A DNA stretch of 64,000 nucleotides. Source: Thermoplasmata archaeon (GTDB taxonomy: Archaea > Thermoplasmatota > Thermoplasmata > Thermoplasmatales > Thermoplasmataceae). The notes beneath the pieces were generated by a model. The model was not told where the DNA came from, searched no databases, and was given only the letters and a program-made list of their open reading frames with translations. Positions 1-64,000 of the stretch are shown here, in pieces. How positions within the stretch are numbered: the first letter of the stretch is position 1; every line of letters starts with the position of its first letter. The position numbers were made by a program, and so were the translations under genes. The DNA lies in contig JAKADL010000001.1 in NCBI GenBank assembly GCA_021820565.1, positions 2,786 through 66,785 of the forward strand. Reading direction: 5' to 3'.

Positions 1-204
1 TTAGATTTGTATTTCAATTCACATATTAATCGATAGGATTTCTCCTCAGTCATACAGACTTACACTAGATAACGGTTGATCATTATTGAAAATAAATTGA
101 CAGGATAGATGCCAACTTTTATGCTGTATGGATATTATGAATATACCTTAATTTTCATATCATATGTCACGACGGGGGACTGGACACTTTTAAAATTAAA
201 AAAT

Positions 205-936
205 TCATTCAATTAAATCGAGATTTTTCAATCTTACAATGAAGTCGGCCTTGTTGGTATCAAACAGGGATGTTAACTTTATCAGGTCATCTCCTTCTAT
301 GAGTTCTTTTGCATGGCTCCTGAATGGTAGTATATCCTCTTTCTTTAATATGCCCTTTTCCCCCAGGTCAATTATTGTTTCCCATGCGTTCAATCGTATA
401 TATTGATTTGAGGATTTTAAGACGTTGAACAGGTATTTTTTATTATCCTCGTAATCTGATTGGCTTAAGATATTAGTACTGGTCAACATGGGAACCATGT
501 GCCATGCATCGCTAACTATACCGGGGTTTTCACTCTTGAGACTTTCTATAAATACATTCTTATACGGTTTGATATATGAACTGTCCATATATCCTCCCTT
601 AATTAGATCCACTGCATTCCACCATGCCGTGAGATCGCCTCCCTGCACATAGGGAATCAGATATGATTTTCTTTTATCTATATCCTCTTTAGTGATATAT
701 CCTGCATCTGCGAACCTTCTTGCAAGTACCCACGCATGTACCTTGACCATTTCGTCAGTGGTGGTCAACAAGTCCAGGAAATTTGTCTTATTTTCGACAA
801 CAAATTGCTTCGTGAGAATATTGTTGTCTATCAAAAAATCGACCTTATACCATGCATCCAATCTAGAGAATTTATCCTCCAGCGACAGTGATTTTAAGTA
901 ATATGGTTTGTTATTTTCTATTGTGTTACTCACCAT
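205..936 (-). CDS. Hypothetical alpha-helical repeat protein (HEAT/ARM-like), five repeats of about 36-40 aa
   Basis: 243-aa ORF. A conserved small-residue-Ala-Trp motif recurs at aa 27-29 (DAW), 67-69 (HAW), 103-105 (TAW), 143-145 (DAW) and 183-185 (NAW). Trp spacing is 40/36/40/40 aa. No catalytic motif recognised. Confidence 0.55.
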   Translation of the reverse strand: MVSNTIENNKPYYLKSLSLEDKFSRLDAWYKVDFLIDNNILTKQFVVENKTNFLDLLTTTDEMVKVHAWVLARRFADAGYITKEDIDKRKSYLIPYVQGGDLTAWWNAVDLIKGGYMDSSYIKPYKNVFIESLKSENPGIVSDAWHMVPMLTSTNILSQSDYEDNKKYLFNVLKSSNQYIRLNAWETIIDLGEKGILKKEDILPFRSHAKELIEGDDLIKLTSLFDTNKADFIVRLKNLDLIE

Positions 937-1214
937 GAATATAAATGTTCTATATCTATAAATATTTTATTATAATTTCCTGACTATGAGATTTATATAT
1001 AATATGTGAAAACTGAATGAAAAAATAATAATCAAGAAATAAATTTAGATATTTACTGAAATTAGGATATTTTAATACCATATTAGAATATTTTTTACGA
1101 GTTCAGTCATAATTAGAATGAATTCAAGTGCCAGTATTAATTTATGTAAATAGTCACAAATGTGAATAATAAACCTTATATTTGACATAATAATCTAACT
1201 TATGGTGATAAAAA

Positions 1215-2138
1215 ATGCCTAAACCGTATGTAGCAATAAATGAGGTTGAGATGTTGAATAACGACACGACCATGCAGATGTTCCAGCAGGTTGGTCCAAA
1301 AGTTTGCCAGGTAACAGCCAGGCATCCAGGTTTTGTTGGTTTCCAGAACCATGCACAATTTGGAATAATACCCATGGGAACAAGATGGGGTGGCGGTTCA
1401 ATGGATATGACCAAGATGGATACAATGAATGTTTACCAGTACACAATGTGGAAGAGCATAAAAGACCACGAGGATATGCACAGAGAAAACTTCTCATCCA
1501 TATTCAGACTATGCTCATCCTGCCTTTCACAGGTAGTCTATGGGCCATGGGAGCCATTATATGAAATAGTAGATGCAAACATGCCATTGAACACTGAAAT
1601 GGCAGACTTTACAGTGATGTTCGGAAAGAAATTCGCTGCAGGAGATCCATCAGGAGTACCGCCCATATCAATGCCATATGGACAGAGAACCATTGCATTA
1701 TCAGAACATACAGTAAAGAAAGGGAGTGAGAAGGAATTCGAATCAACCATAGTTGAGGTCATGAAGGACTTCGAAAACGCACCGGGATTCCTCGGATACA
1801 TGATACTGAAAGAGGTTGGAGTGTCAGCAGTAGGATCATTCCAGCTGAAATCAAAGGGTATACATGAATCATTAGAATCTGGTGGAGAAGTACCAACACA
1901 GCAGGAGGGATCATTCACATATGAAGAAGCAAGACCCACACCACCAGAATACAGAGTACATATGGAGTGGGCAAGTCCTAATGATGCAATGTTCGGAATC
2001 GGAAGAGTTCTATTTGCACATCCTGCAAGGGAAATACATGACAAGGTTCTGGACACATTAATAAGGGGACCGTACATAAGATTACTGAACCCCATGATGG
2101 AAGGAACAACCTGGAGAGAATACTTAAACTCTCCATAA
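1215..2138 (+). CDS. sor: Sulfur oxygenase reductase (SOR)
   Basis: 307 aa, colinear with Acidianus SOR as I recall it: [10 protein letters not shown]-terminus, [23 protein letters not shown], and C-terminal [21 protein letters not shown]. Catalytic set is present: C31, the Fe-site HxxxH (H85/H89) plus E113, and the CxxC pair C100/C103. GGTGA Shine-Dalgarno lies about 7 nt upstream. Confidence 0.9.
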
Positions 2139-2421
2139 ATTAATTTTTTATTTAATTTAATAACAAAAATGTCTCAAAGTCTATTATCTTTCGTGAAAAA
2201 TCAATAAATTTTTGCCTTTAAATAACTCCATGCAAATCTTTAGTATTATATGATTGGATTTTCTAATGTGTTGATGTCAGGATATGTATGATTTTACTAT
2301 CAATTGCTTTTAAAAATTTTTTATTATTCCGGATTAGACCGGGGTATTTATTTGATATCCAAGTATAAGTGAACAAGATCTAAAAAATTAATATTATCAT
2401 TTTTATGGTATAAAATGGGTT

Positions 2422-3534
2422 TCAAATATGGAACCATGATTTTTTGACGGGTTCTCCACGCAATTCTTCGATGAGTTCTTTTTCCTTTGATGATAAGTGT
2501 TTAGGTACCTGGAGCTTTAAAACCACAAGGAGGTCGCCATTTCCGTGAGATGTTAGCTTAGGCATTCCTGCCCCTTTCACTCTCAAAACATCGTCGGGCT
2601 GGCTTCCTGATGGAATAGTCAAATTAAATTTTTCCCTGAATAATGGTATCTCTACCGTCCCTCCGAGTGCAGCAGTCGGAAAATCTATGGATTCTTTAAC
2701 ATATAAATTATCGCCTGTACGCCTGACATTTGGATTCTGCTGTACATATACAACAGCATATAAATCTCCCGTAACGCCGCCGAATGAGTTCCCAAGTTTC
2801 TGCGTTCTGAGTCTCGTATTTGTATCAACACCTTTGGGTATAGTAATCGATATGTTTTCCATTTTAGGGATATATCCCTTTCCACCACATACCTTACATG
2901 GCGTTTTCGGTATTTTGCCCCTTCCATTACATGTACGGCATACAACAACCTGAACAAAATTAAAGAAACCCTGTCCCCGGGATATTCTCTCCTTTCCGGT
3001 ACCATGACATGTTGGACAGGTAATAAGTATGCCTCCTTCGGCTCCTGAACCATTACAGGCCTGACACATTGCATTCCGCTTAAATTTAATGGGTTTAGAT
3101 GCACCGTAATATGCATCTTCCAGCGTTATATTGACCTTTATATATATATCCAGATCGGGCTGTGTATCGTAACCACCGTAGAATCCTCCTGAATTGCCAC
3201 CGCTGAATCCACCTCCCCCGAATATTTTACTGAAGATATCGTTGATATCGTCAAAATGGGAAAAGTCTTCCCAGTTAAAGTTTGACCCTGTTGAGCCACC
3301 GCCGTCACCGAACGAAGTGGAACCTGTTGCATCATACTGCTGCCTCTTCTGTGGATCTGAAAGTACCTCGTATGCTTCCGCTACTTCCTTGAATTTCTGT
3401 TCAGCTTCCTTACTTCCTGCATTTACATCAGGATGGTATTTCTTTGCCAGTTCTCTGAATTTTGCCCTGATTTCATCCTGCGAGGCATTTTTGTCCACAC
3501 CGAGGACACTATAGTAATCTGTTGCCATTTCCAC
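2422..3534 (-). CDS. dnaJ: Molecular chaperone DnaJ
   Basis: J-domain with HPD (KKYHPDVN), a G/F-rich linker, and four CxxCxGxG zinc-finger repeats ([32 protein letters not shown]). Confidence 0.95.
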
Positions 3535-5418
3535 TCATTGATTTTCCTTGTAATCGGTATTTACAGTATTATCATCGTTCCCCTGTTCATTCGAGTCCTG
3601 ATTTTCTGTGTTCTGATCCTGGGAAGATTCATTGCTTTCTTCGCCCTGCTGCTGGCTTCCTTCATTGGGCTGCTGTGCCTGAGCCATCTTCTGGTATACT
3701 GCGGTCATTTCCTTTGTTAATGTTTCGGTCAATTCTTTGACCTTGTCCACATCTTTCTTTTCTACAGCGTCTTTGAGATCCTTGATAATTCCATTCATTT
3801 TATCCTTGGTTTCATTATCAAGTTTGTCCCCGGCTTCATTGATTGTTTTTTCCACAGTATATGCCATAGATTCTCCATTGTTAAGGGTTTCAATATTTTC
3901 TTTTTCCTTTTTATCTTCTTCTGCAAACTGTTCCGCTTCTTTTTTCATTTTCTCTATTTCTTCCTTGGATAGTTTGTTCGAAGCACTTATTGATATACTC
4001 TGGGATTTTCCTGTTCCTTTGTCCTTGGCTGAAACATTCAAAATTCCGTTAGCATCAATATCAAATGTTACCTCTATCTGCGGGATTCCCCTTGGAGCGG
4101 GCGCAATACCGGTAAGTGTGAAATTCCCCAGTGAGACATCATCCTTTACAAGGGGCCTTTCACCCTGGACTATATGTATGTCAACTGCTGTTTGCATGTC
4201 TGCCGCCGTTGAAAACACCTGCGTCTTCTTTGTTGGAATTGTCGCATTGGCACTTATTAACGGGGTCATTACCCCGCCAACAGTCTCTATTCCAAGAGTT
4301 AATGGCGTTACATCGATAAGCACTATATCTTTGATATCACCCATGAGGACTGCGCCCTGTATTGCAGCTCCTGTTGCAACAGCCTGCATGGGGTCTACTC
4401 CACCCTCTGCCTTTTTGCCGAAGTAGTCTTCAACATACTTCTTGACATATGGCATTCTTGTGGGTCCACCGATAAGTATAATTTTATTTATATCTCCCTT
4501 TGATAGTTTAGCACCTTCAAGAGCCTTGTTAAGTGACTCTGCCGATCTTCCAACAATAGGAGCAATTAATTCCTCCAATTTTGCTCTTGTAAGTTTATAT
4601 TCAAGATGCTTCGGGCCATCCTGGGTTGCTGTTATATATGGCAGATTAATATCAGATTCCAGGACTGTTGATAGTTCAATTTTAGCTTTTTCTGCAGCGT
4701 CTCTAAGCCTTATATACGCTGATTTATCCTTCCTGAGATCTATTCCTTCCTTTGATTTAAAATCATCAGCAAGGAAATTTACTATTGCCTCATCCATATC
4801 AGTACCACCGAGTTTTGTATCTCCTGAGGTAGACATAACCTCGAATACGCCCTGGCCAAAGTCCATGACTGTTACATCAAGTGTGCCTCCTCCGAAGTCG
4901 TAGATAAGGATTTTCAATGTTTCATTCAGTTTATCAATACCATATGCCATGCATGCAGCTGTTGGTTCATTTATAATTCTCTTAACAGTTAGACCTGCAA
5001 TAGCACCGGCATCCTTAGTTGCCTGCCTCTGATTATCGTTGAAATATGCAGGAACTGTTATGACTGCATCTTTTACCGGCTCCCCCAGAAAAGCCTCTGC
5101 GTCCTTTTTTATTTTCTGCAATATGAATCCAGATATCTGCTGTGGTGTATATTCCTTTCCGAATATTTTGTATTTGAAATCTGTTCCCATTTTTCTTTTA
5201 GCACCGTATATAGTTCCCTCCGGATTCAAAAGTGCCTGCCTTCTTGCCGGTTCTCCAACCAGAAGCTGCCCATCCTTTGTGAAGGCCACATAACTGGGGA
5301 ATGATTTCCCGCCAAGAGAAACACCCTCTGCTGCCGGAATAGATTCCGGCTTTCCAGAGATAACTACTGCCGCTGCTGAATTGCTAGTACCCAAATCAAT
5401 ACCTATTATTTTACTCAT
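3535..5418 (-). CDS. dnaK: Molecular chaperone DnaK (Hsp70)
   Basis: 627 aa with [19 protein letters not shown] and other Hsp70 signatures. Abuts dnaJ with no gap. Confidence 0.97.
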
Positions 5419-5424
5419 TTTTTA

Positions 5425-5940
5425 TCACCTTTTTGAAACAATTACCTTTGATGTCCGTATGACATTTCCATTTAGTGTATAACCTTTCTGAACCTCTTCA
5501 AGAACGGTTCCGTCCTCTCCCTGGTCCAGAACCCCTACGGCCTCTTCTATGTTGGGATCGTATTTAGTACCCTTTGCCTCTATTACCTGCAAACCGTTGG
5601 CCTGCAATACTTTCAGAAGCTGGGCTTTGACCGGTTCCAGTTTCGGGTCATGGGCTATACCGGCATCAAGGGTGTCGAGAACAGGCAGGAGTTCTTTTAT
5701 AAGTTCACTGCTTGCGTTTTTTCTGATATTGCTGATCTCGTTCTCTTTGTATTTAGAATAATTTTCCATTTCAGTTCTCTGACGTACATAGAGGCTTTTA
5801 TAATCATTGAGGTCAGCAATAGTGCTGTTGTATAGGTCTTTGTATTTTTTCATTTCTTCCCTGTCCTTCATTTTATTTCTCTTCCTTACCTGTTCTATAT
5901 CGAATTCAAGGGGCCTGCTATATTCTTTATGGTTCATCAT
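5425..5940 (-). CDS. grpE: Nucleotide exchange factor GrpE
   Basis: 171 aa with a coiled-coil N-terminus and a GrpE beta-domain C-terminus (GYTLNGNVIRTSKVIVS). First gene of the grpE-dnaK-dnaJ operon. Confidence 0.9.
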   Translation of the reverse strand: MMNHKEYSRPLEFDIEQVRKRNKMKDREEMKKYKDLYNSTIADLNDYKSLYVRQRTEMENYSKYKENEISNIRKNASSELIKELLPVLDTLDAGIAHDPKLEPVKAQLLKVLQANGLQVIEAKGTKYDPNIEEAVGVLDQGEDGTVLEEVQKGYTLNGNVIRTSKVIVSKR

Positions 5941-5997
5941 AAGTATATTTGTTCTTCTATATAAATATTTTCTATATAAATATTTACTTTTTTGATA

Positions 5998-6978
5998 TTA
6001 TTTATTAAGGGGGACATCCTTGAAATGTTCATAACCTCTATTATTCACAGGACGCCATGATCCATCATGTATTTCATTTATCCCATTATATGTTTCGCCT
6101 ATTTTATGGACATCTATGTCTTCATTTTTCATAGCATCCATGAATTTTTCGGTGTCCTTATTATCTATAGTAAAGAGGAGTTCATAATCCCCGCCAAATG
6201 AAAGGGCTATATCCTCTATTGAAAAGCCCGAGATTTTTGAAGCTTCTGCAACAGAAGATGCAACAGGAATATTTTCCATATAAATTCTGAACCCTGTTCC
6301 AAAATCTCTATGCATCTGATATATAGATGCATAAATACCATCGGATAAATCCATCATGAATTTTGCACCATTTTCACTGATTTTCTGGGCTTCTGATATT
6401 CTCGGTTCAATATCCAGCATTTTTTTAATTCCCTCCTGCCTGTCTCTACCGTATTTATAATAAATGTAACCTGCGGCTGCTGATCCAAGCGAGTTGGTTA
6501 CAAAGAGTTGCTGTCCTGGAGCTATATAAGACCGCTTCCTAACCAGTTCAGGTTTCTGACGTCCTATTATTGTACCGGATGCCGTAAAATCTTCTCCTTC
6601 CTTTGTATCTCCACCGATAATGGAGGCATTGAATCTAGAAAGTTCATAGGTAATTCCTTTATAAAATTCCTGAAGATATTGTATGTCATATCCGGGGAAA
6701 ACCGAAATAGATACCAGCATACCTTCCGGTATTCCGGCCATTGCAGCTATATCACTGAGATTTATGGCAGCAAAGAATTTTCCAGCCAGAAACGGACTTG
6801 TGCCCTCCGGAAGATGGGTAGCACGGGTTATCAGGTCCGTAGACAGAAGGAGGTCCGTATCACCACAATTCAATACTGCACAGTCATCAATATCACGTTG
6901 TTTTCCTGCCAGTATATCTATAACTTCCCGTTCCCCGAGATCACTGAGCTTCAATGAATTTGTTATAATTTCTGGCAA
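5998..6978 (-). CDS. thiL: Thiamine-monophosphate kinase (AIR-synthase-related fold)
   Basis: 326 aa with LGEREVIDIL...DDCAVL at the N-terminus and PurM-like domain organisation. Confidence 0.75.
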   Translation of the reverse strand: MPEIITNSLKLSDLGEREVIDILAGKQRDIDDCAVLNCGDTDLLLSTDLITRATHLPEGTSPFLAGKFFAAINLSDIAAMAGIPEGMLVSISVFPGYDIQYLQEFYKGITYELSRFNASIIGGDTKEGEDFTASGTIIGRQKPELVRKRSYIAPGQQLFVTNSLGSAAAGYIYYKYGRDRQEGIKKMLDIEPRISEAQKISENGAKFMMDLSDGIYASIYQMHRDFGTGFRIYMENIPVASSVAEASKISGFSIEDIALSFGGDYELLFTIDNKDTEKFMDAMKNEDIDVHKIGETYNGINEIHDGSWRPVNNRGYEHFKDVPLNK

Positions 6979-7047
6979 TTTAAAGTTTTTTGTTTGCCCC
7001 CTGTTAATTGTAAAATTTTTATATATGATAGATATACTCTATCATAG

Positions 7048-7617
7048 GTGATAGTATTTATCAACGAATTGGACAATTTAAGAAATGAAATTTACCTGAA
7101 TTCAAAAGGTATACTTGACCTCCTGGAAAAAAGGAGAATACTTGCCGGTAAGATTGGGGATTTCAAGAATTCTGAGGGTATGAGTGTAAGAAACCGGGAA
7201 AGAGAAATAGATATTTTGAAAACTTTGCCCTCTGACGCCTTCGAGGAATCAATACTTAATATACTCTTTGAATTTTCAATCCACTATGAGGAAAAAATAC
7301 ATTTTGACTGGGTCAATTATTCTGAAGAGAAAAATGGAGTTAAATATATAAAATATGCTGGAAAATATGAAAATCTGATTTTTCTCCTATCTAATATTCT
7401 AAATGCCGGAACAGTTATAGCATGCCACGACAGAATGGTTTCCGGGATAATGGCTCTTGCGGGTCACCACATCATAGATACTATTGATAACCCGGATTTG
7501 ATAATTAAGCTTAACACGGATTTGAATCAGGATATAATGATAAATAATGATATTATGCTGATATCTGAAAAATTTATGGAAAATAAAAAACAGATATACA
7601 ATGTTGCAATTGAATAA
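7048..7617 (+). CDS. Chorismate mutase (AroQ-type N-terminal domain) with an unassigned C-terminal extension of about 100 aa
   Basis: GTG start. N-terminal helix pattern LDNLRNEI...LLEKRRILAGKIGDFK...VRNREREIDIL is typical of AroQ chorismate mutase. Overlaps the following prephenate dehydrogenase gene. Confidence 0.55.
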   Translation: MIVFINELDNLRNEIYLNSKGILDLLEKRRILAGKIGDFKNSEGMSVRNREREIDILKTLPSDAFEESILNILFEFSIHYEEKIHFDWVNYSEEKNGVKYIKYAGKYENLIFLLSNILNAGTVIACHDRMVSGIMALAGHHIIDTIDNPDLIIKLNTDLNQDIMINNDIMLISEKFMENKKQIYNVAIE

Positions 7618-8257
7618 AATGAAAATTTTAATAATCGGTTCACAGGGAAGATTGGGAAAAACTTTAATGGAAATTTTACCCGGTTCAACTGGTATCGATA
7701 TTGCCGATGAGGATAAATTATCAGAAGAATTGAAGAAAGCTGAAATAGCATTTCTCGCAGTCCCCTTGAAGGCAGCCATGGATATAATAAATACATACCC
7801 CGATTACCGGACATTTATCGAATTGACCTCAGTAAAATCTCCTATGAGACAATTTTCGAATAAAGTAATAAGTTTGCATCCCATGTTTGGCCCACTTTCC
7901 TATAAAACGAATAAAGATATACTTTTTATATCAGATATCTCACCGAAAAATACATTTGAACTGATCTCGGAGCTATTTAAGAAATATAACATTATTTCCA
8001 TGACCTCCTTTGAACATGATAAACTTATGGAGGAACTGCTCATAAAGCCGTACATACTTTCATATATATCAGACACGGTGGAAACAAACATAGAAACCAC
8101 ATCTCACAAAAAATTATGTGAACTTTCTGCCATAAAATATTCTGAAAATCCGGAAATAATGTTTGATACAATAAAATTCAATAATAATTCATTATCTATA
8201 ATTGAAAATATAGAAGAAAAACTGAAATATCTCAAAAAATTAATAGGTGATAGATGA
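7601..8257 (+). CDS. tyrA: Prephenate dehydrogenase
   Basis: 218 aa with an N-terminal Rossmann motif (KILIIGSQGRLGKT) and the HPMFGP motif. Confidence 0.75.
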   Translation: MLQLNKMKILIIGSQGRLGKTLMEILPGSTGIDIADEDKLSEELKKAEIAFLAVPLKAAMDIINTYPDYRTFIELTSVKSPMRQFSNKVISLHPMFGPLSYKTNKDILFISDISPKNTFELISELFKKYNIISMTSFEHDKLMEELLIKPYILSYISDTVETNIETTSHKKLCELSAIKYSENPEIMFDTIKFNNNSLSIIENIEEKLKYLKKLIGDR

Positions 8258-9295
8258 AGATGAAAGTCTTTTTAATAACGTATCGTAATCACCCTGAAAG
8301 AACATCCTATCCTCAAGCTCTATGTGATAGTTGTATTCTGCCAGATCAAGAGAGTTATAGTACTGTGAAAGTTGCTTAAAATCGTGATCGAGTGACCCCT
8401 GAACTATTAGGTCCAGAAGTTCCCTGTCATATTTATCATTATGAACACCTCTCTCACGATTTCCTCCTGTTGGATAGGAAAGAACTGGGTATTCATCGCC
8501 CAGATCTATCAGTAATTTTGCAAGAGAATAAAGCCGGGGTGGTCTGTAAAGGCCCTTCTTCCAGAGCTTTTCCACCAGAGTATTTTTCTGTATATTCATG
8601 GGATTGATGGATATATCCGTGGAATAGGGTGCAACAGCTTTCACTGACTTCATTATATCTTCCATAGCCATTTTTTCTGAAATAAAAGGCGGTTTGAATA
8701 AAAGATATGTTCTCAATTCAATTTTCTCTCTGTTTAAAACACTTGCGGCATCGATAAACTTTTTCATGGTGCTCCCCTTGTTCACCGAATATTTCATTAT
8801 ATAATCATCCGCACTTTCTAGGCCTATGGCAATACGTAAATCTATTCCAGCTTTCTTGAATGGTTCAAGTATTTCTGGCCGGATATATTCTGTTCTGGAT
8901 TCCACAAGTAATTTTTCAACCTTATCCTTAATCCTCTGAATAAAGTAATCTCTCACGGCGGGATGGACTTCATTGGAATCAAGGAAACTTCCTGAGGTGA
9001 AAATTTTCAAAACTTTAGTATCCCCAAGTGAATCGTAAAGTGTATCTATCTGATGCATCAGATTTTCATCAATTATATCGGGAGATGTATCATTGAAGTA
9101 ACCGCACATTGAACATGCTGTAAATTTATACCATGCACATCCAGTCGTTCTGAAAATACATACCATTGTTTTCTCTGGATATCCTCTCAACCTATCAAGT
9201 TCCTTCCATATGGAAACAGGTTTATCAACGTCATTTTTTCTGTTATTCTCGCGCATAAGGCTTTTAATATAAAGTGAATAATCTCTAACTACCAT
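8240..9295 (-). CDS. Radical SAM protein, TIGR01210-like (archaeosine-pathway RaSEA-like)
   Basis: 351 aa. Cys cluster TTGCAWYKFTACSMCGY fits the Cx(n)CxxC variant of this archaeal radical SAM family. The family assignment is from memory. Confidence 0.5.
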   Translation of the reverse strand: MVVRDYSLYIKSLMRENNRKNDVDKPVSIWKELDRLRGYPEKTMVCIFRTTGCAWYKFTACSMCGYFNDTSPDIIDENLMHQIDTLYDSLGDTKVLKIFTSGSFLDSNEVHPAVRDYFIQRIKDKVEKLLVESRTEYIRPEILEPFKKAGIDLRIAIGLESADDYIMKYSVNKGSTMKKFIDAASVLNREKIELRTYLLFKPPFISEKMAMEDIMKSVKAVAPYSTDISINPMNIQKNTLVEKLWKKGLYRPPRLYSLAKLLIDLGDEYPVLSYPTGGNRERGVHNDKYDRELLDLIVQGSLDHDFKQLSQYYNSLDLAEYNYHIELEDRMFFQGDYDTLLKRLSSSSITY

Positions 9296-9410
9296 TCTAT
9301 ATAATATTGATTATGTGTATAAGAGCATTGTTGTCATATACGGGAAACGTATCTTTCAAATGAATTTTCTAATGTAAAAAATTATATATTATCTTTAAAT
9401 GAACCTAGAA

Positions 9411-9482
9411 GGGCTCGTAGTCTAGTGGTATGATGTCTCCCTGACACGGAGAAGGTCACCGGTCCGAATCCGGTCGGGCCCA
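9411..9482 (+). tRNA. tRNA-Val (anticodon GAC)
   Basis: Manual cloverleaf: acceptor GGGCTCG/CGGGCCC, anticodon stem TCTCC/GGAGA with loop CTGACAC, T-arm ACCGG-TCCGAAT-CCGGT, discriminator A. No encoded CCA. Confidence 0.9.
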
Positions 9483-9637
9483 CTTCTAATCAGGAGTTTA
9501 TAAGTTAAAGCTTATATTTATTTTTTATACTGATTTTATAGGAATAGGAAAAATATATGGAACTTTAAAATTTCTGATAAATATTCTAAAATGATACTAT
9601 TTCAACACTGACGCACAGGACTTTCCACCGGGCAAGC

Positions 9638-10504
9638 TTAAATTAATCTTAACTCTTTAACGCCAGGAAGTAGGTTTTTCCTGTACATTATATCATAGAA
9701 AAATTCCATCCCTGATTTTACATCATCTAAGGATACGTTATATTCTTTGACATCGGCCCCGATTGTACCTTTTATTATGTCCAGACTGATATCGGAATTT
9801 TGCACCTCCCTCATAATCTTTACATCTACCGGCAGAATTTCATCCATGTGGGACTCTGCATATTTTTTACTCCTGTTGTATAATTCCTTGAACTTGAGAG
9901 CATATTCTTCACCGATATCCGAATTTATAACTACTGTACCCATTGGCATGGGCTTGTTTCCTGATAATTCTTTCCACATTTCCCACATACTGGCGATCCT
10001 CTTTGGCTCAACACCCATTTTCTTTAAATCATACATTGCTTTAAGTTCGTGGACAGCTACCATAACACCGTCTTCCTCAACCATGGCATTGACCTCATCC
10101 AGAACTCTGTGAACCACAACAAGCTTTTTGTATTTGCCAATCAATAGCTTATAAAGATTGAATGCTGTTGTATTCAAACCATGTACAATAATTTTTGAAT
10201 TTTTGATTTCATCCATATCCATATTTTTCATTGCAAGAATAGGCATTCCGGTTATCCCATCCACCGCGGATGCTACTGCACTGGAAAGAATGAAGTAATC
10301 TTTCTGTATATATGGATAGAGAGCGGCAGATGGAACTGAAATGTCAACTTCTTTCTTAACAATCTTGTCATTGACTTCCTGGACGGTAGGTATAAATTCA
10401 AATTCCATATTGAAATCATCGCTTTTTATCTTCTTTTCTATTAATGGTATAAATGGGTACAGATCGCCAGAGTCAGCCAGTGCACCGATACGTATAGTTT
10501 TCAT
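9638..10504 (-). CDS. MqnA/MqnD-family protein (futalosine-route menaquinone biosynthesis, periplasmic-binding-protein fold)
   Basis: 288 aa. Pattern IRIGALADSGD..., HGLNTTAFNLYKLL, VAVHELKAMY and MWEMWKE...PMPMGTVVI resembles MqnA/MqnD family blocks. Assigned by eye. Confidence 0.45.
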   Translation of the reverse strand: MKTIRIGALADSGDLYPFIPLIEKKIKSDDFNMEFEFIPTVQEVNDKIVKKEVDISVPSAALYPYIQKDYFILSSAVASAVDGITGMPILAMKNMDMDEIKNSKIIVHGLNTTAFNLYKLLIGKYKKLVVVHRVLDEVNAMVEEDGVMVAVHELKAMYDLKKMGVEPKRIASMWEMWKELSGNKPMPMGTVVINSDIGEEYALKFKELYNRSKKYAESHMDEILPVDVKIMREVQNSDISLDIIKGTIGADVKEYNVSLDDVKSGMEFFYDIMYRKNLLPGVKELRLI

Positions 10505-10643
10505 ATATGAATATTCAGCGGTCTTATTTAAATAATTTTAAAAGATTCTTTGTATTGCTGGAGTCTCATAAATCCATCTGCACCTTCAGGATTAATCGTA
10601 ATATTTCATTTTGTGAAATCAAGCGCATGATTTTTATATTTAA

Positions 10644-11441
10644 ATGGATTGTATATATATGTTAAAAATAGCATTAACACAGTTGAATCCTGTTGCAGAA
10701 AAGGATATCAGCCTGCGGAATATAGAATATTACTCTGGTGTTGCAGCTTCGAATTCGGCAGATCTAATAGTATTCCCGGAATATTACATGTTTTATTCTC
10801 CTTATAAAGATAATGTAATTAAAAATTCTGAACCTTTGAACGGGAATTATATTAAAAAATTGAAGGAAATATCAATAGTAAACAAAATCGGCATAATTAC
10901 AGGGATAAATGAAGTTTATGATAATAATTATTATGATACAGCAGTCTTTATACATGAAGGTGAACTGAATAATTATTACAGGAAATCGCACTTATACGAT
11001 GCCTTTGGATATAAGGAATCAGATATCTATACATATGGCAACGGACCATTTAAAATTTCAAGAATAGGAGGGATAAATTTTGGCATGCTTATATGTTATG
11101 ATATAAGGTTCCCAGAAGTATTCAGGAATTATTCACTTAATGATGTGGATATGATCGTTCTTATCTCTGCCTGGTTTTCAGGTCCGGTTAAGGGGGAGCA
11201 GTGGCTATCTCTTGTTTCAGTCCGTGCCCTTGAAAACACGGTTTATCTTGCGACGTCCAATATGGTAAACGGTGGCTTTACAGGAATAACTACATTTACC
11301 GATCCCATAGGAACAATTAGAAACCGGGCTGCGGAAGATGAGGACATGATCTATGCTACGGTCGATCCGGAAAGAATTGCGGCCGTAAGGAAGAAAATGC
11401 CTGTCCTCAGGCAGAGGAGACCTGAACTTTATAAACTGTGA
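10644..11441 (+). CDS. Carbon-nitrogen hydrolase (nitrilase superfamily)
   Basis: E-K-C triad contexts are present: FPEYYMF, RKSHLYD and MLICYDIRFPE. Confidence 0.85.
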   Translation: MDCIYMLKIALTQLNPVAEKDISLRNIEYYSGVAASNSADLIVFPEYYMFYSPYKDNVIKNSEPLNGNYIKKLKEISIVNKIGIITGINEVYDNNYYDTAVFIHEGELNNYYRKSHLYDAFGYKESDIYTYGNGPFKISRIGGINFGMLICYDIRFPEVFRNYSLNDVDMIVLISAWFSGPVKGEQWLSLVSVRALENTVYLATSNMVNGGFTGITTFTDPIGTIRNRAAEDEDMIYATVDPERIAAVRKKMPVLRQRRPELYKL

Positions 11442-11683
11442 CATACATGAGATACGTTATAATGAGAAGGGAAATATCTAAATATCTAATTTCAGGGATA
11501 TCCTGTGACCACCTATTCAGAAAGATTGAAAACCTTGAAGAGGAAGAGGTTATTCTTGATTTTCTTCTGGTATATTATGTGAGCAATGAATTTATTGACG
11601 CCTACATAGCCAACAAAGCGGTATCCACAAAAAAAATTATTGAAAAAAATATGCCGCTGACTATGAAAAATATTACTGGATAA
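11438..11683 (+). CDS. Small hypothetical protein (possibly STAS-like/DUF4325-like)
   Basis: 81-aa ORF whose ATG overlaps the nitrilase stop (ATGA). Segment VILDF..V..VSNEFIDAYI resembles DUF4325. Its 3' end overlaps the convergent radical SAM gene by 11 nt. Confidence 0.3.
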   Translation: MTYMRYVIMRREISKYLISGISCDHLFRKIENLEEEEVILDFLLVYYVSNEFIDAYIANKAVSTKKIIEKNMPLTMKNITG

Positions 11684-12689
11684 TATCAGTCTTAAGAAGT
11701 ATTCCGGTTTGGAAGCCACAATGTGTGCAGCTACCATCGGAGTTCAGATTTATTATGGTTGAATCAAAACCATGCCTTTGAATTAAGAGTGCTCCACATC
11801 CAGGGCAGTATGTATTTTCATAATTTTCTTCCCGGACATTGCCCAGATAAACATAATGCATACCCATGGATTTGGCAAGGTTATAATGTTTTTTCAATGT
11901 TTCGAGGGGCGTATAGGGCAGGGATAATTTGTAATCAGGGTGATATCTAAGAAAACTTACGGGCATGTATTCCCCACCGATATCCTTTATTTTTGCTATC
12001 ATCTTTTCCGCAGCATCAAGATTGTCTCCGATCTCTGGTATAACAAGATCAGTGATTTCTGTATGGATCCCGTGATTCAGTGCAGATTCTATGGTTTTAT
12101 ATATCAAATCCGGGTGCATTACGGATATATATCGGTTATAGAATTTTTCCTCTGCGTTTCCCTTGAAATCAATGGTCATAGCATCCAGAAATTCAGCTGC
12201 CATTTCCATGGATTCTGGAGTTTCGTAACCATTGGTTACAAATATGTTGAATAACCCCTGTTTATGAGCCAGGATTCCCACATCATGTGCAAATTCCATG
12301 AAAATTGTGGGTTCATTATATGTATACGCTATACCGTCCACCTGCAATTTTCTGGCTATTTTAATTATTTTTTCAGGTGTCATGTATTCACCTTCAACGG
12401 TTTTTCTCTGGCTCATTTCATAATTCTGACAGTATTTGCATGCAAAATTGCATCCTGAAGTTCCAAAGGAAAGTATTCTTGAACCGGGATACATATGCAG
12501 AACAGGCTTTTTCTCAATAGGGTCTACATTATAGCCGGATGGATAATTATAAACATCAAGATTCAGAACCCCGTTTTTGAATGTCCTGACCCCGCAGAAG
12601 CCACTCTGGCCTTCCCTCAGGTAACAGTATCTTTCACAGGCTGTGCACCGTATTCTGTCGCCCTTTTTTTCATATAAACTGGCTTCCAT
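11673..12689 (-). CDS. amrS: AmmeMemoRadiSam system radical SAM enzyme
   Basis: 338 aa with an N-terminal Cys-rich motif (CTACERYC...FCGVR) and the radical SAM CxxxCxxC motif (GCNFACKYCQN). Adjacent to Memo and AMMECR1 genes. Confidence 0.85.
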   Translation of the reverse strand: MEASLYEKKGDRIRCTACERYCYLREGQSGFCGVRTFKNGVLNLDVYNYPSGYNVDPIEKKPVLHMYPGSRILSFGTSGCNFACKYCQNYEMSQRKTVEGEYMTPEKIIKIARKLQVDGIAYTYNEPTIFMEFAHDVGILAHKQGLFNIFVTNGYETPESMEMAAEFLDAMTIDFKGNAEEKFYNRYISVMHPDLIYKTIESALNHGIHTEITDLVIPEIGDNLDAAEKMIAKIKDIGGEYMPVSFLRYHPDYKLSLPYTPLETLKKHYNLAKSMGMHYVYLGNVREENYENTYCPGCGALLIQRHGFDSTIINLNSDGSCTHCGFQTGILLKTDIIQ

Positions 12690-12763
12690 ATATATTTAAT
12701 CGCATTACAGATATTTATACTATATCAATTTCTCCGGAAATTATAATTTCATGTCCGGAATTA

Positions 12764-13579
12764 TTATTTATATGCTATCATAGATGCATACCCTACGACC
12801 CTATCACGATCTGTCCCATAATCCCCGGAATTGCTGTGATTCAAAAGTGCTATTTTCCCTTTCATCTGACGGGTTACCATCATAAGTACAGCTATGGCTC
12901 CGTAACCGCAGGCAGATATGCCATATTTCTTTATATCTTCATAATATTTTCCTACATGCAGTTCCTCAATATCCCTTATTATTATATTATCAAGCTCGTT
13001 GTTTCTATTATACCCATTATAATGGTTGAGATCTGAACTTATGAGCAGGATTGGCTTTTCCTCCAGTGTCTCTATAGTTTCTGCTATATTTCGCGACATA
13101 GCCTGACTCTGATTGCCCAGAACCATGGGTGAAAATGTGAAATTATTGTTAAAAATATACTGGAGAAACGGGATCTGAACCTCAATGGAGTGCTCTATCA
13201 TATGTGCCTCTTTATCATCCCTTATAATGTTGGACTTTAAAAGAATTTTACTTGAAAGTTCAGAGTTTACTTTTGCATATCCCATGGGTGTGTTCCAGTA
13301 GCCGTCCGGGTAAATAGCAGGATAGGAAGGATATCCTGAATGATTTGGCCCTATAATTAAAAAATCCCTTTTTTTGGAATTTTTTATTATGCTGTAGGCA
13401 TACGCAGCTGTCCTGCCTGAATATATATAACCTGCATGTGGAACAATGGCCCCGATTAGTTTTTTATAGGTTAAGTCCGGAGTAGTTATATCCAAATAAC
13501 TTTTTATATCATTCTTTAGTTTTTCATAATCGTCCGGGTAGAATGCACCGGAGACATAGGCTTCCCTGGTATTATCCAT
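12764..13579 (-). CDS. amrB: MEMO1-family protein (AmmeMemoRadiSam system protein B)
   Basis: 271 aa with SGAFYP and VPHAGYIYSG signatures. Confidence 0.85.
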   Translation of the reverse strand: MDNTREAYVSGAFYPDDYEKLKNDIKSYLDITTPDLTYKKLIGAIVPHAGYIYSGRTAAYAYSIIKNSKKRDFLIIGPNHSGYPSYPAIYPDGYWNTPMGYAKVNSELSSKILLKSNIIRDDKEAHMIEHSIEVQIPFLQYIFNNNFTFSPMVLGNQSQAMSRNIAETIETLEEKPILLISSDLNHYNGYNRNNELDNIIIRDIEELHVGKYYEDIKKYGISACGYGAIAVLMMVTRQMKGKIALLNHSNSGDYGTDRDRVVGYASMIAYK

Positions 13580-13624
13580 ATAAAAGGATTACTATGCTTT
13601 ATATAAAGTTTATATAAAAGTTTC

Positions 13625-13650
13625 AAAAATAATGTTAAAACATTATTTTT
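13625..13650. promoter_or_regulatory. 26-bp palindrome between the divergent amrB and amrA genes (candidate operator)
   Basis: AAAAATAATGTT-AA-AACATTATTTTT has perfect 12-bp arms. It lies in the 162-bp intergenic region that both genes start from. Confidence 0.25.
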
Positions 13651-13741
13651 CTTAATAAATAATTTTCAATATACTTTTTGAATAGTCATACAGTTCATGA
13701 ATGATACGATCCATATACTAAAAATCTATATATCTGAATGA

Positions 13742-14302
13742 TTGATATATCTTATTATGTTACAGGATGAGTTCATTGAAAATTTAAATGATGCAGATGG
13801 AAAAACACTGATAGACATTGCAAGAAATGCCATAACCGGTGATGATAAACCGATAGATAACATTCCTGAAAAACTGGAAAACAGGGCAGGGGCTTTTGTC
13901 ACCCTGACCGAGAATAATAGGTTAAGGGGGTGCATAGGTTATCTGAAGCCCGTGATGCCACTGGTAAAGGCTGTGGAGAAAGCAGCATGGAATGCAGCAT
14001 ACAGAGACCCCAGGTTTGATCCCATGAATAATGATGAGATCAATAGAATTTCTATAGAGGTCACAGTAATAGGTGAATTGAAAGAGGTAGAATATAAAGA
14101 TATACGGTTAGCCGTTCCGGGAAAATACGGTGTTTATATAGAAAATGGAATATATTCAGGCACACTGCTTCCACAGGTTGCGGTAGAGAATAATTTAACC
14201 ATGGATGAATTCATAATGGAAACATGCATAAAGGCTGGCATGAAAAAAGATTGTTACAAAAATTCTTCAATCTATGCTTACAGTGCGAAAATATTTCACT
14301 GA
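13742..14302 (+). CDS. amrA: AMMECR1-domain protein (AmmeMemoRadiSam system protein A)
   Basis: 186 aa with the GAFVTL...RLRGCIGY signature. Divergent from amrB. Confidence 0.85.
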   Translation: MIYLIMLQDEFIENLNDADGKTLIDIARNAITGDDKPIDNIPEKLENRAGAFVTLTENNRLRGCIGYLKPVMPLVKAVEKAAWNAAYRDPRFDPMNNDEINRISIEVTVIGELKEVEYKDIRLAVPGKYGVYIENGIYSGTLLPQVAVENNLTMDEFIMETCIKAGMKKDCYKNSSIYAYSAKIFH

Positions 14303-14324
14303 TAATTATAAAAATATATTTAAC

Positions 14325-15320
14325 TTATATAAAATTTATTTTTTCAGAGTAAACATGATCGGTAAGCTTTCTGAGTTCTTCTGTGCCGTAGAATATGGAT
14401 TTCATCACAATGGCGTCCCTGTAAAACTTCTCAACACCGAAATCCTTGAAATACCCGTATCCACCGTGAGTATTTACAGAATATCTTGCAATTTCCACTA
14501 GGTGCTCCATGGCAAAGTTAAATGTGTAATATGGGTCTACCTTGCCATAAAGTGAATTTCTCAAAATTACCTCTGTGGACCTGAACCTTGCCAGCCTGAA
14601 AGAAACCGGTTCGAAATCCCTGAGCTGGCTGCCGAATGCCTTTCTTACATTTGTATAGTCTATAGCCTTCTGCAGTGCACTGGCTATCATGCCCAGTGCG
14701 ATTGCTGATGCGGGACCGTATGCTTTTTCCATTATTTCTGACAATCTGTTGCTTTTATCGAGAACCTGAACACTGTTATCAAGGAATAGGTCACCAAACT
14801 TCAATCCGCGGAAGCCCATGAAATCCCTGGACTCCGATTTAAAGGGTCCTGAAACAAGGGATGTACCATCATTGAATACGACGAGTTTATCGGCATCTGT
14901 TCCAAGTATGTTTTTCAGTGTGCCCTTGATCTTTCCTGAAACAGATTCATTACCAGTTTTTTTATTGATAAAATCTACCGCAATATTAATTTTTCCCGTT
15001 GATGCATCCTTCAATGTTTCTTCTGCTGCAGTACCATTAACAGCCGGATAGTACATAGAGTTTAAGACAAATATTCTCATTGCCACCGTGGGGGAATATT
15101 TTGCAATTTCCTCAAGAATAATTTCGTAAGATGTTTCATCCAGTCCCGATCCGGAGTACTTATCGGGTATTGCACACCCAAGGAATCCCTGTTCCGCCAA
15201 GAGTTGTGTTAATTTCTTATCGATTCCATCTGTTTCTATTTTCTTTTCATCAAGGTTTTTTTCACAGAATTCTGCTACAGTTTCCCTGAGTATATTGTTT
15301 TCCTCTTCCATTTTATTCAC
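14325..15320 (-). CDS. Acyl-CoA dehydrogenase-like protein, degenerate (probable non-catalytic partner subunit)
   Basis: 331 aa with an ACAD C-terminal helical domain (HGGYGYFKDFGVEKFYRDA). The catalytic-base motif reads IFYGTEEL instead of I(Y/W)EGT. The TEPxxGSD and ITNG FAD motifs are not recognisable. Overlaps the upstream ACAD gene by 8 nt. Confidence 0.7.
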   Translation of the reverse strand: MNKMEEENNILRETVAEFCEKNLDEKKIETDGIDKKLTQLLAEQGFLGCAIPDKYSGSGLDETSYEIILEEIAKYSPTVAMRIFVLNSMYYPAVNGTAAEETLKDASTGKINIAVDFINKKTGNESVSGKIKGTLKNILGTDADKLVVFNDGTSLVSGPFKSESRDFMGFRGLKFGDLFLDNSVQVLDKSNRLSEIMEKAYGPASAIALGMIASALQKAIDYTNVRKAFGSQLRDFEPVSFRLARFRSTEVILRNSLYGKVDPYYTFNFAMEHLVEIARYSVNTHGGYGYFKDFGVEKFYRDAIVMKSIFYGTEELRKLTDHVYSEKINFI

Positions 15321-16392
15321 CTTTCAATATGTATCTAGCAATAACGAGTTTCTCAATTTCACTTGTACCTTCCCAGATTTCCATAATTTTTGCGTTCCTG
15401 AATATCCTCTGGACGTCTTCATACAGTGACCGGTCTCCGAGGATTTCCATTGCCTCCTCAGCTGCAAAAACTGCAGTTTCACTGCTATAAGCCTTTGCCA
15501 TGCTTGTGAGTTCAGGTTTTGGCTTGAATTCAAACAGATAGGATGCTGCATTGTATGTCATCTGGATGGAAGCCTCTATTCTTGTTCCCACATCAGAAAG
15601 CTGGAACATAGAATCCTCGTCCTTGATATTGTTCTCCTTTATGTAAGATTTAATTTTATCAAAAGCCCCCCTGGCTATGCCGATGGACTGCGCTGCAACA
15701 TAAATTCTGCTGATATTGAAGAACATCATAATATAGTAAAAACCCTTGCCCTCTTCACCTATAAGGTCATCCTCGGACAGTTCAATGTTGTTGAATTGAA
15801 GTTCGGCGGTGTTTGTTGCCCTTACTCCGAGCTTGTCCTCCAGTTTTGTTGCACTGAAACCCTTTGATTTGGTGTTCAGAAGAAATGTACTGAGGCCGTG
15901 GTGTGGATTTGAATCCTCTGATGTTCTTGCCAGTATGACCAGATAATCTGCTATTGCACCGTTGGTTATGAACATCTTTGAACCGTTGAGTATGTATTTA
16001 TTGCCCTGCTTTTTGGCGGTAGTTTTCAGGGCTGCAACATCACTTCCACCCGATGGTTCTGTTACACCAAGCCCCAGTATATACTTCCCACGATATACAT
16101 CGTTCAGGATTTCCTTCTGCTTATCATTGCCGAATAGCATGATAACCTCACTGCCGAAATATGGTGTCGTAAGTGCTATGCCGAGGCCAGCATCCACCCT
16201 ACAGAGCTCCTCTATGGCTATCAGTACCTTGGCAGGATTCTGCATATCTACTATCCCTAGTGATAATGATTTTTTCCTAAGATAGTCAGGATATGATTCC
16301 TTTCTATCGTACTCAGCAGCAACCTCTTCTGTAAATTCTTTCAGGGCAAACTCCCTGATTTTGTTTCTGTAATCATCCAGTTCTTCAAACAT
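15313..16392 (-). CDS. Acyl-CoA dehydrogenase
   Basis: 359 aa with GVTEPSGGSD, FITNG and the catalytic-Glu motif IWEGTSEI. Confidence 0.9.
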   Translation of the reverse strand: MFEELDDYRNKIREFALKEFTEEVAAEYDRKESYPDYLRKKSLSLGIVDMQNPAKVLIAIEELCRVDAGLGIALTTPYFGSEVIMLFGNDKQKEILNDVYRGKYILGLGVTEPSGGSDVAALKTTAKKQGNKYILNGSKMFITNGAIADYLVILARTSEDSNPHHGLSTFLLNTKSKGFSATKLEDKLGVRATNTAELQFNNIELSEDDLIGEEGKGFYYIMMFFNISRIYVAAQSIGIARGAFDKIKSYIKENNIKDEDSMFQLSDVGTRIEASIQMTYNAASYLFEFKPKPELTSMAKAYSSETAVFAAEEAMEILGDRSLYEDVQRIFRNAKIMEIWEGTSEIEKLVIARYILKGE

Positions 16393-17577
16393 TTAAACAC
16401 GCTCCAGTAACATTGAATATCCCTGGCCGCCACCAACACATAATGTGGCTATTCCAAGAGTTTTCTTTTTGGCCTGTAAGGTTCTTCCCAGGGTACCTGC
16501 AAGCCTCGCGCCCGTGGCACCAAGAGGATGCCCTACTGATATGCCACCACCATGTATATTCACCCTTTCAAGATCAAGGTTGAATGCATGTACTGCGTTG
16601 AGAACCACAACAGCAAAGGCCTCGTTTATTTCCCAGTAATCGATATCATCCGGGGAAAGTTTGTTTCTTTGCAGTACCTTCTCTGTTGCTGGAACCGGAC
16701 CGGCACCCATTATTGTGGGATCAACACCAGCTGCGGCAAAATCAACTATTCTTGCAAGTGGTTTCATTCCGTATTCTTTAACCTTTGATCCGGACATTAA
16801 CATTACCATTGATGCTCCATCATTAAGAGATGATGAATTGGCTGCGGTTATTACTCCATTTTCCGCGAATGCCGGCCTCAATGATTTGATCTGTTCAAGG
16901 GAAACATCCTTTCTTATCCCCAGATCTTTATCTATGGTAGTGCCGTTAACCGTAACAGGCATGAGTTCGCCTTTCATGAAACCATCTTCGTATGCTTTTT
17001 CTGCCCTCTTGTGTGAGTTGTAGGAATATTCATCCATTTCATCTCGGGATATTTTCCTCAAACCTGCAAGTTTTTCTGCTGTCAACCCCATGTTATATGA
17101 TACATTCATATTGAATTTGGCATATTTTGGATTGACCATGAGTTCCATATTTGGCTTTATAAACGGATTATCTATTCCCAGTGGCACATGGGTCATGTGC
17201 TCCATTCCACCAGCAATGGTAATGCCTGCCCTTCCAGTCATAATTTCCATGGATGCAATTGCTGTTGCATTCAATGAAGATGAGCATGCCCGATCCATGG
17301 ACATGGCAGGCACGGATACCGGTAAATCAGCCAGCAGCACTGGGTGTCTTCCACCGTATGTCCAGTTTTCACCTGCCTGAAAGGCGCAACCGGTTATTAC
17401 ATCCTCGATTTCAGCTGGATTGATTTTCGTCTCCTTGACAGAGAGCTTAATCAGTTCTGACAGCATTTTATCCATTCTTAAATCATTATACACATCCTTT
17501 TCCGGTTCCCTGGGCCGTGCCCTTGAGAACGGTATTCTCCTGTAGTCTACTATATAAACTTCTTCCATATTATTCAC
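16393..17577 (-). CDS. 3-ketoacyl-CoA thiolase / acetyl-CoA C-acyltransferase
   Basis: 394 aa with nucleophilic Cys (DRACSSSLNA), His (NIHGGGISVGHPLGATG) and the C-terminal CVGGGQG. Confidence 0.9.
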   Translation of the reverse strand: MNNMEEVYIVDYRRIPFSRARPREPEKDVYNDLRMDKMLSELIKLSVKETKINPAEIEDVITGCAFQAGENWTYGGRHPVLLADLPVSVPAMSMDRACSSSLNATAIASMEIMTGRAGITIAGGMEHMTHVPLGIDNPFIKPNMELMVNPKYAKFNMNVSYNMGLTAEKLAGLRKISRDEMDEYSYNSHKRAEKAYEDGFMKGELMPVTVNGTTIDKDLGIRKDVSLEQIKSLRPAFAENGVITAANSSSLNDGASMVMLMSGSKVKEYGMKPLARIVDFAAAGVDPTIMGAGPVPATEKVLQRNKLSPDDIDYWEINEAFAVVVLNAVHAFNLDLERVNIHGGGISVGHPLGATGARLAGTLGRTLQAKKKTLGIATLCVGGGQGYSMLLERV

Positions 17578-19151
17578 TCCAACTTTTTCCTCAGAACCAC
17601 TTTATTTATCTTTCCGGTTCCTGTTTTTTCAAATTCATCCACAAATATGTAATCATCGGGTAGCCAGAATTTGGCTATTCTTCCTGTGTCAACATATTCT
17701 TTCATTACTTTTTCTATTGCTTCCCTGCTTGCGGTTCCCTTTATGAAGGCAACAGGGCGCTCTCCCCATTTTTCATCCGCCTTTTTTGTAACTGCAACCT
17801 CACCGACACCTGGTACCGTGCTGATAAGATCCTCCAGTACCATGGATGGAATGAATTCTCCACCGGACTTTACCGCATCGCTCTCCCTGTCTACGATTTT
17901 AATATATCCATATTCATCCATGGTTGCAAGATCGCCAGTATGAAGCCAGCCATCCTTCCATAGTTTTGCAGTTTTTTCCGGGTCTTTTATGTATCCTTCC
18001 GTAAGCCATGGAGCCTGAACTATTATTTCACCGATTTCTTTATTGTTTTTCTCAACGTCTTTTCCACCGGATGCAACACGCAGATTGACAAATGGTATGG
18101 GTATTCCTGTTTTTCTTCTGTATTCCTGCTTCTTTTCGCTGTCAAATTCCATAACGGCATTACTATAACTTGCCAGTGTCAGTATAGGACCTGTTTCGGA
18201 CATGCCATAACCGGTTATAACGGTCATGCCGAGGGATTCGGCAGTTTTAGCCAGACCTTCATTGAGTGCTGCACCGCCTATAATAGTTGTCAATTTCAGT
18301 TTCCCCATCACTTCCGGTCCACGTTTTGCCTGCAACAGCAGGTAAAGTATTGAAGGTACCATTGCAGAATTTGTAACCTTTTCTTTTTCCATTGTTCCCA
18401 CTATTCTATCCCATTCATACTTTCCCGGAAGAACATATTTTATCCCCCGCATGATAGTGAAATATGGGATTCCCCATGCATGAACATGGAACATGGGAAC
18501 AAGCGGAAGCATAACAGCCGTCCTTTTAAAAGATATCGGTTCATCCGCCAAAGCCACAGATGATGCCAGGCTATGGAGTACAAGTTGTTTATGTGAATAG
18601 TAAACGCCCTTGGGAAGTCCGGTGGTTCCGGAGGTATAGAAAAGAGTTGCCATGCTATTTTCATCCGGCTGTCTCTCCTTATATTCTGCATCCTTCAGGA
18701 GGTCATCGACGAAATATACGTTCCTGAGATCATATTTATCATGGCCTTTTTCTGAATACACGATAAATCCCTTGATAAAATCAAACATATCCTTGTACTG
18801 GAGAATCAGTGGCATGAAATCGGCATTCACTACAAGATATGAATCCTCCGAATTTTTTATTGTATAGTATAGTATCTCCGATGGATATCTGATATTAACC
18901 ATATGAATTACCGCGCCTATCATGGGGATTGAGTAATAACAATAGAGATAATTTATGGTATCATAATCCAGAACAGCTATTCTATCCCCCGGCTTCACAC
19001 CGATTTTCCTGAGGTTTGCCGCAAAATTTTTTACATTCTTTTCGAATGATTTGTACGTTATGGTTTTATTTCCATACACTATCTGCTGATTTCCATTAGA
19101 TCTTACGGCAGCATCCAGGAGATTGTTGATTGTCAGCTTAAAGTCTACCAT
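17574..19151 (-). CDS. Fatty-acid--CoA ligase (AMP-binding superfamily)
   Basis: 525 aa with the AMP-binding motif LFYTSGTTGLPKGV and the late motifs GWLHTGDL and KTGTGKI. Confidence 0.9.
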   Translation of the reverse strand: MVDFKLTINNLLDAAVRSNGNQQIVYGNKTITYKSFEKNVKNFAANLRKIGVKPGDRIAVLDYDTINYLYCYYSIPMIGAVIHMVNIRYPSEILYYTIKNSEDSYLVVNADFMPLILQYKDMFDFIKGFIVYSEKGHDKYDLRNVYFVDDLLKDAEYKERQPDENSMATLFYTSGTTGLPKGVYYSHKQLVLHSLASSVALADEPISFKRTAVMLPLVPMFHVHAWGIPYFTIMRGIKYVLPGKYEWDRIVGTMEKEKVTNSAMVPSILYLLLQAKRGPEVMGKLKLTTIIGGAALNEGLAKTAESLGMTVITGYGMSETGPILTLASYSNAVMEFDSEKKQEYRRKTGIPIPFVNLRVASGGKDVEKNNKEIGEIIVQAPWLTEGYIKDPEKTAKLWKDGWLHTGDLATMDEYGYIKIVDRESDAVKSGGEFIPSMVLEDLISTVPGVGEVAVTKKADEKWGERPVAFIKGTASREAIEKVMKEYVDTGRIAKFWLPDDYIFVDEFEKTGTGKINKVVLRKKLE

Positions 19152-19187
19152 GAATTATGATAATCATTTGTATTATAAGTTTTCCCA

Positions 19188-19207
19188 TTACAACGTTAAC
19201 CTTGTAA
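19188..19207. promoter_or_regulatory. 20-bp near-perfect palindrome in the divergent beta-oxidation promoter region (candidate operator)
   Basis: TTACAACGTTAACCTTGTAA pairs at 9 of 10 positions. Lies 37 nt upstream of the acyl-CoA ligase ATG (minus strand) and 156 nt upstream of the dehydrogenase/hydratase ATG (plus strand). Confidence 0.3.
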
Positions 19208-19362
19208 AAAATTACATATGAACGAATCGAAACTTCATTTCACTTTTCATACCGTCGTACTTTATAATATTTCTATAGAAGAATTATCTAAAAATTGATC
19301 CGTATCATTTAACTATAAAGTGTAAATGAAAAAGACTTTAAAGTTAAAAAATATGCATTATC

Positions 19363-21291
19363 ATGATTAAGCAGGTAGCAGTTATCGGTGCCGGTGTAAT
19401 GGGGCACAGCATAGCAGAAGTTTTTGCATTGAATGGCTATGATGTAAATCTGGAAGATTTTTATCCAGAGGTCATAGAGAAAGCAAAGAAAGGATTGAAT
19501 AATAGCCTTGATAAGCTTCTTGCCTCGAAGAAAATAGACGAGGCTGGGAAACAGGCAGCATTGGATCACATAAAATATTTTAATACTATTGAAGAGGCAG
19601 TAAAAAATGCAGATTTATCCATTGAAGTGGTTCCTGAAATATACAATATAAAGGTGAAGGTACTAAAGGAAATTGCAGACCATACAGATAAAATTGTAGC
19701 TTCCAACACATCCAATATACGAATTACGGAAATGGCAAAGGAAATAAAAAATCCCGAGAGATTTCTTGGAATGCACTTTTTCAATCCCCCTATACTTATG
19801 AAGCTTGTAGAGGTGATAAAAGGTGATAAAACATCCATGGAATATATTGAGGAAATATATGAAATATCCAAAAAAATTGGAAAAGTACCTATTAAAGTAC
19901 TGAAAGACGAAGCCGGCTTCGTTGTAAACAGAATATCAGCTCCTGAAATGCTACTTCTCTGCAATGCTTATGGAAATAAAGTGGCCAAACCGGAAGCAAT
20001 AGACAATTACTTTAAATCCCAGGGATTACCCATGGGCCCTTATCAGCTTTTTGATTATGTGGGCCTTGATACCGTCGTTGACTCCCTGAAGTATTATGGC
20101 CAGGAACTTTCCCCCGATTACAGCAATTGCCATGCCTTTGATAGCCTCATAGAAGCAAAAAAACTCGGGGCAAAAACCGGAGAGGGAATTTATAAATGGG
20201 AAAACGGAAAGGCTATCATTCCTCCTGCCGAAGAGAGTGACAAAATTAACCTGATGGATATGTTTGCCCTGGAAATAAATGAGGCAACAAAGTTGATTGA
20301 AGATAACGTTGCAACACCGGAAGACATTGAAACCGGAGTGAAATATGGGTTGAACAGGCCTTTCGGGCCGGTAACTGTGGCAAACGGGCTAAGCAACGAT
20401 GAGGTTATAGAAACGCTTGACAGGCTGCAGAAACAGTACGGTATAGAGATATTTAAGCCATCCGTGACACTGAAAGAACATAAAATGAAAGAGGTATTCA
20501 ACAAAAAATCTGTGGAAGTTAAAAAGGAAGAGAAATCGGGTATTTTAGATTACAAGATTGATGGAAAAGTCGGTATAATCACTCTGATGAATGGAAAAAA
20601 CAACCTTATGAGCTTTGAATTACTGAAAGCAATTGATCACCAGCTTGATGCCATCGAGGAAGCAAACAACGTAAATGTTGTAATAATAAAAGGTAATGAA
20701 AGAGCGTTCTCGGCCGGTGCAGACCTTTCACAGTTCATCAGCAACCCGTTCATGTTCATGAAAATAGCCAGTACAGGAGAGCATATATTTGACAGAATTA
20801 CCGGGATGAACAAGATATTCATAGCCGAACTCAATGGTTATGTACTCGGCGGAGGTTTTGAACTGGCCCTTGCGTGTGATATCAGGACCTCCGTGCCTGA
20901 TTCTACTATTGGATTCCCTGAAACATCCCTGGGTCTTATTCCTGGATATGGAGGAAGCCAGAGATTGCCTAATTTAATAGGCATATCACGTGCGATGGAC
21001 ATGATCTTATCCTGTGAAAGAATAACAGGGCAAAAAGCATATGAATATGGAATACTGACCAGGCTTTACACCGAAAATCTCGATGCAAATACGAAGGAGC
21101 TGGCTAAAAGTCTTTCAGAAAAGATATCGCCAGCTTCCGTTTATGTAGCAAAACGCCTCATATATAATACTGCAAAAATCAATCTGGACGAAGAATCGCT
21201 TTCTATGGGGATGTTATACGCGGGTAACGACCTCAAGGAAGGTGTAAAGGCATTCCTGGAAAAGAGGAAACCAGATTATAAAGGAAATTGA
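19363..21291 (+). CDS. Bifunctional 3-hydroxyacyl-CoA dehydrogenase (N-terminal) / enoyl-CoA hydratase (C-terminal)
   Basis: 642 aa with Rossmann VAVIGAGVMGHSIA at the N-terminus and crotonase motifs FSAGADLSQF and GGGFELALACD in the C-terminal third. Confidence 0.9.
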   Translation: MIKQVAVIGAGVMGHSIAEVFALNGYDVNLEDFYPEVIEKAKKGLNNSLDKLLASKKIDEAGKQAALDHIKYFNTIEEAVKNADLSIEVVPEIYNIKVKVLKEIADHTDKIVASNTSNIRITEMAKEIKNPERFLGMHFFNPPILMKLVEVIKGDKTSMEYIEEIYEISKKIGKVPIKVLKDEAGFVVNRISAPEMLLLCNAYGNKVAKPEAIDNYFKSQGLPMGPYQLFDYVGLDTVVDSLKYYGQELSPDYSNCHAFDSLIEAKKLGAKTGEGIYKWENGKAIIPPAEESDKINLMDMFALEINEATKLIEDNVATPEDIETGVKYGLNRPFGPVTVANGLSNDEVIETLDRLQKQYGIEIFKPSVTLKEHKMKEVFNKKSVEVKKEEKSGILDYKIDGKVGIITLMNGKNNLMSFELLKAIDHQLDAIEEANNVNVVIIKGNERAFSAGADLSQFISNPFMFMKIASTGEHIFDRITGMNKIFIAELNGYVLGGGFELALACDIRTSVPDSTIGFPETSLGLIPGYGGSQRLPNLIGISRAMDMILSCERITGQKAYEYGILTRLYTENLDANTKELAKSLSEKISPASVYVAKRLIYNTAKINLDEESLSMGMLYAGNDLKEGVKAFLEKRKPDYKGN

Positions 21292-21419
21292 TTTCATTTA
21301 TAGTCCGGAACTCCTAATATTTAAATGTAGAAGCGGAAAGCTTCCTGCCCTGGAGTGGAGAGGATGTCGCTTTGTTTCAACATCCATAATAATTTATATT
21401 CATATTTCAATTCATATCT

Positions 21420-22184
21420 ATGTTTCTGCCTCCAAAAATCAGTAGAATTGAAACGAAAAATATGGAAATAGGTAGAAGAAGGTATATCAGGGAAATAGTT
21501 GAAAATGCCCTTTTATTTTTTAAATTTATCACAAATAAAAAAATTTATATTACCAGGATATGGTATATTGGAAATATTGCAAAAAAACCCATTCCTGCGC
21601 TCAATAGGATTGATGATAATGGTAAAACAAAATGGAATGTTTTTTATTATCAGGTTATAAATCGTTATTCCAGAATACTGTACAGTAATAAGCACAGGAA
21701 TACAGTGAAAAAAACATCCAGATTTATGGGACTTATATCACGTAATAAAAAAAGAATTCATATGGCAACTGACTTTTTGATGCCTGCAATAATTAAATCA
21801 TTTCCATTGATGTTTGAAATTTCAATGAAATATTACGAGAATTTCTCATCAGACATGGATTTTGCAACGTTTTTCACAAGAAAATTAGGAGAGACAAATA
21901 TAGACCAGGATACATGTAGCCGGTTTTTCATAGAAATAATAGGCTCGGTTGAACCCAATGCTTCATGGATAAGAAAAATGAGATCATTATCACATGAACT
22001 CTATGGGGACTCATTATTATATATGGAAAATTTTGCTATTTATATAGCATACACAATATATAGAAAATGCGAGAATAATATATCAACGACGATCACGACC
22101 ATGTACAAAAATTCACCCTCCGGTATGTGCAGGATATTAATGGAAAATGCCAAAAATATAGAAGATTATTTACCGGGCAAGTAG
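21420..22184 (+). CDS. Hypothetical protein (ORFan-like)
   Basis: 254-aa ORF, very AT-rich, with a basic N-terminal half. No motif recognised. Sits between two unrelated operons. Confidence 0.35.
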   Translation: MFLPPKISRIETKNMEIGRRRYIREIVENALLFFKFITNKKIYITRIWYIGNIAKKPIPALNRIDDNGKTKWNVFYYQVINRYSRILYSNKHRNTVKKTSRFMGLISRNKKRIHMATDFLMPAIIKSFPLMFEISMKYYENFSSDMDFATFFTRKLGETNIDQDTCSRFFIEIIGSVEPNASWIRKMRSLSHELYGDSLLYMENFAIYIAYTIYRKCENNISTTITTMYKNSPSGMCRILMENAKNIEDYLPGK

Positions 22185-22191
22185 GGCTTTA

Positions 22192-23265
22192 TTAATCGTT
22201 GTTGAGATCACTGGACAGTAATTTAAGTGAATCAGATACAACATCAATTGCTTTATAAAAATCGCTGATGTCTATGACTTCATTCTGTGTATGGGAAAGC
22301 CTTGTATCTCCAGGTCCATAGGTTATAACCGGTATATGCCAGAAGTTCCCGAGAGTATTCATATCTCCCGATCCACTCTTGAATATGAGTTTCGGCGACA
22401 TGCCATTTTTCTTTATTGCCTCTTTGAAAGATTGCACAATAGGGCTTTTTATGTCCGATATATATGGCTCCGTTCTGTTTTCAATGTTATAGGAATAGTT
22501 TTTTATAAGTATATTTTCCATATCAGATTTTATTTCATTGACAATCTCATTTTCTGATATTGATTTGGGATATCTCAGATCAATGTACATGGAGGCATAT
22601 TCCGGGGTCATATTATCATATTCACCGCCAGTAAATTTGGTGATGCCCGCAGTTACTGAATTAAAATCCTTATTTTTCCCGTATTTAGATCTTATGGAAA
22701 ACCAGAGATCCATGAGTGAATCAATAGCATTTGTTTCCATCCATGATGAACTGGCGTGATGTGTTTCAGTTTTCTTATCGACCTTTAACAATATTCTGCC
22801 CTTGTATCCTGCGGTTATGTTCATGGCACCTCCAGGTTCACCGAATATAGCATAATCATAACCATGATAGTCTTCCATTATTTTATTAATGCCCTTACTG
22901 TCACTCTCCTCGCCTGATGCCGCAGATATGAGCAATTTGCCTCTGAAACCACTGTCAAGGGCTTTTTTTGCACCAAGAATCAATGCCAGCAGTGATGATT
23001 TGGCATCCACAGCACCTCTGCCATATATGAGGTTTCCCTCCCTCTTTACGGGAAGAATCCCTGGAACTGTGTCCTCATGCCCGCATATGAATACCGATGG
23101 CTTTCCCGTGCCGTTTACGGATATTACATTTAGCTGTTCATCTATTACGGGATCATGAAAGCCAAGATCGACCATGTAATCACGGATCAATTTAGCGATT
23201 TCACCTTCATCCCCGCTCGGTGAATAAGTATTCAGCATTTCTAGCAGCATATCCTCCGGATTCAT
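22192..23265 (-). CDS. lysK: [LysW]-lysine/ornithine hydrolase (M20 deacylase, ArgE/LysK)
   Basis: 357 aa M20 peptidase with motifs GHEDTV and GRGAVDAKSS. Last gene of the LysW operon, with a 4-nt overlap with lysX. Confidence 0.8.
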   Translation of the reverse strand: MNPEDMLLEMLNTYSPSGDEGEIAKLIRDYMVDLGFHDPVIDEQLNVISVNGTGKPSVFICGHEDTVPGILPVKREGNLIYGRGAVDAKSSLLALILGAKKALDSGFRGKLLISAASGEESDSKGINKIMEDYHGYDYAIFGEPGGAMNITAGYKGRILLKVDKKTETHHASSSWMETNAIDSLMDLWFSIRSKYGKNKDFNSVTAGITKFTGGEYDNMTPEYASMYIDLRYPKSISENEIVNEIKSDMENILIKNYSYNIENRTEPYISDIKSPIVQSFKEAIKKNGMSPKLIFKSGSGDMNTLGNFWHIPVITYGPGDTRLSHTQNEVIDISDFYKAIDVVSDSLKLLSSDLNND

Positions 23266-24110
23266 TTTTTGGCCTCTGAAATAAGGTATTCTGAAATATA
23301 GTCAGGTATGTTGATCCCTGTTACCGGAACTGTATTCTTGAATTCTGTGTTCCCATTGACCTCATTGACAAAAAATCCATCCTTTGATTCCAGGATGTCT
23401 ATTCCGTAGATACCTGAACCCAGCGCTTTATGAATCTTTTCCACAATATCCTCTATTTCTGAGGTAATTTTCAGTGGCTCAGCTCTACCCCCCAGGGCAG
23501 TATTTGTACGCCAGTCCTCCCCTGATCTATACCGGTAAATTCCTGCCACAGCACGGTCATCTACAAGGAATACCCGTAAATCACGGTTGAAATCATTGAT
23601 ATATTCCTGCGTATAATTTACCTGGTATATAGGATACATATATTCTTTATATTCCGAGACGTCCATTGCCGCATAATAATCGTTCAGAAGAGAAATCATC
23701 CTACCCCAGCTACCTGTAACAGGTTTGGTTACAGCCCTTCCGTTGAAATCTGTTTTAAAAGATTCCAGAAATTTTTCAGTTGAAAACGAAACGAAAGTCT
23801 TCGGAATTCTAATTCCCTGATGTGCTAGCAGAGTTGAGGTAAACATTTTGTTCCCGGTAATAATAGTAGAGTTAAAATCATTAAGTATTCTGTGGCCTGT
23901 AAATTCTACATATGCAGTAGAATGTACATTTCTATAATATCCGGTGCTCCTCTGCAATGATATGTCACCGAAGTCATAATTTGCCTTTTCCAGATTAAGG
24001 TTCATATCCTTTACATTGAGCAATTGCACATCGATATTTTTATCCTGCATGGATTTCAGGATTGCCTTTTCCTCCCAGCGCATAATATCCAGCAACATAG
24101 TAATTTTCAC
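23262..24110 (-). CDS. lysX: RimK-type ATP-grasp ligase, LysX/ArgX (amino-acid--LysW ligase)
   Basis: 282 aa with ATP-grasp organisation and the typical N-terminus ...DIMRWEEKAILKS. 4-nt overlaps on both sides. Confidence 0.8.
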   Translation of the reverse strand: MKITMLLDIMRWEEKAILKSMQDKNIDVQLLNVKDMNLNLEKANYDFGDISLQRSTGYYRNVHSTAYVEFTGHRILNDFNSTIITGNKMFTSTLLAHQGIRIPKTFVSFSTEKFLESFKTDFNGRAVTKPVTGSWGRMISLLNDYYAAMDVSEYKEYMYPIYQVNYTQEYINDFNRDLRVFLVDDRAVAGIYRYRSGEDWRTNTALGGRAEPLKITSEIEDIVEKIHKALGSGIYGIDILESKDGFFVNEVNGNTEFKNTVPVTGINIPDYISEYLISEAKK

Positions 24111-25288
24111 GGTAAAACACCTTTCTCCGCGGATAGTATTACTTCAGACATGATGGCGGCGGCATCTTTAAGTTCTGAATCTGATATGACGTATGGAGGA
24201 AGCATCCTGATTATATTTATACCTGAATATAATGGAAGCACGCCTCTATTGATCATTTCCATCAATACCGGCAGGAATTTTATTCTTAGTTCAATTGCAT
24301 CCATCAAACCGAGGCCCCTTACTTCTTTGACTATTCTGGCATCCTCTATACCGGATCGTAATTCGTTTCTGAAAAGTTCTCCCTTTCTGGCAACACTTTC
24401 AATCATACCTCTGTCCAGCTGTTTGATTACTGCACTTCCCGCAGCCATTGCCAGAGGATTGCCACCGGTTGTAGAAGACTGCTCTCCTTTTGCCAGGTTA
24501 TCCATAAATTCAGGTTTTCCGGCAGTTATAGACAGTGGCATTCCACCACCGATACCCTTTCCTATTGTTATGATATCTGGTTTAATCCCGAAATTCTCAT
24601 GTGCCCACATCTTTCCTGTTCTTCCAAGACCTGACTGTATCTCGTCAGCAACAAGTATGATATTATTTTTTTCCGTTATATTTCTCAATTCTTTTACATA
24701 TTCCCTGGAGGGTATGTTTATTCCACCCTCACCCTGTACCGGTTCAAAAAATACCGCGGCTATGTCGGGGTCTTTCTCCAGTATATTTAAAGCTTCCATA
24801 TTGTTATATTCTATGAATTCAACGTTTTTCATCAGGAGTGAACCAAATGCCTTCCTGTATTTCTCGGAATAGGTAATTGAGAGTGCCCCGGCAGTTTTCC
24901 CATGGTACGAATTTGTCATAGCAATGATTTTGTGCTTTTTGGAAGATTTTATTACTGTTTTTATGGCTGCTTCCACGGCTTCTGCACCTATATTACCCAG
25001 ATAAAATTTATCCAGTCCGGATGGTACAATACCCGTAAGGTCCTTTATGAATTCTTCTCTGGCAGGTGTGTATTCAGATGCATGGGCTATTGATATGGTA
25101 TCAAATTGCTTGCACACGGCCTCTTTTATCTGAGTATTGCCGTAACCGAGAATGGCCACTCCATAACCGCCCATCATATCTATATAACGTTTGCCGTTAA
25201 TATCATGAAGTATGGCACCGCTGCCATTCAGGATATTAACGGGCAATCTCTGGTATGTATTTGCTATATGATCATTTTCATAATTCAT
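24107..25288 (-). CDS. lysJ: Class-III PLP aminotransferase, LysJ/ArgD type
   Basis: 393 aa with DEIQSGLGRTGKMWA and the PLP-Lys context TIGKGIGGG. Its ATG overlaps the stop of the upstream iscB-like ORF (ATGA). Confidence 0.9.
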   Translation of the reverse strand: MNYENDHIANTYQRLPVNILNGSGAILHDINGKRYIDMMGGYGVAILGYGNTQIKEAVCKQFDTISIAHASEYTPAREEFIKDLTGIVPSGLDKFYLGNIGAEAVEAAIKTVIKSSKKHKIIAMTNSYHGKTAGALSITYSEKYRKAFGSLLMKNVEFIEYNNMEALNILEKDPDIAAVFFEPVQGEGGINIPSREYVKELRNITEKNNIILVADEIQSGLGRTGKMWAHENFGIKPDIITIGKGIGGGMPLSITAGKPEFMDNLAKGEQSSTTGGNPLAMAAGSAVIKQLDRGMIESVARKGELFRNELRSGIEDARIVKEVRGLGLMDAIELRIKFLPVLMEMINRGVLPLYSGINIIRMLPPYVISDSELKDAAAIMSEVILSAEKGVLP

Positions 25289-26526
25289 CTAACCACCCCA
25301 GAGGAGACCCCATCCATAAGGGTGGGGAGAAATCTGAACTTAAACTGCAATCCCTTTCCATATCTGACCATTTTAACTTTCTTTATATTTACATCCATTT
25401 TCTTATCACCATCTCTTATAACTACTCTCTTTCCATAATTATGAACCCCAGAAACATTCCATATGCTGTTATTATACTCTACAATATCACCGGGTTGCAT
25501 ACTGTATCTCTTTCTCCTTATGGAAGGCCTGAATCCTTTCCTGTTGAGCTGGGGGGTTCTGTTGTTCCGTCTTCTCTGGGATACGCCATACACTGGTGAT
25601 CTCACCTGTTTATTTCCACCAGCAATGACAAATGCATCATTTGCATGGCTCTTATCAATGCCATATAATATTCTGTTCTTCTTTGTCATATATCCGAAGC
25701 TATAATCTGCACCTGTTAGTTCTTTTAATTTCCATCTCACTGTATTCATAAATGCTGAATCCTTCAATGTATTCGATGCTTCATTTCTAACTTCTGGATG
25801 ACCAAATTCTTCAGCTGTGAGATTATTCTTCTTCTGGTTGCAGGAATGGCATGCTATTGCAAGATTATCAACTGTATTGCTTCCTCCCCTTGATTTTGGT
25901 GTTATATGCTCTATTTCAAGTGGTACATTCTCTTTTCCACAGTATGCACATTTCCTTTGGAATTTCTCTAATAAGTATTCCCTTATTTTGTATCCCATAA
26001 GCTCTCCATGCTGGTATTCTACCCCTGATATTTCAGGGTTCTTCATCTTATGGGTATCAAAGGAAGCTACCTCTATAACAACTCTGGATACAGGAATGAT
26101 ACTCTTTATTTTCTCTATTAGCCTTATATGTGTTTCCAGTTTATGATTAATACTCGGTGCAAACCATTCCCCTCCCTTTCTTCCCCTGTTAAGGAATCTT
26201 GGCTTTCTGTACCATAATTTATTTCTTCTTTTTCCACGGTACATGGACTTTTCGATATTTAGTTTCGGCATATCGATTCTTGCTGTTACTTCACCAAATA
26301 GAAGTTCTCTTTGAGCTGTTACGGCAGAGAATCCTATATGCTTATATCCTGAATCTATTCCCAGGATTACATCCTGAGTGTCACTCTCACACTGCCACAG
26401 TAGCTGAATAGTAAAAGGAGAATGCTGTACTATCTTCGCTTTATGTTCCTTTAAGAGATGCTTTGCCTTTGCAGGTTTGCAAGGCATTAATGGTTTTCCA
26501 TCCATGTTTAAAATAAATACCTGCAT
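25285..26526 (-). CDS. iscB: IscB-type RNA-guided nuclease (PLMP domain, split RuvC with inserted HNH, C-terminal TAM-interaction-like domain)
   Basis: Numbering follows the 477-aa track ORF. PLMP domain MQVFILNMDGKPLMPC at aa 65-80. RuvC-I GIDSG (D122). Arg-rich bridge helix YRGKRRNKLWYRKPRFLNRGR. RuvC-II VVIEVASFD (E216). HNH CAYCG...EIEHITPKSRGG...DNLAIACHSCN. RuvC-III SHANDAFVIAG (H358, D361). I place the start at M65 (ATG 26526..26524) because IscB proteins begin at the PLMP domain. An in-frame ATG at 26718 is the alternative start. Confidence 0.8.
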   Translation of the reverse strand: MQVFILNMDGKPLMPCKPAKAKHLLKEHKAKIVQHSPFTIQLLWQCESDTQDVILGIDSGYKHIGFSAVTAQRELLFGEVTARIDMPKLNIEKSMYRGKRRNKLWYRKPRFLNRGRKGGEWFAPSINHKLETHIRLIEKIKSIIPVSRVVIEVASFDTHKMKNPEISGVEYQHGELMGYKIREYLLEKFQRKCAYCGKENVPLEIEHITPKSRGGSNTVDNLAIACHSCNQKKNNLTAEEFGHPEVRNEASNTLKDSAFMNTVRWKLKELTGADYSFGYMTKKNRILYGIDKSHANDAFVIAGGNKQVRSPVYGVSQRRRNNRTPQLNRKGFRPSIRRKRYSMQPGDIVEYNNSIWNVSGVHNYGKRVVIRDGDKKMDVNIKKVKMVRYGKGLQFKFRFLPTLMDGVSSGVVR

Positions 26527-26800
26527 AACGGCTTTAAGCCCCCCTGCAGGTTGGGGTAAGTCCACATCGGGGTTGTTGGAAAGGGTTTTTAAATTCGGCA
26601 CACTGAGAGTTTCCTCTCTGTTTAATGACGAATCGCAGTTGCCCCAGACTTGTGGAGCATCTGTGGGCGTGTATGTATTTCTCCTTTCTAATTTCTGTTT
26701 ATTTTTTATGTTTGACATATCATTTAAACCCCCTAATCAACCAGTTGCCCTCAAACCTCACGGTTCGAGCCCCTTCCTTCCGGGAGGGGTGATTGACTAT
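25289..26800 (-). mobile_element. Putative non-autonomous IS200/IS605-superfamily (ISC-type) element carrying iscB plus omega RNA, without tnpA. Ends not defined.
   Basis: The iscB gene interrupts an otherwise canonical lysZ-lysJ junction. G/C-rich imperfect palindromes lie at both flanks (26750-26789 and 25291-25330). No TnpA/Y1 transposase ORF anywhere in the window. Confidence 0.4.
26527..26800 (-). ncRNA. Candidate omega RNA scaffold of the IscB element (boundaries approximate)
   Basis: Sits immediately 5' of iscB on the same strand and is visibly G/C-richer than its surroundings. Contains stacked hairpins, several with tetraloops: minus-strand CTCGAACC-GTGA-GGTTTGAG (26750-26769), CCCCTCCC-GGAA-GGAAGGGG (26770-26789), GAGAG-GAAA-CTCTC (26605-26618) and CCCC(AA)CC-TGCA-GGGGGG (26539-26556). 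A long-range helix pairs GGCAACTG with CAGT(G)TGCC (26636-26643 with 26597-26605). Confidence 0.45.
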
Positions 26801-27551
26801 AAATCACAGTTCCATTTTCCATATTCTGGAATGGGCTGGAAATTGTTACCTGTTTTACGCCCATCTCCAGGGCTTCTATGGAAGCCATTAGTTTTTTGTC
26901 CATTCCTGTTCCTATATATTTCAGAATGCTCCTTATATATGCAGTATCTGCCCGCTCAATTATCTTATCTTCATAGTAAAGCCCGTTTACATTGGTCAGG
27001 AACGTCAATGTGTCAGCTTTTATTGAACCTGCAACATAGGCTGCAGCCCTGTCAGCATCGACATTAAGATAACTGTCAGTGCCGTATGCTATTGGCGAGA
27101 TTACAGGAATATATCCTGCTTCCATTAAATTTCTGGTTGGAACCGGGTCTGCCGAATCTACTCTTCCTGTGTATCCACCGTCAATTACCATCTTTCTATT
27201 GTTTTCATTTAAAATTATCAATTTTTCTTTTCTCCTGGCCTTCATAATGCCATTAAGTGTAACCGCCTTTATACCATGCTGGAGGAGATTGAGAACTATC
27301 TTCTGGTTGATCAGGTTCATTACCATTGTGAATATTTCCAGTGTACCTTTATCGGTATACCTGCTTCGTATTCCGTCCGGTGATGTAACAAATCTTGGAT
27401 GGTAATTAAAAGAGTCTGCATGGCTATCAAGATAGTTGCCGCCACCGTGTACTATGGCAACTGGTTCATTCAATCCTTCAATAATGGTATAAAGATTGTC
27501 ATTTTCCAGGAATTTTTCCAGTATACTTCCACCTATTTTTATTACTTTCAT
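26751..27551 (-). CDS. lysZ: Amino-acid kinase, LysZ/ArgB type ([LysW]-aminoadipate / acetylglutamate kinase)
   Basis: 266 aa with KIGGS at the N-terminus and the VHGGG motif. The last ~15 codons (SQSPLPEGRGSNREV) are encoded by the hairpin region assigned to the IscB element. Confidence 0.85.
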   Translation of the reverse strand: MKVIKIGGSILEKFLENDNLYTIIEGLNEPVAIVHGGGNYLDSHADSFNYHPRFVTSPDGIRSRYTDKGTLEIFTMVMNLINQKIVLNLLQHGIKAVTLNGIMKARRKEKLIILNENNRKMVIDGGYTGRVDSADPVPTRNLMEAGYIPVISPIAYGTDSYLNVDADRAAAYVAGSIKADTLTFLTNVNGLYYEDKIIERADTAYIRSILKYIGTGMDKKLMASIEALEMGVKQVTISSPFQNMENGTVIYSQSPLPEGRGSNREV

Positions 27552-27554
27552 AGT

Positions 27555-28622
27555 TCACACCGGGAATAAAGATGGGGCCATCAATGACTCGTATTCCGGG
27601 AAACCGTTCATGATATTCATGGATTGAACAGCATTTCCGGCAGCGCCTTTTATAAGATTGTCAATGGCTCCAAAGGAGACAATCCTTTTGACATATTTAT
27701 CAATAGCAAATCCAACGTCGATAAAGTTTGATCCGACAACTGTCTTGGGGTCAGGATATTTATAATTGCTTTTCCTGTCCATTATAAGCCTTACAAATCT
27801 CTCATTACCATAGAATTTTTTCAGCAATCCCCAGAGATAAATTTCCTCCTGTTCTGCATATATGCTTGAGGTTGTTAAGATACCCCTGACCATATTTACG
27901 GAATGTGCAGAAAGAGCGATTTTTACCTTTTTGCCGGAGGCATATTCCAGTTCCTGTTCGATCTCAGGGGTATGCCTGTGACCGAACGGTTTATATGCCC
28001 TTACAGACCCGAATCTTTCCGAGAATACCTTTGATTCATCCAGCCCAGATCCTGATCCTGAAGATCCGACTTTTGCATCCACATTTATGATATTACTGGT
28101 AATATCCAGTGAAAGGAAAGGTGCAATGCTATAAATGGATGAAGAGGCAATACACCCCGGTGTTGCTATGTACCTGGCATTTTTTATCTCTTCCCTGTGG
28201 AGCTCCGGCATCCCGTAAACAAATTTTTTGATTAAGTCCGGATATTTATGTTCATATCCGTACCATTGCCTGTACAGAGTATGATCTTTCAATCTGAAAT
28301 CTGCGCTCATATCTATAATTTTTACACCGGTTTCAACAAGTTCGGGAACATACTTGACAGAAGTACCGTGAGGAAGCGCAAGGAATATTAAATCTACCCT
28401 TCCTGCCATATCAAGCGGTGAAATAGCTTCAAATTTTAAATCCGTTAATCCGTAAAGGTCTGGATGCACTCTTGAAACCTTTTCTCCGGCATGACTTGTG
28501 GAGGAGACTGTCACAATTTCAACATCACTGTGACCCACAAGGAGCCTGAGCAATTCTCCCCCGACGTATCCGGATCCGCCCACAATACCTACTTTGAGCA
28601 ACTTATTCTCCCCAGTCTTCAC
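27555..28622 (-). CDS. lysY: N-acyl-gamma-glutamyl/aminoadipyl-phosphate reductase, LysY/ArgC type
   Basis: 355 aa with VGIVGGSGYVGGELLRLL and the active-site Cys context ATPGCIASS. The annotated ATG overlaps the lysW 3' end by 20 nt. Confidence 0.9.
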   Translation of the reverse strand: MKTGENKLLKVGIVGGSGYVGGELLRLLVGHSDVEIVTVSSTSHAGEKVSRVHPDLYGLTDLKFEAISPLDMAGRVDLIFLALPHGTSVKYVPELVETGVKIIDMSADFRLKDHTLYRQWYGYEHKYPDLIKKFVYGMPELHREEIKNARYIATPGCIASSSIYSIAPFLSLDITSNIINVDAKVGSSGSGSGLDESKVFSERFGSVRAYKPFGHRHTPEIEQELEYASGKKVKIALSAHSVNMVRGILTTSSIYAEQEEIYLWGLLKKFYGNERFVRLIMDRKSNYKYPDPKTVVGSNFIDVGFAIDKYVKRIVSFGAIDNLIKGAAGNAVQSMNIMNGFPEYESLMAPSLFPV

Positions 28623-28776
28623 CTACATTTTCTGCAGGTTTGATTTCTACAGTTTCTCCATTGATGGAGGATATTTCATAGCTCATTCCGCATGATCCAC
28701 ATTCAATTAACTCCCCAACCATGGAATCATCTGGCACACTGATTTTTTCTCCACATATCTTACATTTTGTTTCCAT
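28603..28776 (-). CDS. lysW: Amino-group carrier protein LysW
   Basis: Hand-translated 57-aa ORF, absent from the ORF track: METKCKICGEKISVPDDSMVGELIECGSCGMSYEISSINGETVEIKPAENVGEDWGE. It has a CxxC...CxxC zinc ribbon and the hallmark C-terminal EDWGE. GGGTGA Shine-Dalgarno lies about 8 nt upstream. First gene of the operon. Confidence 0.85.
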   Translation of the reverse strand: METKCKICGEKISVPDDSMVGELIECGSCGMSYEISSINGETVEIKPAENVGEDWGE

Positions 28777-28801
28777 TTTTATTCACCCTTTGTTGTGTTT
28801 T

Positions 28802-28845
28802 ACAAACAAATAGAAATTATTTATTACTAATAAATATTTGTTTGT
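28802..28845. promoter_or_regulatory. Inverted repeat in the lysW promoter region (candidate operator overlapping TATA-like sequence)
   Basis: Perfect 11-bp arms ACAAACAAATA (28802-28812) and TATTTGTTTGT (28835-28845) with a 22-bp AT-rich spacer, 26-69 nt upstream of the lysW ATG. Confidence 0.3.
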
Positions 28846-29091
28846 TATATTGTTATTTCTTACATTTAAAGTTTTTTTTCGAACTTAAATGCAATTATTA
28901 CTTAATTGTATTATAGTATATAAAATATACGAATATTGTATTTTTAGTATGAATTTCGTAATAATGGATTATAATACTGTACTGTATTTTATGTGCCCAG
29001 AATTCCATTACATAACAAAAATTGGTAAAATGCTTCTGAACTTTATAATTGCAAAAAATAATTAGAGATATAAAATAATCTTGATGTAAAA

Positions 29092-29463
29092 TTATTTCCT
29101 GAGATAAGAATCGGTTCCATTAATCCAGTCGGATCTGATCGGATTGAATATATCCACGTCTAATGTATCTTCCAGGGCAATCGCACTGTGCTTCACATTG
29201 GATGGAATTACCAGAACCTCTCCTTCCCCAACATCTATATCCTTGCCCTCCAGTGTTAGTCTGAGTTTTCCCTTCATAATCCATGTGACCTGCTCATTCT
29301 CATGGCTATGCTCCGGAACCACACTGCCTTTTTTTATATCCAGCTGTGCCACCATGACCCGATCCCCATAGATCATTCGCCTGACAAACGTATCTGATAA
29401 CTGTTCCCTTTTAACCTGATCCCAGCTATATTTTTTAATCTCTGCCATGCTAATACAAGCCAT
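29092..29463 (-). CDS. Cupin-domain protein
   Basis: 123 aa with cupin motifs VVPEHSHENEQVTWIMKG and VLVIPSNVKHSAIA. Confidence 0.75.
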   Translation of the reverse strand: MACISMAEIKKYSWDQVKREQLSDTFVRRMIYGDRVMVAQLDIKKGSVVPEHSHENEQVTWIMKGKLRLTLEGKDIDVGEGEVLVIPSNVKHSAIALEDTLDVDIFNPIRSDWINGTDSYLRK

Positions 29464-29500
29464 AGTTGTTTATATATTTTGTCAAAATTACAATAAAAAT

Positions 29501-30286
29501 TTATATGGATTTAACAGCCCCACCATCTATCTGGATATTTGTACCGGTGATATATGAGGCCAGGGGAGAACAGAGAAATGCCACTAGGTTTCCTATTTCA
29601 TCCGGTTCCCCGAATCTACCCAGTGGTATCTCTGCCTTCAGATCGGCCTCAACTTCACTGATAGTTTTTCCGCTGGATTTTGATCTCTTTTCTATTATAT
29701 TTTTCAGGCGCTGGGTATAAAAATAACCCTGGGATATAGAATTTACGGTTATATTATATTTTCCAAGCTCAATGGAGAGCGTTTTACCCAGAGCCACAAC
29801 ACCAGACCTCAATGAATTGGAAATAGCAAAGTTTTCCAGTGGATTTTTGGTTGTCATTGATGTTATAAACACTATCCTCCCATTTCCGGATTTTATCATA
29901 TCCTCAGCACACATGCCGGCCATTCTTACTGTTGATTTCAGGATCATTTCTATGTTATAATCCCAGTCAGAATCGGTTAATTCCATGAAAGGGTCAACCC
30001 GTGGGTCTCCGTAATTCATCACCAGGAAGTCAACGTTTCCATATTTTTCATGTGCCAAATCTACAACCCTTACCAGATCATCTTTTTTGGAAAGGTCGGC
30101 CGATATTGCATTTATGTCCGAACCGGTTTCCTCTTTTATGGCCGTCTTAAGGGCCAGTATCTTTTCTTTATTCCTTGAAAAGGTTGTTATATTGGCGCCA
30201 TGTTTTGCCAGTACGGAAATTACGCCTTTACCTATGCCTGTACTACCTGCACATACAATCACATTCTTACCTTTAAGATCTTCCAT
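29501..30286 (-). CDS. Short-chain dehydrogenase/reductase family protein
   Basis: 261 aa with cofactor motif AGSTGIGKG and C-terminal IQIDGG. The usual YxxxK position appears to read S-N-S-L-R, which needs a proper alignment to confirm. Confidence 0.8.
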   Translation of the reverse strand: MEDLKGKNVIVCAGSTGIGKGVISVLAKHGANITTFSRNKEKILALKTAIKEETGSDINAISADLSKKDDLVRVVDLAHEKYGNVDFLVMNYGDPRVDPFMELTDSDWDYNIEMILKSTVRMAGMCAEDMIKSGNGRIVFITSMTTKNPLENFAISNSLRSGVVALGKTLSIELGKYNITVNSISQGYFYTQRLKNIIEKRSKSSGKTISEVEADLKAEIPLGRFGEPDEIGNLVAFLCSPLASYITGTNIQIDGGAVKSI

Positions 30287-30346
30287 ATAAATATAATGTA
30301 AAGATATAAATTAATATATCGAAAAATAAAATTAAATTACTGGAAC

Positions 30347-31000
30347 TTATTCCAGTTCGAGGGCAACTACCCGGGCCATGGATCCACTTGCGCCGTATAA
30401 TTTAAGCGGCAATGCTATGACAAAGTATTCCTTTCCAGGTGTCAGCTGTTCAAGGTTCGTAAGATCTTCAATGAATGCCATATCCTTTGCAAGAAGCGCT
30501 TTATGAACTCTGAAATCTGCATGGTCATATGGGTCGATTCCGAGAGTATCAATGCCCAGCAATCTGGGATGGTGCTTCACCAGAAAATCTACAGCATCTG
30601 AGGAAAATCCAGGAAACTTATACTGGAATTCCTCGGTATATCCACGTTTCTTGGACCATCCGGTATTCACAAGTATTATGTTCCCATCATATTCTGGTCT
30701 CCATACCTTTTCCAGTGCAGAACCATGGATTTCAGTACCTTCTATATCAGGCCTTATGCAGTAACCGGAACCTATAATCTGTTCCAGTGGTATTTTGTCC
30801 ACTGTCCTGCCACCATCGATCATATGATAAGGTGCATCTATATGGGTTCCTGTGTGGGTAACAGACTCATATTTTTCCACTGCATAACCATCTCTCGCCA
30901 GGAGCCCTATAGGATCAACCCGTACCAGAGGGTTTGTTGGCCAGCATGGCATATTAGTCTTTACATCAACCGAAAGGTCAAAATATTTCCTAACTTTCAT
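30347..31000 (-). CDS. Cyclase-family protein (kynurenine formamidase-like metal hydrolase)
   Basis: 217 aa with the HTGTHIDAPYH signature. Confidence 0.8.
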   Translation of the reverse strand: MKVRKYFDLSVDVKTNMPCWPTNPLVRVDPIGLLARDGYAVEKYESVTHTGTHIDAPYHMIDGGRTVDKIPLEQIIGSGYCIRPDIEGTEIHGSALEKVWRPEYDGNIILVNTGWSKKRGYTEEFQYKFPGFSSDAVDFLVKHHPRLLGIDTLGIDPYDHADFRVHKALLAKDMAFIEDLTNLEQLTPGKEYFVIALPLKLYGASGSMARVVALELE

Positions 31001-31189
31001 AATATTATAATATTAACCTATATTTATAAATTTCTTTAATTCCAATTTATAACAATTTTTTTCCTGCCATACTGAAATCTTTGGAATTATCAAATATTAT
31101 TAATTTGCTTAGTTTGCTTATTATACTATATAAACACCTAAACAAATTTTTTAAATTTGGATTTTTTTTTGAGCGTGCTTTGCTAAACC

Positions 31190-32839
31190 ATGTCACAAAC
31201 TATTAATATAGGATATGATTTATATTTTATGAATACTTCTAATAATGAAGATCTGACAAAGAGAAAATATAGAAAGGATATAGGGTTGTGGGGTGTGGTA
31301 ATGCTTGCCCTGGGAGGGATACTGGGACCTGCGATTGCCTATGCGCCAGTTTATACTCTTGCCTACGCAGGACCGGCTGGAATTCTTGCGTGGCCACTGG
31401 CCATGCTTATGATAATACCGATCGGGCTGGTATTCGCAGAGCTGGGAACCACATATCCCAAAGCTGGAGGGGTTGCGTATTACCCATCACAGAGCAATGG
31501 CCCCGTGGTGGGTGCCCTCAACGGATGGGCATCCATGGTGGGATACCTGTTTGTTGGGCCGGTGATAGTTTTTGCAGTGGTAGAATATATGAGCTTTTAT
31601 TACCCGCCATTATATAATAATGGAACACTTACATATCTCGGTATTGCTGTTGCTGAAATTGTTCTCGTTCTGGTATTCGCAATCAATGTTATGAGAATCA
31701 AGCATATGGGCGAAATAAATCTGATATTGACGGTAATAACGCTTATACTCATAGGTGTTGTCGTTATCACACTGGCATTTTATTTCAAACCGTCCAACCT
31801 TGTATCAAAAAGTGTCGGTGGATTTGCACCCTATGGATTCACCGGACTCTTTGGTGCAATAACCCTGACTGTTTTTGGGTACGGAGGTTTCAGGCAACCC
31901 ATAGATTATTCTGAGGAAGTAAAGGATCCGGGAAAAAGTATTCCCCTGGCCATAATTGCTGCCCTTCTGATATCAGGGCTAGTATTCACACTGGAATCCC
32001 TAGTATTTGCCGGTGCGGTTAATTTTGCCGGTTTCGGGATTGCACCGGGAGACTGGGCGGCATTTTTCCAGTATAGCTCACCATATGCAACTATTTCCAA
32101 GGTACTTGTAATTCCCGCCCTGGTAATAATAGCAATTATAGTGGCCCTTATAGCAACTTTCAAGGATGGTGTCATATACTATGGAAGTACGGCAAGGGTC
32201 GGAGAGGTTCTATCAAGGGACGATAAATTCTTGCCTAAACTGTTTAACAAAATGAGTCTGAGAGGAGTTCCCATATATTCCATTATCCTGGTTCTGGTGG
32301 TAACTGTCGTACTGGTTGCACTGGGAAAATCACTGGCAACAATCATAGGAATAATGGTGGATGGATTCCTTCTTTCATATGCACCGGGAGCAATCAGCCT
32401 GATGGTATTCAGAAAAACAGACCCTGACAAAAAAAGACCTTTTAAATTGCCTTTTGCCGGTGTCCTTGCACCGACAGCATTTATTATTGCCAATTTACTG
32501 GTTTACTGGTCAGGCTTTAGCTCTGTTGAAATCATAATACCGCTGGACCTTGCCGGACTGCTACTTATAATAGTTTACCATCACTACAACAAAATCGATG
32601 TCAAATATGCCATGTATGGATTATGGATGCCGATTTACCTTATATTCGTATTATTTATGTCATATATAGGAAGCAGCTTCTTCGGCGGTATCAATATAAT
32701 TCCATTCCCATATGACTCGCTTGTGTTCATAATTGTAACTCTTGCTTTCTATGTTGTCGGTGTCGGAACCGGTATCAGGGGTGTGCAATATATGAATAAA
32801 AAAACTGCGGATTTACAGAAAAGTGCTATAAATGAGTGA
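31190..32839 (+). CDS. Amino acid/polyamine permease (APC superfamily)
   Basis: 549 aa with about 12 or more hydrophobic spans and an APC-like N-terminal GxG-containing TM1 (GGILGPAIAY). Confidence 0.8.
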   Translation: MSQTINIGYDLYFMNTSNNEDLTKRKYRKDIGLWGVVMLALGGILGPAIAYAPVYTLAYAGPAGILAWPLAMLMIIPIGLVFAELGTTYPKAGGVAYYPSQSNGPVVGALNGWASMVGYLFVGPVIVFAVVEYMSFYYPPLYNNGTLTYLGIAVAEIVLVLVFAINVMRIKHMGEINLILTVITLILIGVVVITLAFYFKPSNLVSKSVGGFAPYGFTGLFGAITLTVFGYGGFRQPIDYSEEVKDPGKSIPLAIIAALLISGLVFTLESLVFAGAVNFAGFGIAPGDWAAFFQYSSPYATISKVLVIPALVIIAIIVALIATFKDGVIYYGSTARVGEVLSRDDKFLPKLFNKMSLRGVPIYSIILVLVVTVVLVALGKSLATIIGIMVDGFLLSYAPGAISLMVFRKTDPDKKRPFKLPFAGVLAPTAFIIANLLVYWSGFSSVEIIIPLDLAGLLLIIVYHHYNKIDVKYAMYGLWMPIYLIFVLFMSYIGSSFFGGINIIPFPYDSLVFIIVTLAFYVVGVGTGIRGVQYMNKKTADLQKSAINE

Positions 32840-32951
32840 TACTTTTATTTTTATTTAAAATATATTATTTCTTAATAAATAATATAGAATATATTTTTAT
32901 TATTTACTTTTTTTATAGAAAACCTTAAATTATTAATATATATGTATTTTC

Positions 32952-33461
32952 ATGACTGAAAGAATCAATAATATCAATATGGAAGTTGTCAGTGAAACCA
33001 GCAAAAAAATAAAGGATGCGAAGGGACATTTCCTGGCTGAAAAACACATAAATGGTGAGTTCCATTTTGACGGTAGCCCCATGTTTACAGCTGAACTTAA
33101 ATCTGAGATGGCGACATTTGTCATGGGCGCCGATGAGCCCGGAGTTCTGGGTGGCAGGGGTGTCCAGCCTACGCCATTAAATTACCTCATGATGGGAGTA
33201 ATGTCCTGCTATGCTTCTACAGTTGCCATCCAGGCTGCAAAAAAAGGAGTAAAGCTGGGTAAATTGAAATTTATCGGGCACCTTTATTATGACATAGGGC
33301 CCGTCGTGGAGGATCTGGATTTTCCAATTATCAAAGCTTTAAATATAGATGTTGAAGCGGATAAAGAAATAGGAGAAATACTGAAACTATCAGAAAAAGC
33401 CTGTCCTGCTCTTTATGCAATTAGAAATCCGATTAAAACTGAAATTAAACAGATAAAATAA
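32952..33461 (+). CDS. OsmC/Ohr-family peroxiredoxin-like protein
   Basis: 169 aa with two conserved Cys contexts (GVMSCYAS and EKACPAL). Confidence 0.75.
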   Translation: MTERINNINMEVVSETSKKIKDAKGHFLAEKHINGEFHFDGSPMFTAELKSEMATFVMGADEPGVLGGRGVQPTPLNYLMMGVMSCYASTVAIQAAKKGVKLGKLKFIGHLYYDIGPVVEDLDFPIIKALNIDVEADKEIGEILKLSEKACPALYAIRNPIKTEIKQIK

Positions 33462-35816
33462 CTAAATTTTATAATGCTTAAAAACTATATTTTTTATGGA
33501 ATCCATGAATACCATCCAGACAAAGGTCAATGCTATGCTTATAACAATGAATTCCAGCGGTATAGCAGTAACCAGTATTCCGTAATATGAAAGTGACGAT
33601 ATAACCAGGATGTCAAGAATGCTCGAAATCAATAAAATATTGGACGGCCTGGAACTGAAAAATCTCTTTCTTTCTCTTACCATGTATACAGTAAACTGCC
33701 CCGAAAAAACAAGCATATCGAAGATGAATGTATGCAGCTGGTTGATTCCTAGGTGTGCGTACATACCGATATAAAGAAATATGAATCCCTCTACTACAAG
33801 CATTGAAGAGAGTATCACAGATGAAGAAATAAGAGATCTGACATTCCATTTTTCAGGCTTTAAGGAAAAACCAACATTGTCGGTTGCTATTGACATTGTT
33901 ACAAAGTCATTGGCGAATATCAACAGGATGACATCGAAAGGTGTGGTAACAAAAAACCTGACAACAAAAAATGAAAGTGTAAGGAAAAAGGCTACCTGTA
34001 TTGTTTTCATTATCTTATTCAGGGTATATGTCAGCATTCTCTGATAGATTCTCCTTCCTGATTTGATCCCGTCCACTATATCGGTGAGGCCGGGATGCGT
34101 TAGAACTACACTTGCTGATGCCTTTGCCACATCAGTGGCTGATGCAACGGCAACCCCGAATTCTGCCTGCTTCAGGGCAGGCGAATCATTTACACCATCA
34201 CCAGTCATGCCCACAATATGCCCTGTTTTCTGCAATGCCTTGACAATGTAGTATTTATCCTCAGGAAATACTTCTGCAAAGACGGAGCAGTCCGATGATG
34301 AGATACCGTTATCCTTTAAATTCCCGGTTTCACATAGTTTCTTGTCAAGGCCTATCTCACCTGCAACTTCCTCTGCAATCAATCGGTTATCCCCTGTTAT
34401 CATTACCGGTGAAACATTTATACCCTTTAATTCAGAAATAAGCATTTTTGAATCTTTTCTCGGGGGATCATATAATGGTATGATTCCTTTGATTTCAAGC
34501 TTATCTGTTCCTGTTGCTATGGCAATAATCCTGAAGCCCTGTGAAGAAAAATATTTCACGTCATCACTGTAAGTATCAGGAACAGTTTCACAGAGGCCTG
34601 CAACCATCTGTGGTGCACCTTTTATGATTCTGGTCTGTACACCGTTCTGCAGAATTACTGCCTCAGTTCTTTTAATTGCCGGGTCAAACGGCACAAATTT
34701 GGTTCTTATGGAATAATCGGGTTTTATGGACTTTGTTTCACCGTAATCCAGAATAGCATTATCTATAGGGTCCTCGCTTTCTCTCTCGGAGGCATAGGAT
34801 GCATAGAGTATGAGTCCGGCTTCGTCTCCAGAGTAAACCTTGGGTTCGCGGAGGGTTAACTTATCCTCTGTTATGGTTCCCGTCTTATCCATGCACAGTG
34901 TATCCATGGATGCAGCATCCTCTATTGCTGAGAGCCTTGTAACTATTTCACCGCGTCTGGACATGTGCAGTGCGCCCAGTGCCATTGCAATAGTGAATGT
35001 TGCCGGCAGTGCAACCGGAATTGATGCTATCAGTACCACAAGGGCGAATGGGATTACGTCGGTGAGGCTTACGCCAGCATATATTGAAAAGAATATGAGT
35101 GCAACAACGAGGATTATATCTATTGCTATAAGGTCCTTGACGATGCTCATTATGAGCTCTTCGATGTGCGATTTTGTTTTTGCGGTTTCCACCAGTTCTG
35201 TGGTTTTGCCGAAATATGTTTTTGTGCCTGTTGAGGTAACTACCCCGTTTGCCTCACCGCGCTTTACTATGGAGCTGGAATAAACAGTATCTCCCTTTTT
35301 TCTGGTGACCGATAATGATTCTCCCGTTAATGCTGACTGGTCTATTTCCAGTTCGTTATCTATAATCTTTATATCAGCCGGTATCACATCTCCCAGTCTT
35401 AAATGTACCATATCGCCCGGAACCAGCATTCTGGCAGGCAAAACTACCCATTTTTTATCCCTCAGTACTCTTGCCTGTACAGAAAGTTTCTTTTTCAGTA
35501 ATTCTACAGCATTATCTGCCTTTGATTCCTGCGTATAGGATATTATCCCGTTGAAGACAACCAGAAAGGCAATTATTATGGTATCATCATATTTATGAAG
35601 AAAAAATGTTATGATTATGGTAACTTCCAGCATCCACGGAATAGGAGCCCAGAATTTTTTCAGGAATTTGATGATATTACTCTGTTTTTTTTCGGCAACT
35701 TCATTATAACCATATTTCTGCAATCTGCTTTCAGCATCAGTTGTGCTGAGTCCATCGGAGGTTGCATTTAAATTCTGAAATGTTGTTTCCAGGTTATTGC
35801 TATCCTGTTTATCCAT
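33462..35816 (-). CDS. P-type ATPase, type IIIA-like (plasma-membrane H+-ATPase type)
   Basis: 784 aa with TGES (ALTGESLSV), phosphorylation site CMDKTGTITEDKL, MITGDN, and the hinge GDGVNDSPALKQAEFGVAV. Overall layout resembles fungal/plant H+-ATPases. Confidence 0.85.
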   Translation of the reverse strand: MDKQDSNNLETTFQNLNATSDGLSTTDAESRLQKYGYNEVAEKKQSNIIKFLKKFWAPIPWMLEVTIIITFFLHKYDDTIIIAFLVVFNGIISYTQESKADNAVELLKKKLSVQARVLRDKKWVVLPARMLVPGDMVHLRLGDVIPADIKIIDNELEIDQSALTGESLSVTRKKGDTVYSSSIVKRGEANGVVTSTGTKTYFGKTTELVETAKTKSHIEELIMSIVKDLIAIDIILVVALIFFSIYAGVSLTDVIPFALVVLIASIPVALPATFTIAMALGALHMSRRGEIVTRLSAIEDAASMDTLCMDKTGTITEDKLTLREPKVYSGDEAGLILYASYASERESEDPIDNAILDYGETKSIKPDYSIRTKFVPFDPAIKRTEAVILQNGVQTRIIKGAPQMVAGLCETVPDTYSDDVKYFSSQGFRIIAIATGTDKLEIKGIIPLYDPPRKDSKMLISELKGINVSPVMITGDNRLIAEEVAGEIGLDKKLCETGNLKDNGISSSDCSVFAEVFPEDKYYIVKALQKTGHIVGMTGDGVNDSPALKQAEFGVAVASATDVAKASASVVLTHPGLTDIVDGIKSGRRIYQRMLTYTLNKIMKTIQVAFFLTLSFFVVRFFVTTPFDVILLIFANDFVTMSIATDNVGFSLKPEKWNVRSLISSSVILSSMLVVEGFIFLYIGMYAHLGINQLHTFIFDMLVFSGQFTVYMVRERKRFFSSRPSNILLISSILDILVISSLSYYGILVTAIPLEFIVISIALTFVWMVFMDSIKNIVFKHYKI

Positions 35817-35890
35817 AAAATCAATAAATGATAGGGATATGAAATATAAATTTATTTAAAGTTATAATAATATTCAGGAAAATGAGATGT

Positions 35891-37105
35891 TTATTTTATT
35901 CCCGCTTTCTGCCCGGAGTCCATGGCCATGCCTTTCTTATGCTTCAGATTGGAAATGAATATTGTAGAATTGTTCCCGTATCTTTTGAAGAGGTATATTG
36001 CCGATGCTATGACCGGGATTATGAGTATAAAAAATGAATAATCATATCCTATGAATCCCACTATATAACCGAATACCAGTGGTATTATCATGAACAGCAC
36101 ATTATTGTATGCCATAAAGTATGAGTTTGCAGCGCTTCTCTGTTCAATTGTTGTCCCCCTGGCGATCATGATAGTGGACATGGGGAATATTGAACCATGT
36201 GGAATTCCAAGGAGCATCATGAGAAGAAGGAAATCTGTAAATGTTGAAAGGAAAGGAAACATTGTAAGTGAAAATCCGGTAATGATTATGGAAATAACCA
36301 GCGGTATCTTTATATGTTTTAACGGGCGAATTGTAAGTACAATCCTTGTAAGGAATGAAACTGAAAAGAAGTAAATATATGGAGAATATGCAACTGCCCC
36401 GGAAACATGGAATTTTGATATAGCATACAGGGTTAGGAAGATGCTCAATGCAGCAAATGGTACATTATATGTGGTTACTGTCAGTATGCTTGCCCTTAAC
36501 CCATCATTTTTCATTACATTTGCCCGGGTTTCATTCTTCGTGTCTGGAAATTTTATCATTGTAGATACTATTAAACCTGCAAGTACTACCGGAATAAAAA
36601 ATAAAAACACATATCTGTAACTTACAAAGGTAAGCACATAATCCTCAATTGTAGGCCCCAGAATGAGGCTGAGGCTCAATCCCACTGAATACAGGGATAT
36701 CAATCTTTCCCGTTCTCTCTGATCTTTCAGGAGAGATGATGAAGTAATAAGATTGGGCATCATTATGCCATATGCAAGGCCGGCCAGTGCTGAAATCAGC
36801 CATATTGTTATGCCATCAGCAAAGTAATAGCCTACAAGGGATACCAGTATTGCCACATTGGCACCGATAAATAATTTTCTTCTGAGAACGGAATTAAGCC
36901 TTGGATTTATATAGAATGTAACAGTGAAGGTAAATAGATATATTACTGCAGATATGATTCCCACAAGGAACCTTGAAAAACCTAGGTCTATTTTTGCGAG
37001 AAGTGGTACAGTGGTAATTATCATATTGTTTGTTGCCCTCATTGAAAAAGTCATTATTATTACTGTAATTGCAAGATAAATAAAGCTGATATTTTTCTTT
37101 TCCAT
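35891..37105 (-). CDS. MFS transporter
   Basis: 404 aa with about 12 predicted hydrophobic helices. No soluble domain. Confidence 0.7.
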   Translation of the reverse strand: MEKKNISFIYLAITVIIMTFSMRATNNMIITTVPLLAKIDLGFSRFLVGIISAVIYLFTFTVTFYINPRLNSVLRRKLFIGANVAILVSLVGYYFADGITIWLISALAGLAYGIMMPNLITSSSLLKDQRERERLISLYSVGLSLSLILGPTIEDYVLTFVSYRYVFLFFIPVVLAGLIVSTMIKFPDTKNETRANVMKNDGLRASILTVTTYNVPFAALSIFLTLYAISKFHVSGAVAYSPYIYFFSVSFLTRIVLTIRPLKHIKIPLVISIIITGFSLTMFPFLSTFTDFLLLMMLLGIPHGSIFPMSTIMIARGTTIEQRSAANSYFMAYNNVLFMIIPLVFGYIVGFIGYDYSFFILIIPVIASAIYLFKRYGNNSTIFISNLKHKKGMAMDSGQKAGIK

Positions 37106-37210
37106 AAATACCTTTTTCAGATATTACAGAATAATATATAAATATTTATCCGATAATTATATTCTTATAAAATGTTCATTGATAAATTATATACAAACTT
37201 ATATCTATGA

Positions 37211-38014
37211 ATGAAATTAGTTAATATGGAAAAAATCCTCCTCATGGATGCAGATGAAAGTTTCGGTTTCAGATTTGCAAAGGATTTTGCCGAGACATAT
37301 GACATTCATTTACTTTATCCAGGAAAAGGAATCAAAAATTATATTGAATCAATTATGTCCATGGAGGATAATTTTGACTATATAATAAATAATTTCAATA
37401 TACCATTTTATTCAAATAATTACGAATATATGAAAATGAATAGCGGTACCCAGGAGATAATAAACTCAAGATTCAAACACGGGGAAAAAATACTGATATC
37501 TAACCAGATGGTTTACTCATCATCAGCGCAGGCAAAAATTGAAAGTGCAATTACAGAACCTGAAACGGAATATGGAAAATCAAAATTATATGCTGAGAAG
37601 CTTGCAGAAGAAAATAAGGATTTTCTTATTGTTAGAAGTGGAATGATCTACGGCAAATGCACATATAATATTTATACAGATATCCTTACTGCCATAAGGG
37701 GAAAAATACCTTTGAAACTTGACAACAGTATAATTTTAAATCCAGTATTGAATTCTGACCTTGCACTGGTGGTGGAAAAGGCAATGAAGGACAGGGAATC
37801 TCATGTCATTAATGTCGCAGCCGGTGATTCTATGACATTATATCAGTTCGGCAGGCGTCTTTATGATTCAGTGAACACTGATAGCTGCCCTTTCATAAAG
37901 ATAAATGCAGGAAAAGTATTGGATTATAATATTGATTCAACACGAGTCGAAAAAACATATAAAATCAAATTTACAGATCTTGAAAGTATTGATTTTCTGA
38001 ATTTCATGCGATAA
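37211..38014 (+). CDS. NAD-dependent epimerase/reductase-like protein (RmlD-like) with a degenerate nucleotide-binding N-terminus
   Basis: 267 aa with a YGKSKLYAEK (YxxxK) motif. The N-terminus reads ILLMDADESFGFRFA instead of GxxGxxG. Confidence 0.45.
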   Translation: MKLVNMEKILLMDADESFGFRFAKDFAETYDIHLLYPGKGIKNYIESIMSMEDNFDYIINNFNIPFYSNNYEYMKMNSGTQEIINSRFKHGEKILISNQMVYSSSAQAKIESAITEPETEYGKSKLYAEKLAEENKDFLIVRSGMIYGKCTYNIYTDILTAIRGKIPLKLDNSIILNPVLNSDLALVVEKAMKDRESHVINVAAGDSMTLYQFGRRLYDSVNTDSCPFIKINAGKVLDYNIDSTRVEKTYKIKFTDLESIDFLNFMR

Positions 38015-38020
38015 TTTTCA

Positions 38021-38752
38021 TTATAAATCTAGCAGTTTCAGCAGGAATGGCCTTACCGATGAATAGTCTATGCTATATTTTGCATATGTGTCCTGATCTC
38101 CCACCTTGATTGTGATGGCATCAGGGTTGAGCTTAAAAGCATCTTCGTCTGTTGCATCATCGCCCATAATAATTGCCTGCCTATTCTTGTTTCTCAGCAA
38201 CTTTATTGCATTTCCTTTATCGACACGGGGCATTCTCAATTCCAGTATATCTATGCCAGTATACAGATTCATATTAAATTCCCGGGAAAGGCCTATTATA
38301 ATTTTCCTGAGTTCCCTTATTTTTCCAGGATTTTTAATATTTCCGGTGTGGAATAGCAAACCACCAGATTTTCTATATATTCTCAGACCCGGAAATTCAT
38401 CCACAAGATAACTGTTTTCACTGTAAAGTTTTCCTGATAACTGTTCATATTTTTTGAAACCGGGAACTGCTAGATTTTCTCCCTGTATGCGAAAGGTCGC
38501 ACCGTGTAGGCCTATTATATTATATTCCCCAATAAACCGCATTATTTCACATATATCCCTACCGGTAACTATGTATGTTTCATAGGCAGTATTTAATGAT
38601 GCAAGTAGTTCAATAAGTGATTTATCTGCCTGATTGAATTCCGGATCATTGATTATAGGAACCAGTGTTCCATCATAATCCAGGAAAATCTGGGGTACCT
38701 GGCCCATTATGCCCTTGATCCGGCTCAGAAGTTGATTTTCATTGATTATCAT
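38021..38752 (-). CDS. otsB: Trehalose-6-phosphate phosphatase (HAD family)
   Basis: 243 aa with HAD motif I FLDYDGTLVPI and the late motif GDDATDEDAF. Overlaps otsA by 14 nt. Confidence 0.8.
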   Translation of the reverse strand: MIINENQLLSRIKGIMGQVPQIFLDYDGTLVPIINDPEFNQADKSLIELLASLNTAYETYIVTGRDICEIMRFIGEYNIIGLHGATFRIQGENLAVPGFKKYEQLSGKLYSENSYLVDEFPGLRIYRKSGGLLFHTGNIKNPGKIRELRKIIIGLSREFNMNLYTGIDILELRMPRVDKGNAIKLLRNKNRQAIIMGDDATDEDAFKLNPDAITIKVGDQDTYAKYSIDYSSVRPFLLKLLDL

Positions 38753-40070
38753 AATTACTGTCTGCTGCCTTTATAATTCTCTTATACCACCAATCACTGT
38801 TCTTTAAAAGTACGTACTTTTTCATCTTTTCAAGCCTCAATTTTCTTTCTTCGTCACTCATTTCGAGAGCACGAACAATTGAGCTGGCTATTTCATTTAT
38901 ATTATTGGGATTTACTATTAATGCACCCTTGAGTCCCTCAGCGGCCCCTGCAAATTTCGAAAGTATGAGAACTCCCTTTTTCGTGGTCGCAACAAATTCT
39001 TTGCTCACAAGGTTTAACCCGTCTATTAATGGTGTTATCATGGCAATATCGCCACTGGAATAAAGACTTAGAAGGGATCTGAATGACATTTTATGATACA
39101 TGTATACGATAGGTATCCAGGTGGCTGTGCTATACTGCCCGTTTACCCGCCCTATTTCCATCTCCAGCTTGCTCCTGATTTCATCGTATCCCTGGATACC
39201 GGCCCTGCTTGGTGTTACATTCATGAGGTATATGAATTTCCCGGAAAGATCCTTTCTGTAACTTAGCACCTTATCTATTGCCTTGACCCTCTGAATTAGG
39301 CCTTTTGTATAATCCATTCTGTCAACGGAAAATATTATGGATGCCTTTTTCACGTGATGCATCCCGTACTGCCCTTTCAGTGGGTGATAAACCCTTGTAT
39401 CAATCCCCAGTGGTACAGAGAGCGTTTTAAGCTGGCTTATAAGTTTAATATTGTTATATTCAAGCGTCCTGTGGAAATTTTTTTCGTATAATTTTATATG
39501 AAAGGTCACCAGGTTTGATTTGGATATGCTCCTGGCAAGAAACTTCCCCTCCGGTAAAATGCTGAAAAATTCAGAGGATACCCATGGTATATGCCATGAA
39601 AAAATAATATTATTGGCTATGCCCAGATTTCTGAGGATAGAGGGTACCATCATCAGCTGGTAATCGTGGATCCATATGGTTGTTTTACTATCTATTTCTT
39701 CAATGATAGCTTTTGCGAATTTTTCATTAACAGCATAATAATATTTAAATCCGGTTGCATCCAGCTTTATGTTACTCCTGAAATAATGAAAAAGTGGCCA
39801 TAACACACTGTTAGAGTAATCATTATAAAATCCCTGTTTCTCGGTGGCTGTAAGATATAGCCGGCGGACAGTGTAGCCATCAATATCCTCTTTTTCATGC
39901 GCCTGATCATTCCTTCCATCGCCCCAGCAAACCCATGTACCCCTGTATTTTTTGAGAACGCCGGTGAGTGCAGTTGCAACACCGCCCACATTCTGTATTT
40001 TGATCTCCCTGCCATTCTGTATTCTGTATGAATAGGGGGCCCTGCTGGTAACAATAAGAAGTTTATCCAT
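38739..40070 (-). CDS. otsA: Alpha,alpha-trehalose-phosphate synthase (GT20)
   Basis: 443 aa with GT20 blocks: NSVLWPLFHY, IWIHDYQLMMVP, WHIPWVSSEFF, DGLNLVSKEF. Confidence 0.85.
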   Translation of the reverse strand: MDKLLIVTSRAPYSYRIQNGREIKIQNVGGVATALTGVLKKYRGTWVCWGDGRNDQAHEKEDIDGYTVRRLYLTATEKQGFYNDYSNSVLWPLFHYFRSNIKLDATGFKYYYAVNEKFAKAIIEEIDSKTTIWIHDYQLMMVPSILRNLGIANNIIFSWHIPWVSSEFFSILPEGKFLARSISKSNLVTFHIKLYEKNFHRTLEYNNIKLISQLKTLSVPLGIDTRVYHPLKGQYGMHHVKKASIIFSVDRMDYTKGLIQRVKAIDKVLSYRKDLSGKFIYLMNVTPSRAGIQGYDEIRSKLEMEIGRVNGQYSTATWIPIVYMYHKMSFRSLLSLYSSGDIAMITPLIDGLNLVSKEFVATTKKGVLILSKFAGAAEGLKGALIVNPNNINEIASSIVRALEMSDEERKLRLEKMKKYVLLKNSDWWYKRIIKAADSNYDNQ

Positions 40071-40100
40071 AAAAATATAATACAGCTTTGATTAAAAAGG

Positions 40101-41957
40101 TTATTTATATGATTTAATTCCTTTTTTCCGCAGGGCAGAATTTAATTTTACAGCTGCCCTGATAACACCGAGATGCGTAATTGCCTGTGGAAAATTCCCC
40201 AGCATTTCATTGCATTCTTTAAATTCTATCTCTTCAGAGAACAGCATCAGGTGGTTTGAACGTGACAGCAACCTTTCAAATATTTCCTTTGCATCGTTCA
40301 CACGCCCCATGAGTATTAAATCCTCGACATACCAGAATGATAACAATAGAAATCCATTATCATGACCGCTGAGACCATCATTATCCCTGTACCTGATGAA
40401 AAGATCACAGGGGTTTTTTAGATCCTTTTCGACTTTTTTCAATGTGGATAGGAACTTTGGATCGTTTGCTTTAATAAAGCCCGTGAGTGGCATTCTCAGT
40501 ATGGAACCATCAACCTCATCACTGCCATAATACTGTGTAAATGCGTTTACCTCAGTATTATATCCCTTATCCATGATCTCCGCCTTTATTTCCCTTCTAA
40601 CCTTCATCCATTCCCGGTAAGGTGCACGGTAACCCAGTGATTTTCCCATGATAATGGCTCTGTGGAATGCGGTCCATGAAATAAATTTGGAGTAAAGATA
40701 ATGTCTGGGCTCTGATCTGAACTCCCATATACTTGAGTCGGGCAGTTTCCATATATTTTTCAGCGTTTCCAGTATCTCAATTATAAAGTCCCAGAGATAT
40801 GTTGTAACCAATCCTCCAGCCTCATAAAACCTGAATACTGCATCCACAATTGAACCATACTGGTCTATCTGTAACTGATCCGATGCTTTATTTCCTATTC
40901 TTACAGGAGTTGAATCCATATATCCGGAGAAATTTATAATTTTTTCGTCCATATCATCCGATGAATTGATCGGGTATATTGTCCTGATTTTTGTATCTTT
41001 CTGAACCATTGCCATTAGATCATACAGGAATTTTGAGGCTTCATCCTTCAGTCCTATCAGGGAAAGCGATTCTATCACATATGCAGTATCCCTGATCCAT
41101 GTAAAACGGTAATCCCAGTTCCGCTCTCCGCCTATATCTTCCGGCAAACTGGTGGTAGGTGCGGCCACCATCATCCCTGTGGGCTCATAGAAAAGACCCT
41201 TCAGGGTGAGAGCGGATCTGAGCACATGATCGTAATAAAGCCCGCTGTAATTAATCTTGCCTGTCCATGATCTCCAGTAATTCCTGCTTTCTTCCAGCCT
41301 ATCGTAGGAACTGTACTGTTCAACGTTCCCTATCTGCCGAACCCCGCTCAATATCACTACCCACTGGTATGTACCTTTTTTCAGGGTTGTATTGATAAAA
41401 ACATTTTCCTTCCCTTTCTGAAGTTTTAAATTTGTTGAAATTCCCAGTGTTCTGTCTTTGGATGAAAAAAGATAACCATATCTATTTTCACTTATTTTTA
41501 CGTGATCAGTACCGAAATTGAAATCGGGCTTCAGATCCAGCATTATATCAATATCGGTAAACGGTGCCTCGATAAATCTGTGTATTTCCGGAAAATTTAT
41601 GGTACTGTATCCCGAAACAGGGAGAAAATCGGTGAGTCTGAGGACAACATGATTGTCTTTTATAAATTCAGTAATGAGGACATTGGTAAATTCTTCATAG
41701 AACTGGTTAACATGGCATACAGCCACTGGTTTTGTCTTTAAATAGCCTCCCTTATGCGCATCAAGAATTGAATCAAACACCGGATTTGAATTGAAATCTG
41801 GAAAACAGGCCCAGTCAACAGTGCCATCCATCCCTACCAGGGCAGCAGTCCTGTTATTTACAATGAATCCGTGGTCCTTTATTTTGAGATAATCTGAAGT
41901 GTATGTATTTTTTATGTCGTGTAAGCCCCTATATGATCCCATTGAAAAATAAAGCAT
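40101..41957 (-). CDS. Glycoside hydrolase family 15 (glucoamylase-like; probable trehalase)
   Basis: 618 aa with GH15 catalytic-domain blocks (ERNWDYRFTWIRDTAY, LFSEEI). Located directly upstream of otsA-otsB on the same strand. Confidence 0.8.
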   Translation of the reverse strand: MLYFSMGSYRGLHDIKNTYTSDYLKIKDHGFIVNNRTAALVGMDGTVDWACFPDFNSNPVFDSILDAHKGGYLKTKPVAVCHVNQFYEEFTNVLITEFIKDNHVVLRLTDFLPVSGYSTINFPEIHRFIEAPFTDIDIMLDLKPDFNFGTDHVKISENRYGYLFSSKDRTLGISTNLKLQKGKENVFINTTLKKGTYQWVVILSGVRQIGNVEQYSSYDRLEESRNYWRSWTGKINYSGLYYDHVLRSALTLKGLFYEPTGMMVAAPTTSLPEDIGGERNWDYRFTWIRDTAYVIESLSLIGLKDEASKFLYDLMAMVQKDTKIRTIYPINSSDDMDEKIINFSGYMDSTPVRIGNKASDQLQIDQYGSIVDAVFRFYEAGGLVTTYLWDFIIEILETLKNIWKLPDSSIWEFRSEPRHYLYSKFISWTAFHRAIIMGKSLGYRAPYREWMKVRREIKAEIMDKGYNTEVNAFTQYYGSDEVDGSILRMPLTGFIKANDPKFLSTLKKVEKDLKNPCDLFIRYRDNDGLSGHDNGFLLLSFWYVEDLILMGRVNDAKEIFERLLSRSNHLMLFSEEIEFKECNEMLGNFPQAITHLGVIRAAVKLNSALRKKGIKSYK

Positions 41958-42025
41958 TATAAGATATAAAGAGTTTTTGAAGCTGCCGGTATCTATTCAA
42001 AAAGTGCTTTATTGAAATAACAAAT

Positions 42026-42259
42026 TCAGGATTCATTATCTCCGCCTTCTTCCTCTTCGCTGCCGGTTATAACTTCATCGCTATCTGTAACATGATATCT
42101 TGATCTTGTGTGGCATTCCGGGCATTTGCATGAAAATGTATGTAGTCCATATCTGAATATTACACCGACCTCCGGATCGGACAGCGAATTCCACGCTGAA
42201 TAATTAACCGTAAATTCATTTCCACATTTGGGACATTTAACACTGTATTCTTCTGTCAT
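42026..42259 (-). CDS. Small zinc-ribbon protein with an acidic tail
   Basis: 77 aa with CPKCG...CKCPECH and C-terminal SEEEEGGDNES. Divergent from the MIT-AAA gene. Confidence 0.5.
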   Translation of the reverse strand: MTEEYSVKCPKCGNEFTVNYSAWNSLSDPEVGVIFRYGLHTFSCKCPECHTRSRYHVTDSDEVITGSEEEEGGDNES

Positions 42260-42266
42260 GTTTATC

Positions 42267-42285
42267 GTTCTATATATTATAGAAC
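42267..42285. promoter_or_regulatory. Perfect 19-bp palindrome in a divergent promoter region
   Basis: GTTCTATATATTATAGAAC (9+1+9). Lies 8 nt upstream of the zinc-ribbon ATG and 107 nt upstream of the MIT-AAA ATG. Contains TATA-like sequence. Confidence 0.3.
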
Positions 42286-42391
42286 AGTATATAAATTTTC
42301 TATAATAACTACAATATCGGATTGATATACTGAAAATAGGTTTATAATTAAATTTTAGAAATACTTAATTATATTTATTGTATTCTATAAC

Positions 42392-43651
42392 ATGACTCTC
42401 GTGGATGATGCTCTTCAGATAATAAAACAGGCACAGGATGCTGAAAGTAACAACCGGGTAAGGGAGGCGATTAAACTATATACCGAAGCTGCTAAACTTC
42501 TGATGAGATCATCTAAACTTGAAAATCCAGATGTGTCAGCTCATCGTGTAAAACAGGCAAGGTCCATATTCCAGATTGCGGATAATTTAGAGGAAAAACT
42601 CCGGAATCAGGAGGAGGCAGAAGAAAAGAAGTCAGATACATTATTATTGACAAATGATGTGAATAAACAGGATATTCCCGTTGATGCTAGAACCAGGAAA
42701 CAAAAGTTGCCGATTGATATTGTTCAAGAGAAGTCCTTATCAGGAGATAATAGAAAGGAGGTTGCCATGCCCGAGGATGTGAATTTGAAAAATACCCCGG
42801 AAGAGCAGATATTTCTGGATGAAATGGGCATTGATAATATCAATATCCCTGATATTTCCTTTGATGATGTGGTTGGATTAGATATGGTTAAGGATGAAGT
42901 TAAGGTTAAAATACTTCTACCACTGATAAAAAAGGACCTTGCAAAAGTTTATGATATCAGTGCTGGAGGCGGGATACTTATGTATGGTCCTCCGGGAAAT
43001 GGGAAAACATTTATAGCCAGAGCCATAGCCCATGAAGCCAGAGCATATTTTATAAATATCAACCCGTCCAACCTGCTTAACCAGTGGTTTGGAAAATTTG
43101 AAAAGAATATAGAAAAACTATTTAAATACGCATCGAAACATTCTCCTGCCGTATTATTTTTCGACGAAATAGATGCAATTACCCCGAAGAGATCAAAAAC
43201 CAATTCCAGCTATATGAAAAGAGCCGTCCCTGCATTACTTTCGGAAATGGATGGCATAGTCGCCAGAAAACATACATTGCTGGTTATAGGGGCCACAAAC
43301 AATCCATGGGATATAGATGAGGCATTTCTGAGACCGGGAAGATTTGGAGAGCGCATATATATTCCACCGCCTGATGTAAAGGCACGTGAAATTCTATTTC
43401 AAATGTATTTAAAAAATGCCATACATGATGAATTAGATTATGAATACTTTTCAAATATTACAGAAAATTTCTCTGCTGCGGATATAAAATATGTCTGTGA
43501 TAAAGCAAAAGAAAAAGTATTCAAAGAGGTAACAACAACCGATGTGGTAAGAAACATAACAGAAGAAGACGTACTTGAATCAATAGATGCAAGCAAACCC
43601 TCCGTAAATAACGAGATGCTCGCTAAATACATAAATTTCAGAGATTCATAA
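42392..43651 (+). CDS. MIT-domain AAA+ ATPase (Vps4/CdvC-like), paralogue 1
   Basis: 419 aa. N-terminal MIT-like three-helix region (ALQIIKQAQDAESNNRVREAIKLYTEAAKLL), a long charged linker, Walker A GPPGNGKT, Walker B LFFDEID, pore loop QWFG, and RPGRF arginines. Confidence 0.8.
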   Translation: MTLVDDALQIIKQAQDAESNNRVREAIKLYTEAAKLLMRSSKLENPDVSAHRVKQARSIFQIADNLEEKLRNQEEAEEKKSDTLLLTNDVNKQDIPVDARTRKQKLPIDIVQEKSLSGDNRKEVAMPEDVNLKNTPEEQIFLDEMGIDNINIPDISFDDVVGLDMVKDEVKVKILLPLIKKDLAKVYDISAGGGILMYGPPGNGKTFIARAIAHEARAYFININPSNLLNQWFGKFEKNIEKLFKYASKHSPAVLFFDEIDAITPKRSKTNSSYMKRAVPALLSEMDGIVARKHTLLVIGATNNPWDIDEAFLRPGRFGERIYIPPPDVKAREILFQMYLKNAIHDELDYEYFSNITENFSAADIKYVCDKAKEKVFKEVTTTDVVRNITEEDVLESIDASKPSVNNEMLAKYINFRDS

Positions 43652-43790
43652 AATGCTTGTATAATTTAATTCACTGGATTTTATGGTTTGATTGGCTTTT
43701 CATAAAATAAATATAATAAATTCATATTTAGATCAAAAAAAGAATAAGAAGTGATTTAACCTACTTTACGGGCTCCTGACATCTATAACC

Positions 43791-44912
43791 ATGAACAAAT
43801 CTATTTATAACCAAATGTGTTATTATTCTATGAAATTAAGCTATAAAAAACTCAAAATGCCATTGATAAGCCCTTTTACCACCAGTTTTGGAACAGACAA
43901 AGATAAGGATGTTTATGTATTTATTCTTGAAAATAATGGTATAACGGCTTATTCGGAGTGTGTTACCGACGAAAATCCATTTTATGGCCCTGAAGACAAT
44001 TATACAGCATTCCACATCATTAAAAATTACCTCTCCACTATTGTAAAGGAAGCACCGGAGCCTGAAGAATTCAATGGAAGATCTAAATTTATAAAGGGCA
44101 ACAATATGGCAAAGGCTGCCATGGAGATGCTTCTGTATGATTATTATGCAAAACTTGATGGAAAGCCTTTAAGCAAGTACATGGGCAAAACAAGGGGCTA
44201 TGCCAATGTTGGTATCTCTCTCGGCATGGATGATATCAATATAACTCTAAAGAAAATACAGGATGCACTGGACCGTGGGTATAAAAGGGTGAAAGTAAAG
44301 ATAATGAAAGGTAAGGAGACAGAAATTCTGGGAGCTGTTCGCGATAGTTTCCCGGAAATAGTTCTGAGTGCCGATGCCAACAGTGACTATACAGAGAAAG
44401 ATTTTAACCTCGTTAAAAAAATTGATAAATATGACCTAGTGTATCTGGAACAGCCACTCTATCATGATGATATCATCTATCATTCAAGACTGGCAAAGCA
44501 GATGTCAACTCCCATATGCCTTGATGAATCCATAACATCCCCGGAAAAAGCACAGAAAGCATTCGAAATTGAGGCCTGCAAGGTCATAAATATCAAGGAG
44601 GGCCGTCTGGGCGGCATAGAAAATTCATTGAAAGTTATGGATATAGTAAAATCCTTCAAGGGTAATGTCTGGATCGGTGGAATGCTTGAAACCGGAATCG
44701 GGAGGGCATTCAATGTCTCTGTTGCATCACTTGAAGACATAAACTATCCCGGCGATACATCGCCAAACGATAAATACTTCACACATGATATTGTCAAGAA
44801 CCCATTTAATATGATTAATGGAACCATAAAACCCAATGAAGGCAATGGCATTGGGGTCGAAATTGATGGAGAATATTTAAAGAAGTATACAGTAGAGGAG
44901 GGTGTTTTATAA
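43791..44912 (+). CDS. Enolase-superfamily enzyme, o-succinylbenzoate synthase / N-acylamino-acid racemase type
   Basis: 373 aa. The KVKI...DANSDY...LEQP...DES pattern of metal ligands is typical of the MLE subgroup. The true start is probably M14 (MKLSYKKLKMPLISPF). Confidence 0.75.
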   Translation: MNKSIYNQMCYYSMKLSYKKLKMPLISPFTTSFGTDKDKDVYVFILENNGITAYSECVTDENPFYGPEDNYTAFHIIKNYLSTIVKEAPEPEEFNGRSKFIKGNNMAKAAMEMLLYDYYAKLDGKPLSKYMGKTRGYANVGISLGMDDINITLKKIQDALDRGYKRVKVKIMKGKETEILGAVRDSFPEIVLSADANSDYTEKDFNLVKKIDKYDLVYLEQPLYHDDIIYHSRLAKQMSTPICLDESITSPEKAQKAFEIEACKVINIKEGRLGGIENSLKVMDIVKSFKGNVWIGGMLETGIGRAFNVSVASLEDINYPGDTSPNDKYFTHDIVKNPFNMINGTIKPNEGNGIGVEIDGEYLKKYTVEEGVL

Positions 44913-44953
44913 CGAATAATATAATAGAATATTTCAAAGGGCAGCAGGATGCT

Positions 44954-46036
44954 ATGATTTCTGATCTGAAATCAATCATTGAAATAGAAAGCCCTTCCAC
45001 AGATAAAGCGAGTTTAGACATATTTGCTTCCTTTATGAAAGAATACATAAAAAAGGAGCTTGGCCTGGATGCTGAAATTCTTGAATCCAATGATGCCGGT
45101 AACGATTTACGCCTGCGTATAAGAGGAAAACTTGAAAAACAGGTGCTTTTATTATGCCATTATGATACTGTATTCTCTAAGGGAACGCTGAAAAGTAGAC
45201 CGTTCAGGATAGTTGATGGAAAAGCATATGGCCCCGGAATCTTTGATATGAAAACAGGGATTATACAGACAATTTATGCATTGAAAGCACTGATAAAAAA
45301 TAATGAATTGTTAAATAACGTTGTTTTGTTGATTACATCTGATGAAGAAATTGAATCAAGGTCATCAAAGGATATTATAATAAATGAAGCAAAAAAGTCC
45401 CTGTATACTCTAGTAATGGAACCTTCTCTGAATGGTGCACTGAAAACGGAGAGAAGTGGTGTTGGAACCATTACCGTTAATGTTTATGGTAAAGCTTCAC
45501 ATGCCGGCCTGGATCCTGAAAGTGGTGCCAATGCAATATATGAGATAGCATATATGATCCCTGAAATTATCGGCCTGAACAACAAAAGTAAAGGCACATC
45601 ATTGAACCTTGACGTTATAAAAGGAGGTGACAGAACCAACGTAATTCCTGACTTCTGCCAGGGTATAATGGATATACGCTACCGCATTCCGGAAGAATCA
45701 GATAGAGTTTTAAAAGCACTGAAAGAGATACCGGCAAAAATTCCTGGAACCAGACGGGAAATAGAATATATACTCAGGCCACCATTAATAAAAACTGTGG
45801 AATCAGAAAAACTTTATGAAAAGATAAATAAGCTGGGGGCTGAAAATGGCATTCATATCTCACAGGCATCCGTGGCAGGTGGCAGCGATGGGAACTTCTG
45901 TTCTTATTACTGTCCGGTTATAGATGGATTGGGAGCAGTGGGAGCGGGGGCGCACTCTGAAAACGAGTATGTGCTTGTAGATAAAATCCCGGAAAGAACG
46001 GCACTGTTATATTTAATACTGAAGAATATAGAGTGA
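44954..46036 (+). CDS. M20-family metallopeptidase / N-acyl-L-amino-acid amidohydrolase (carboxypeptidase G2-like)
   Basis: 360 aa with HYDTV, GPGIFDMKTG and SDEEI motifs. Confidence 0.8.
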   Translation: MISDLKSIIEIESPSTDKASLDIFASFMKEYIKKELGLDAEILESNDAGNDLRLRIRGKLEKQVLLLCHYDTVFSKGTLKSRPFRIVDGKAYGPGIFDMKTGIIQTIYALKALIKNNELLNNVVLLITSDEEIESRSSKDIIINEAKKSLYTLVMEPSLNGALKTERSGVGTITVNVYGKASHAGLDPESGANAIYEIAYMIPEIIGLNNKSKGTSLNLDVIKGGDRTNVIPDFCQGIMDIRYRIPEESDRVLKALKEIPAKIPGTRREIEYILRPPLIKTVESEKLYEKINKLGAENGIHISQASVAGGSDGNFCSYYCPVIDGLGAVGAGAHSENEYVLVDKIPERTALLYLILKNIE

Positions 46037-46056
46037 AATATCCATATTTATATATT

Positions 46057-46572
46057 TTAAAGCATTTTCTCCATAATTTCAGTATCAATCCATTTATCAT
46101 TTATAATTCCCTGCTCATGCAATACTCCCACAGATGAAAAACCTCTTGACAGATAAAGTTTTTTTGCCCTCTCATTTCCATAAATCATAGTAAGTACTAT
46201 TTTATGGAAGTCATTGTTTCTGGCTGTTGAGATCCCATGATCCAGAAGGAAGCCTCCTGTACCCATATTTCGCATGTCTCTGTGTACATAAATAGAGATA
46301 TCGGCAACGAATCTATAAGCCTCACGCTGGCTGAATTTGTTAAGAGATAACCATCCGGAGATATATCCTGATGATTCTGCGACCATAACAGTATACCGCG
46401 CATCCCGGTTGATCAGCCATTGTTTTACAAATTTTTCATCTCTGAATTCAGTTTCAAGAGTTGCATTACCTTCTTCAATTCCCTGATTCCAGATTTCAGC
46501 AATTTTGCCTGCATCTGATAACTCTGCATTTCTGAATAGTGGAGTTGTCTCCATAGAATTCTTAGTCGACAC
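46057..46572 (-). CDS. GNAT N-acyltransferase, phosphinothricin-acetyltransferase (PAT) family
   Basis: 171 aa. Pattern IWNQGIEEGNATLETE...AYRFVADISIYV...RNMGTGGFLL...NERAKKLYLSRGF matches the PAT-type GNAT family. Confidence 0.8.
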   Translation of the reverse strand: MSTKNSMETTPLFRNAELSDAGKIAEIWNQGIEEGNATLETEFRDEKFVKQWLINRDARYTVMVAESSGYISGWLSLNKFSQREAYRFVADISIYVHRDMRNMGTGGFLLDHGISTARNNDFHKIVLTMIYGNERAKKLYLSRGFSSVGVLHEQGIINDKWIDTEIMEKML

Positions 46573-46653
46573 GTTTATTTAATTTTTTGGAAGGAATATA
46601 GATTTATTTAACTTTAAAAATTGGAAATCCTGTACATCAATATGTAGAAGATG

Positions 46654-47547
46654 TTACTTATTAATCTCCTCAACAATTCCCATAATACTTGTATTTATCT
46701 TATTCCAGAGCTCACTTCTCCTCTCCATGTATCTTATCTCGTCCCTGCTCATTCTCAATTTTGGTATGGAGTCTGGTATTATATAATTTTCATAATCCTT
46801 TAAAACCAGTGATTCCATTATACTTTCCATAACTATGATTCTATTGTTAACTTTGTATTTAAACGGTTTTATTTTGGCAAATCTGGCCACAATATAAGAT
46901 AGATATGAAATGACCATGGGCTCTAGATGCAAAATCCCCATATCTATTAATTTATAGTTTGCAGCTATTACTGCATCTCTCAAATTCATTATTCTGGTAA
47001 TTGCAGTATTCTGGCTATTTCTCCGGTAATCCAGTGAATCAAAATGTTCTGACGGGAATGCTATAACACCACCGAATTGAATTGCCCTTGCTAAAAGATC
47101 GATGTCCTCATACTCTCTCAGATTTCTCCATCCACCTGTTCTATCTATTAAGTCCCTTGGAATTATCATTACTTCGGAAAGTAAAACCTTTTTTTCCCAT
47201 TTCACGAGAAAGTTATGTATTAAATCCGAAATTTCCGGACGATAATTTACCGTGGGATTGAATATAATCAGAAAATCCCCTGTACTCTGTAAATATGCAA
47301 GTTGTTTTCCTTCACCGTAGGTTGTGAATTTTGCCTTAATAAATTTTATATTTTCAGATTTAAAGTTCACTGACTCATGTGTAGATACAACCAGTTCATA
47401 TGGATATCCCACTTCCTCTGCTACATTTATAATGCTTTCCACTGATTTTTTAACATTTTCAGTTATTTCCAGTGCAACGGCACAGAAGGAAATTTTTATT
47501 CCACGGGAATAGGATACAGGCATATTTTTTACTTCATATGATTCCAT
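46654..47547 (-). CDS. Hypothetical protein, distantly GT-A/GT2-like
   Basis: 297 aa. The N-terminal beta-alpha-beta pattern (ISFCAVALEITEN...YELVV) resembles a GT-A fold, but no clear DxD motif is present. Confidence 0.35.
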   Translation of the reverse strand: MESYEVKNMPVSYSRGIKISFCAVALEITENVKKSVESIINVAEEVGYPYELVVSTHESVNFKSENIKFIKAKFTTYGEGKQLAYLQSTGDFLIIFNPTVNYRPEISDLIHNFLVKWEKKVLLSEVMIIPRDLIDRTGGWRNLREYEDIDLLARAIQFGGVIAFPSEHFDSLDYRRNSQNTAITRIMNLRDAVIAANYKLIDMGILHLEPMVISYLSYIVARFAKIKPFKYKVNNRIIVMESIMESLVLKDYENYIIPDSIPKLRMSRDEIRYMERRSELWNKINTSIMGIVEEINK

Positions 47548-47708
47548 AGTATGTTTTGGATAATGATATATCGAATTAAAGCTTATTGGTCAGAAAATCC
47601 ATTATAATTATTATTGGCCTTATTTATTTGAAATAAGAAAATTTGTAGTTTTCCATATGATTACAAATAAATTTAAATAATGTTATAATATTATAAAAAT
47701 GGAGATTT

Positions 47709-48161
47709 ATGACACTCATAGTCAGAACTTTGATTCATTTATTAGATCATGAAGTTGAAAATGACACTGCCTCAAAAGTTTATATCAATGTTCCCAAGAA
47801 AGTTTTAGAGATGTATACTGTAAAAGTCGGGTGTATTTTGAATGGCGAAATTGAACAAATCAAAAAATTTATAGATGAGAATGAATCGCTAAACCCCCAG
47901 ATCAGAACAGGAGCAAAAGATTACAGTCAGATCATAGGAAATCACGTTAAAATGATATACTATAAAGGTGCAGCAGATGAGGACCATGATTATTTATTCT
48001 TTCCCAAGCCAACAGCAATAAAATTAACATCATACGCAATATTTCCCAATGATTATGTAATTAAGATGGCTTTTGATAGTATAATATGTGGATGGAAACA
48101 TACTAAGCTTTACAGTGAAACATCTGTAAACTTTGATGATACGGAGCAGTATTATGACTGA
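47709..48161 (+). CDS. Hypothetical protein, first gene of the MIT-AAA/coiled-coil operon
   Basis: 150-aa ORF. Its stop overlaps the preferred ATG of the next gene (ATGACTGA). No family recognised. Confidence 0.45.
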   Translation: MTLIVRTLIHLLDHEVENDTASKVYINVPKKVLEMYTVKVGCILNGEIEQIKKFIDENESLNPQIRTGAKDYSQIIGNHVKMIYYKGAADEDHDYLFFPKPTAIKLTSYAIFPNDYVIKMAFDSIICGWKHTKLYSETSVNFDDTEQYYD

Positions 48162-49251
48162 AACGAAGGTTGACCATGCTGGTTTACTTATTAAAAAAGC
48201 TATGGATGCCGAATCCGCCGGAAATAGAGAGGAAGCAGCTCGGATATATAAAAATGCATATGATGAAATCATGGAAATAGCTGCGCATTCCAGTGGAAGG
48301 ATAAGGGAAAAAAGACTGCGCCAGGCGGAAAGCCTGAAAAAAATTTATGAATCCATTGAGGGGAAACCTGATGAAGAGGACAGGGTGGCCGAGGGGAGAA
48401 AAATTCTGGATCAGCTGAATATAGAACCACCTGAGATACCAAAGATTACTTTCCAGGAGGTTGCAGGGCTTGAAAATGTGAAAAATGAGATAATGTCAAA
48501 GATAATATATCCAATGAGATATAAGGAGCTCTCCCAGGAATATAATATTGAATTCAGTGGTGGAATGCTGCTTTATGGACCACCCGGTACTGGCAAAACA
48601 TTTATTGTCAAGGCTATAGCTAATGAGGTAAAAGCCAATTTTATTAATGTTAACCCATCTACATTGTACAGTCAGTGGTTCGGGCAATTTGAAAAAAATA
48701 TATCACAGCTATTCCATGCTGCATATTTATTATCTCCATCAATATTATTTTTCGATGAAATAGACACGCTTGTACCGAAACGATCTGGTTCTGAATCAGA
48801 TGCAGCAAGAAGGGGAGTTTCACAGCTTCTTACGGAAGTTGGCGGGCTCACATCCCAGAAGGACAGGAATATATTCATAATAGCTGCCACAAATAATCCC
48901 TGGGGAATTGACGAGGCAATAATGAGGCCGGGAAGATTCGATGTCAAGATATATGTCCCACCACCTGATTATGAATCCAGAAAGAAATTATTCCAGCTAA
49001 AATTATCTGAAATTAAGCACCTGGGCAAAATAGATTATGGAGATCTCGCAGAGAAAACAGAAAGATATTCTGGTGCGGATATTGAGTTCATCTGCAAAAA
49101 GGCTGTTCAAAATGTATTCATGGAAGTCATAAAAACGGGGGATAAAATTGATGTTACAACGGAAGACCTCCTGGATGTGATATCCCAGATAAAACCATCA
49201 ATAGATATTAGTCTTCTCAAAAAATATCAGGATTACACATTGACCACGTAA
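48154..49251 (+). CDS. MIT-domain AAA+ ATPase (Vps4/CdvC-like), paralogue 2
   Basis: N-terminal MIT-like helices (LLIKKAMDAESAGNREEAARIYKNAYDEIMEIA), Walker A GPPGTGKT, Walker B LFFDEID, pore loop QWFG, RPGRF. Colinear with, and clearly similar to, paralogue 1 across the ATPase domain (by eye). Start chosen at ATG 48154; the track ORF starts at 48133. Confidence 0.8.
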   Translation: MTETKVDHAGLLIKKAMDAESAGNREEAARIYKNAYDEIMEIAAHSSGRIREKRLRQAESLKKIYESIEGKPDEEDRVAEGRKILDQLNIEPPEIPKITFQEVAGLENVKNEIMSKIIYPMRYKELSQEYNIEFSGGMLLYGPPGTGKTFIVKAIANEVKANFINVNPSTLYSQWFGQFEKNISQLFHAAYLLSPSILFFDEIDTLVPKRSGSESDAARRGVSQLLTEVGGLTSQKDRNIFIIAATNNPWGIDEAIMRPGRFDVKIYVPPPDYESRKKLFQLKLSEIKHLGKIDYGDLAEKTERYSGADIEFICKKAVQNVFMEVIKTGDKIDVTTEDLLDVISQIKPSIDISLLKKYQDYTLTT

Positions 49252-49288
49252 AATCTGAACCCAATTTTTGTACCGAAATATTTATTAC

Positions 49289-49930
49289 ATGGTAAATACT
49301 ATAAATATTATGTCCATTTTACCTAAGAAAAAGCACCAGTTAACAAAGGAGGAGCAACTCGAAGAAACTAAAGTAAAAATTAAGGATTTGCAGATGAATT
49401 TAAAGAGAGCCATACGTGCACTTCTTAAAAGGGCGCAGTCCCTGGAGGCCAGTAGGCAGGCTGCAGAAGAGAGGAGTTATAATGATATAGAAAATGGATT
49501 ATCAAAGCAAATTAATGATGTAAGAGCATTCATCACATATTTTGATAGAACCAACATACTTCTTGATTCAATTTCATCCCAGCTTGATATGTTCAATGAT
49601 GCGGGAAAGGCAATGGACCTCATAGCTGATAGTGAGGTTATATTCCAGGCACTGAAAATTACGCCCGATCAACAGGCCAGTTATCTAAAATCATTAACTA
49701 GCATAAAGGATATAGCTGATAGCAACCTCAATTCAATCAATGACCAGGTAGAGCAGATAAATGAAAATCTTGGATTCAGTGAGGGTACCGAGTCACCTAT
49801 TTCAGAGGACCAGCTTCTTACCAACTTCCTGAATAGAACTGCGGCAAAGGCTAAAACAGGAAATCAGAAAACTGACGAAATAGATAAAGAACTGGAAAAA
49901 AGAAACACAGAGCGCGAATCACAGAACTGA
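49289..49930 (+). CDS. Coiled-coil protein, candidate ESCRT-III/Snf7 (or PspA/Vipp1)-superfamily member
   Basis: About 200-213 aa. Basic N-terminal helical hairpin (KKKHQLTKEEQLEETKVKIKDLQMNLKRAIRALLKRAQSLE), an acidic central and C-terminal part, and a helical C-terminal tail. Immediately downstream of the MIT-AAA gene. Start is at ATG 49289 or ATG 49310. Confidence 0.4.
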   Translation: MVNTINIMSILPKKKHQLTKEEQLEETKVKIKDLQMNLKRAIRALLKRAQSLEASRQAAEERSYNDIENGLSKQINDVRAFITYFDRTNILLDSISSQLDMFNDAGKAMDLIADSEVIFQALKITPDQQASYLKSLTSIKDIADSNLNSINDQVEQINENLGFSEGTESPISEDQLLTNFLNRTAAKAKTGNQKTDEIDKELEKRNTERESQN

Positions 49931-50090
49931 TCAAATCAGCATTATGATAATCAGAAAAAGAAAGGAAAACCCTCTTTTTTTCGATCTGGGCGTTTTCAGA
50001 CAGCAGAGAAATGAAAATGAATTCAAAAAATTTCTGGAACGTATTAAGGGAAGATGAACAGGCGGGAGGAAGTTATATTACACTGGAATA

Positions 50091-50540
50091 CTATAAATGT
50101 TTAGTCATCCTGAATGCATTGACAGATCCCAGATAACTTAGATTATAATACCCGGAGATTAATTCTGAAATGATATATCCATGATTTTTATAGAAATTTA
50201 TTGCTCCCGAGTTTTTCTCCCTGACCTCCAGCACCACATCCTCATAGCCTCTCTTTTTTGCCTCTATTTCCATAGCCTTTATCAGAAGTGATCCGAGGCC
50301 ATGGCCGTGCTGCTCCGGTATAATTGCAATGCTTTCTATATCGACCGAAATTAGATTCAATTTCTCCATTGTTGCATAACCATATAACACACTGTTATCT
50401 TCAACAACCATTGTAAAACTCCCCGGGCTTTTAAGCATCATTTTAAGCATATAGTTAGAATACGCACCTTCGCCGAAGGCTTTCTGTTCAATTTGCGATA
50501 GAGAATTGAAATCCTGATCCCTGTAATACCTTACATGCAT
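50091..50540 (-). CDS. rimI: GNAT N-acetyltransferase (RimI/Ard1-type N-terminal acetyltransferase)
   Basis: 149 aa with the acetyl-CoA motif PEQHGHGLGSLLI and the typical RimI length. Confidence 0.75.
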   Translation of the reverse strand: MHVRYYRDQDFNSLSQIEQKAFGEGAYSNYMLKMMLKSPGSFTMVVEDNSVLYGYATMEKLNLISVDIESIAIIPEQHGHGLGSLLIKAMEIEAKKRGYEDVVLEVREKNSGAINFYKNHGYIISELISGYYNLSYLGSVNAFRMTKHL

Positions 50541-50588
50541 ATGTGGGGAATATGGGAGAGAAATATATAATTTAACGTCTGGAAAGAA

Positions 50589-51206
50589 TTATTTCCCAAC
50601 TCCGGGATATTCTGAAATTCTGTTATATAGCTGTATAGGCAAGTCCCGAAAACTGCTGTCCTTATCAATTATATTTTTCAGCGAATCACTGATCATAGGA
50701 TCAAATACAAGAATCTCGGCTGGTTTCAAAATGTGTATTACCGGCACTATATAGGTTCTGAATAAGGATTCGATAATATAGTCAAAGGTAACTATGCCAT
50801 TGAATTCCGTTCTCTGGAATAGGTTAAGAAATGTCTCTTTTTCCCTGGTTCTCAGTGGTACTATATTTATCATGGATACATTATCCAATTTTTCAGTAAT
50901 TGGGCGGTACTTATTTTTATAGAATTCCTTATCGTCAAAACTTTCTGGATCATCACCATGTATTCCATTAAAATTTATTATTAATTTATCTGTTTTATCC
51001 CCGTTGAGATTCAACACAGTAAAATCATCAACTGTAAATAGCATATTTATGTCCTGATAATCCAGATCATCATACTCCAGCCCGCCTGGAACAAAATCAT
51101 CCCTGCTTACATATGTACAGTCCTCTATTATATCAACGTTGAAAAGAAAATCAATCGCGTTATTTCTCAATTCATCCAGTTCATCCATGGTATCACCAAA
51201 TAGCAT
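50589..51206 (-). CDS. Hypothetical protein
   Basis: 205-aa ORF with an acidic N-terminal half. No family recognised. Confidence 0.45.
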   Translation of the reverse strand: MLFGDTMDELDELRNNAIDFLFNVDIIEDCTYVSRDDFVPGGLEYDDLDYQDINMLFTVDDFTVLNLNGDKTDKLIINFNGIHGDDPESFDDKEFYKNKYRPITEKLDNVSMINIVPLRTREKETFLNLFQRTEFNGIVTFDYIIESLFRTYIVPVIHILKPAEILVFDPMISDSLKNIIDKDSSFRDLPIQLYNRISEYPGVGK

Positions 51207-51213
51207 TTATGAA

Positions 51214-51294
51214 CGCCACGGGGGTGATTCGAACACCCGATCCACAAGGGAACCAGCTCTCAAGGCTGGCGCCGTACCACTGGGCCACCGTGGC
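51214..51294 (-). tRNA. tRNA-Ser (anticodon UGA)
   Basis: The reverse complement folds as acceptor GCCACGG/CCGTGGC, anticodon stem CCAGC/GCTGG with loop CTTGAGA, a long variable arm (TTCCCTTGTGGATC), T-arm GGGTG-TTCGAAT-CACCC, and discriminator G. Confidence 0.85.
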
Positions 51295-51302
51295 ATTAAA
51301 AA

Positions 51303-51899
51303 TTATTTGCGAAGTCTGCCGTTAGCTCTTATAGAAGGTCTGCTCTTATCGCTTCCGAGCCTGCCATGTCCGAGACCCCTGTTTTTATATGCTGCAGATG
51401 TTAAACCCCTGTATGCCCTTCCCTTGTTCTGAGGCTCTACTATCCATGAGATCTTAGGATCATTATATATTGCAGGTACCGCCTTATCTACAAGTATTAC
51501 CTCGTAATATTTATAAAGCCCATCCTCGCCAACATAATAGGAATTTAACACTTCGGTATTAGGGTACTTGTCTGCAACCCTCTCCTCTGCTATAACCTGA
51601 ATATTCTTTTTCAGGGTCATTTTAGTGTATCCGAGTCTTCTTGGCCTTCTTCCTCCCATTATTTTGGGTTTGTGCTGTCCGCCTCTTCTGACCCTAGCCC
51701 TTACCACTATGTATCCTTCCTTAGCCTTGTATCCTACATTTCTTGCCTTATCGAGTCTCGTGGGTCGCTCTACTCTCTCTATAGCATTGCCTCTTCTCCA
51801 TGAAATCATTCTTTCCTTTTGAATGCCGTATATGCTTGATTTTTTGAGGTGTTTCCATTCATCCCTTATTAAGCTGTATGAAGTTTCCATATTATTCAC
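51303..51899 (-). CDS. rpl15e: 50S ribosomal protein L15e
   Basis: 198 aa. Highly basic, with conserved blocks [31 protein letters not shown] and RRP. Confidence 0.92.
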
Positions 51900-52036
51900 T
51901 TTAGTTGGTACTCTATTTATAAATAATATTTATAGATTTTTATTTGCCCGGCTATTCAAATCCACCAGCGAACTATATTTTATAGGATTTTTCCGGATAC
52001 AACAAAATCAAAATAGTATTCTAATATCAGGTATCA

Positions 52037-52306
52037 TTGAAAGGGTCTATTATAAGAAAGAGATACGTACTCGTATTATGGGAATCCGAACCAGAAAAAA
52101 TGGATAGATACATCTATAATTGTTATCAGGTAAAAAGAAAATATAAAAATAACAATTTTTCCATACTGTTGTGCAATCAGCTCAACAAAATTACAGTTTG
52201 CAATGCAATCGAAAAAAAGGGTGGGAAGATTATAACTGTAAGTGGCACCATAAAAAAATGCAAACAATCACTTGAAAGCAATATAAACCATGCCATACAT
52301 TCCTGA
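52037..52306 (+). CDS. Probable RNase P protein component 2 (Pop5/Rpp14-like)
   Basis: 89 aa with N-terminal RKRYVLV and C-terminal VSGTIKKCKQ, which resemble archaeal Pop5. Short for the family. Confidence 0.4.
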   Translation: MKGSIIRKRYVLVLWESEPEKMDRYIYNCYQVKRKYKNNNFSILLCNQLNKITVCNAIEKKGGKIITVSGTIKKCKQSLESNINHAIHS

Positions 52307-52315
52307 ACAATAATA

Positions 52316-53551
52316 TCATTTTATATCCAGGACCTGTGCAATAGATGAATATAATTTTTTATCTTTCTTTTTGATAATATTATAAAACCACATGTTTCTG
52401 GAAACCGTGGATACTGAAGTGTGCGATATGGATGACATCCGGCCTGCAAAAAATATCTTGCTGGATATTTCAATGTTCTTTTTTCGCAAGCCCAGTTTCT
52501 TGATATACGATGGGAAGTTGTACTTTACATAATGGCTGTTTTTTCCATTGACTACTAGGGACATGCCCGCTGTGATCTCCTTTGCGTAATTGTCCAGTGC
52601 AAAATCTTTGAATCTATTTCCATAGTAAATGTCAGCAAAGGACAGCAAATCATATGCATTCATGAGATCCACCGTATCACTATATTCAAATGGTATATTC
52701 TCATTTATCCATTTCATATAAAAATCAGTTTCTTCATCCATCCCGGATAAAGAATGTAAAATAGAGTTATAATCAGATGATCTGAACGTGTCGGAAGTTA
52801 AATAATAGATGGATTCAGAGGAATCCCTGCTATTATCACCGTAATCTGCTTCATGCACTTTATAAAGGTAAAGATCATTGATCATTGCCCTTATATCTGG
52901 TTCGTTGGATTTGATAATATCATCAATTTGCATGTCATTTATAGATATCCTTTCATTTCCGGCTATTTTCCTTAAAGCCTGCTTGACGGCCTGCCGGAAA
53001 TTTTTATAGTTTACTTCATTTTTTCTCCTGTACGGCGTCATTTCTATATCCAGTGAACGGGATATTATTTCTTTTGCATTATTTTTAGATTTGAATGAAT
53101 AGTAATCATTCATTGTTATGACAATGGGATTTCTGGTATTCTTTATGATATCAAGCAATTCCGAAATTCCACCTGCATCACCGCCTGTTGATTTGCTCCG
53201 GGATTCGAATATATTATCTGCCTCATCAATAAGAATCAATTTATCTGGTACCTTTGTATTTTCATCAAAAAGATCCCTGTATTCCGATGCCATCAATGCA
53301 ATCCTTTTCATATTTTCCCTGTTTCTCGATTCAGATGCATTCATTTCAATAACGTTGAGGCCAGCGTAACGGGCAAGTGCATACGCGGTGCTGGTTTTTC
53401 CTATACCTTGCTGCCCCCAGATGATAAGTGCTTTTTTGGTTTCAGTATGACTAATCCACGATTTGATCCAGCTTAACATGGCATCCTTTGCCTCACTGTT
53501 GAGGATCAGGTCGTTAATATTCTCTGGTCGATAATCGTCGGCAAATGACAT
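52316..53551 (-). CDS. rfcL: Replication factor C large subunit
   Basis: 411 aa with YRPENINDL, Walker A GQQGIGKTS, Walker B LILIDEADN and NASESRN. Confidence 0.85.
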   Translation of the reverse strand: MSFADDYRPENINDLILNSEAKDAMLSWIKSWISHTETKKALIIWGQQGIGKTSTAYALARYAGLNVIEMNASESRNRENMKRIALMASEYRDLFDENTKVPDKLILIDEADNIFESRSKSTGGDAGGISELLDIIKNTRNPIVITMNDYYSFKSKNNAKEIISRSLDIEMTPYRRKNEVNYKNFRQAVKQALRKIAGNERISINDMQIDDIIKSNEPDIRAMINDLYLYKVHEADYGDNSRDSSESIYYLTSDTFRSSDYNSILHSLSGMDEETDFYMKWINENIPFEYSDTVDLMNAYDLLSFADIYYGNRFKDFALDNYAKEITAGMSLVVNGKNSHYVKYNFPSYIKKLGLRKKNIEISSKIFFAGRMSSISHTSVSTVSRNMWFYNIIKKKDKKLYSSIAQVLDIK

Positions 53552-53877
53552 TAATGTACCTTTGTTCCCGGTGCCATTTCTCTGTCCGGAGTCAGGAGTG
53601 AGACACCATTATCATCTTCCACCGCAAGAAGCATGCCCTGACTTTCCAGGCCCATGAATTTAGCCGGTTCGAGGTTATTGAGAATAACCAGTTGCTTTCC
53701 GATCATTTCCTCGGGTGTGTAATAGCTGGAGATGCTTGAAATAATTTGCTTTTTCTGATCTCCCAGATCTACTATGATCTTCAATAAATATCTTGATTTT
53801 TCTACTTTTTCACATTCTACAACCTTTCCTACCCTGATATCGAGTTTATGGAATTCATCAATGCTTATCTCTTCCAT
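53551..53877 (-). CDS. tRNA-binding domain protein (Trbp111/CsaA/MetRS-beta-like OB fold)
   Basis: 108 aa with LDIRVGKVVECEKVEKS...QGMLLA blocks. Confidence 0.8.
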   Translation of the reverse strand: MEEISIDEFHKLDIRVGKVVECEKVEKSRYLLKIIVDLGDQKKQIISSISSYYTPEEMIGKQLVILNNLEPAKFMGLESQGMLLAVEDDNGVSLLTPDREMAPGTKVH

Positions 53878-53906
53878 AACCTGTATTTTAGCTATTCAAT
53901 ATAAAC

Positions 53907-55424
53907 TTATTCATTACGGAATACACTTTTAAAGGATAATGGGTTCAATGCCTTTATAAACGTTATTATTTCTCTGTATGTTATCTGTTTTATTGCAATA
54001 GCTACACCAAAGAATATCACAATAGATACCAGTGCAACAGGCAGGAACAACAGTATAGAATAAACTTGGATATAATATGTTATAACGTAGAGGAATGCAA
54101 ATTGCACAGCGACCGGTATGATCTGGTAAAATATAGTCATATCCGGTTTCATCGATTCTACTCTTATAACAACTATACGATATGTGATGGTTTCAAACAC
54201 CATTGCTATAAATGTACTTACAGCGCCACCCAGAACGCCCATTGACAGGAAAGTAATCCCGAATATTGATGGGGGAATGAGTACAAGATCCAGTATTATA
54301 TTTATTGTCAGGGCAATAATGGTAATTTCGCCTATTTTTTTGGTAAGCCCACGTGCCACAAGACTTGAAGAGTATGCGGAATTGATTGCAATGAGATATG
54401 CAGAAAGAGTAAGGAAGATAAGGATATCTGCATACGGTATAAGTGCAGCAGACCACAGATTGGCTAAATATACTCTCAGAGTTATAAACACAACAACCGC
54501 AGGGAGGATAAAAATAGAGATCGTCCGCTCAAATGATGATATATCTCCCTTGAATTTTTCGTGGTCTGAACTTTTCATGAGCAAAGGTATGAAAAAAATG
54601 CTGATTGTCCCGGCAAAGGTTGTAATCGGTCCGGTAATCTTCTGAAGGCTTGAAAATGCACCTGTTGCGACGGCATGCCAGTAGAATTCTATTAAAACCT
54701 TGTCTATATTGCCACTCACTGATCCTATTATGGAAGCAAGGGCAAGAGGATATGCTACCTTGGTATATTTACGGAATAGATCCATTGATGGTTTGCTGAA
54801 TTTCCATGGCCGCCCGAACATAAATGACACAAAGAAGTACATGAAATAGGAAATACTGTAAATAATTGCCATGATGACAGCGGCACTCAGCGTATTGTAG
54901 CCCGGAATCCTGAGAAAATATGCAGCCCCCAGTATGATAAAAAGCGAGTTTCTGACAACTGCTTCTATAATCTGTGGAATTGACATTCTGGCGGATTTCA
55001 TTTTTGAGTTGAAGTATATGTTTGCGACTCCTGCAAGTCTGTTAAAGAAGAAATACGGGAGCAGGAGTATAATAGTGTATATTTCAACATTGCTCTCGAA
55101 CCCTCTGTGAAATACATCAAGCCAGACAAAAAGTGAAATCAGAACAATTGATACAGTAATAAAGGTCTGTATTGACCTCACCGTAAGAAATGTCCCGTTG
55201 CATGTGCCTTCATCGTATTCCCCGGAAGATAAAAATCTCAGATGCGCGGTTCCATACCCAAGATCACCTACAATGCTCAAAACACCGATAAAAGCCAGGG
55301 AAAAACTCAGAAACCCCCATTCCTGCAACCCCACAAATCTTATTATAAAAAATAGGCCGATGTACCCGAAGATAGAATTTATAATCTGTCCGAAGACGAG
55401 CAGTGGAGATTTCTTAGCAATCAC
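53907..55424 (-). CDS. Polysaccharide/oligosaccharide flippase (MOP superfamily, Wzx-like)
   Basis: 505 aa polytopic membrane protein (about 12-14 helices) with the typical Wzx N-terminus. Confidence 0.65.
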   Translation of the reverse strand: MIAKKSPLLVFGQIINSIFGYIGLFFIIRFVGLQEWGFLSFSLAFIGVLSIVGDLGYGTAHLRFLSSGEYDEGTCNGTFLTVRSIQTFITVSIVLISLFVWLDVFHRGFESNVEIYTIILLLPYFFFNRLAGVANIYFNSKMKSARMSIPQIIEAVVRNSLFIILGAAYFLRIPGYNTLSAAVIMAIIYSISYFMYFFVSFMFGRPWKFSKPSMDLFRKYTKVAYPLALASIIGSVSGNIDKVLIEFYWHAVATGAFSSLQKITGPITTFAGTISIFFIPLLMKSSDHEKFKGDISSFERTISIFILPAVVVFITLRVYLANLWSAALIPYADILIFLTLSAYLIAINSAYSSSLVARGLTKKIGEITIIALTINIILDLVLIPPSIFGITFLSMGVLGGAVSTFIAMVFETITYRIVVIRVESMKPDMTIFYQIIPVAVQFAFLYVITYYIQVYSILLFLPVALVSIVIFFGVAIAIKQITYREIITFIKALNPLSFKSVFRNE

Positions 55425-55456
55425 TTAAACCGCATATAAATTACAACGGATAAACT

Positions 55457-55837
55457 TTATGAATCTATTTTATCCAGTATTTCTATCAATGCCTTTTCAT
55501 ATTTTTCCGCAACCTTGCCGTCTGTTGAAAGATATTCCTTTGAAAGTACAGATGGTTTAGGCATTATGAGTTTTGTATTCTTCCCGTGCTGAATCAGGAC
55601 AACCTTACAGGGGATAAAAGCACCTATATCCTCATTGTCGTGTATGAGATCAACAGCAGCAGGAGGATAGCATACGTCCAGAATATAATATGGCTCCAGT
55701 TCCGTCTTCATCTTTGTAAAAACTTCCTTTACATCTACATATGAAAGTATGAGCCAGTTTGCCTCCTTTAACATTTTATGGATTATGCCAAATATTTCCT
55801 CGGCATCTTTATTGAATGTTTTCTCATATGAGTACAT
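55457..55837 (-). CDS. DUF302-domain protein
   Basis: 126 aa with YYILDVCYPPAA and FIPCKVVL blocks typical of DUF302. Confidence 0.65.
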   Translation of the reverse strand: MYSYEKTFNKDAEEIFGIIHKMLKEANWLILSYVDVKEVFTKMKTELEPYYILDVCYPPAAVDLIHDNEDIGAFIPCKVVLIQHGKNTKLIMPKPSVLSKEYLSTDGKVAEKYEKALIEILDKIDS

Positions 55838-55867
55838 AGATGCATATTACAGAAAAATATATAAACT

Positions 55868-57688
55868 TCATTTAGTGGACTTATTAATTTCTGACTCTTC
55901 CATAATCATGTACTGGAGTTTCTTTCCGGCTTTAATATATTTATAAACAGTGTTTCCTGTATCACTGTTCAATCTGAGCTTTATCATGCCTTTGGAGGAG
56001 CTTCTGGCAGAGAGGACGGAAATGCCGTCGACATACAATTTTACAGGACGATTCCTCGATCCCACATCTATAAACAGTGTTTTATTTTTAATTTCTATTA
56101 TGGCATCCTGCATTATATTTGCATCATCTGATAAAGTATCCACATCAATCTTCAGACCGTAGGATTTTTCAAGCCCGTTTACTGTCTCGCCCTTTCTGCC
56201 GATGAGTCTGGGTATTTTGGCATCCGGAACTTTGATGGTTACCCTGCCCTCTGACATCACCTGAACATCCACATGATCTGTATCGAGGAGCTGCATCATA
56301 TCATCCCTGATTTTGGCAGCAGCCAGTGCAAATAACGGATTCTGCCCGGTTTTTTCATCTCCCACCGGTATTACCACAACCTGGTCTCCGAATGTATAAA
56401 TTTCACTGACGGGTTTGTTCTTCAGAAAATCCCTTATAACTATTACTGGCCTTGCAAGATCTTCCTGATTGAGGCCATAGGGTATTTTTATCTCGTAATC
56501 GGTGGTTAGAACCTGTGCTACCTTCCCGCCCTCAATAAACAGGACCGTGTCAACAACCTGTGGTATGAGTCCGAGTTCTATTCTTCCCACAAAACGCTGT
56601 ATGGCATCAACTGCCCTTGTAGAATGAACAACCCCTATCATACCAACCCCTGCAAGCCGTAGGTCTGAATACACCTTGAAATCCGATGTCACCCGCATTT
56701 CATCGAAAACGGTATAGTCTTCACGAACAAGAAGAAGGATATCCCCCGTTTTTTCCATATCTCCTTCCAGGGTTGTGTACTGGGTTATACTATCATTTAC
56801 CTGCAAATCCCTTGGTTTTTCCATGGTTTTAACAATTTTGCTTCTGGAAGCATAGTATTCCGCCAATGCAGTAACGAAGGTACTCTTTCCCGCTCCCGGG
56901 GATCCGGAAACCAGAATCCCATATGCCTTATTCTGAAGGCGGTCCATAATTCTTTTATCAAGTTTATAGTCTTCAATGGTTGTTTTAACCACGGGCCTCA
57001 CTGCGGTTATTTCCATGATATCAGAAAATGGAGGGCGCGTTATAACTATTCTCAAATTTTTCAGCTGTATAACCGTAGCGCCGAACATATCCATTTCAAT
57101 AAATGATTGATCCTCGAATTTACCACGCTGCACTATGTTGTATGCAATTTTCTCCAGTTCATCATATGACACGATATAATCAAGTTCTTTGAGTACCACC
57201 TCACCGGGCTTGCCGGTTTTAATAAGTGGCTTCATGCCTGCCTTTAAATGTACAGATGAAGTGTATTCATCAAAAAATTCCTGTATATCCTTTGCATCTT
57301 TCTCCTCGCCTTTAATGTAAACAACATTGATTCCCTTTATGGAGGCAATAATGCTCTGTATATGATCCCCTGTTACAAGTGTGGCATTATTATCAAGTGC
57401 CAGATTTCTTATTATATTGTCAATTTCACCACTGTGGGCATTTTTTATCTGCCATTCCATGGGGCGGTTCCCCATTATATCAATATAAATTTTGCCTGAA
57501 TCTGAGAGCATTCGCAATTTTTTGAGTTCTTCAAGTGCAGTAAAACCAATAGATCTACCCTCATTTGCCTGGTGCTCTATTTCCGCAATCATAGCCTCAG
57601 AAAGGATAACTCTTACATCCTTTTTATTGCCTATATAATCCCTAAATTTTCCGCTTACTATTACCGATGTATCAGGTACGTAATCCAC
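55868..57688 (-). CDS. PIN-domain / PilT-like ATPase / KH-domain protein (archaeal COG1855 type)
   Basis: 606 aa with N-terminal PIN (VPDTSVIVSG), Walker A SGSPGAGKST, and a C-terminal KH GxxG (LIGRKGETV). Confidence 0.8.
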   Translation of the reverse strand: MDYVPDTSVIVSGKFRDYIGNKKDVRVILSEAMIAEIEHQANEGRSIGFTALEELKKLRMLSDSGKIYIDIMGNRPMEWQIKNAHSGEIDNIIRNLALDNNATLVTGDHIQSIIASIKGINVVYIKGEEKDAKDIQEFFDEYTSSVHLKAGMKPLIKTGKPGEVVLKELDYIVSYDELEKIAYNIVQRGKFEDQSFIEMDMFGATVIQLKNLRIVITRPPFSDIMEITAVRPVVKTTIEDYKLDKRIMDRLQNKAYGILVSGSPGAGKSTFVTALAEYYASRSKIVKTMEKPRDLQVNDSITQYTTLEGDMEKTGDILLLVREDYTVFDEMRVTSDFKVYSDLRLAGVGMIGVVHSTRAVDAIQRFVGRIELGLIPQVVDTVLFIEGGKVAQVLTTDYEIKIPYGLNQEDLARPVIVIRDFLKNKPVSEIYTFGDQVVVIPVGDEKTGQNPLFALAAAKIRDDMMQLLDTDHVDVQVMSEGRVTIKVPDAKIPRLIGRKGETVNGLEKSYGLKIDVDTLSDDANIMQDAIIEIKNKTLFIDVGSRNRPVKLYVDGISVLSARSSSKGMIKLRLNSDTGNTVYKYIKAGKKLQYMIMEESEINKSTK

Positions 57689-57830
57689 ATTAGATAATTG
57701 TCTATTATTATTTAAATAATTTTAATTTACTGAAAACCTTTATTTTACTGGATTTTAAACAATTTCATACCATTTTATGCCCTTACAGGGTACTCAAAAA
57801 TTATTTAATGCAGCTACTATTTAAGGTATA

Positions 57831-59288
57831 ATGGAAAAAACTGAAATAAGCCTGAATGAATACAGGGTTTTAGATTATATCAAGGACAAAAGAGATGTGC
57901 CGGAAGATTCACTTGACCTGGATATGGATGAACGTATCAAATCAAGTGCCGTGTCCTATCTTGAATTCAAAAAACTTATTGATGTCAGAAAGGAACCATC
58001 TGATACATTTACCGTTACAGAAGAAGGGAAAAAGTATATTGACCACGGATTTCCTGAGGAAAGACTCTACAAATTTTTGATGGAAAGAGGAGAATGCGGC
58101 CTTGAAGAGATCAAAAAATACATGGGGGATGACTATAAAATAGCAATGGCAAATATAGCAAAGATGGGGTTAAAGCCTGTCAATGGCACTTTAAGATTGG
58201 AAGATGGCGAATTTCTCAGTTTATTTCAATCAAGGAGGGATGCTCTTATCAGTATTAAAGGGGGGAATAAAATTCCTGATGAATTGCTGGATGTTTTTAT
58301 ACACAGAGGACTTGTGACACGGCACAGGGCCGTAAAGCGGATAATCAATATAAATAAGAATGGCATTTCAACCCTGCAGAACTATGAAAACAATGATTAT
58401 CTTGAAATTCTTACCCCAGAACTCATTGCTTCCGGCCAATGGAAAAACAGGAATTTCAGGCCTTATGACCTGAATTCAAGGGTCGAGCAGGTTAATGGTG
58501 GAGGATTGCATCCCCTGACATATTTAATAGAAAACGTAAGGAAGATATTCCTTGAAATGGGGTTCACAGAAATGCATGGCCATTTTATAGAATATACTGG
58601 ATGGAATATGGATATGCTTTTTATTCCACAGGATCATCCTGCAAGAGACCTACAGGATACATTCTACATAAACTCCGGAGAGGATATAGAATTTGAAAAC
58701 CCGGAGATACTTGAAATGGTAAAAAAAATACATGAAAGAGGATACGGGAAATACAGTGGCTGGAACTATAAATGGTCCGAGGAAGAGGCCAGAAAATTGA
58801 TTCTAAGGACACACACAACTGTTAATACGGTAAGATACCTTTATAATCACCGGGATAGCCCACAATTTGTTTTCTCCATAGAAAAGGTATTCAGGCATGA
58901 AAGCGTGGACTGGAAACATCTTTCCGAACTTTACCAGATAGAGGGTGCAGTTTATGGATCGAATGTTAATTTATCCACACTGAAATGGCTTCTCAGAGAA
59001 TTTTATTCCCGGCTGGGATTCAACAACATAAGATTGATCCCATCCTATTATCCATATACCGAGCCCAGCATGGATGTTGCGGTAGATATAAATGGAAAGG
59101 AAGTAGAGCTGGGTGGTTCCGGAATATTCAGACCTGAGGTTACAAGGCCCATGGGACTGAAATCTCCCGTGCTTGCCTTCGGACTCGGACTCGAAAGGCT
59201 GGCAATGCTCTATTATAATTTAAATGATATACGGGAAATATACAATAGTGACCTCGACTGGCTCAAAAATTATAAAATAAGGTTTTGA
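57831..59288 (+). CDS. pheS: Phenylalanine--tRNA ligase alpha subunit
   Basis: 485 aa with class II motifs (HPARDLQDTFY, FRHE, GSGIFRPEV, GLGLERLAML). Confidence 0.92.
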   Translation: MEKTEISLNEYRVLDYIKDKRDVPEDSLDLDMDERIKSSAVSYLEFKKLIDVRKEPSDTFTVTEEGKKYIDHGFPEERLYKFLMERGECGLEEIKKYMGDDYKIAMANIAKMGLKPVNGTLRLEDGEFLSLFQSRRDALISIKGGNKIPDELLDVFIHRGLVTRHRAVKRIININKNGISTLQNYENNDYLEILTPELIASGQWKNRNFRPYDLNSRVEQVNGGGLHPLTYLIENVRKIFLEMGFTEMHGHFIEYTGWNMDMLFIPQDHPARDLQDTFYINSGEDIEFENPEILEMVKKIHERGYGKYSGWNYKWSEEEARKLILRTHTTVNTVRYLYNHRDSPQFVFSIEKVFRHESVDWKHLSELYQIEGAVYGSNVNLSTLKWLLREFYSRLGFNNIRLIPSYYPYTEPSMDVAVDINGKEVELGGSGIFRPEVTRPMGLKSPVLAFGLGLERLAMLYYNLNDIREIYNSDLDWLKNYKIRF

Positions 59289-59289
59289 A

Positions 59290-60522
59290 TTATGTTGCAG
59301 AAAGATCCTGCAATTTTTGTTTCGAAGGCAGCATCGGAAGCATGATAATTGATATTATGGAAAATACCAGCATTACCACCAGTGATGTATACAGAGATAT
59401 GTTTACATACAGTAGAAGCGTTACTATAGCAATGCCCACAGCGCCACCTACTATATTGCCGAAGCTCCACACAAGTGCATTGGATCTGGTTGAAAATTTC
59501 TGGGGAATTGTCTGGGCAACATAGCCGAGAAGCACCGGGAAGCTGGTAAATGCGAATATTGCATATAATAGATAGATTACTGTAACAAGGTAGACATTAT
59601 CTGTAAGGAGGAGTAAACCGAAAAACAGGGTTGATGCTACCGTGGTAACTGCGATTGTAAATTTTCCACCGTGTTTTTTTACCACCGTTCCAAAATATGG
59701 CTGCCCGAATACTGCACCTAGAAAACTTATGGTAACTATATCTCCCATGATTATTTTTGAATGGAACACATCATCAAAATAATCCGGCGTAAACGTAACT
59801 GTTCCAATGAGGAAAAATGCCCGGATAAATACTATTGCCGTGAGGATATATAGAAATTTGCTATATTTGGCGTATTCGGCCCTGGATGCTTTATCCTCCA
59901 CAGTGTTCTTGCGATGTTTTTCTCTATCTATTTTTATATACTTTGTCCTTTTAAAGAAATTTAATCCGGTGAAGATGATGAAAGCAGCTATGAGTGTATA
60001 TATGGAAATAACAATAAGCCCCCCGAAATGCCCGAAAAATAACATTGAATAAACCAGTAGTGATGGTATTAAGGCCCTCCCGAGACTGCCAAATGACCCG
60101 TTTATTCCCATGGCAGACGAGGATTCCTGCTTCCCGTAGGTGAATGCTAGGATGGTTGCCCCGATAGGATGGTAGAAAGCCTGCCCTGCCCCCAGAATCA
60201 CTGATGCCACCAGTATTATATAAGTAGCATATGCTTCATATAAAAATACGAATCCGAACAATATTGCGGAAAGTGCCTCAAGAAATATGCCTGCAAATAT
60301 GAGCAGACCATCACGGTCTATCCTGTCGGCCAGTTTGCCTATTGACGGGCCGAGCAGTCCAGATAACAGATTGTAAATTATAGCCATCACACCCAAAAAT
60401 GCTATGCTTACATGAGGTATGACCTTATAATATGCAATCAGGGTCGGGAAAAGCAGGAAATTTCCGTCATTAGCAAAATGGCCGAGGGAAGTAAATATCA
60501 ATGATTTTCTGGTATCTTTCAT
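59290..60522 (-). CDS. MFS transporter
   Basis: 410 aa with 12 hydrophobic helices and an MFS loop motif GKLADRIDRDG. Confidence 0.75.
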   Translation of the reverse strand: MKDTRKSLIFTSLGHFANDGNFLLFPTLIAYYKVIPHVSIAFLGVMAIIYNLLSGLLGPSIGKLADRIDRDGLLIFAGIFLEALSAILFGFVFLYEAYATYIILVASVILGAGQAFYHPIGATILAFTYGKQESSSAMGINGSFGSLGRALIPSLLVYSMLFFGHFGGLIVISIYTLIAAFIIFTGLNFFKRTKYIKIDREKHRKNTVEDKASRAEYAKYSKFLYILTAIVFIRAFFLIGTVTFTPDYFDDVFHSKIIMGDIVTISFLGAVFGQPYFGTVVKKHGGKFTIAVTTVASTLFFGLLLLTDNVYLVTVIYLLYAIFAFTSFPVLLGYVAQTIPQKFSTRSNALVWSFGNIVGGAVGIAIVTLLLYVNISLYTSLVVMLVFSIISIIMLPMLPSKQKLQDLSAT

Positions 60523-60577
60523 TTTAACTTAAGTAGAAAACTGTATAAATATTTTTACTAAATTATTTACCGGTAAA

Positions 60578-62911
60578 TTATTTAAAAAAATCCTCTATGT
60601 TTCGCTTTCCGGGTTTTTCCTGAAATGAATCGGTAATTTTACTCTGTGGATTTTTGAATACAGTTACCTCCCTGTCCAGGCTTTCCAGTACCCTGTTGAG
60701 TGTTTCCTGAAGCCTCTTGGAGTAATAGGTATAATCTGGCCTGTACGTGAATTCCTGCCCATCGATGAATGGCTCCACTCCCTGGGGAGTTTTATTTGCA
60801 TCCGTAACGATCCATGAAACCTTCATTCCCGGAATAAATGTTTCTCCCCTTTCTATTAATTTTTTGGCTGCATTTACATTGGCCATGGAATCTGCATTCT
60901 TATACGTGGAAAAATTCTTTACACTTCTGGATATAACCAGCCTGCTGTTATCTATTGTTCCTGCCGCAACTTCCTTTATTAGGTTTTCTGCGTATTTTTT
61001 TGCTCCTTCCACGTCCCTTGATAATATCAGATCAAATACCCGGGATAGTGCCTCACTCTGCAGGTCGAAAGAATCTGTACGCCTTGTTTCGTATCCTCTT
61101 ACCAGGATTTCTCCGGCCGAGGAAGGTGGATATACAATCTTTCCCGCGTATCTTTTCTTGGCACCGTGTGAAAATAATGGGTCCATGATTTTCTCGAACT
61201 CAAGAATAAGCTGCTCACGTTCCGATATCTCTGAACTCAGTTTATGCCCGTATTCTATAGCCTCATCCAGTGTTTTCTTTCCGGATTCTATGAAAATGGA
61301 ATCTGTATCCCCGTATATGACTTTATTACCAGTTTTTTCCAGATCATCGATTATAGACGTTATTGTATTTCTTGCAAAGGCCGTGATCGCACTGCTTATT
61401 TCCCTGTTAGTGAACCGGTAAAAGGAAGTGCCAAGAACTCCATAAAATGTGTTCATCAACACTTTTATAGCAGCCTGCAGCCCATCCAGGTACTCATAAT
61501 TGGCCTTATCAGTCTTCATCTGTTTCTTGACCTCGTCACGTTTTTTCATGAGCTGTTCTAGCAAATCAGGTATCAATCCTTTCTTGACATCCGCTGAAAG
61601 GAACTTGGCACCGTTGGGGGCCACAATGGTTCCTTCACTACTCAGGGTTGTGAAACATATATTATATTTAATAATCATTGATGGGTACATACTTTTGAAG
61701 TCAAGTACGACTATCATATCAAAAAGCCCGGGATCCATGGTATGCACATAACCACCGGCATATGTATCATTAGAGAATTTGGATGAGCTCATGGGTACCC
61801 CTATGTTTTCCCGATCAGCCCTTCTTATCAGGAGGGAATCTACATAAGTGCTTGTTCCGCCATTGGTTACATCATCCAGTGGAAGCATGGAAACGGTTGA
61901 AAGATATAAATTTCTGTCCAGTATCCGTATTTGCCGGTATATCAGTAAAGCAAGCCTGGCATCCTTGATACAGTATTTTATAACATCGTCAGGTCTTTTT
62001 GCCCACTCATTTTCTATATCAAGCCGGTTTACGTTTTCCTTCCCCTCATTGAGTAGCAAATGAGAAACATAATTGAGCGTCTCATGCTTGGGATGCAGAA
62101 CCTTTCTCACCTCCCACCATGTGTCATCAATTACCCTTCCATGAAGCCTCCAGTACTGGTCCATTATCCTTCTTGGAGGAATAAAATCCCTTCCTATCCT
62201 GAACTGGATTCTGTTGAACCTCATTCTCTCCTCCAGGAGTGGCATATCATATCCATCTATGTTGTACCCTGTAATTAAATCAGGGTCCTCCTGCTGCACC
62301 AGTTTATTGAAATTTTCAAGTATTTCAGATTCCTTTCCCGTGAGTGAGCCCTCGGTTATATTCCCTCTGAAATATATAGAATATCCAATCACAAAAATTT
62401 GCCTTGTTGAGATGGAATTCTCTATATCAAAGGAAAATATTTTAAGCTGAGGATTGAAGTCATCTGTCTTTTTCACTTCATTTATTTTAATAACAAGGTC
62501 TGTTGTATAATTGTTCTTTTCTGATTCTGCAGATTCCCCCTCAATTTCCACTGTGGAGCCGAGATCAAAATCATATATGAACCGGTGGTGGAATGGTATA
62601 TCAGCAGCAAGTGCCTGACATGGGCAAATTTTCCTCAGTTCAGGAACCTTCCATGGAGATTTTATGAATATGCGCTTTACATTAACATATTTTCCATCCA
62701 GGAATAATTGTTTATCCTCCATTCTGATGAATTCTGGATTTGATTCAATGGATTTTATGCAAGATTGGTCTGGTTCAACATAATCAAAATATGGTTTGAA
62801 CCCGTAATACAGTGCAGTTATAGACTTGCTGTCCTCGGTACGGCCGAACAGTTCCACAGTCACATCGCTCTGCCTGTAGGATGCGGCAATAACTCTCATC
62901 TTAATTTTCAT
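60578..62911 (-). CDS. polB: DNA polymerase, family B
   Basis: 777 aa with Exo I FDIEN, pol motifs DFKSMYPSMII and KVLMNTFYGVLG, and YGDTDSIF. No intein-sized insertion. Confidence 0.93.
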   Translation of the reverse strand: MKIKMRVIAASYRQSDVTVELFGRTEDSKSITALYYGFKPYFDYVEPDQSCIKSIESNPEFIRMEDKQLFLDGKYVNVKRIFIKSPWKVPELRKICPCQALAADIPFHHRFIYDFDLGSTVEIEGESAESEKNNYTTDLVIKINEVKKTDDFNPQLKIFSFDIENSISTRQIFVIGYSIYFRGNITEGSLTGKESEILENFNKLVQQEDPDLITGYNIDGYDMPLLEERMRFNRIQFRIGRDFIPPRRIMDQYWRLHGRVIDDTWWEVRKVLHPKHETLNYVSHLLLNEGKENVNRLDIENEWAKRPDDVIKYCIKDARLALLIYRQIRILDRNLYLSTVSMLPLDDVTNGGTSTYVDSLLIRRADRENIGVPMSSSKFSNDTYAGGYVHTMDPGLFDMIVVLDFKSMYPSMIIKYNICFTTLSSEGTIVAPNGAKFLSADVKKGLIPDLLEQLMKKRDEVKKQMKTDKANYEYLDGLQAAIKVLMNTFYGVLGTSFYRFTNREISSAITAFARNTITSIIDDLEKTGNKVIYGDTDSIFIESGKKTLDEAIEYGHKLSSEISEREQLILEFEKIMDPLFSHGAKKRYAGKIVYPPSSAGEILVRGYETRRTDSFDLQSEALSRVFDLILSRDVEGAKKYAENLIKEVAAGTIDNSRLVISRSVKNFSTYKNADSMANVNAAKKLIERGETFIPGMKVSWIVTDANKTPQGVEPFIDGQEFTYRPDYTYYSKRLQETLNRVLESLDREVTVFKNPQSKITDSFQEKPGKRNIEDFFK

Positions 62912-63060
62912 TCATGTATAGTATCTGAAATCCATATATATTTTTGTCCAATTCCCGTATTGTCGCAGTTACAATATCTATAAGAATAAGATTTCTTATT
63001 ATGAAAAATAAATATTCCTGGAATCTACTTGCCGGTACCCGGGAATCAAATAACATCAGT

Positions 63061-63579
63061 TCATATAGGGTCTTCATCGTCCTTTGAGAGGTCTTTTATG
63101 CGGTTTATCCCGTCAAGGTCATTCATTATATTGTAAACTGTATCAGGTACATCTGATTTCCAGTTACCACCGTTCAGAATTTTTTGCCTGATTTTTGTAC
63201 CGGACCATGATGCCCTGTTCATCATGGGCATTGAAAGAACTTCATACTGTTTTTCATAGAAGAGACGTCTTACAAGCGGATTATTTGTATAAACCCTGTG
63301 AAATGGTGGTGTCAGTGATTCCACATGTGCAACCCACATAGGGTTGGAATTAACATCCTCGATTGGTACTATATAATAATTTGAAATACCACTATTTTCC
63401 AGTGTATTCAGTATCATGAGATAACGCTCACCGGCTGTAAAAGGATTCATGAGTGTATGTGAAAGCTGGGCACTTCCTATTCCTATAACAACGTATTCAT
63501 TATGTTCGAGTATGTGTTTTATTATTGCCAGATGCCCGTTGTGAAATGGCTGAAACCTGCCTATGATAAAAGCCTTCAT
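63061..63579 (-). CDS. nadM: Nicotinamide-nucleotide adenylyltransferase (archaeal NMNAT)
   Basis: 172 aa with GRFQPFHNGH and the SGTKIR motif. Confidence 0.88.
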   Translation of the reverse strand: MKAFIIGRFQPFHNGHLAIIKHILEHNEYVVIGIGSAQLSHTLMNPFTAGERYLMILNTLENSGISNYYIVPIEDVNSNPMWVAHVESLTPPFHRVYTNNPLVRRLFYEKQYEVLSMPMMNRASWSGTKIRQKILNGGNWKSDVPDTVYNIMNDLDGINRIKDLSKDDEDPI

Positions 63580-63639
63580 TTAACCGTAATCGGGATTTTA
63601 TAAATAAATCTTTATGAACAGGAAGAATTGAGTATTCCC

Positions 63640-64000
63640 CTATCCGCGATTGATTCCGTTGCTGTTCTGGAAATTTCCTGACCTTGAAGCATAGTTTTTT
63701 GCAGGTGCATTTATTTCATAAAAAACAATCTGTACGAACTTCATGCCTGAATTGATTCTGATAGACTCACCGAAATTATAAAATGTCATTGTAAGGTTTC
63801 CTGAAAAACCGGCGTCTACAAAACCGAATGAGGAAAATATCCCGTGCCGTGAATATCTGGATTTTATATACAGTGCTGCTACAATATTATCCGGCATGCT
63901 CAATTTCTCGAGGCTGGAAATAAAAAATAGCTGATTTTTTTCTACCGTTTCTCCACTATGTTCTCCTATCCTCAAATCATAGCCATTGGGTGTCAGGCAA
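63640..64000 (-). CDS. dcd: dCTP deaminase / dUTPase-fold protein, 5'-truncated by the window edge
   Basis: The reading frame stays open to the window end (...LTPNGYDLRIGEHSG...). Also contains GFVDAGFSGNLTMTFYN. The track ORF starts at an internal TTG. Confidence 0.75.
   Translation of the reverse strand, partial: CLTPNGYDLRIGEHSGETVEKNQLFFISSLEKLSMPDNIVAALYIKSRYSRHGIFSSFGFVDAGFSGNLTMTFYNFGESIRINSGMKFVQIVFYEINAPAKNYASRSGNFQNSNGINRG

Follow-up and report, generated by a model that had tools for sequence, protein, structure and literature searches.

The open reading frame (ORF) between lysZ and lysJ in the 64-kb window (the whole stretch of DNA that was analysed) encodes an IscB nuclease, for which RNA-guided, TAM-dependent cleavage is predicted from its relatives. 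We consider it highly probable that the gene belongs to a non-autonomous ISC element of the IS200/IS605 superfamily, which carries only iscB and an omega RNA, lies inserted beside the target motif TTCAT and, as we infer, homes. The element is typical of a transposon family that has been described well before, and does not represent a new kind of system.

The IscB protein

Within the window the gene is divided as follows.
25285-26718, minus strand: longest iscB ORF, 477 codons, between lysZ and lysJ.
25285..26523, minus strand: IscB core ORF, 412 aa from the conserved Met at ATG 26523.
26524..26718, minus strand: N-terminal extension of the longest ORF, 65 codons, overlapping the omega RNA.

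The initial annotation had assigned the full IscB architecture to this ORF and had described its catalytic residues as intact, and both assignments hold. The core consists, in order, of the PLMP domain, RuvC-I (GIDSG, with D57), the Arg-rich bridge helix, RuvC-II (IEVASFD, with E151), an HNH domain (CAYCG / EIEH / CHSCN, with C192, C195, H206, C225, C228 and N229), RuvC-III (SHANDAF, with H293 and D296) and a C-terminal, beta-rich TAM-interaction domain (TID). A family alignment of 33 sequences shows no variation at D57, E151, H206, N229, H293, D296 or C192/C195/C225/C228, and the catalytic residues align with D61, E193, H247, H340 and D343 of OgeuIscB, leaving the D/E/H/H/D set and the four zinc cysteines intact in the window copy.

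Profile and structure searches gave the same assignment. The ORF matches Pfam RRXRR (PF14239, 6e-58, full model 1-174/174), Pfam HNH (PF01844, 5e-13) and the NCBIfam equivalog NF040563 (guided_IscB, 'RNA-guided endonuclease IscB'), the last at 359.6 bits against a curated cutoff of 175 bits. Identification as Cas9 was rejected, as the Cas9 family models scored 35 bits against a cutoff of 100 and 50 bits against a cutoff of 375. A phmmer search of the PDB returned TbaIscB (2.5e-43) and OgeuIscB (2.5e-36). An AlphaFold model (pLDDT 72, pTM 0.66), in which the bridge helix is of low confidence without RNA, has a beta-rich C-terminus at residues 347-394, and its best Foldseek matches are IscB-omegaRNA-DNA complexes (8csz, 5e-26, TM ~0.53).

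The Pfam, PDB and NCBIfam matches all begin at residue 66-67, and the N-terminus of IscB aligns with OgeuIscB residues 4-117. In the 65-codon extension, variable sites fall on the three codon positions as 21/21/28 (59 codons), as against 182/139/376 in the core (411 codons). With no third-position bias, the extension is probably not coding, or is without coding constraint.

The window protein shares its domain order, from PLMP to TID, with OgeuIscB (7utn, 7xht, 8csz) and TbaIscB (9k30), but is only ~25-30% identical to them and is shorter than OgeuIscB (412 vs 496 aa). Both OgeuIscB and the window protein have a HEARO-type omega RNA; the TAM of OgeuIscB is NWRRNA, unlike the ATGAA that we assign to the window element. 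As in Cas9, a split RuvC domain with an inserted HNH is combined with an Arg-rich bridge helix, and a guide RNA is paired with a 3′ target-adjacent motif. Unlike Cas9, the window protein has no REC lobe and a core of only 412 aa, and no CRISPR repeat array was found in the 64-kb window.

Element ends, omega RNA and host genes

The initial annotation did not record the omega RNA, the TAM or the ends of the element. Together with the host genes, they are placed as follows.
25289..26797, minus strand (IscB orientation): non-autonomous ISC element (IS200/IS605 family), 1,509 bp.
25284..25288, plus strand: TAM or target motif 5′-TTCAT-3′ (ATGAA on the minus strand), directly adjoining the element.
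25308..25327, plus strand: left-end subterminal hairpin CCCCATCC-ATAA-GGGTGGGG, from DNA folding.
26770..26789, plus strand: right-end subterminal hairpin CCCCTTCC-TTCC-GGGAGGGG, 8 nt from the end.
26793..26797, plus strand: transposon-encoded end motif TTGAC, with two mismatches to the TAM TTCAT.
26556..26797, minus strand: omega RNA scaffold (Rfam HEARO RF02033), 102.4 bits, full model 1-211.
26798..26813, minus strand: putative guide segment 5′-GGAACTGTGATTTATA-3′, the lysZ 3′ end, outside the element.
26751..27551, minus strand: lysZ ([LysW]-aminoadipate/glutamate kinase), its 3′ end now supplied by the element.
24107..25288, minus strand: lysJ (LysW-linked aminotransferase), start codon kept and overlapping the IscB stop (ATGA).

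The lysZ-lysJ junction is empty in four relatives (L003-L006; LysZ identity 87-88%). When the flanks of the window element are rejoined without it, giving the donor joint GGAACTGTGATTTATA|ATGAATTATG, they align without gaps to these empty junctions, which therefore define an exact insertion of 1,509 bp. No target duplication is present at the lysZ-lysJ insertion. Eight related copies have the termini GTCAA...(T/G)(T/A)AG in common, which define the same ends. The top strand of the transposon is the plus strand of the window. The IscB stop TGA (25285-25287) belongs to the flank and lies outside the mobile element. The TAM holds both this stop (25287-25285 as read on the minus strand) and the lysJ start ATG (25288-25286), overlapping as ATGA. 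Since ATGAA directly follows the element at 8/8 independent sites in relatives, comparison of these sites makes ATGAA/TTCAT the likely TAM of the window IscB. Some distant IscB copies also have ATGAA or ATGA straight after the stop.

No terminal inverted repeats were found at the element ends, which instead have imperfect subterminal hairpins. The left-end hairpin lies 19 nt inside the cleavage site, within the 3′ coding region of iscB, and DNA folding recovers it in the window and in four other copies. Across these five copies its stem is altered on both arms (ATCC/GGGT, GTCC/GGGC, ATGC/GCGT), a covariation judged by eye. The right-end hairpin corresponds to an omega RNA stem on the opposite strand and has a stem similar to that of the left end.

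The omega RNA lies directly upstream of iscB on the same strand and starts exactly where the element starts. In eight related loci the HEARO match likewise begins at the element's first base, at 90-126 bits (gathering score 83). RNAalifold predicts 66 pairs for the eight copies, 24 of them with compensatory changes. In the window copy two conserved pairs are disrupted by derived changes, and its HEARO score, 102 bits, is among the lowest of the copies examined; six of the eight related copies reach 113-126 bits. The guide would lie directly 5′ of the scaffold, and we take its length to be 16 nt, as in OgeuIscB. The empty sites of the relatives match this segment with 2-5 mismatches, followed by ATGAAT. 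On the guide side no flank motif is conserved, the flanks ending in TTTATA, GTGAAG, GATACA, TTTGA, ATCCA and TTGG, and this variability fits a role as variable guide.

The genes iscB, lysZ and lysJ are co-oriented on the minus strand, and the insertion site falls inside an 11-nt lysZ/lysJ overlap, where ATGAA is the lysJ start plus two bases. The element supplies the last 15 codons of lysZ and its stop (26751-26797), changing the native tail ...VIYNEL* (254 aa) to ...VIYSQSPLPEGRGSNREV* (266 aa), 12 residues longer. With a 15-residue substitute tail on LysZ and the lysJ ATG retained, the cost of the insertion to the host is probably small.

The placement between lysZ and lysJ in a shared orientation stands as first described, but the initial annotation's view of it as unusual is not supported: co-orientation of IscB with the upstream gene is a published and mechanistically explained bias (Meers et al. 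2023, 10.1101/2023.03.14.532601). The same study gives an experimentally determined TTCAT TAM for GstIscB and a difference of two positions between TAM and end motif. Going by published description, ISGst5 of Geobacillus stearothermophilus resembles the window element in being a non-autonomous IS200/IS605-family element with iscB and an upstream omega RNA, in having its omega RNA scaffold as the transposon right end with a guide from the flank, in its TAM 5′-TTCAT-3′ with an end motif two positions off, and in its co-orientation with the upstream host gene. In contrast to ISGst5, the window element has an archaeal (Thermoplasmatales) host, no IscB stop of its own, IscB ending in the TGA of the TAM, and no TnpA partner that we found. 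The ISC1-type elements (Kapitonov, Makarova & Koonin 2016, PMC4810608), known in bacteria and archaea and mostly non-autonomous, share the 5′ GTCA terminus, the subterminal hairpins, and insertion immediately upstream of ATGA (N|ATGA) with no target-site duplication. That paper makes no mention of Thermoplasmatales or Ferroplasma, nor of start codons or operon junctions.

Proposed homing, mobility and the present state of the copy

Related copies occupy at least seven other junctions, among them pyrD|pyrK, lysJ|lysX, Sua5|purE, a site upstream of COXG and a virus-like gene array. Of the 50 closest homologues, almost all come from genomes of Ferroplasma, Thermoplasmatales or Thermoplasmataceae, and many of them are already labelled 'RNA-guided endonuclease IscB' by NCBI. 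IscB is abundant in Ferroplasma and other Thermoplasmatales, and the earlier suggestions that such loci are rare in archaea and that this one may be undescribed both fall: archaeal ISC/IscB elements have been described since 2016 (PMC4810608), and HEARO/IscB is reported to be widespread in bacteria and archaea (PMC9755519). Scans of metagenome and viral contigs with IscB returned distant relatives only, mostly at ≤46% identity over full-length matches, and one short fragment at 78% identity; these added nothing to the placing of the element ends.

The absence of a Y1 tnpA, as initially reported, is borne out: scans of the 64-kb window (HUH/Y motifs in six frames; Pfam on ten small ORFs) detected no TnpA, and the element is therefore non-autonomous. 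Nor was TnpA found within 3-10 kb of any related copy examined (~10 copies). Such absence is the norm, as only ~1.5% of iscB genes have a nearby tnpA according to published counts.

Based on work on Geobacillus and OgeuIscB, we propose the following course of events. As shown by the junctions, the element inserted without target duplication immediately beside TTCAT at the lysJ start. It would have no means of its own to start omega RNA transcription outside itself, in keeping with the published dependence of IscB elements on outside transcription, and the lys transcript would enter from lysZ. This transcript may yield the omega RNA, with the last ~16 nt of native lysZ as its 5′ guide, and may double as the IscB mRNA. 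With its omega RNA bound, IscB would then recognise an empty junction by the guide match and the TAM ATGAA and cut it, and homologous repair off an occupied copy would restore the element. New sites would be reached via a Y1 TnpA acting in trans on both subterminal hairpins, on the plus strand of the window.

The ORF of 477 codons is intact in 11/11 assemblies, and all 10 of the contigs listed with identical LysJ carry the insertion, no empty homing target being seen among them; the copy appears fixed in the species. Variable sites among the 11 assemblies number 13 nonsynonymous to 1 synonymous in the IscB core, as against 11:18 in the flanking host genes (Fisher p = 8e-4). Most of the IscB replacements fall at family-conserved positions, with derived alleles at positions conserved at 85-100% in various haplotypes (A29S, V152G, P163H, L175F, N295S, G330V). 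In the omega RNA, 10 of 242 nt vary among assemblies, pair-breaking changes included. Together this suggests that the IscB copy is under relaxed constraint, which makes its present activity uncertain. Selection for inactivation was considered and set aside as unsafe to claim, because 8/13 of the IscB replacements are GC-to-AT, in line with a mutation bias, and the counts are small.

The same data could be read as those of a fixed, decaying relic of one ancestral insertion, without homing or movement, in which IscB and omega RNA drift neutrally and the ORF is still open only for want of time. The 13:1 polymorphism with its derived alleles at conserved positions, the variable and partly pair-broken omega RNA, the presence of the insertion in every contig listed with identical LysJ and the lack of a nearby TnpA all point that way. 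However, none of the 11 assemblies has lost the open frame, and the window copy retains its catalytic residues, its zinc cysteines and a HEARO score above the gathering threshold. The derived residues F76, G97 and H172 of the window copy lie at positions that also vary in OgeuIscB; the ratio of 13:1 does not depart significantly from the neutral expectation of 3:1 (p = 0.10), the counts are small, and the consensus of a metagenome assembly may mix strains. On balance we regard a relic as rather unlikely, with homing by the non-autonomous ISC element as our preferred reading.

The route to new sites could also differ from the one proposed. Spread mainly without TnpA, in the manner of a homing endonuclease gene, would have IscB cut empty alleles and recombination copy the element after DNA exchange. 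The lack of TnpA near any of ~10 copies would be accounted for, and the empty sites in related species differ from guide plus TAM by only 2-3 mismatches, a degree of mismatch being reported as tolerated by IscB. One further copy, on the L008 contig, resembles a recombinant of two copies: its IscB is 83% identical, its left flank is glyA and its right flank lysJ, and its identity with the window reaches 100% only in the final ~50 bp of the element and in the lysJ flank. We had considered L008 as an orthologous insertion at lysJ and rejected this when its left flank proved to be glyA; it is treated as an assembly chimera or recombinant and not as independent evidence. Against spread by cutting and recombination, the copies sit at unrelated loci sharing only ATGAA, and a transposase-like step is needed, as homing by itself gives no access to a new site. 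The conserved hairpins at both ends point to recognition by TnpA, and IS200/IS605-family elements have been reported in Thermoplasmatales. We judge TnpA-free spread improbable.

The initial annotation had also allowed for domestication. An IscB retained for a host function (such as defence or control of the lys operon) and no longer mobile would fit a fixed copy co-transcribed with an essential operon and an ORF kept in all assemblies, but the window copy keeps intact transposon ends, hairpins and TAM, the insertion is absent from relatives at 87-88% LysZ identity, sister copies occupy unrelated junctions, the polymorphism is relaxed and not purifying, and the only match to the guide is the site at which the element itself is inserted. 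Domestication is thus very improbable. An error of assembly or binning, the genome being metagenome-assembled, might be suggested by the L008 contig, in which glyA is joined to the same right flank; we dismiss it, as identical lysZ/lysJ junctions are present in no fewer than 13 independent assemblies (NCBI, ENA).

Start codons at the target motif and significance

At 7/8 independent sites the downstream host gene starts with the ATG of the TAM, and in most copies the TGA of the TAM ends IscB (AG|A TGA). The sites include two different lys operon junctions in two lineages. If only non-disruptive ATGAA sites are counted, start-codon coincidence would be expected at ~20% (p ~1e-4). We speculate, with somewhat less than even confidence, that this IscB lineage occupies stop/start junctions of co-transcribed genes in the compact genomes of Thermoplasmatales. 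With the TAM doubling as host start and IscB stop, the element would borrow operon transcription for its guide RNA and ribosomes would be passed on to the host gene, with little polarity. If the pattern is general, the open IscB frame could be selected partly via the downstream host gene, besides its nuclease function.

The main value of the analysis is a correction: the locus is a textbook ISC/IscB-omega RNA element that an NCBI standard model can name. A compact IscB (412 aa) from an extreme-acidophile lineage, with clean ends, a guide position and a likely TAM, may be of interest for collections of genome-editing variants. Neither the coincidence of TAM and start codon nor the apparent decay of a fixed copy alters the current picture of IscB elements; they would add detail on how selfish elements coexist with essential operons.

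The IscB gene and its insertion into the lys operon

Gene annotation and profile searches identify a LysW-type lysine/arginine operon on the minus strand of the window. The initial annotation had proposed an IscB gene between lysZ and lysJ, which is confirmed by profile, sequence and predicted-fold matches.

Features of the operon and the element
lysW, minus strand, member of the lys operon
27555-28622, minus strand, lysY
26751-27551, minus strand, lysZ
25289-26797, minus strand, inserted element carrying iscB and its omega RNA
25285-26718, minus strand, iscB ORF of 477 codons, flanked by lysZ and lysJ
25284-25288, target-adjacent motif (TAM), TTCAT on the plus strand and ATGAA on the minus strand
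24107-25288, minus strand, lysJ
23262-24110, minus strand, lysX
22192-23265, minus strand, lysK

The ORF matches Pfam RRXRR (PF14239) end to end (6e-58), is also matched by three HNH models in the Pfam scan, and scores 359.6 bits against NCBIfam NF040563, 'RNA-guided endonuclease IscB' (cutoff 175). By sequence, its closest solved structures are TbaIscB (2.5e-43) and OgeuIscB (2.5e-36). An AlphaFold model (pLDDT 72), with a C-terminal domain rich in beta structure, is matched best in Foldseek by complexes of IscB with omega RNA and DNA (8csz, 5e-26). The catalytic residues described earlier as intact are indeed present, with GIDSG, IEVASF, EIEH and SHANDAF aligning to OgeuIscB D61, E193, H247, H340 and D343. 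All 33 sequences of a family alignment keep D57, E151, H206, N229, H293 and D296 (numbered from the conserved Met at 26523) as well as the four zinc cysteines.

Species-representative genomes were scanned with LysZ, which returned four relatives, two Thermoplasmata MAGs (87-88% LysZ identity) and two Ferroplasmaceae (70-74%). Comparison of the lysZ-lysJ junction, as the initial annotation had suggested, found an empty site in all four, where a 254-aa lysZ overlaps lysJ by 11 nt with no insert between. Removal of 25289-26797 from the window restores the junction ...GTGATTTATA|ATGAATTATG..., which aligns without gaps to each empty site, and therefore the insertion is exactly 1,509 bp, without target duplication. 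The lysZ C-terminal tail is altered from ...VIYNEL* to ...VIYSQSPLPEGRGSNREV*, the lysJ ATG is unaffected, and the TGA that ends IscB lies in the flank and overlaps that ATG (ATGA).

Near lysK, with which it is convergent, lies a 254-aa ORF (21420-22184, plus strand) with no Pfam or NCBIfam match in a region of low GC (0.28-0.33). An ORF of equal size and position occurs in L001 and in two of the empty-site relatives (L003, L004).

Element ends, related copies and target sites

On the plus strand, TTCAT precedes the left end of the element, which has a hairpin, CCCCATCC-ATAA-GGGTGGGG, 19 nt inside; among other copies the stem varies on both arms. A second hairpin, CCCCTTCC-TTCC-GGGAGGGG, lies 8 nt from the far terminus, which reads TTGAC at its end. 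This arrangement is the IS200/IS605 layout, and elements of that family have been reported in Thermoplasmatales. As noted initially, there is no tnpA in the 64-kb window, nor did we find one near any fetched IscB copy; only about 1.5% of iscB genes have a nearby tnpA (Meers et al., 10.1101/2023.03.14.532601).

Related IscB loci were retrieved via their proteins.

Locations of related IscB copies
L009, in an array of small ORFs resembling a virus or plasmid
L072, upstream of a COXG gene
L073, between pyrD and pyrK
L074, in the lys operon of Ferroplasma Type II, between lysJ and lysX
L075, between asparaginase and Fe-ADH genes
L076, upstream of an NTP-transferase gene
L077, between Sua5 and purE

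All copies start GTCAA(C/T)(C/T)A... and end ...(T/G)(T/A)AG, directly followed by ATGAA in every case, and the opposite flank has no conserved sequence, as expected for a guide. Seven of eight independent insertions place the TAM's ATG at the start codon annotated for the downstream gene, which is co-oriented, and in most of these seven the TAM's TGA is the IscB stop. The window offers 370 ATGAA sites, 10 of them at start codons and about 47-49 non-ORF-disrupting. If only sites that leave ORFs intact are considered, about 20% would be expected, and the observed 7/8 is far higher (p about 1e-4); gene-finder start calls, such as that of purE in L077, may inflate the observed count. In the window ATGAA begins lysZ, lysJ and lysK, which may explain the independent insertions in this operon in two lineages. 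The L074 insertion, a second IscB in this operon, is independent of that in the window and lies at lysJ|lysX instead.

Several copies have individual features. L008:1-2400 (ENA ERZ27237502 k141_381205) joins a glyA-adjacent copy, 88% identical in DNA to the window element and 100% over about the last 50 bp, to the window's lysJ flank; the join reflects an assembly chimera at a repeat or else genuine recombination between two copies in one population. A right-flank stretch of 12 nt, ATGAATTTTAAT, reaching 7 nt past the TAM, is common to L072 (4422-4433) and L077 (4425-4436), which are close relatives inserted at different loci (COXG, purE). Chance in AT-rich DNA could account for it, as could carried-over flank or a preference for a longer target. 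In L009:1-9437 (ENA ERZ27237460 k141_739884) the 75%-identical IscB lies among about 17 small ORFs, all in one orientation and without Pfam match; DUF929 and an RNase T-like exonuclease close the array. The contig resembles a virus or plasmid of these archaea and is a possible vehicle for the element. In L076, a Thermoplasmataceae MAG, a TPP riboswitch (2605-2706, minus strand; RF00059, 73 bits) beside an MFS/sugar-transporter gene lies just upstream of the IscB element.

The omega RNA and the IscB start

Rfam HEARO (RF02033), a family now recognized as the IscB omega RNA, matches 26556-26797 (minus strand) at 102.4 bits (gathering score 83) over the whole model, an omega RNA upstream of iscB that the initial annotation missed. 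Eight related loci also have a HEARO match (90-126 bits) starting at the element's first base. Of the 66 pairs in an RNAalifold consensus built from eight copies, 24 show compensatory changes. The omega RNA at L074:2964-3166 (Ferroplasma sp. Type II, Ga0074231_10171) has lost about 45 nt internally and scores only 90.6 bits.

The 477-codon ORF overlaps the omega RNA with its first 65 codons. This extension has no third-position bias, with variable sites by codon position of 21/21/28 (59 codons); in the IscB core they are 182/139/376 (411 codons). IscB translation probably starts at 26523, although the position is TTG, not ATG, in 5/9 aligned copies. None of the nine copies has a stop in the frame through the omega RNA (window 26524-26718, minus strand; L008, L009, L072-L077), and gene callers accordingly give an IscB of 470-478 aa; substitutions in this frame are not of coding type. 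The omega RNA's large loop has a TTTAAA box (about 26729-26734, minus strand; CTTTAAAAAC in other copies) immediately 5′ of the first ATG. Similar to an archaeal TATA box, it is a candidate internal promoter for iscB mRNA.

Constraint, proposed mechanism and distribution

Among the matches listed, the element is present in 10/10 contigs with identical LysJ. Across 11 assemblies, variable sites in the IscB core are 13 nonsynonymous and 1 synonymous, against 11 and 18 in the host flanking genes (Fisher p = 8e-4), counts that are small and come from metagenome consensus that may blend strains. Most variable core sites sit at family-conserved positions. Over the 242 nt of the omega RNA 10 sites vary, and two derived changes in the window copy disrupt conserved pairs. 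The copy in the window appears to be fixed and to have experienced relaxed constraint, which fits the usual picture of selection on transposition with drifting resident copies. The earlier suggestion that the nuclease may be active, based on its intact catalytic residues, should therefore be read with caution.

Published IscB and ISC work fits the window element point by point. In the Geobacillus element ISGst5, the TAM 5′-TTCAT-3′ serves both TnpA and IscB, the transposon right end is the omega RNA scaffold, and flanking DNA encodes the guide, so that making the omega RNA relies on transcription reading in from the flank (Meers et al., 10.1101/2023.03.14.532601). The window element likewise has a TTCAT TAM, a right-end scaffold and a guide predicted to derive from the flank. 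It also resembles the ISC elements with 5′-GTCA termini at N|ATGA described in bacteria and archaea (Kapitonov et al., PMC4810608) in its GTCA 5′ terminus and insertion before ATGA.

Sequence comparison shows the anatomy of the element, its precise insertion and the conserved TAM. For transcription, cleavage and mobilization of the element, we infer the following. As in ISGst5, omega RNA production would need transcription from the flank. The promoter region of the operon is presumably the very AT-rich stretch upstream of lysW (28600-29100, GC 0.25-0.28), which would then be the likely source of that transcription. The lys transcript would supply the guide GGAACTGTGATTTATA (26813-26798), the resulting IscB-RNA complex would cleave any unoccupied lysZ|lysJ junction bearing ATGAA, and recombination would then restore the element, while new insertions would require TnpA in trans.

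The initial annotation considered IscB rare in archaea, which is contradicted both by thousands of homologues of the window protein and by the reported wide distribution of HEARO/IscB in bacteria and archaea (PMC9755519). Almost all of the best 50 of these thousands are from Ferroplasma, Thermoplasmatales or Thermoplasmataceae; among the matches listed, Ferroplasma Type II alone has several distinct copies and many homologues are already labelled 'RNA-guided endonuclease IscB'. Nor is co-oriented placement behind a host gene unusual, as had been thought: given the strong bias of iscB genes toward the upstream gene's orientation (Meers et al., 10.1101/2023.03.14.532601), it is the expected situation. 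There is no CRISPR array in the window. The window IscB is an ordinary representative of the ISC/IscB-omega RNA elements, a known IS200/IS605 family, in the genomic setting expected for it; the start-codon niche and the decay signal merit a systematic survey, and would refine the current model without changing it.

Follow-up and report, generated by a model that had tools for sequence, protein, structure and literature searches.

The minus strand of positions 26527–26800 of the window (the whole stretch of 64000 nt that was analysed) encodes, with a probability that we put at roughly 0.93, the omega RNA scaffold (HEARO) of an IscB RNA-guided nuclease, carried on a 1509-bp non-autonomous element of the IS200/IS605 family. 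A first-pass annotation had proposed a structured scaffold RNA of about 200–270 nt directly 5′ of iscB and on the same strand, and that proposal is borne out by a full-length match to the HEARO model, by covariation among relatives and by the coincidence of the 5′ end of the RNA with the boundary of the element. We establish here the membership of the RNA in this family, the conservation of its structure, the exact boundaries of the element, the variable guide position and the motif on the TAM (target-adjacent motif) side. The RNA belongs to a known and curated family, of which it is a new, unannotated member in the setting of an archaeal operon. HEARO, or IscB omega RNA (RF02033), is reportedly attributed to Weinberg et al. 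2010, Altae-Tran et al. 2021 and Goltsman et al. 2022.

A scan with Rfam 15, using the published covariance model that the first-pass annotation had pointed to as a check, gave a match to HEARO (RF02033) on the minus strand at 26556–26797, which spans model positions 1–211 of 211; its score of 102.4 bits exceeds the gathering score of 83 (E-value 4.7e-21). Besides two tRNAs, HEARO was the sole family above threshold when the whole 64-kb window was scanned. HEARO is the IscB omega RNA and is encoded in the 5′ UTR of iscB (PMC9755519), and the present match lies on the same strand as iscB and directly 5′ of it, ending at 26556 ahead of the ATG of the IscB core at 26526. This spacing is the same as in bacterial loci, since in six bacterial relatives HEARO ends 25–84 nt before the IscB match. 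These bacterial controls came from a contig search with the IscB core protein, which returned only distant bacterial relatives (35–49% identity) and one fragment, L014. In addition, the 287 nt from 26813 to 26527 fold with a predicted energy of −86.3 kcal/mol, compared with −72.4 ± 4.9 kcal/mol after dinucleotide-preserving shuffling (z = −2.88), and none of 200 shuffled sequences was as stable.

The scaffold (26556–26797, minus strand) opens with a 5′ domain at 26736–26797, in which helix P1, formed by GUCAAUCA (26790–26797) and UGGUUGAU (26736–26743), encloses two hairpins. P1 is paired in 97% of cases with three compensatory pairs; P2, CCCCTCCC-GGAA-GGAAGGGG at 26770–26789, is paired in 92% with five compensatory pairs; and P3, CTCGAACC-GTGA-GGTTTGAG at 26750–26769, follows from the Rfam alignment. 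Downstream of this domain GGGGG (26729–26733) is the 5′ strand of a long-range helix with 26569–26573, for which four of the five pairs are compensatory (columns 87–91 with 333–337 of alignment A2, described below), and the hairpin GAGAG-GAAA-CUCUC (26605–26618), helix 13 of the Rfam alignment with four of four pairs compensatory, forms the tip of a large 3′ arm. All four hairpins named in the first-pass annotation are indeed in the minus-strand sequence. The long-range helix that was supposed to enclose them fared differently: the complementarity of GGCAACTG with CAGT(G)TGCC exists in this one sequence, but GGCAACTG (26742–26749) and CAGTGTGCC (26597–26605) are paired in only 58.3% of cases across relatives, which equals the mean after shuffling; the covariation score is 0.173, compared with 0.162. 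The enclosing helix of the HEARO family is P1 and not GGCAACTG/CAGTGTGCC. Likewise, the stems are G/C-rich as had been remarked, but the stretch is no outlier in base composition, as its G+C content of 0.36–0.48 in 100-nt windows compares with 0.31–0.53 in neighbouring genes and the G/C-richness is confined to the stems.

To this single-sequence picture we can add the evidence of 77 stretches of related loci, in which nhmmer with the window sequence matched the region upstream of iscB. The homology begins at query positions 12–19, where 17 is the start of the scaffold, and ends at about 257–261 in full-length matches. Alignment A2 holds 47 distinct sequences, whose IscB proteins are 45–99% identical to that of the window, and RNAalifold found in it 36 pairs, 26 of them compensatory. 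When the Rfam structure was projected onto A2, 82.4% of 3008 cells held standard pairs, compared with 32–45% for slid controls in which the 3′ partners were moved by one to three columns; both partners vary in 47 of the 65 pairs, the covariation score of 0.44 compares with 0.16 or less in the slid controls, and none of 500 shuffles matched any of the observed measures of pairing or covariation.

The structure also continues beyond the 3′ end of the Rfam model. At 26539–26556 the first-pass annotation had read a bulged hairpin, CCCC(AA)CC-TGCA-GGGGGG; its letters are correct, but the region is better read as a 3′-terminal pseudoknot (26519–26556, minus strand) with a 4-bp stem, CCCC (26553–26556) with GGGG (26541–26544). 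A variable inner hairpin, GGCUUAAAGCC, occupies 26530–26540, and the loop ACCUGCA (26545–26551) pairs with UGCAGGU (26519–26525), which overlaps the ATG at 26524–26526. We tested this arrangement on six sequences of the same sub-type, the window and five relatives, in an ungapped alignment (A4) from which the variable inner hairpin had been removed: all 66 cells are paired and seven of the 11 pairs are compensatory, against 26–56% pairing in slid controls. The majority of relatives have two tandem hairpins in place of this pseudoknot. Because the loop pairs with 26519–26525, the predicted structured RNA extends to about 26519, across the ATG at 26524–26526 and into the first codons of the IscB core. 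RF02033 is described as being without downstream elements (Meers et al., bioRxiv 10.1101/2023.03.14.532601).

The boundaries of the element could be fixed to the base, because a sister lineage (L097–L099), whose LysZ is 88% identical, carries an uninterrupted lysZ/lysJ junction, ...GTGATTTGTA|ATGAATTATGAG. The occupied site in the window reads ...GTGATTTATA|GTCAATCA...GGTGGTTAG|ATGAATTATGAA, and comparison with the empty site leaves as the insert precisely the 1509 bp of 25289–26797, without target duplication. The element lies on the minus strand, with the omega RNA end as its right end (RE) and the iscB 3′ end as its left end (LE), and its 5′ base is HEARO model position 1. Close to the other end, inside the 3′ coding region of iscB, there is a subterminal hairpin, CCCCACCC-TTAT-GGATGGGG (25308–25327, minus strand), which resembles P2 in being an 8-bp G/C hairpin; both covary in relatives. 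By these features this is a non-autonomous IscB element of the IS200/IS605 family. A tblastn search of the element and of the 64-kb window found no Y1 transposase TnpA, although the same query does detect TnpA beside related iscB genes in three other loci (L026, L029 and L006), and no second copy of the element is present within the 64-kb window. The same insertion occurs in 24 contigs from many samples, including those of GCA_027376075.1 and GCA_027376095.1.

We set five independent copies side by side (the window, L016, L110, L111/L108 and L112). The scaffold start GTCAAYYACC is common to all five, whereas the flanks upstream of it are unrelated, and all five end in ...AG|ATGAA. This assigns a predicted guide segment, GGAACUGUGAUUUAUA, to 26798–26813 on the minus strand, where the DNA belongs to the host as the original 3′ terminus of lysZ, beyond the end of the element; the guide length of about 16 nt was adopted from the IscB literature. 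The pentamer ATGAA at 25284–25288, found at five of five insertion sites, is the candidate TAM. It is written here in the iscB sense (minus strand), reads TTCAT on the plus strand 5′ of LE, and consists of the lysJ ATG with the two bases that follow it. Among 22 copies that are more distant, about 19 have AT[AG]A at the extrapolated end or close to it. The predicted target of the window guide is GGAACTGTGATTTATA, followed by the TAM.

In IscB elements RE gives rise to the scaffold and the guide comes from beyond the element; read-in transcription is required for the RNA to be made, and the gene upstream tends to share the orientation of the element (Meers et al., bioRxiv 10.1101/2023.03.14.532601). 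Following the published mechanism of the family (Meers et al.), by analogy with which we infer the expression, processing and cleavage of the present system, read-in transcription from the operon would give an RNA whose 5′ part of about 16 nt, copied from host sequence (26798–26813), serves as the guide, while the remainder, from 26797 to about 26519, would be the element-encoded scaffold and would bind IscB. After excision of the element, the RNA–IscB complex would cut the restored lysZ/lysJ junction, where the guide match is followed by ATGAA, and the cut would lead to the element being retained or re-copied. The occupied site would be spared, because the scaffold there replaces the TAM.

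The host locus is a LysW-type lysine/arginine operon of a Ferroplasma-related archaeon of the Thermoplasmatales, with the element between lysZ and lysJ in the orientation of the operon; the order on the minus strand is lysW, lysY/argC, lysZ, [iscB], lysJ, lysX and lysK. Both neighbours bear the mark of the insertion. The gene lysZ (26751–27551, minus strand), for [LysW]-aminoadipate/glutamate kinase, has acquired a chimeric C-terminus, as judged by its length and its end relative to homologues: the LysZ of the window has 266 amino acids and ends in ...VIY+SQSPLPEGRGSNREV, whereas relatives in Ferroplasma have 254 and end in ...VICNEL. Its last three native codons (NEL) are replaced by 15 codons and a stop (26751–26797) that are read from helices P1–P3. 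On the other side lysJ, which encodes a class-III aminotransferase (24107–25288, minus strand; Pfam Aminotran_3, E-value 6e-99), is the host gene directly 3′ of the element, and its start codon abuts the end of the element. The stop codon of iscB, TGA at 25285–25287, lies outside the element and overlaps the ATG of lysJ. Close relatives show four distinct right-hand sites, each with a four-base overlap between the IscB stop and the ATG of a co-oriented gene, namely lysJ, lysX (in two Ferroplasma genomes), a gene of the COXG family and an ORF of 121 amino acids. We roughly estimate that no more than a few per cent of ATGAA sites serve as start codons, so that an overlap at four of four sites is unlikely to have arisen by chance. 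As a lead, this suggests that the surviving copies are those which act as an extra, translationally coupled cistron.

The iscB ORF as called (25285–26718, minus strand) encodes 477 amino acids, with Pfam RRXRR at residues 67–238 (E-value 6e-58) and HNH at residues 257–306. The protein shows the PLMP domain, RuvC I–III, the arginine-rich bridge helix and the HNH domain that mark an IscB nuclease. The IscB core starts at residue 65, the ATG at 26524–26526, and residues 4–118 of OgeuIscB (7xht) align to residues 66–179, which puts the beginning of that solved protein level with residues 63–65. The called ORF therefore adds 64 codons ahead of the match to the PLMP domain. The first-pass annotation had recorded these extra codons correctly and had taken them for a merely apparent extension, which they probably are not, since the frame, the ATG and an SD (Shine–Dalgarno)-like motif are conserved in the clade. 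In 38 of 41 clade loci, which were ranked among metagenome contigs with a query that included the extension and so favours in-frame copies, the IscB frame is free of stops over the 207–261 nt that precede the PLMP codon; the two alternative frames contain on average 6.3 and 7.9 stops. With a query restricted to the core, 107 of the 120 nearest proteins have at least 40 amino acids before PLMP, and two shorter homologues (P0007 and P0047), examined as possible cases of a disrupted frame, turn out to be truncated at the ends of their contigs. Exceptions to the open frame are L045, L061, L068 and L109, the last with an in-frame stop. In the corresponding frame of the six bacterial HEARO loci there are 3–10 stops. 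The reading frame is also preserved through changes of length: among 21 length patterns, the distances from conserved RNA anchors to the PLMP codon sum to 0 modulo 3 in 18, among them patterns with compensating changes that are themselves not multiples of three (+5/+1, +1/+1/+1, +1/+4/+1, +5/−5 and +4/+5). In an ungapped block of 21 sequences there are no in-frame stops against 12.5 ± 2.6 expected, a result reached in none of 2000 shuffles that kept column composition and base pairs, although the loci are related to one another and column shuffles can be beaten without selection; the two other frames match their stop expectations in the same test. In most loci of the clade of the window the IscB frame takes in the 3′ two-thirds of the scaffold, and the extension is probably not an artefact.

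A start site for such an extension can be recognized. In 36 of the 41 loci an in-frame ATG lies in a variable loop, 8–20 nt (usually 8–10 nt) after AGGAGG, which is also the 5′ strand of the long-range helix of the scaffold; the window has the SD-like GGGGG (26729–26733) in place of the AGGAGG of most relatives, 10 nt upstream of the ATG at 26718. Leaderless translation from this upstream ATG was considered and set aside, since no TATA-like box could be made out by eye at a suitable distance, and the ATG has an SD-like motif instead. The window extension includes the peptides NTYTPTDAPQVWGNCDSSLNR, EETLSVPNLK and TLSNNPDVDLPQPAGGLK. Its residues track the RNA helices, with GNCDHA accompanied by SVHG, and SSVTLS by SEQS, as paired swaps of helix 11, and for this reason RNA constraint dominates in the extension. 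In an AlphaFold model from an alignment of 33 sequences, a poor model overall (mean pLDDT 50.8), residues 1–65 are without predicted structure (pLDDT 26–31). On these comparisons of sequence we lean slightly towards the view that the 3′ two-thirds of the scaffold are also translated in the clade of the window, as an unstructured N-terminal extension of IscB beginning at an ATG after the SD-like AGGAGG. Translation from the ATG at 26718, which the first-pass annotation had named as evidence against the RNA, would not refute it, because RNA and coding use probably coexist.

A wider proposal, to which we give slightly less than an even chance, is that in this archaea-dominated IscB clade (Thermoplasmatales and relatives) the genes for guide RNA and nuclease are fused in one frame. 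Here an AUG inside the scaffold, after the AGGAGG of a helix strand, would lead the ribosome through about 190 nt of scaffold into IscB and, in the nearest subclade, on through the far end of the element to a stop in the TAM (ATGA) that overlaps a co-oriented start codon. The transcript could then serve as guide, folded with its SD hidden, or as mRNA, unfolded by ribosomes, and the element would be an extra coupled cistron in operons that does little polar damage. If the extension is translated, one and the same transcript would end up either as guide or as mRNA, because the folded scaffold hides the SD. We found no description in the literature of an ORF that runs through an IscB scaffold, although absence there is no proof of novelty, and this dual RNA/coding arrangement may be new.

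Whether the RNA still has a working partner in this copy is a separate matter. The gene may be an omega RNA gene by descent only, in an element that is stranded and decaying and is kept by an essential operon; we regard this as unlikely, though worth serious consideration. Among variants of the locus compared with the window, the iscB core has 14 nonsynonymous and two synonymous changes, compared with none and seven respectively in lysJ, and the IscB of the window reads R-G-K-R-R (G162) where all aligned relatives read R-R-x-R-R, and has P389 where relatives have L or I. The excess of nonsynonymous changes and G162 fit relaxed constraint on the nuclease here, and the copy may be decaying. The fixation of the insertion in the 24 contigs points the same way, as does the want of a TnpA and of a second copy in the 64-kb window; given the former, excision may have ceased, and with it any selective use of the guide. 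However, the iscB ORF is intact in every variant of the locus, D122, E216, H271, N294, H358 and D361 stand in invariant columns of alignment A1, so that the catalytic-motif columns are all conserved, the scaffold keeps every helix, exceeds the threshold by a wide margin and has only two polymorphisms in 271 nt, and a TnpA may sit elsewhere in the genome.

Three further explanations were considered. That the structure is chiefly a leader, which controls iscB translation in cis by sequestering the SD and the start codon, and not a guide acting in trans, gains something from the SD-like GGGGG/AGGAGG being a strand of a conserved helix, from the 3′ pseudoknot covering the ATG at 26526, and from the IsrB system, whose SD is part of the terminal hairpin and for which regulation has been suggested (PMC9581776). 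A leader, however, has no need of a 5′ boundary at the end of the element and a variable flank, both of which a guide RNA requires; the whole 211-position model is matched, and guide function has been demonstrated by experiment for the HEARO family (PMC9755519; Meers et al.). The two roles are moreover not exclusive, and we consider the leader by itself very improbable. Still less probable is that the hairpins are only a DNA signal, i.e. single-stranded ends recognized by TnpA. The close resemblance of P2 to the hairpin at 25308–25327, and of the TAM TTCAT to the terminal TTGAC (plus strand), would agree with this, but it would explain P2 at most: the covarying region takes in about 280 nt with 14 helices, much more than a transposase end would require, conservation in relatives is not limited to the terminal 40–50 nt, and an Rfam RNA model matches. 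Finally, the conserved open frame with its ATG and SD-like motif might be taken to mean that the stretch is ordinary coding sequence, the N-terminal domain of a longer IscB with incidental hairpins. Since substitutions are paired across helices while the encoded residues change freely (GNCDHA/SVHG versus SSVTLS/SEQS), since the extension has neither a predicted fold nor a counterpart in solved IscB structures, and given both the Rfam E-value and the covariation counts, which contradict it, we find this reading scarcely credible. An omega RNA scaffold remains the reading that we prefer.

As an omega RNA is the expected companion of iscB, the chief practical value of the result is for annotation: the RNA should be drawn in at the 477-amino-acid gene call, the 266-amino-acid LysZ and the antisense ORF at 26477–27067. 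The locus also offers a clean natural example in which the predicted guide and TAM, the empty site and the two ends are all placed to the base. If the observations on frame, start codon and SD are confirmed, a guide-RNA scaffold would be constrained as RNA and as ORF at once, which would give a transposon nuclease a simple means of balancing guide against protein from one transcript and would explain the life of such elements inside archaeal operons. The cloning of compact archaeal IscB systems would be affected as well, in the choice of start codon and in the length of 3′ scaffold to be kept.

Compared with known HEARO/IscB omega RNAs, the RNA of the window has the same position and strand relative to iscB and a common architecture, with P1 around two hairpins, a long-range helix and a large 3′ arm, and its guide is predicted to lie, as theirs does, at the 5′ end outside the element. 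It differs in its archaeal (Thermoplasmatales) host, in having, in its clade, about 190 nt of scaffold inside an open frame continuous with IscB, and in a structured 3′ end that reaches about 37 nt beyond the Rfam model. In the OgeuIscB–omega RNA complex (PDB 7XHT, 7UTN and 8CSZ) the protein core is homologous from the first β-strand of PLMP, whereas residues 1–64 of the window IscB are without counterpart there. The tandem 3′ hairpins of most relatives resemble SL7/SL8 of the IsrB omega RNA (PMC9581776), and in the DtIsrB structure (Hirano et al. 2022, PMC9581776) these tandem 3′ hairpins contact the PLMP domain. The IsrB omega RNA likewise has an SD inside it, which suggests translational self-regulation (PMC9581776), and the window has its SD-like motif in the scaffold; however, the SD of IsrB belongs to the last hairpin, immediately ahead of the ORF, whereas the SD-like motif of the window is about 190 nt further upstream, with the ORF seemingly running through the scaffold.

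With the ISGst-type IS200/IS605 IscB elements (Meers et al. 2023) the element of the window shares an RE-derived scaffold, the lack of target duplication, an AT-rich pentamer (here, by prediction, ATGAA) as the TAM that serves both the insertion site and the nuclease, and a non-autonomous nature, without tnpA and co-oriented with the upstream gene for a read-in guide. In the clade of the window, by contrast, the downstream host gene has its start codon in the TAM at each of the sites that were examined, and in the nearest subclade the iscB ORF passes LE and has its stop codon in the TAM. The TnpB omega RNA, or reRNA, provides a further parallel, as its guide-RNA gene overlaps the nuclease ORF, so that, as is probably the case in the window, one stretch is both scaffold and coding sequence (Meers et al.). 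There, however, it is the 3′ end of tnpB that the RNA gene overlaps, the guide is at the 3′ end of the RNA, and both the RNA family and the nuclease are unrelated to those of the window.

In all of the insertions of close relatives examined, the IscB stop codon lies inside the transposon-adjacent motif (TAM; ATGAA on the iscB sense strand) and has a 4-nt overlap with the start codon of a host gene in the same orientation. This arrangement occupies positions 25284-25288 of the window, and the same stop/start overlap was found within the TAM in four stretches from other genomes or metagenomes, at L108 1303-1306, L110 3422-3425, L111 3428-3431 and L112 3434-3437. The host genes overlapped in this way are lysJ, lysX (twice), a COXG-family gene and a 121-aa ORF. 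Independent IscB insertions have entered the lys operon at two distinct gene junctions, in separate Ferroplasma lineages.

The native final three codons of lysZ (NEL) are gone and 15 codons have been gained from helices P1-P3 of the omega RNA (window 26751-26797), giving a chimeric LysZ of 266 aa; this form is fixed across 24 contigs, which come from many samples. The lysJ product in L111 has been lengthened likewise, to 398 compared with 393 aa. The omega RNA and the 3' end of lysZ are overlapped in antisense by a 196-aa ORF on the plus strand (window 26477-27067); L014, a stretch from a Thermoplasmatota MAG, has a similar antisense ORF. Rather than being a gene, the window ORF most likely reflects the shortage of stops on the sense strand. 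With regard to expression, the intergenic region upstream of lysW (window 28750-29000) is very AT-rich, with a G+C content of 0.15-0.21, and is likely to be the promoter region of the operon; transcription of the omega RNA would have to start from there.

Comparison of window 25285-26526 with its population variants L015 and L100-L107 revealed 14 nonsynonymous and two synonymous variant sites in iscB, as against none and seven respectively in lysJ, and the second arginine of the RRxRR motif is replaced by glycine in the window allele. This pattern suggests that constraint on the nuclease is relaxed, although the iscB frame remains open.

Other copies and fragments were also encountered. In the contig L016 (1-2315), the 5' part comes from a different IscB copy, with a left flank and guide that differ from those of the window, and is joined to a 3' part which matches the window exactly, as do lysJ/X/K; the IscB protein of L016 has an overall identity of 82%. 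Either the assembly is chimeric, having run through the repeat, or two copies have recombined. At L014 2952-3066, what is present is limited to about 50 nt from the scaffold's 3' end and the opening 22 codons of IscB (95% identical), adjoining a PIN/VapC-like gene pair, and this fragment is apparently an element remnant. Y1 TnpA-like ORFs adjoin two of the archaeal-type iscB loci, L026 (1139-1522, minus strand) and L029 (3668-4033, plus strand); that in L026 lies upstream of the scaffold start on the opposite strand, outside the expected element boundary.

In a subclade comprising L058 (2457-4670), L062, L079, L087 and L089, the large scaffold hairpin is longer by a 25-nt insertion, and the scaffold and IscB core are separated by about 160-500 nt. 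In L058, this gap encodes a different N-terminal extension, a lysine/glutamate-rich repeat (KEKLIEKEKL...).

What the first reader, a model, noticed from the sequence alone, without database searches (positions are those of the whole stretch)
47709..49930. Three-gene operon: unknown protein, MIT-AAA+ (Vps4/CdvC-like) ATPase, and a coiled-coil ESCRT-III-like protein
The three genes are tightly coupled. The first pair overlaps by 8 nt (ATGACTGA), and the second pair is separated by 37-58 nt.

The middle gene has an N-terminal MIT-like three-helix domain plus a single AAA+ cassette. It carries the pore loop QWFG and RPGRF arginine fingers, which is the Vps4 layout.

The last gene encodes a protein of about 205 aa. 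It has a basic N-terminal helical hairpin and an acidic helical remainder, which is the charge asymmetry and size typical of ESCRT-III/Snf7 (or PspA/Vipp1) proteins.

To my knowledge ESCRT/Cdv function has been shown experimentally only in TACK and Asgard archaea. A Vps4-plus-ESCRT-III-like module with a new 150-aa partner in a wall-less Thermoplasmatales-type organism is a plausible, uncharacterised membrane-remodelling, division or vesicle system.
Basis: partly seen in the sequence, partly recalled or inferred. Interest (0 to 1): 0.65.

Follow-up and report, generated by a model that had tools for sequence, protein, structure and literature searches.

The report
Known minimal ESCRT module of Ferroplasma
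This Ferroplasma locus encodes a Vps4-like ATPase, a very divergent ESCRT-III protein and a small beta-barrel partner, which is the minimal ESCRT system already described by genome analysis in Thermoplasmata in 2024 and proposed, without experiments, to divide these FtsZ-less, wall-less cells.

Summary

- **g2** is a MIT plus single-AAA ATPase of the Vps4 kind.
- **g3** is a highly divergent ESCRT-III protein. Support comes from profile links to orthologues that match Pfam Snf7, from CdvB as the top hit in PDB, and from a six-helix predicted structure whose best structural matches are Sulfolobus CdvB and CdvB2.
- **g1** is a member of arCOG07400, a beta-barrel protein with no structural relative in PDB.

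The organism is a Ferroplasma. Makarova et al. 2024 (mBio, PMC10936438) already describe this exact trio as the "Thermoplasmata minimal ESCRT system". Their tables list the syntenic loci of F. acidarmanus and a Vps4 entry for F. acidiphilum, and they propose a role in cell division. So the finding is a correct rediscovery, not a new system.

Refinements from this work:
- Only g1 and g2 are translationally coupled.
- g3 has its own conserved promoter-like block, and its position varies across Thermoplasmata.
- The window holds a second, stand-alone MIT-AAA paralogue (42392-43651). It is absent from the same site in three other Ferroplasma genomes.

Function has not been tested experimentally.

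The parts
47672..47679 (+). TATA-like element (TTTAAATA) inside a block (ACAAATAAATTTAAATAATG) conserved upstream of g1 in Ferroplasma species. Putative promoter of the g1-g2 unit.
   Evidence: The upstream regions were compared across the window, L001, L006, L088 and L089, and the sequence was read. The promoter function is inferred and has not been mapped.
47709..48161 (+). g1: 150-aa arCOG07400-family beta-barrel protein, translationally coupled to g2.
   Evidence: - It has no hit in Pfam, NCBIfam, PHROGs, PADLOC or PDB by sequence.
- The family profile reaches T. volcanium TVG0372401 (P0027, E=1.5e-38). That gene is the arCOG07400 entry in Table S2 of PMC10936438.
- The AlphaFold2 model has pLDDT 82.9 and pTM 0.79, with about 9 strands.
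- Foldseek finds no significant match in PDB or BFVD.
48154..49251 (+). g2: Vps4-like ATPase. MIT domain about residues 1-78 (48154-48387), linker, one AAA+ cassette (Pfam 138-269), lid and C-terminal helix.
   Evidence: - Pfam gives AAA 7e-41, AAA_lid_3, and MIT at 25.3 bits.
- The best full-length model in NCBIfam is CdvC, at 221.8 bits over residues 14-362.
- PDB 4lcb (CdvC/Vps4) aligns over residues 16-362.
- The N-terminal profile hits the VPS4B MIT domain at E=3.7e-5, and also calpain-7, spartin and yeast Vps4 MIT domains.
- Vps4_C scores 17.5 bits, below the gathering score of 21.3.
49265..49269 (+). T5 run 14 nt after the g2 stop codon. Possible archaeal oligo-T terminator of the g1-g2 unit.
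   Evidence: The sequence was read. The terminator function is inferred only.
49272..49309 (+). Conserved promoter-like block ACCGAAATATTTATTA-N6-GTAAATACTATAAATATT immediately upstream of the g3 ATG. The TATA-like TATTTATTA is centred about 27 nt before the ATG.
   Evidence: The block is nearly identical upstream of g3 in L001, L088 and L089 (F. acidiphilum) and L090, whatever gene lies upstream. This implies an independent, probably leaderless, g3 transcript (inferred).
49310..49930 (+). g3: 206-aa divergent ESCRT-III/Snf7-superfamily protein (arCOG07402 orthologue).
   Evidence: - The start codon is fixed by the alignment and by public gene calls.
- The family profile hits CdvB (PDB 9s9j) at E=8.3e-6 and CHMP3 at 0.03.
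- Orthologues L003, L002 and L007 pass the Pfam Snf7 gathering score.
- hhalign of the Ferroplasma profile against those orthologues gives E=3.8e-5 over 172 collinear columns.
- The AlphaFold2 model has six helices (13-54, 58-107, 109-114, 119-154, 166-183, 190-205) at pLDDT 76.8.
- The top 8 Foldseek hits in PDB are S. islandicus CdvB and CdvB2.
49975..49981 (+). T7 run 45 nt after the g3 stop codon. Possible terminator.
   Evidence: The sequence was read. The terminator function is inferred only.
42392..43651 (+). g2b: a second, stand-alone MIT-AAA (Vps4-like) paralogue of 419 aa with a long charged linker.
   Evidence: - Pfam gives MIT at 33.4 bits (gathering score 30), AAA at 9e-41, and Vps4_C at 21.4 bits (gathering score 21.3).
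- It is 39% identical to g2 over the full length, including the MIT region.
- It is absent from the same SGA1-RspA gap in F. acidarmanus, F. acidiphilum and Ferroplasma sp. CP133597.
- In a neighbour-joining tree it is sister to the Thermoplasmata Vps4 clade.

Best explanation
**What it is**
The locus is the Ferroplasma copy of the minimal ESCRT system of Thermoplasmata.

**Proposed mechanism.** Steps 1-3 are inferred from the well-studied Cdv and eukaryotic ESCRT-III/Vps4 systems. None has been shown in this organism.
1. g3 is the only ESCRT-III protein in the locus. It would bind the membrane through its basic, hydrophobic N-terminus (MSILPKKK...) and basic helix 1, and polymerise into filaments at a membrane neck.
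2. The MIT domain of g2 would dock on the conserved C-terminal acidic or amphipathic helix of g3 (DEIDKELEKR in Ferroplasma; LxxLLxxL in Thermoplasma-type orthologues).
3. The g2 hexamer would thread g3 subunits through its central pore (W175 pore loop, ATP hydrolysis with R258 and R261). This would turn over or disassemble the polymer and drive constriction and scission.
4. g1 is made in fixed ratio with g2 through the 8-nt overlap. It most likely acts as a cofactor or adaptor of the ATPase or the polymer. That would be a functional stand-in for CdvA or Vta1, although g1 is homologous to neither.

**Likely cellular role**
Ferroplasma genomes are reported to lack FtsZ, SepF and PRC-barrel proteins. 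The most likely role is therefore cytokinesis of these wall-less cells.

**My estimates**
- Identity of the system: about 0.9.
- ESCRT-III/Vps4 remodelling mechanism: about 0.75.
- Cell division as the main role: about 0.5.
For: - **Organism and synteny:** The g3 homologues are from Ferroplasma, at 81-96% identity. The gene order is the same as in F. acidarmanus fer1 in Table S2 of PMC10936438. That table runs RspA, ArgE, acyltransferase, arCOG05398, arCOG07400, Vps4 arCOG01307, ESCRT-III arCOG07402, RimI, L15E. The same order holds in F. acidiphilum.
- **g2:** CdvC is the best full-length model. The MIT domain is supported by Pfam and by profile hits in PDB. All AAA motifs are invariant. In a neighbour-joining tree, g2 groups with single-AAA Vps4-like proteins, apart from Cdc48 D1 and D2.
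- **g3:** The N-terminal part is basic and the rest acidic.
- **g1-g2 coupling is conserved:**
  - L001, L089 and L090 show an 8-nt overlap.
  - T. volcanium (372394/372401) and F. acidarmanus show the same overlap in the paper's table.
- **Published context:** The absence of FtsZ, SepF and PRC-barrel proteins in Ferroplasma, and the division hypothesis, come from PMC10936438. A 2025 review repeats them (PMC7619361).
Against: - **No experiments:** The paper searches found no experimental data for any Thermoplasmata ESCRT protein.
- **g3 sequence evidence is weak on its own:**
  - The window g3 alone does not reach Snf7 or CdvB significantly.
  - The Ferroplasma-only profile does not either. 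CdvB scores E=2.3, and only 4 clusters were found among 1.84 billion representatives.
  - The assignment rests on bridging orthologues, predicted fold and synteny.
- **Structural scores are modest:** Foldseek E-values for g3 are 4e-3 or worse, and TM-scores are about 0.4.
- **g2 domain scores are below threshold:** The MIT and Vps4_C scores of g2 fall below Pfam gathering scores.
- **The MIM is degenerate:** The C-terminal motif in Ferroplasma g3 is a weak version of the MIM1 consensus.
- **Distribution argues against a division-only role:**
  - Thermoplasma and Cuniculiplasma have this system together with complete FtsZ machinery.
  - Picrophilus has only an arCOG07400 protein, which also argues against g1 being strictly ESCRT-dependent.
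- **Not testable here:** Absence of ftsZ in this particular organism could not be checked from 64 kb.
Confidence: 0.7

Rival explanations
1. The machinery is the same ESCRT-III/Vps4 pair, but its main job is not cytokinesis. It would instead serve extracellular-vesicle budding, membrane repair or maintenance (a PspA-like role), or nanotube and bud formation in wall-less cells.
For: - The same system coexists with complete FtsZ machinery in T. volcanium, T. acidophilum and Cuniculiplasma (PMC10936438).
- ESCRT-III superfamily members do vesicle biogenesis in Sulfolobales and membrane repair in bacteria.
- An accessory second Vps4 paralogue in this species hints at more than one membrane process.
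Against: - Ferroplasma and Acidiplasma are reported to lack FtsZ, SepF and PRC-barrel proteins. Some other division machine is therefore needed, and this is the only candidate named apart from actin.
- The system lacks the cargo-sorting components seen in other euryarchaeal ESCRT loci.
Confidence: 0.25
2. g3 is just a lineage-specific coiled-coil protein, and g2 is a general AAA+ unfoldase (Cdc48/VAT-like, for example feeding the proteasome). The ESCRT resemblance would be superficial.
For: - The AAA cassette of g2 scores as high against VAT and p97 D2 as against CdvC.
- The window g3 has no significant direct hit to Snf7.
- All-helical proteins give promiscuous Foldseek matches to BAR domains and designed bundles.
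Against: - The only full-length model match for g2 is CdvC/Vps4, and it includes a MIT-type N-domain.
- The syntenic g3 orthologues pass the Snf7 gathering score and align end-to-end with the Ferroplasma profile.
- The eight best structural matches to g3 are all CdvB or CdvB2, at probability 1.0.
- The g2-g3 linkage recurs across Thermoplasmata.
Confidence: 0.03
3. The module is an anti-phage defence system of the IetAS or IteA kind, built around an AAA ATPase.
For: g2 and g2b hit the PADLOC IetA models at 130-133 bits, and g2 also hits the NCBIfam IteA model at 120 bits.
Against: - The hits cover only the generic AAA cassette and score well below CdvC (222 bits) and below the IteA cut-off of 510.
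- No IetS-like protease partner is present.
- g1 and g3 have no PADLOC or PHROG hit.
- The locus is a conserved core-genome neighbourhood next to ribosomal protein L15e in all Ferroplasma examined. It is not a variable island.
Confidence: 0.02

Closest known systems
Thermoplasmata minimal ESCRT system (Makarova et al. 2024, mBio, PMC10936438): Vps4 arCOG01307 + ESCRT-III arCOG07402 + beta-barrel arCOG07400
   Same: - The three families match, and the host genus is the same.
- The flanking genes are the same as in F. acidarmanus fer1 and F. acidiphilum.
- The 8-nt overlap between arCOG07400 and Vps4 is the same.
   Different: - Here g3 lies directly downstream of Vps4, 58 nt away. In F. acidarmanus and F. 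acidiphilum two opposite-strand genes (a membrane/SHOCT protein and a MarR-like regulator) intervene.
- This species also carries an extra MIT-AAA paralogue 4.5 kb upstream.
CdvABC cell-division system of Sulfolobales and other TACK archaea
   Same: - Both pair an ESCRT-III polymer (CdvB family) with a MIT-AAA ATPase (CdvC) and one lineage-specific third component.
- CdvB and CdvB2 are the best sequence-profile and structural matches for g3.
- CdvC is the best full-length model for g2.
   Different: - g2 scores 222 bits against the CdvC equivalog cut-off of 650. The literature places it in a separate Thermoplasmata clade.
- The locus holds one ESCRT-III gene rather than CdvB plus CdvB1, CdvB2 and CdvB3.
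- g1 is not CdvA: it shows no PRC-barrel or coiled-coil signal.
- From my own knowledge, Sulfolobus CdvB uses a MIM2-type peptide and a winged helix. Neither is evident in g3.
Eukaryotic and Asgard ESCRT-III (CHMP/Snf7) with Vps4
   Same: - The helix layout matches, with a long alpha1-alpha2 pair followed by shorter helices and a C-terminal helix.
- CHMP3, CHMP1B and CHMP2A appear among the profile and fold hits.
- VPS4A and VPS4B MIT domains are the best matches to the g2 N-terminus.
   Different: - No ESCRT-I, ESCRT-II or ubiquitin components are present.
- No Vta1 is present.
- From my own knowledge, eukaryotic Vps4 carries a beta-domain insertion. It is not evident in g2.
- Sequence identity is very low (about 14-20%).
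PspA/Vipp1 (bacterial and archaeal ESCRT-III superfamily)
   Same: Same superfamily fold. PspA rods appear far down the Foldseek list (ranks 40 and 44).
   Different: - No PspA hit was seen in Pfam or NCBIfam.
- PspA systems are not partnered with MIT-AAA ATPases.
- The g3 orthologues match Snf7, not PspA.

Membership tests
Thermoplasmata minimal ESCRT system (PMC10936438) | A Vps4-family MIT-AAA ATPase (arCOG01307) in a Thermoplasmata genome. | tested here: met
   The locus is syntenic with the F. acidarmanus gene listed as arCOG01307.
Thermoplasmata minimal ESCRT system (PMC10936438) | An arCOG07400 protein encoded directly upstream of Vps4. | tested here: met
   The g1 family profile hits T. 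volcanium TVG0372401 at E=1.5e-38. That gene is the arCOG07400 entry at 371934..372401 in Table S2. The 8-nt overlap is conserved.
Thermoplasmata minimal ESCRT system (PMC10936438) | An ESCRT-III gene of arCOG07402 in the neighbourhood. | tested here: met
   g3 is 81% identical to F. acidiphilum FAD_0484. It lies between Vps4 and RimI/L15E, as FACI_RS07500 (arCOG07402) does.
ESCRT-III / Snf7 (Pfam PF03357) | A direct match of the window protein to the Snf7 model above the gathering score. | tested here: not met
   The window g3 has no Snf7 hit at E<=1. The Ferroplasma-only profile reaches CdvB only at E=2.3.
ESCRT-III / Snf7 (Pfam PF03357) | Homology shown through family profiles or orthologues. 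| tested here: met
   - Orthologues L003, L002 and L007 score 29.6, 37.9 and 44.8 bits against a gathering score of 27.3.
- hhalign of the Ferroplasma profile against these orthologues gives E=3.8e-5 and probability 71% over 172 columns.
- The whole-family profile has CdvB (9s9j) as its top PDB hit at E=8.3e-6, followed by CHMP3.
ESCRT-III / Snf7 (Pfam PF03357) | A long alpha1-alpha2 helical hairpin followed by alpha3 to alpha5 and a C-terminal helix. | tested here: met
   - The AlphaFold2 helices are 13-54, 58-107, 109-114, 119-154, 166-183 and 190-205, at pLDDT 76.8.
- The top 8 Foldseek hits are CdvB and CdvB2 at probability 1.0.
- This is a prediction only. The coordinates were not inspected, and TM-scores are about 0.4.
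ESCRT-III / Snf7 (Pfam PF03357) | A C-terminal MIT-interacting motif (MIM). | tested here: inconclusive
   - A conserved C-terminal helix is present: DEIDKELEKR in Ferroplasma, and LxxLLxxL in Thermoplasma-type orthologues.
- It resembles MIM1 only loosely in Ferroplasma.
- Co-folding was not available.
ESCRT-III / Snf7 (Pfam PF03357) | Polymerisation on membranes and remodelling of them. | not testable with these tools
   This needs biochemistry or imaging.
Vps4 / CdvC AAA ATPases | An N-terminal MIT three-helix domain. | tested here: met
   - Pfam MIT gives E=1.6e-5 at 25.3 bits, below the gathering score of 30.
- The N-terminal profile of 10 orthologues hits the full-length VPS4B MIT domain (profile positions 3-77) at E=3.7e-5.
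- The same profile also hits calpain-7, spartin, VPS4A, yeast Vps4 and Sulfolobus MIT domains.
- TPR hits cover only one short stretch.
Vps4 / CdvC AAA ATPases | A single AAA+ cassette with Walker A and B motifs, an aromatic pore loop 1 and SRH arginine fingers. | tested here: met
   GPPGTGKT, DE201-202, W175, R258 and R261 are invariant across 10 orthologues. Pfam AAA gives 7e-41.
Vps4 / CdvC AAA ATPases | The Vps4 C-terminal oligomerisation helix (PF09336). | tested here: inconclusive
   The g2 C-terminal fragment scores 17.5 bits against a gathering score of 21.3. The paralogue g2b scores 21.4 bits and just passes.
Vps4 / CdvC AAA ATPases | The NCBIfam CdvC equivalog score (NF041006, cut-off 650). 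| tested here: not met
   g2 scores 221.8 bits. It is therefore not an equivalog of crenarchaeal CdvC, which fits the separate Thermoplasmata clade reported in PMC10936438.
Vps4 / CdvC AAA ATPases | Phylogenetic separation from Cdc48 D1 and D2. | tested here: met
   In a rough neighbour-joining tree of 140 AAA domains, g2, its Thermoplasmata orthologues and g2b cluster with other single-AAA proteins, outside the Cdc48 D1 and D2 clades. The tree has no bootstrap and no reference CdvC sequences.
CdvA (considered for g1) | An N-terminal PRC barrel, a coiled coil and a C-terminal ESCRT-III-binding peptide. | tested here: not met
   - No PRC or other Pfam hit was found in any of 18 family members.
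- The profile has no sequence hit in PDB.
- The model is all-beta with only short helices.
- No PRC-barrel structure appears among the Foldseek hits.
PspA/Vipp1 (considered for g3) | A match to PspA/IM30 models. | tested here: not met
   No PspA hit was seen in Pfam or NCBIfam. PspA structures rank 40th or lower in Foldseek.
IetAS / IteA defence ATPases (considered for g2) | A full-length IetA or IteA match plus a partner protease. | tested here: not met
   The matches cover the AAA cassette only, at 120-130 bits against an IteA cut-off of 510. The locus contains no protease gene.

The most novel reading that the evidence does not exclude
g1 (arCOG07400) would be a new kind of ESCRT accessory factor. 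Its beta-barrel fold has no solved relative, and it is made stoichiometrically with Vps4. It would take the place of CdvA or ESCRT-II as the recruiter or nucleator of a single ESCRT-III protein on a tetraether membrane. This Ferroplasma species would additionally have split Vps4 function between two MIT-AAA paralogues (g2 with g1, and the stand-alone g2b with a long linker), for example one for division and one for vesicle formation or repair.
Probability: 0.2. Interest if true: 0.55.

Novelty: already known. Interest (0 to 1): 0.3.

Why it matters
Ferroplasma has no cell wall and is reported to lack FtsZ. How such cells divide has not been tested.

A three-protein ESCRT set (one ESCRT-III, one Vps4, one small partner) would be the simplest ESCRT machine known. 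It would also be an independent case of ESCRT being recruited for cytokinesis outside TACK archaea and eukaryotes. From my own knowledge, Ferroplasma membranes are rich in tetraether lipids, which would make it attractive for in-vitro reconstitution on such membranes.

All of this has already been set out from comparative genomics (PMC10936438; PMC7619361). The value of this window is therefore confirmatory. It adds small refinements: the transcription-unit structure, the extreme divergence of Ferroplasma ESCRT-III, and an extra Vps4 paralogue.

Tried and rejected
1. **g1 as a cradle-loop, AbrB-like or VAT-N-like barrel built from two beta-alpha-beta repeats.**
   - I noticed two similar 'strand, P-K, helix' elements (KVYINVPKKVLEMY and DYLFFPKPTAIKLTSY).
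   - hhalign of the two halves gave E=0.21 and probability 0.3.
   - Foldseek gave only weak hits (E>=0.017, TM about 0.35) to the Sen1/Upf1 1B barrel and to the FAD-binding barrels of NqrF and siderophore-interacting proteins.
   - The idea is not supported. It is kept only as a lead.
2. **g1 as CdvA or a PRC barrel.** No evidence was found.
3. **Viral relatives of g1.** None were found in BFVD or PHROGs.
4. **Defence-system reading (IetA, IteA, TRIP13).** Only generic AAA similarity was found.
5. **g2b as cargo of a mobile element.** No convincing flanking direct or inverted repeats were found. A metagenome scan for relatives returned one distant AAA only.
6. **Reaching Snf7 directly from Ferroplasma sequences.**
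   - A full HMMER scan of 1.84 billion representatives with the Ferroplasma-only g3 profile found just 4 clusters.
   - The same profile against PDB gave CdvB at E=2.3.
   - Bridging orthologues were needed.
7. **The 275-aa ORFs that overlap the Vps4 start in distant Thermoplasmata MAGs (L004, L005).** They match neither the g1 nor the g3 profile, nor Pfam or PDB.


Full report
**1. Observation**

The + strand between 47709 and 49930 holds three ORFs.
- g1 runs 47709-48161 (150 aa).
- g2 runs 48154-49251 (365 aa, counting from the ATG of ATGACTGA).

The g1 stop and the g2 start overlap by 8 nt, and a GGAG lies 7 nt before the g2 ATG. All homologues of g3, and the public gene calls on identical contigs, start at MSILPKK. 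This fixes g3 at 49310-49930 (206 aa) and the spacer at 58 nt. In F. acidiphilum the position corresponding to 49289 is not an ATG. Residues 1-57 of g3 have pI 10.0, and the other three segments have pI 4.0-5.0.

**2. Organism and prior description**

The g3 homologues are all from Ferroplasma: 96-67% identical, including F. acidiphilum FAD_0484 at 81%.

Makarova et al. [quoted passage not shown] They note that Picrophilus, Acidiplasma and Ferroplasma lack FtsZ, SepF and PRC-barrel proteins. [quoted passage not shown] They also caution that Thermoplasma and Cuniculiplasma have it alongside FtsZ.

Their Table S2 lists the F. acidarmanus fer1 neighbourhood in this order:
- RspA
- ArgE
- acyltransferase
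- arCOG05398
- arCOG07400
- Vps4 (arCOG01307)
- two opposite-strand genes
- RimI
- an unnamed gene
- L15E

The window has the same order from 43791 to 51899. A 2025 review repeats the idea of independent ESCRT-III-based division in Thermoplasmatota (PMC7619361). Three literature searches found no experimental work. The finding is therefore a correct rediscovery.

**3. g2**

- Pfam gives AAA 7e-41, AAA_lid_3, and MIT at E=1.6e-5 and 25.3 bits, under the gathering score of 30.
- The best NCBIfam model is CdvC, at 221.8 bits covering residues 14-362. This is far below the equivalog cut-off of 650. CDC48 and PAN models match the AAA part only.
- In PDB, the AAA cassette scores highest against VAT and p97 D2. 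The only full-length match is CdvC/Vps4 (4lcb), over residues 16-362.
- A profile of the first 80 residues of ten orthologues hits whole MIT domains. These are VPS4B (profile positions 3-77, E=3.7e-5), calpain-7, spartin, VPS4A, yeast Vps4, Sulfolobus MIT and MITD1. TPR proteins match only a 20-residue stretch.
- Vps4_C reaches 17.5 bits against a gathering score of 21.3.
- A rough neighbour-joining tree of 140 AAA domains puts g2 and its orthologues among single-AAA proteins, away from Cdc48 D1 and D2.

g2 is a Vps4-family ATPase of a lineage-specific clade.

**4. g3**

On its own, the window protein gives only weak CdvB hits: PDB 9s9j at E=0.3 and NF041008 at E=0.23. The Ferroplasma-only profile finds just four clusters among 1.84 billion representatives and reaches CdvB only at E=2.3. 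The protein is therefore very divergent.

The link to ESCRT-III comes from orthologues found beside Vps4 orthologues in other Thermoplasmata.
- L003, L002 and L007 pass the Pfam Snf7 gathering score, at 29.6, 37.9 and 44.8 bits against 27.3.
- The Ferroplasma profile aligns with them end-to-end, at hhalign E=3.8e-5 over 172 columns.
- The combined family profile has CdvB as its top PDB hit (E=8.3e-6), followed by CHMP3.
- AlphaFold2 predicts six helices (13-54, 58-107, 109-114, 119-154, 166-183, 190-205) at pLDDT 76.8.
- The eight best Foldseek hits in PDB are S. islandicus CdvB and CdvB2, at probability 1.0 and E between 4e-3 and 6e-2. CHMP3, CHMP1B, CHMP2A-CHMP3 and PspA come lower.
- The C-terminal helix is conserved: DEIDKELEKR in Ferroplasma, and LxxLLxxL in the Thermoplasma-type proteins. 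It is a plausible MIM. Binding could not be tested.
- From my own knowledge, the N-terminus of the Thermoplasma-type orthologues (M..FKFGKSEEE) resembles the MxxLFGK start of CHMP proteins. The Ferroplasma MSILPKKK looks like a derived form.

**5. g1**

g1 has no hit in Pfam, NCBIfam, PHROGs, PADLOC or PDB by sequence. Its family is restricted to Thermoplasmata. It includes T. volcanium TVG0372401, which is the arCOG07400 entry of the paper.

The AlphaFold2 model is confident (pLDDT 82.9, pTM 0.79). It is mostly beta, with a disordered loop at residues 60-68. Foldseek finds nothing significant in PDB or BFVD. The weak hits are small barrels: the Sen1/Upf1 1B domain and ferredoxin-reductase-type FAD domains. 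g1 is not CdvA-like. An internal-repeat idea was not supported.

The role of g1 is unknown. The conserved start/stop overlap with Vps4 argues for a stoichiometric partner. The existence of stand-alone paralogues (Picrophilus, and a second copy in Ferroplasma and Acidiplasma) argues that it is not exclusively tied to ESCRT.

**6. Transcription units**

The 38 nt before the g3 ATG (49272-49309) are almost identical in five Ferroplasma loci: ACCGAAATATTTATTA-N6-GTAAATACTATAAATATT. This holds even in F. acidiphilum, where g3 follows a divergent MarR-like gene rather than Vps4. A T5 run follows the g2 stop codon.

The position of g3 varies:
- adjacent to Vps4 in the window, L001, L003, L006 and L090
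- separated from it by two genes in F. acidiphilum and F. acidarmanus
- about 5 kb away in a Thermoplasma MAG
- upstream and divergent in Thermogymnomonas

The best reading is a g1-g2 bicistron plus an independently promoted g3. This is an inference, as no transcript data are available.

**7. Surroundings**

A second MIT-AAA gene lies at 42392-43651 (g2b, 419 aa).
- It passes the Pfam MIT gathering score (33.4 bits) and just passes Vps4_C (21.4 bits).
- It is 39% identical to g2 along its whole length, with a linker about 60 residues longer.
- In the neighbour-joining tree it is sister to the Thermoplasmata Vps4 clade.
- It is present in all contigs of this species.
- It is absent from the same glucoamylase-RspA gap in F. 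acidarmanus, F. acidiphilum and Ferroplasma sp. CP133597, which has an MFS gene there.
- No mobile-element signature was seen.

**8. Mechanism and verdict**

By analogy with the Cdv and eukaryotic systems, I propose the following. g3 polymerises on the membrane. g2 binds the tail of g3 through its MIT domain and extracts subunits through the W175 pore using ATP, which drives constriction and scission. g1 modulates or recruits. The cellular role is most likely cytokinesis in this FtsZ-less genus (about 0.5), otherwise vesicle formation or membrane repair.

Identity with the published system is about 0.9. Novelty is 'already known'. Interest is modest, because the biology is still untested and the system is attractively minimal.

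Noticed in passing
window 42392-43651 (+): There is a second, stand-alone Vps4-like MIT-AAA paralogue (419 aa; MIT 33.4 bits, Vps4_C 21.4 bits; 39% identical to g2; long charged linker). It is present in this species but absent from the syntenic glucoamylase-RspA gap in F. acidarmanus, F. acidiphilum and Ferroplasma sp. CP133597. In a neighbour-joining tree it is sister to the Thermoplasmata Vps4 clade.
   Followed up: partly
L008:5331-7044 and L009:5348-7104 (Dehalococcoidia MAG contigs DAOUCU010000053.1 and CAZGDV010000071.1): Two contigs binned as bacterial (Dehalococcoidia) carry an ESCRT-III-like ORF directly upstream of a full-length Vps4-like ATPase.
- The L009 ORF passes the Pfam Snf7 gathering score (32.1 bits).
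- The ATPases are 41% and 37% identical to g2.
- In L008, a second AAA gene, a PP2C phosphatase, a HEAT-repeat protein and zinc-ribbon proteins lie nearby. A second AAA gene also lies upstream in L009.
- In the tree these ATPases are sister to the Thermoplasmata Vps4 group.
This is either gene transfer of an archaeal ESCRT system into bacteria or mis-binning. The 2024 survey states that ESCRT components are not found in bacteria.
   Followed up: partly
L004:5171-9647 and L005:5150-7083 (distant Thermoplasmata MAGs): The Vps4 orthologues here (44-46% identical) are preceded by an overlapping 275-277-aa ORF. That ORF has no match to g1, g3, Pfam or PDB. L004 also has a second pair: a 198-aa coiled-coil ORF followed by a 398-aa AAA gene. 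This may be a different variant of the module.
   Followed up: partly
L007:5390-6984 (Thermogymnomonas acidicola JCM 13583): The Vps4 orthologue is split over three ORFs, and the g1 ORF runs on into MIT-like sequence. This is either a set of frameshift errors in the draft assembly or a decaying gene.
   Followed up: no
window 42026-42259 (-): A 77-aa zinc-ribbon ORF (weak DUF7560 and Brz-type zinc-ribbon hits) lies in the same species-specific insert as g2b, divergent from it.
   Followed up: no
window 46654-47547 (-) and 50589-51206 (-): Two conserved Ferroplasma genes flank the module and have no Pfam or NCBIfam hit. The 297-aa gene divergent from g1 is listed as arCOG05398 'glycosyl transferase family 2' in the 2024 paper's table. 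The 205-aa gene has no arCOG there.
   Followed up: no
window 38021-41957 (-): A trehalose-related gene cluster lies just upstream of g2b. It comprises a trehalose-phosphatase, a GT20 trehalose-6-phosphate synthase and a GH15 glucoamylase or trehalase-like gene. It is conserved in other Ferroplasma loci.
   Followed up: no
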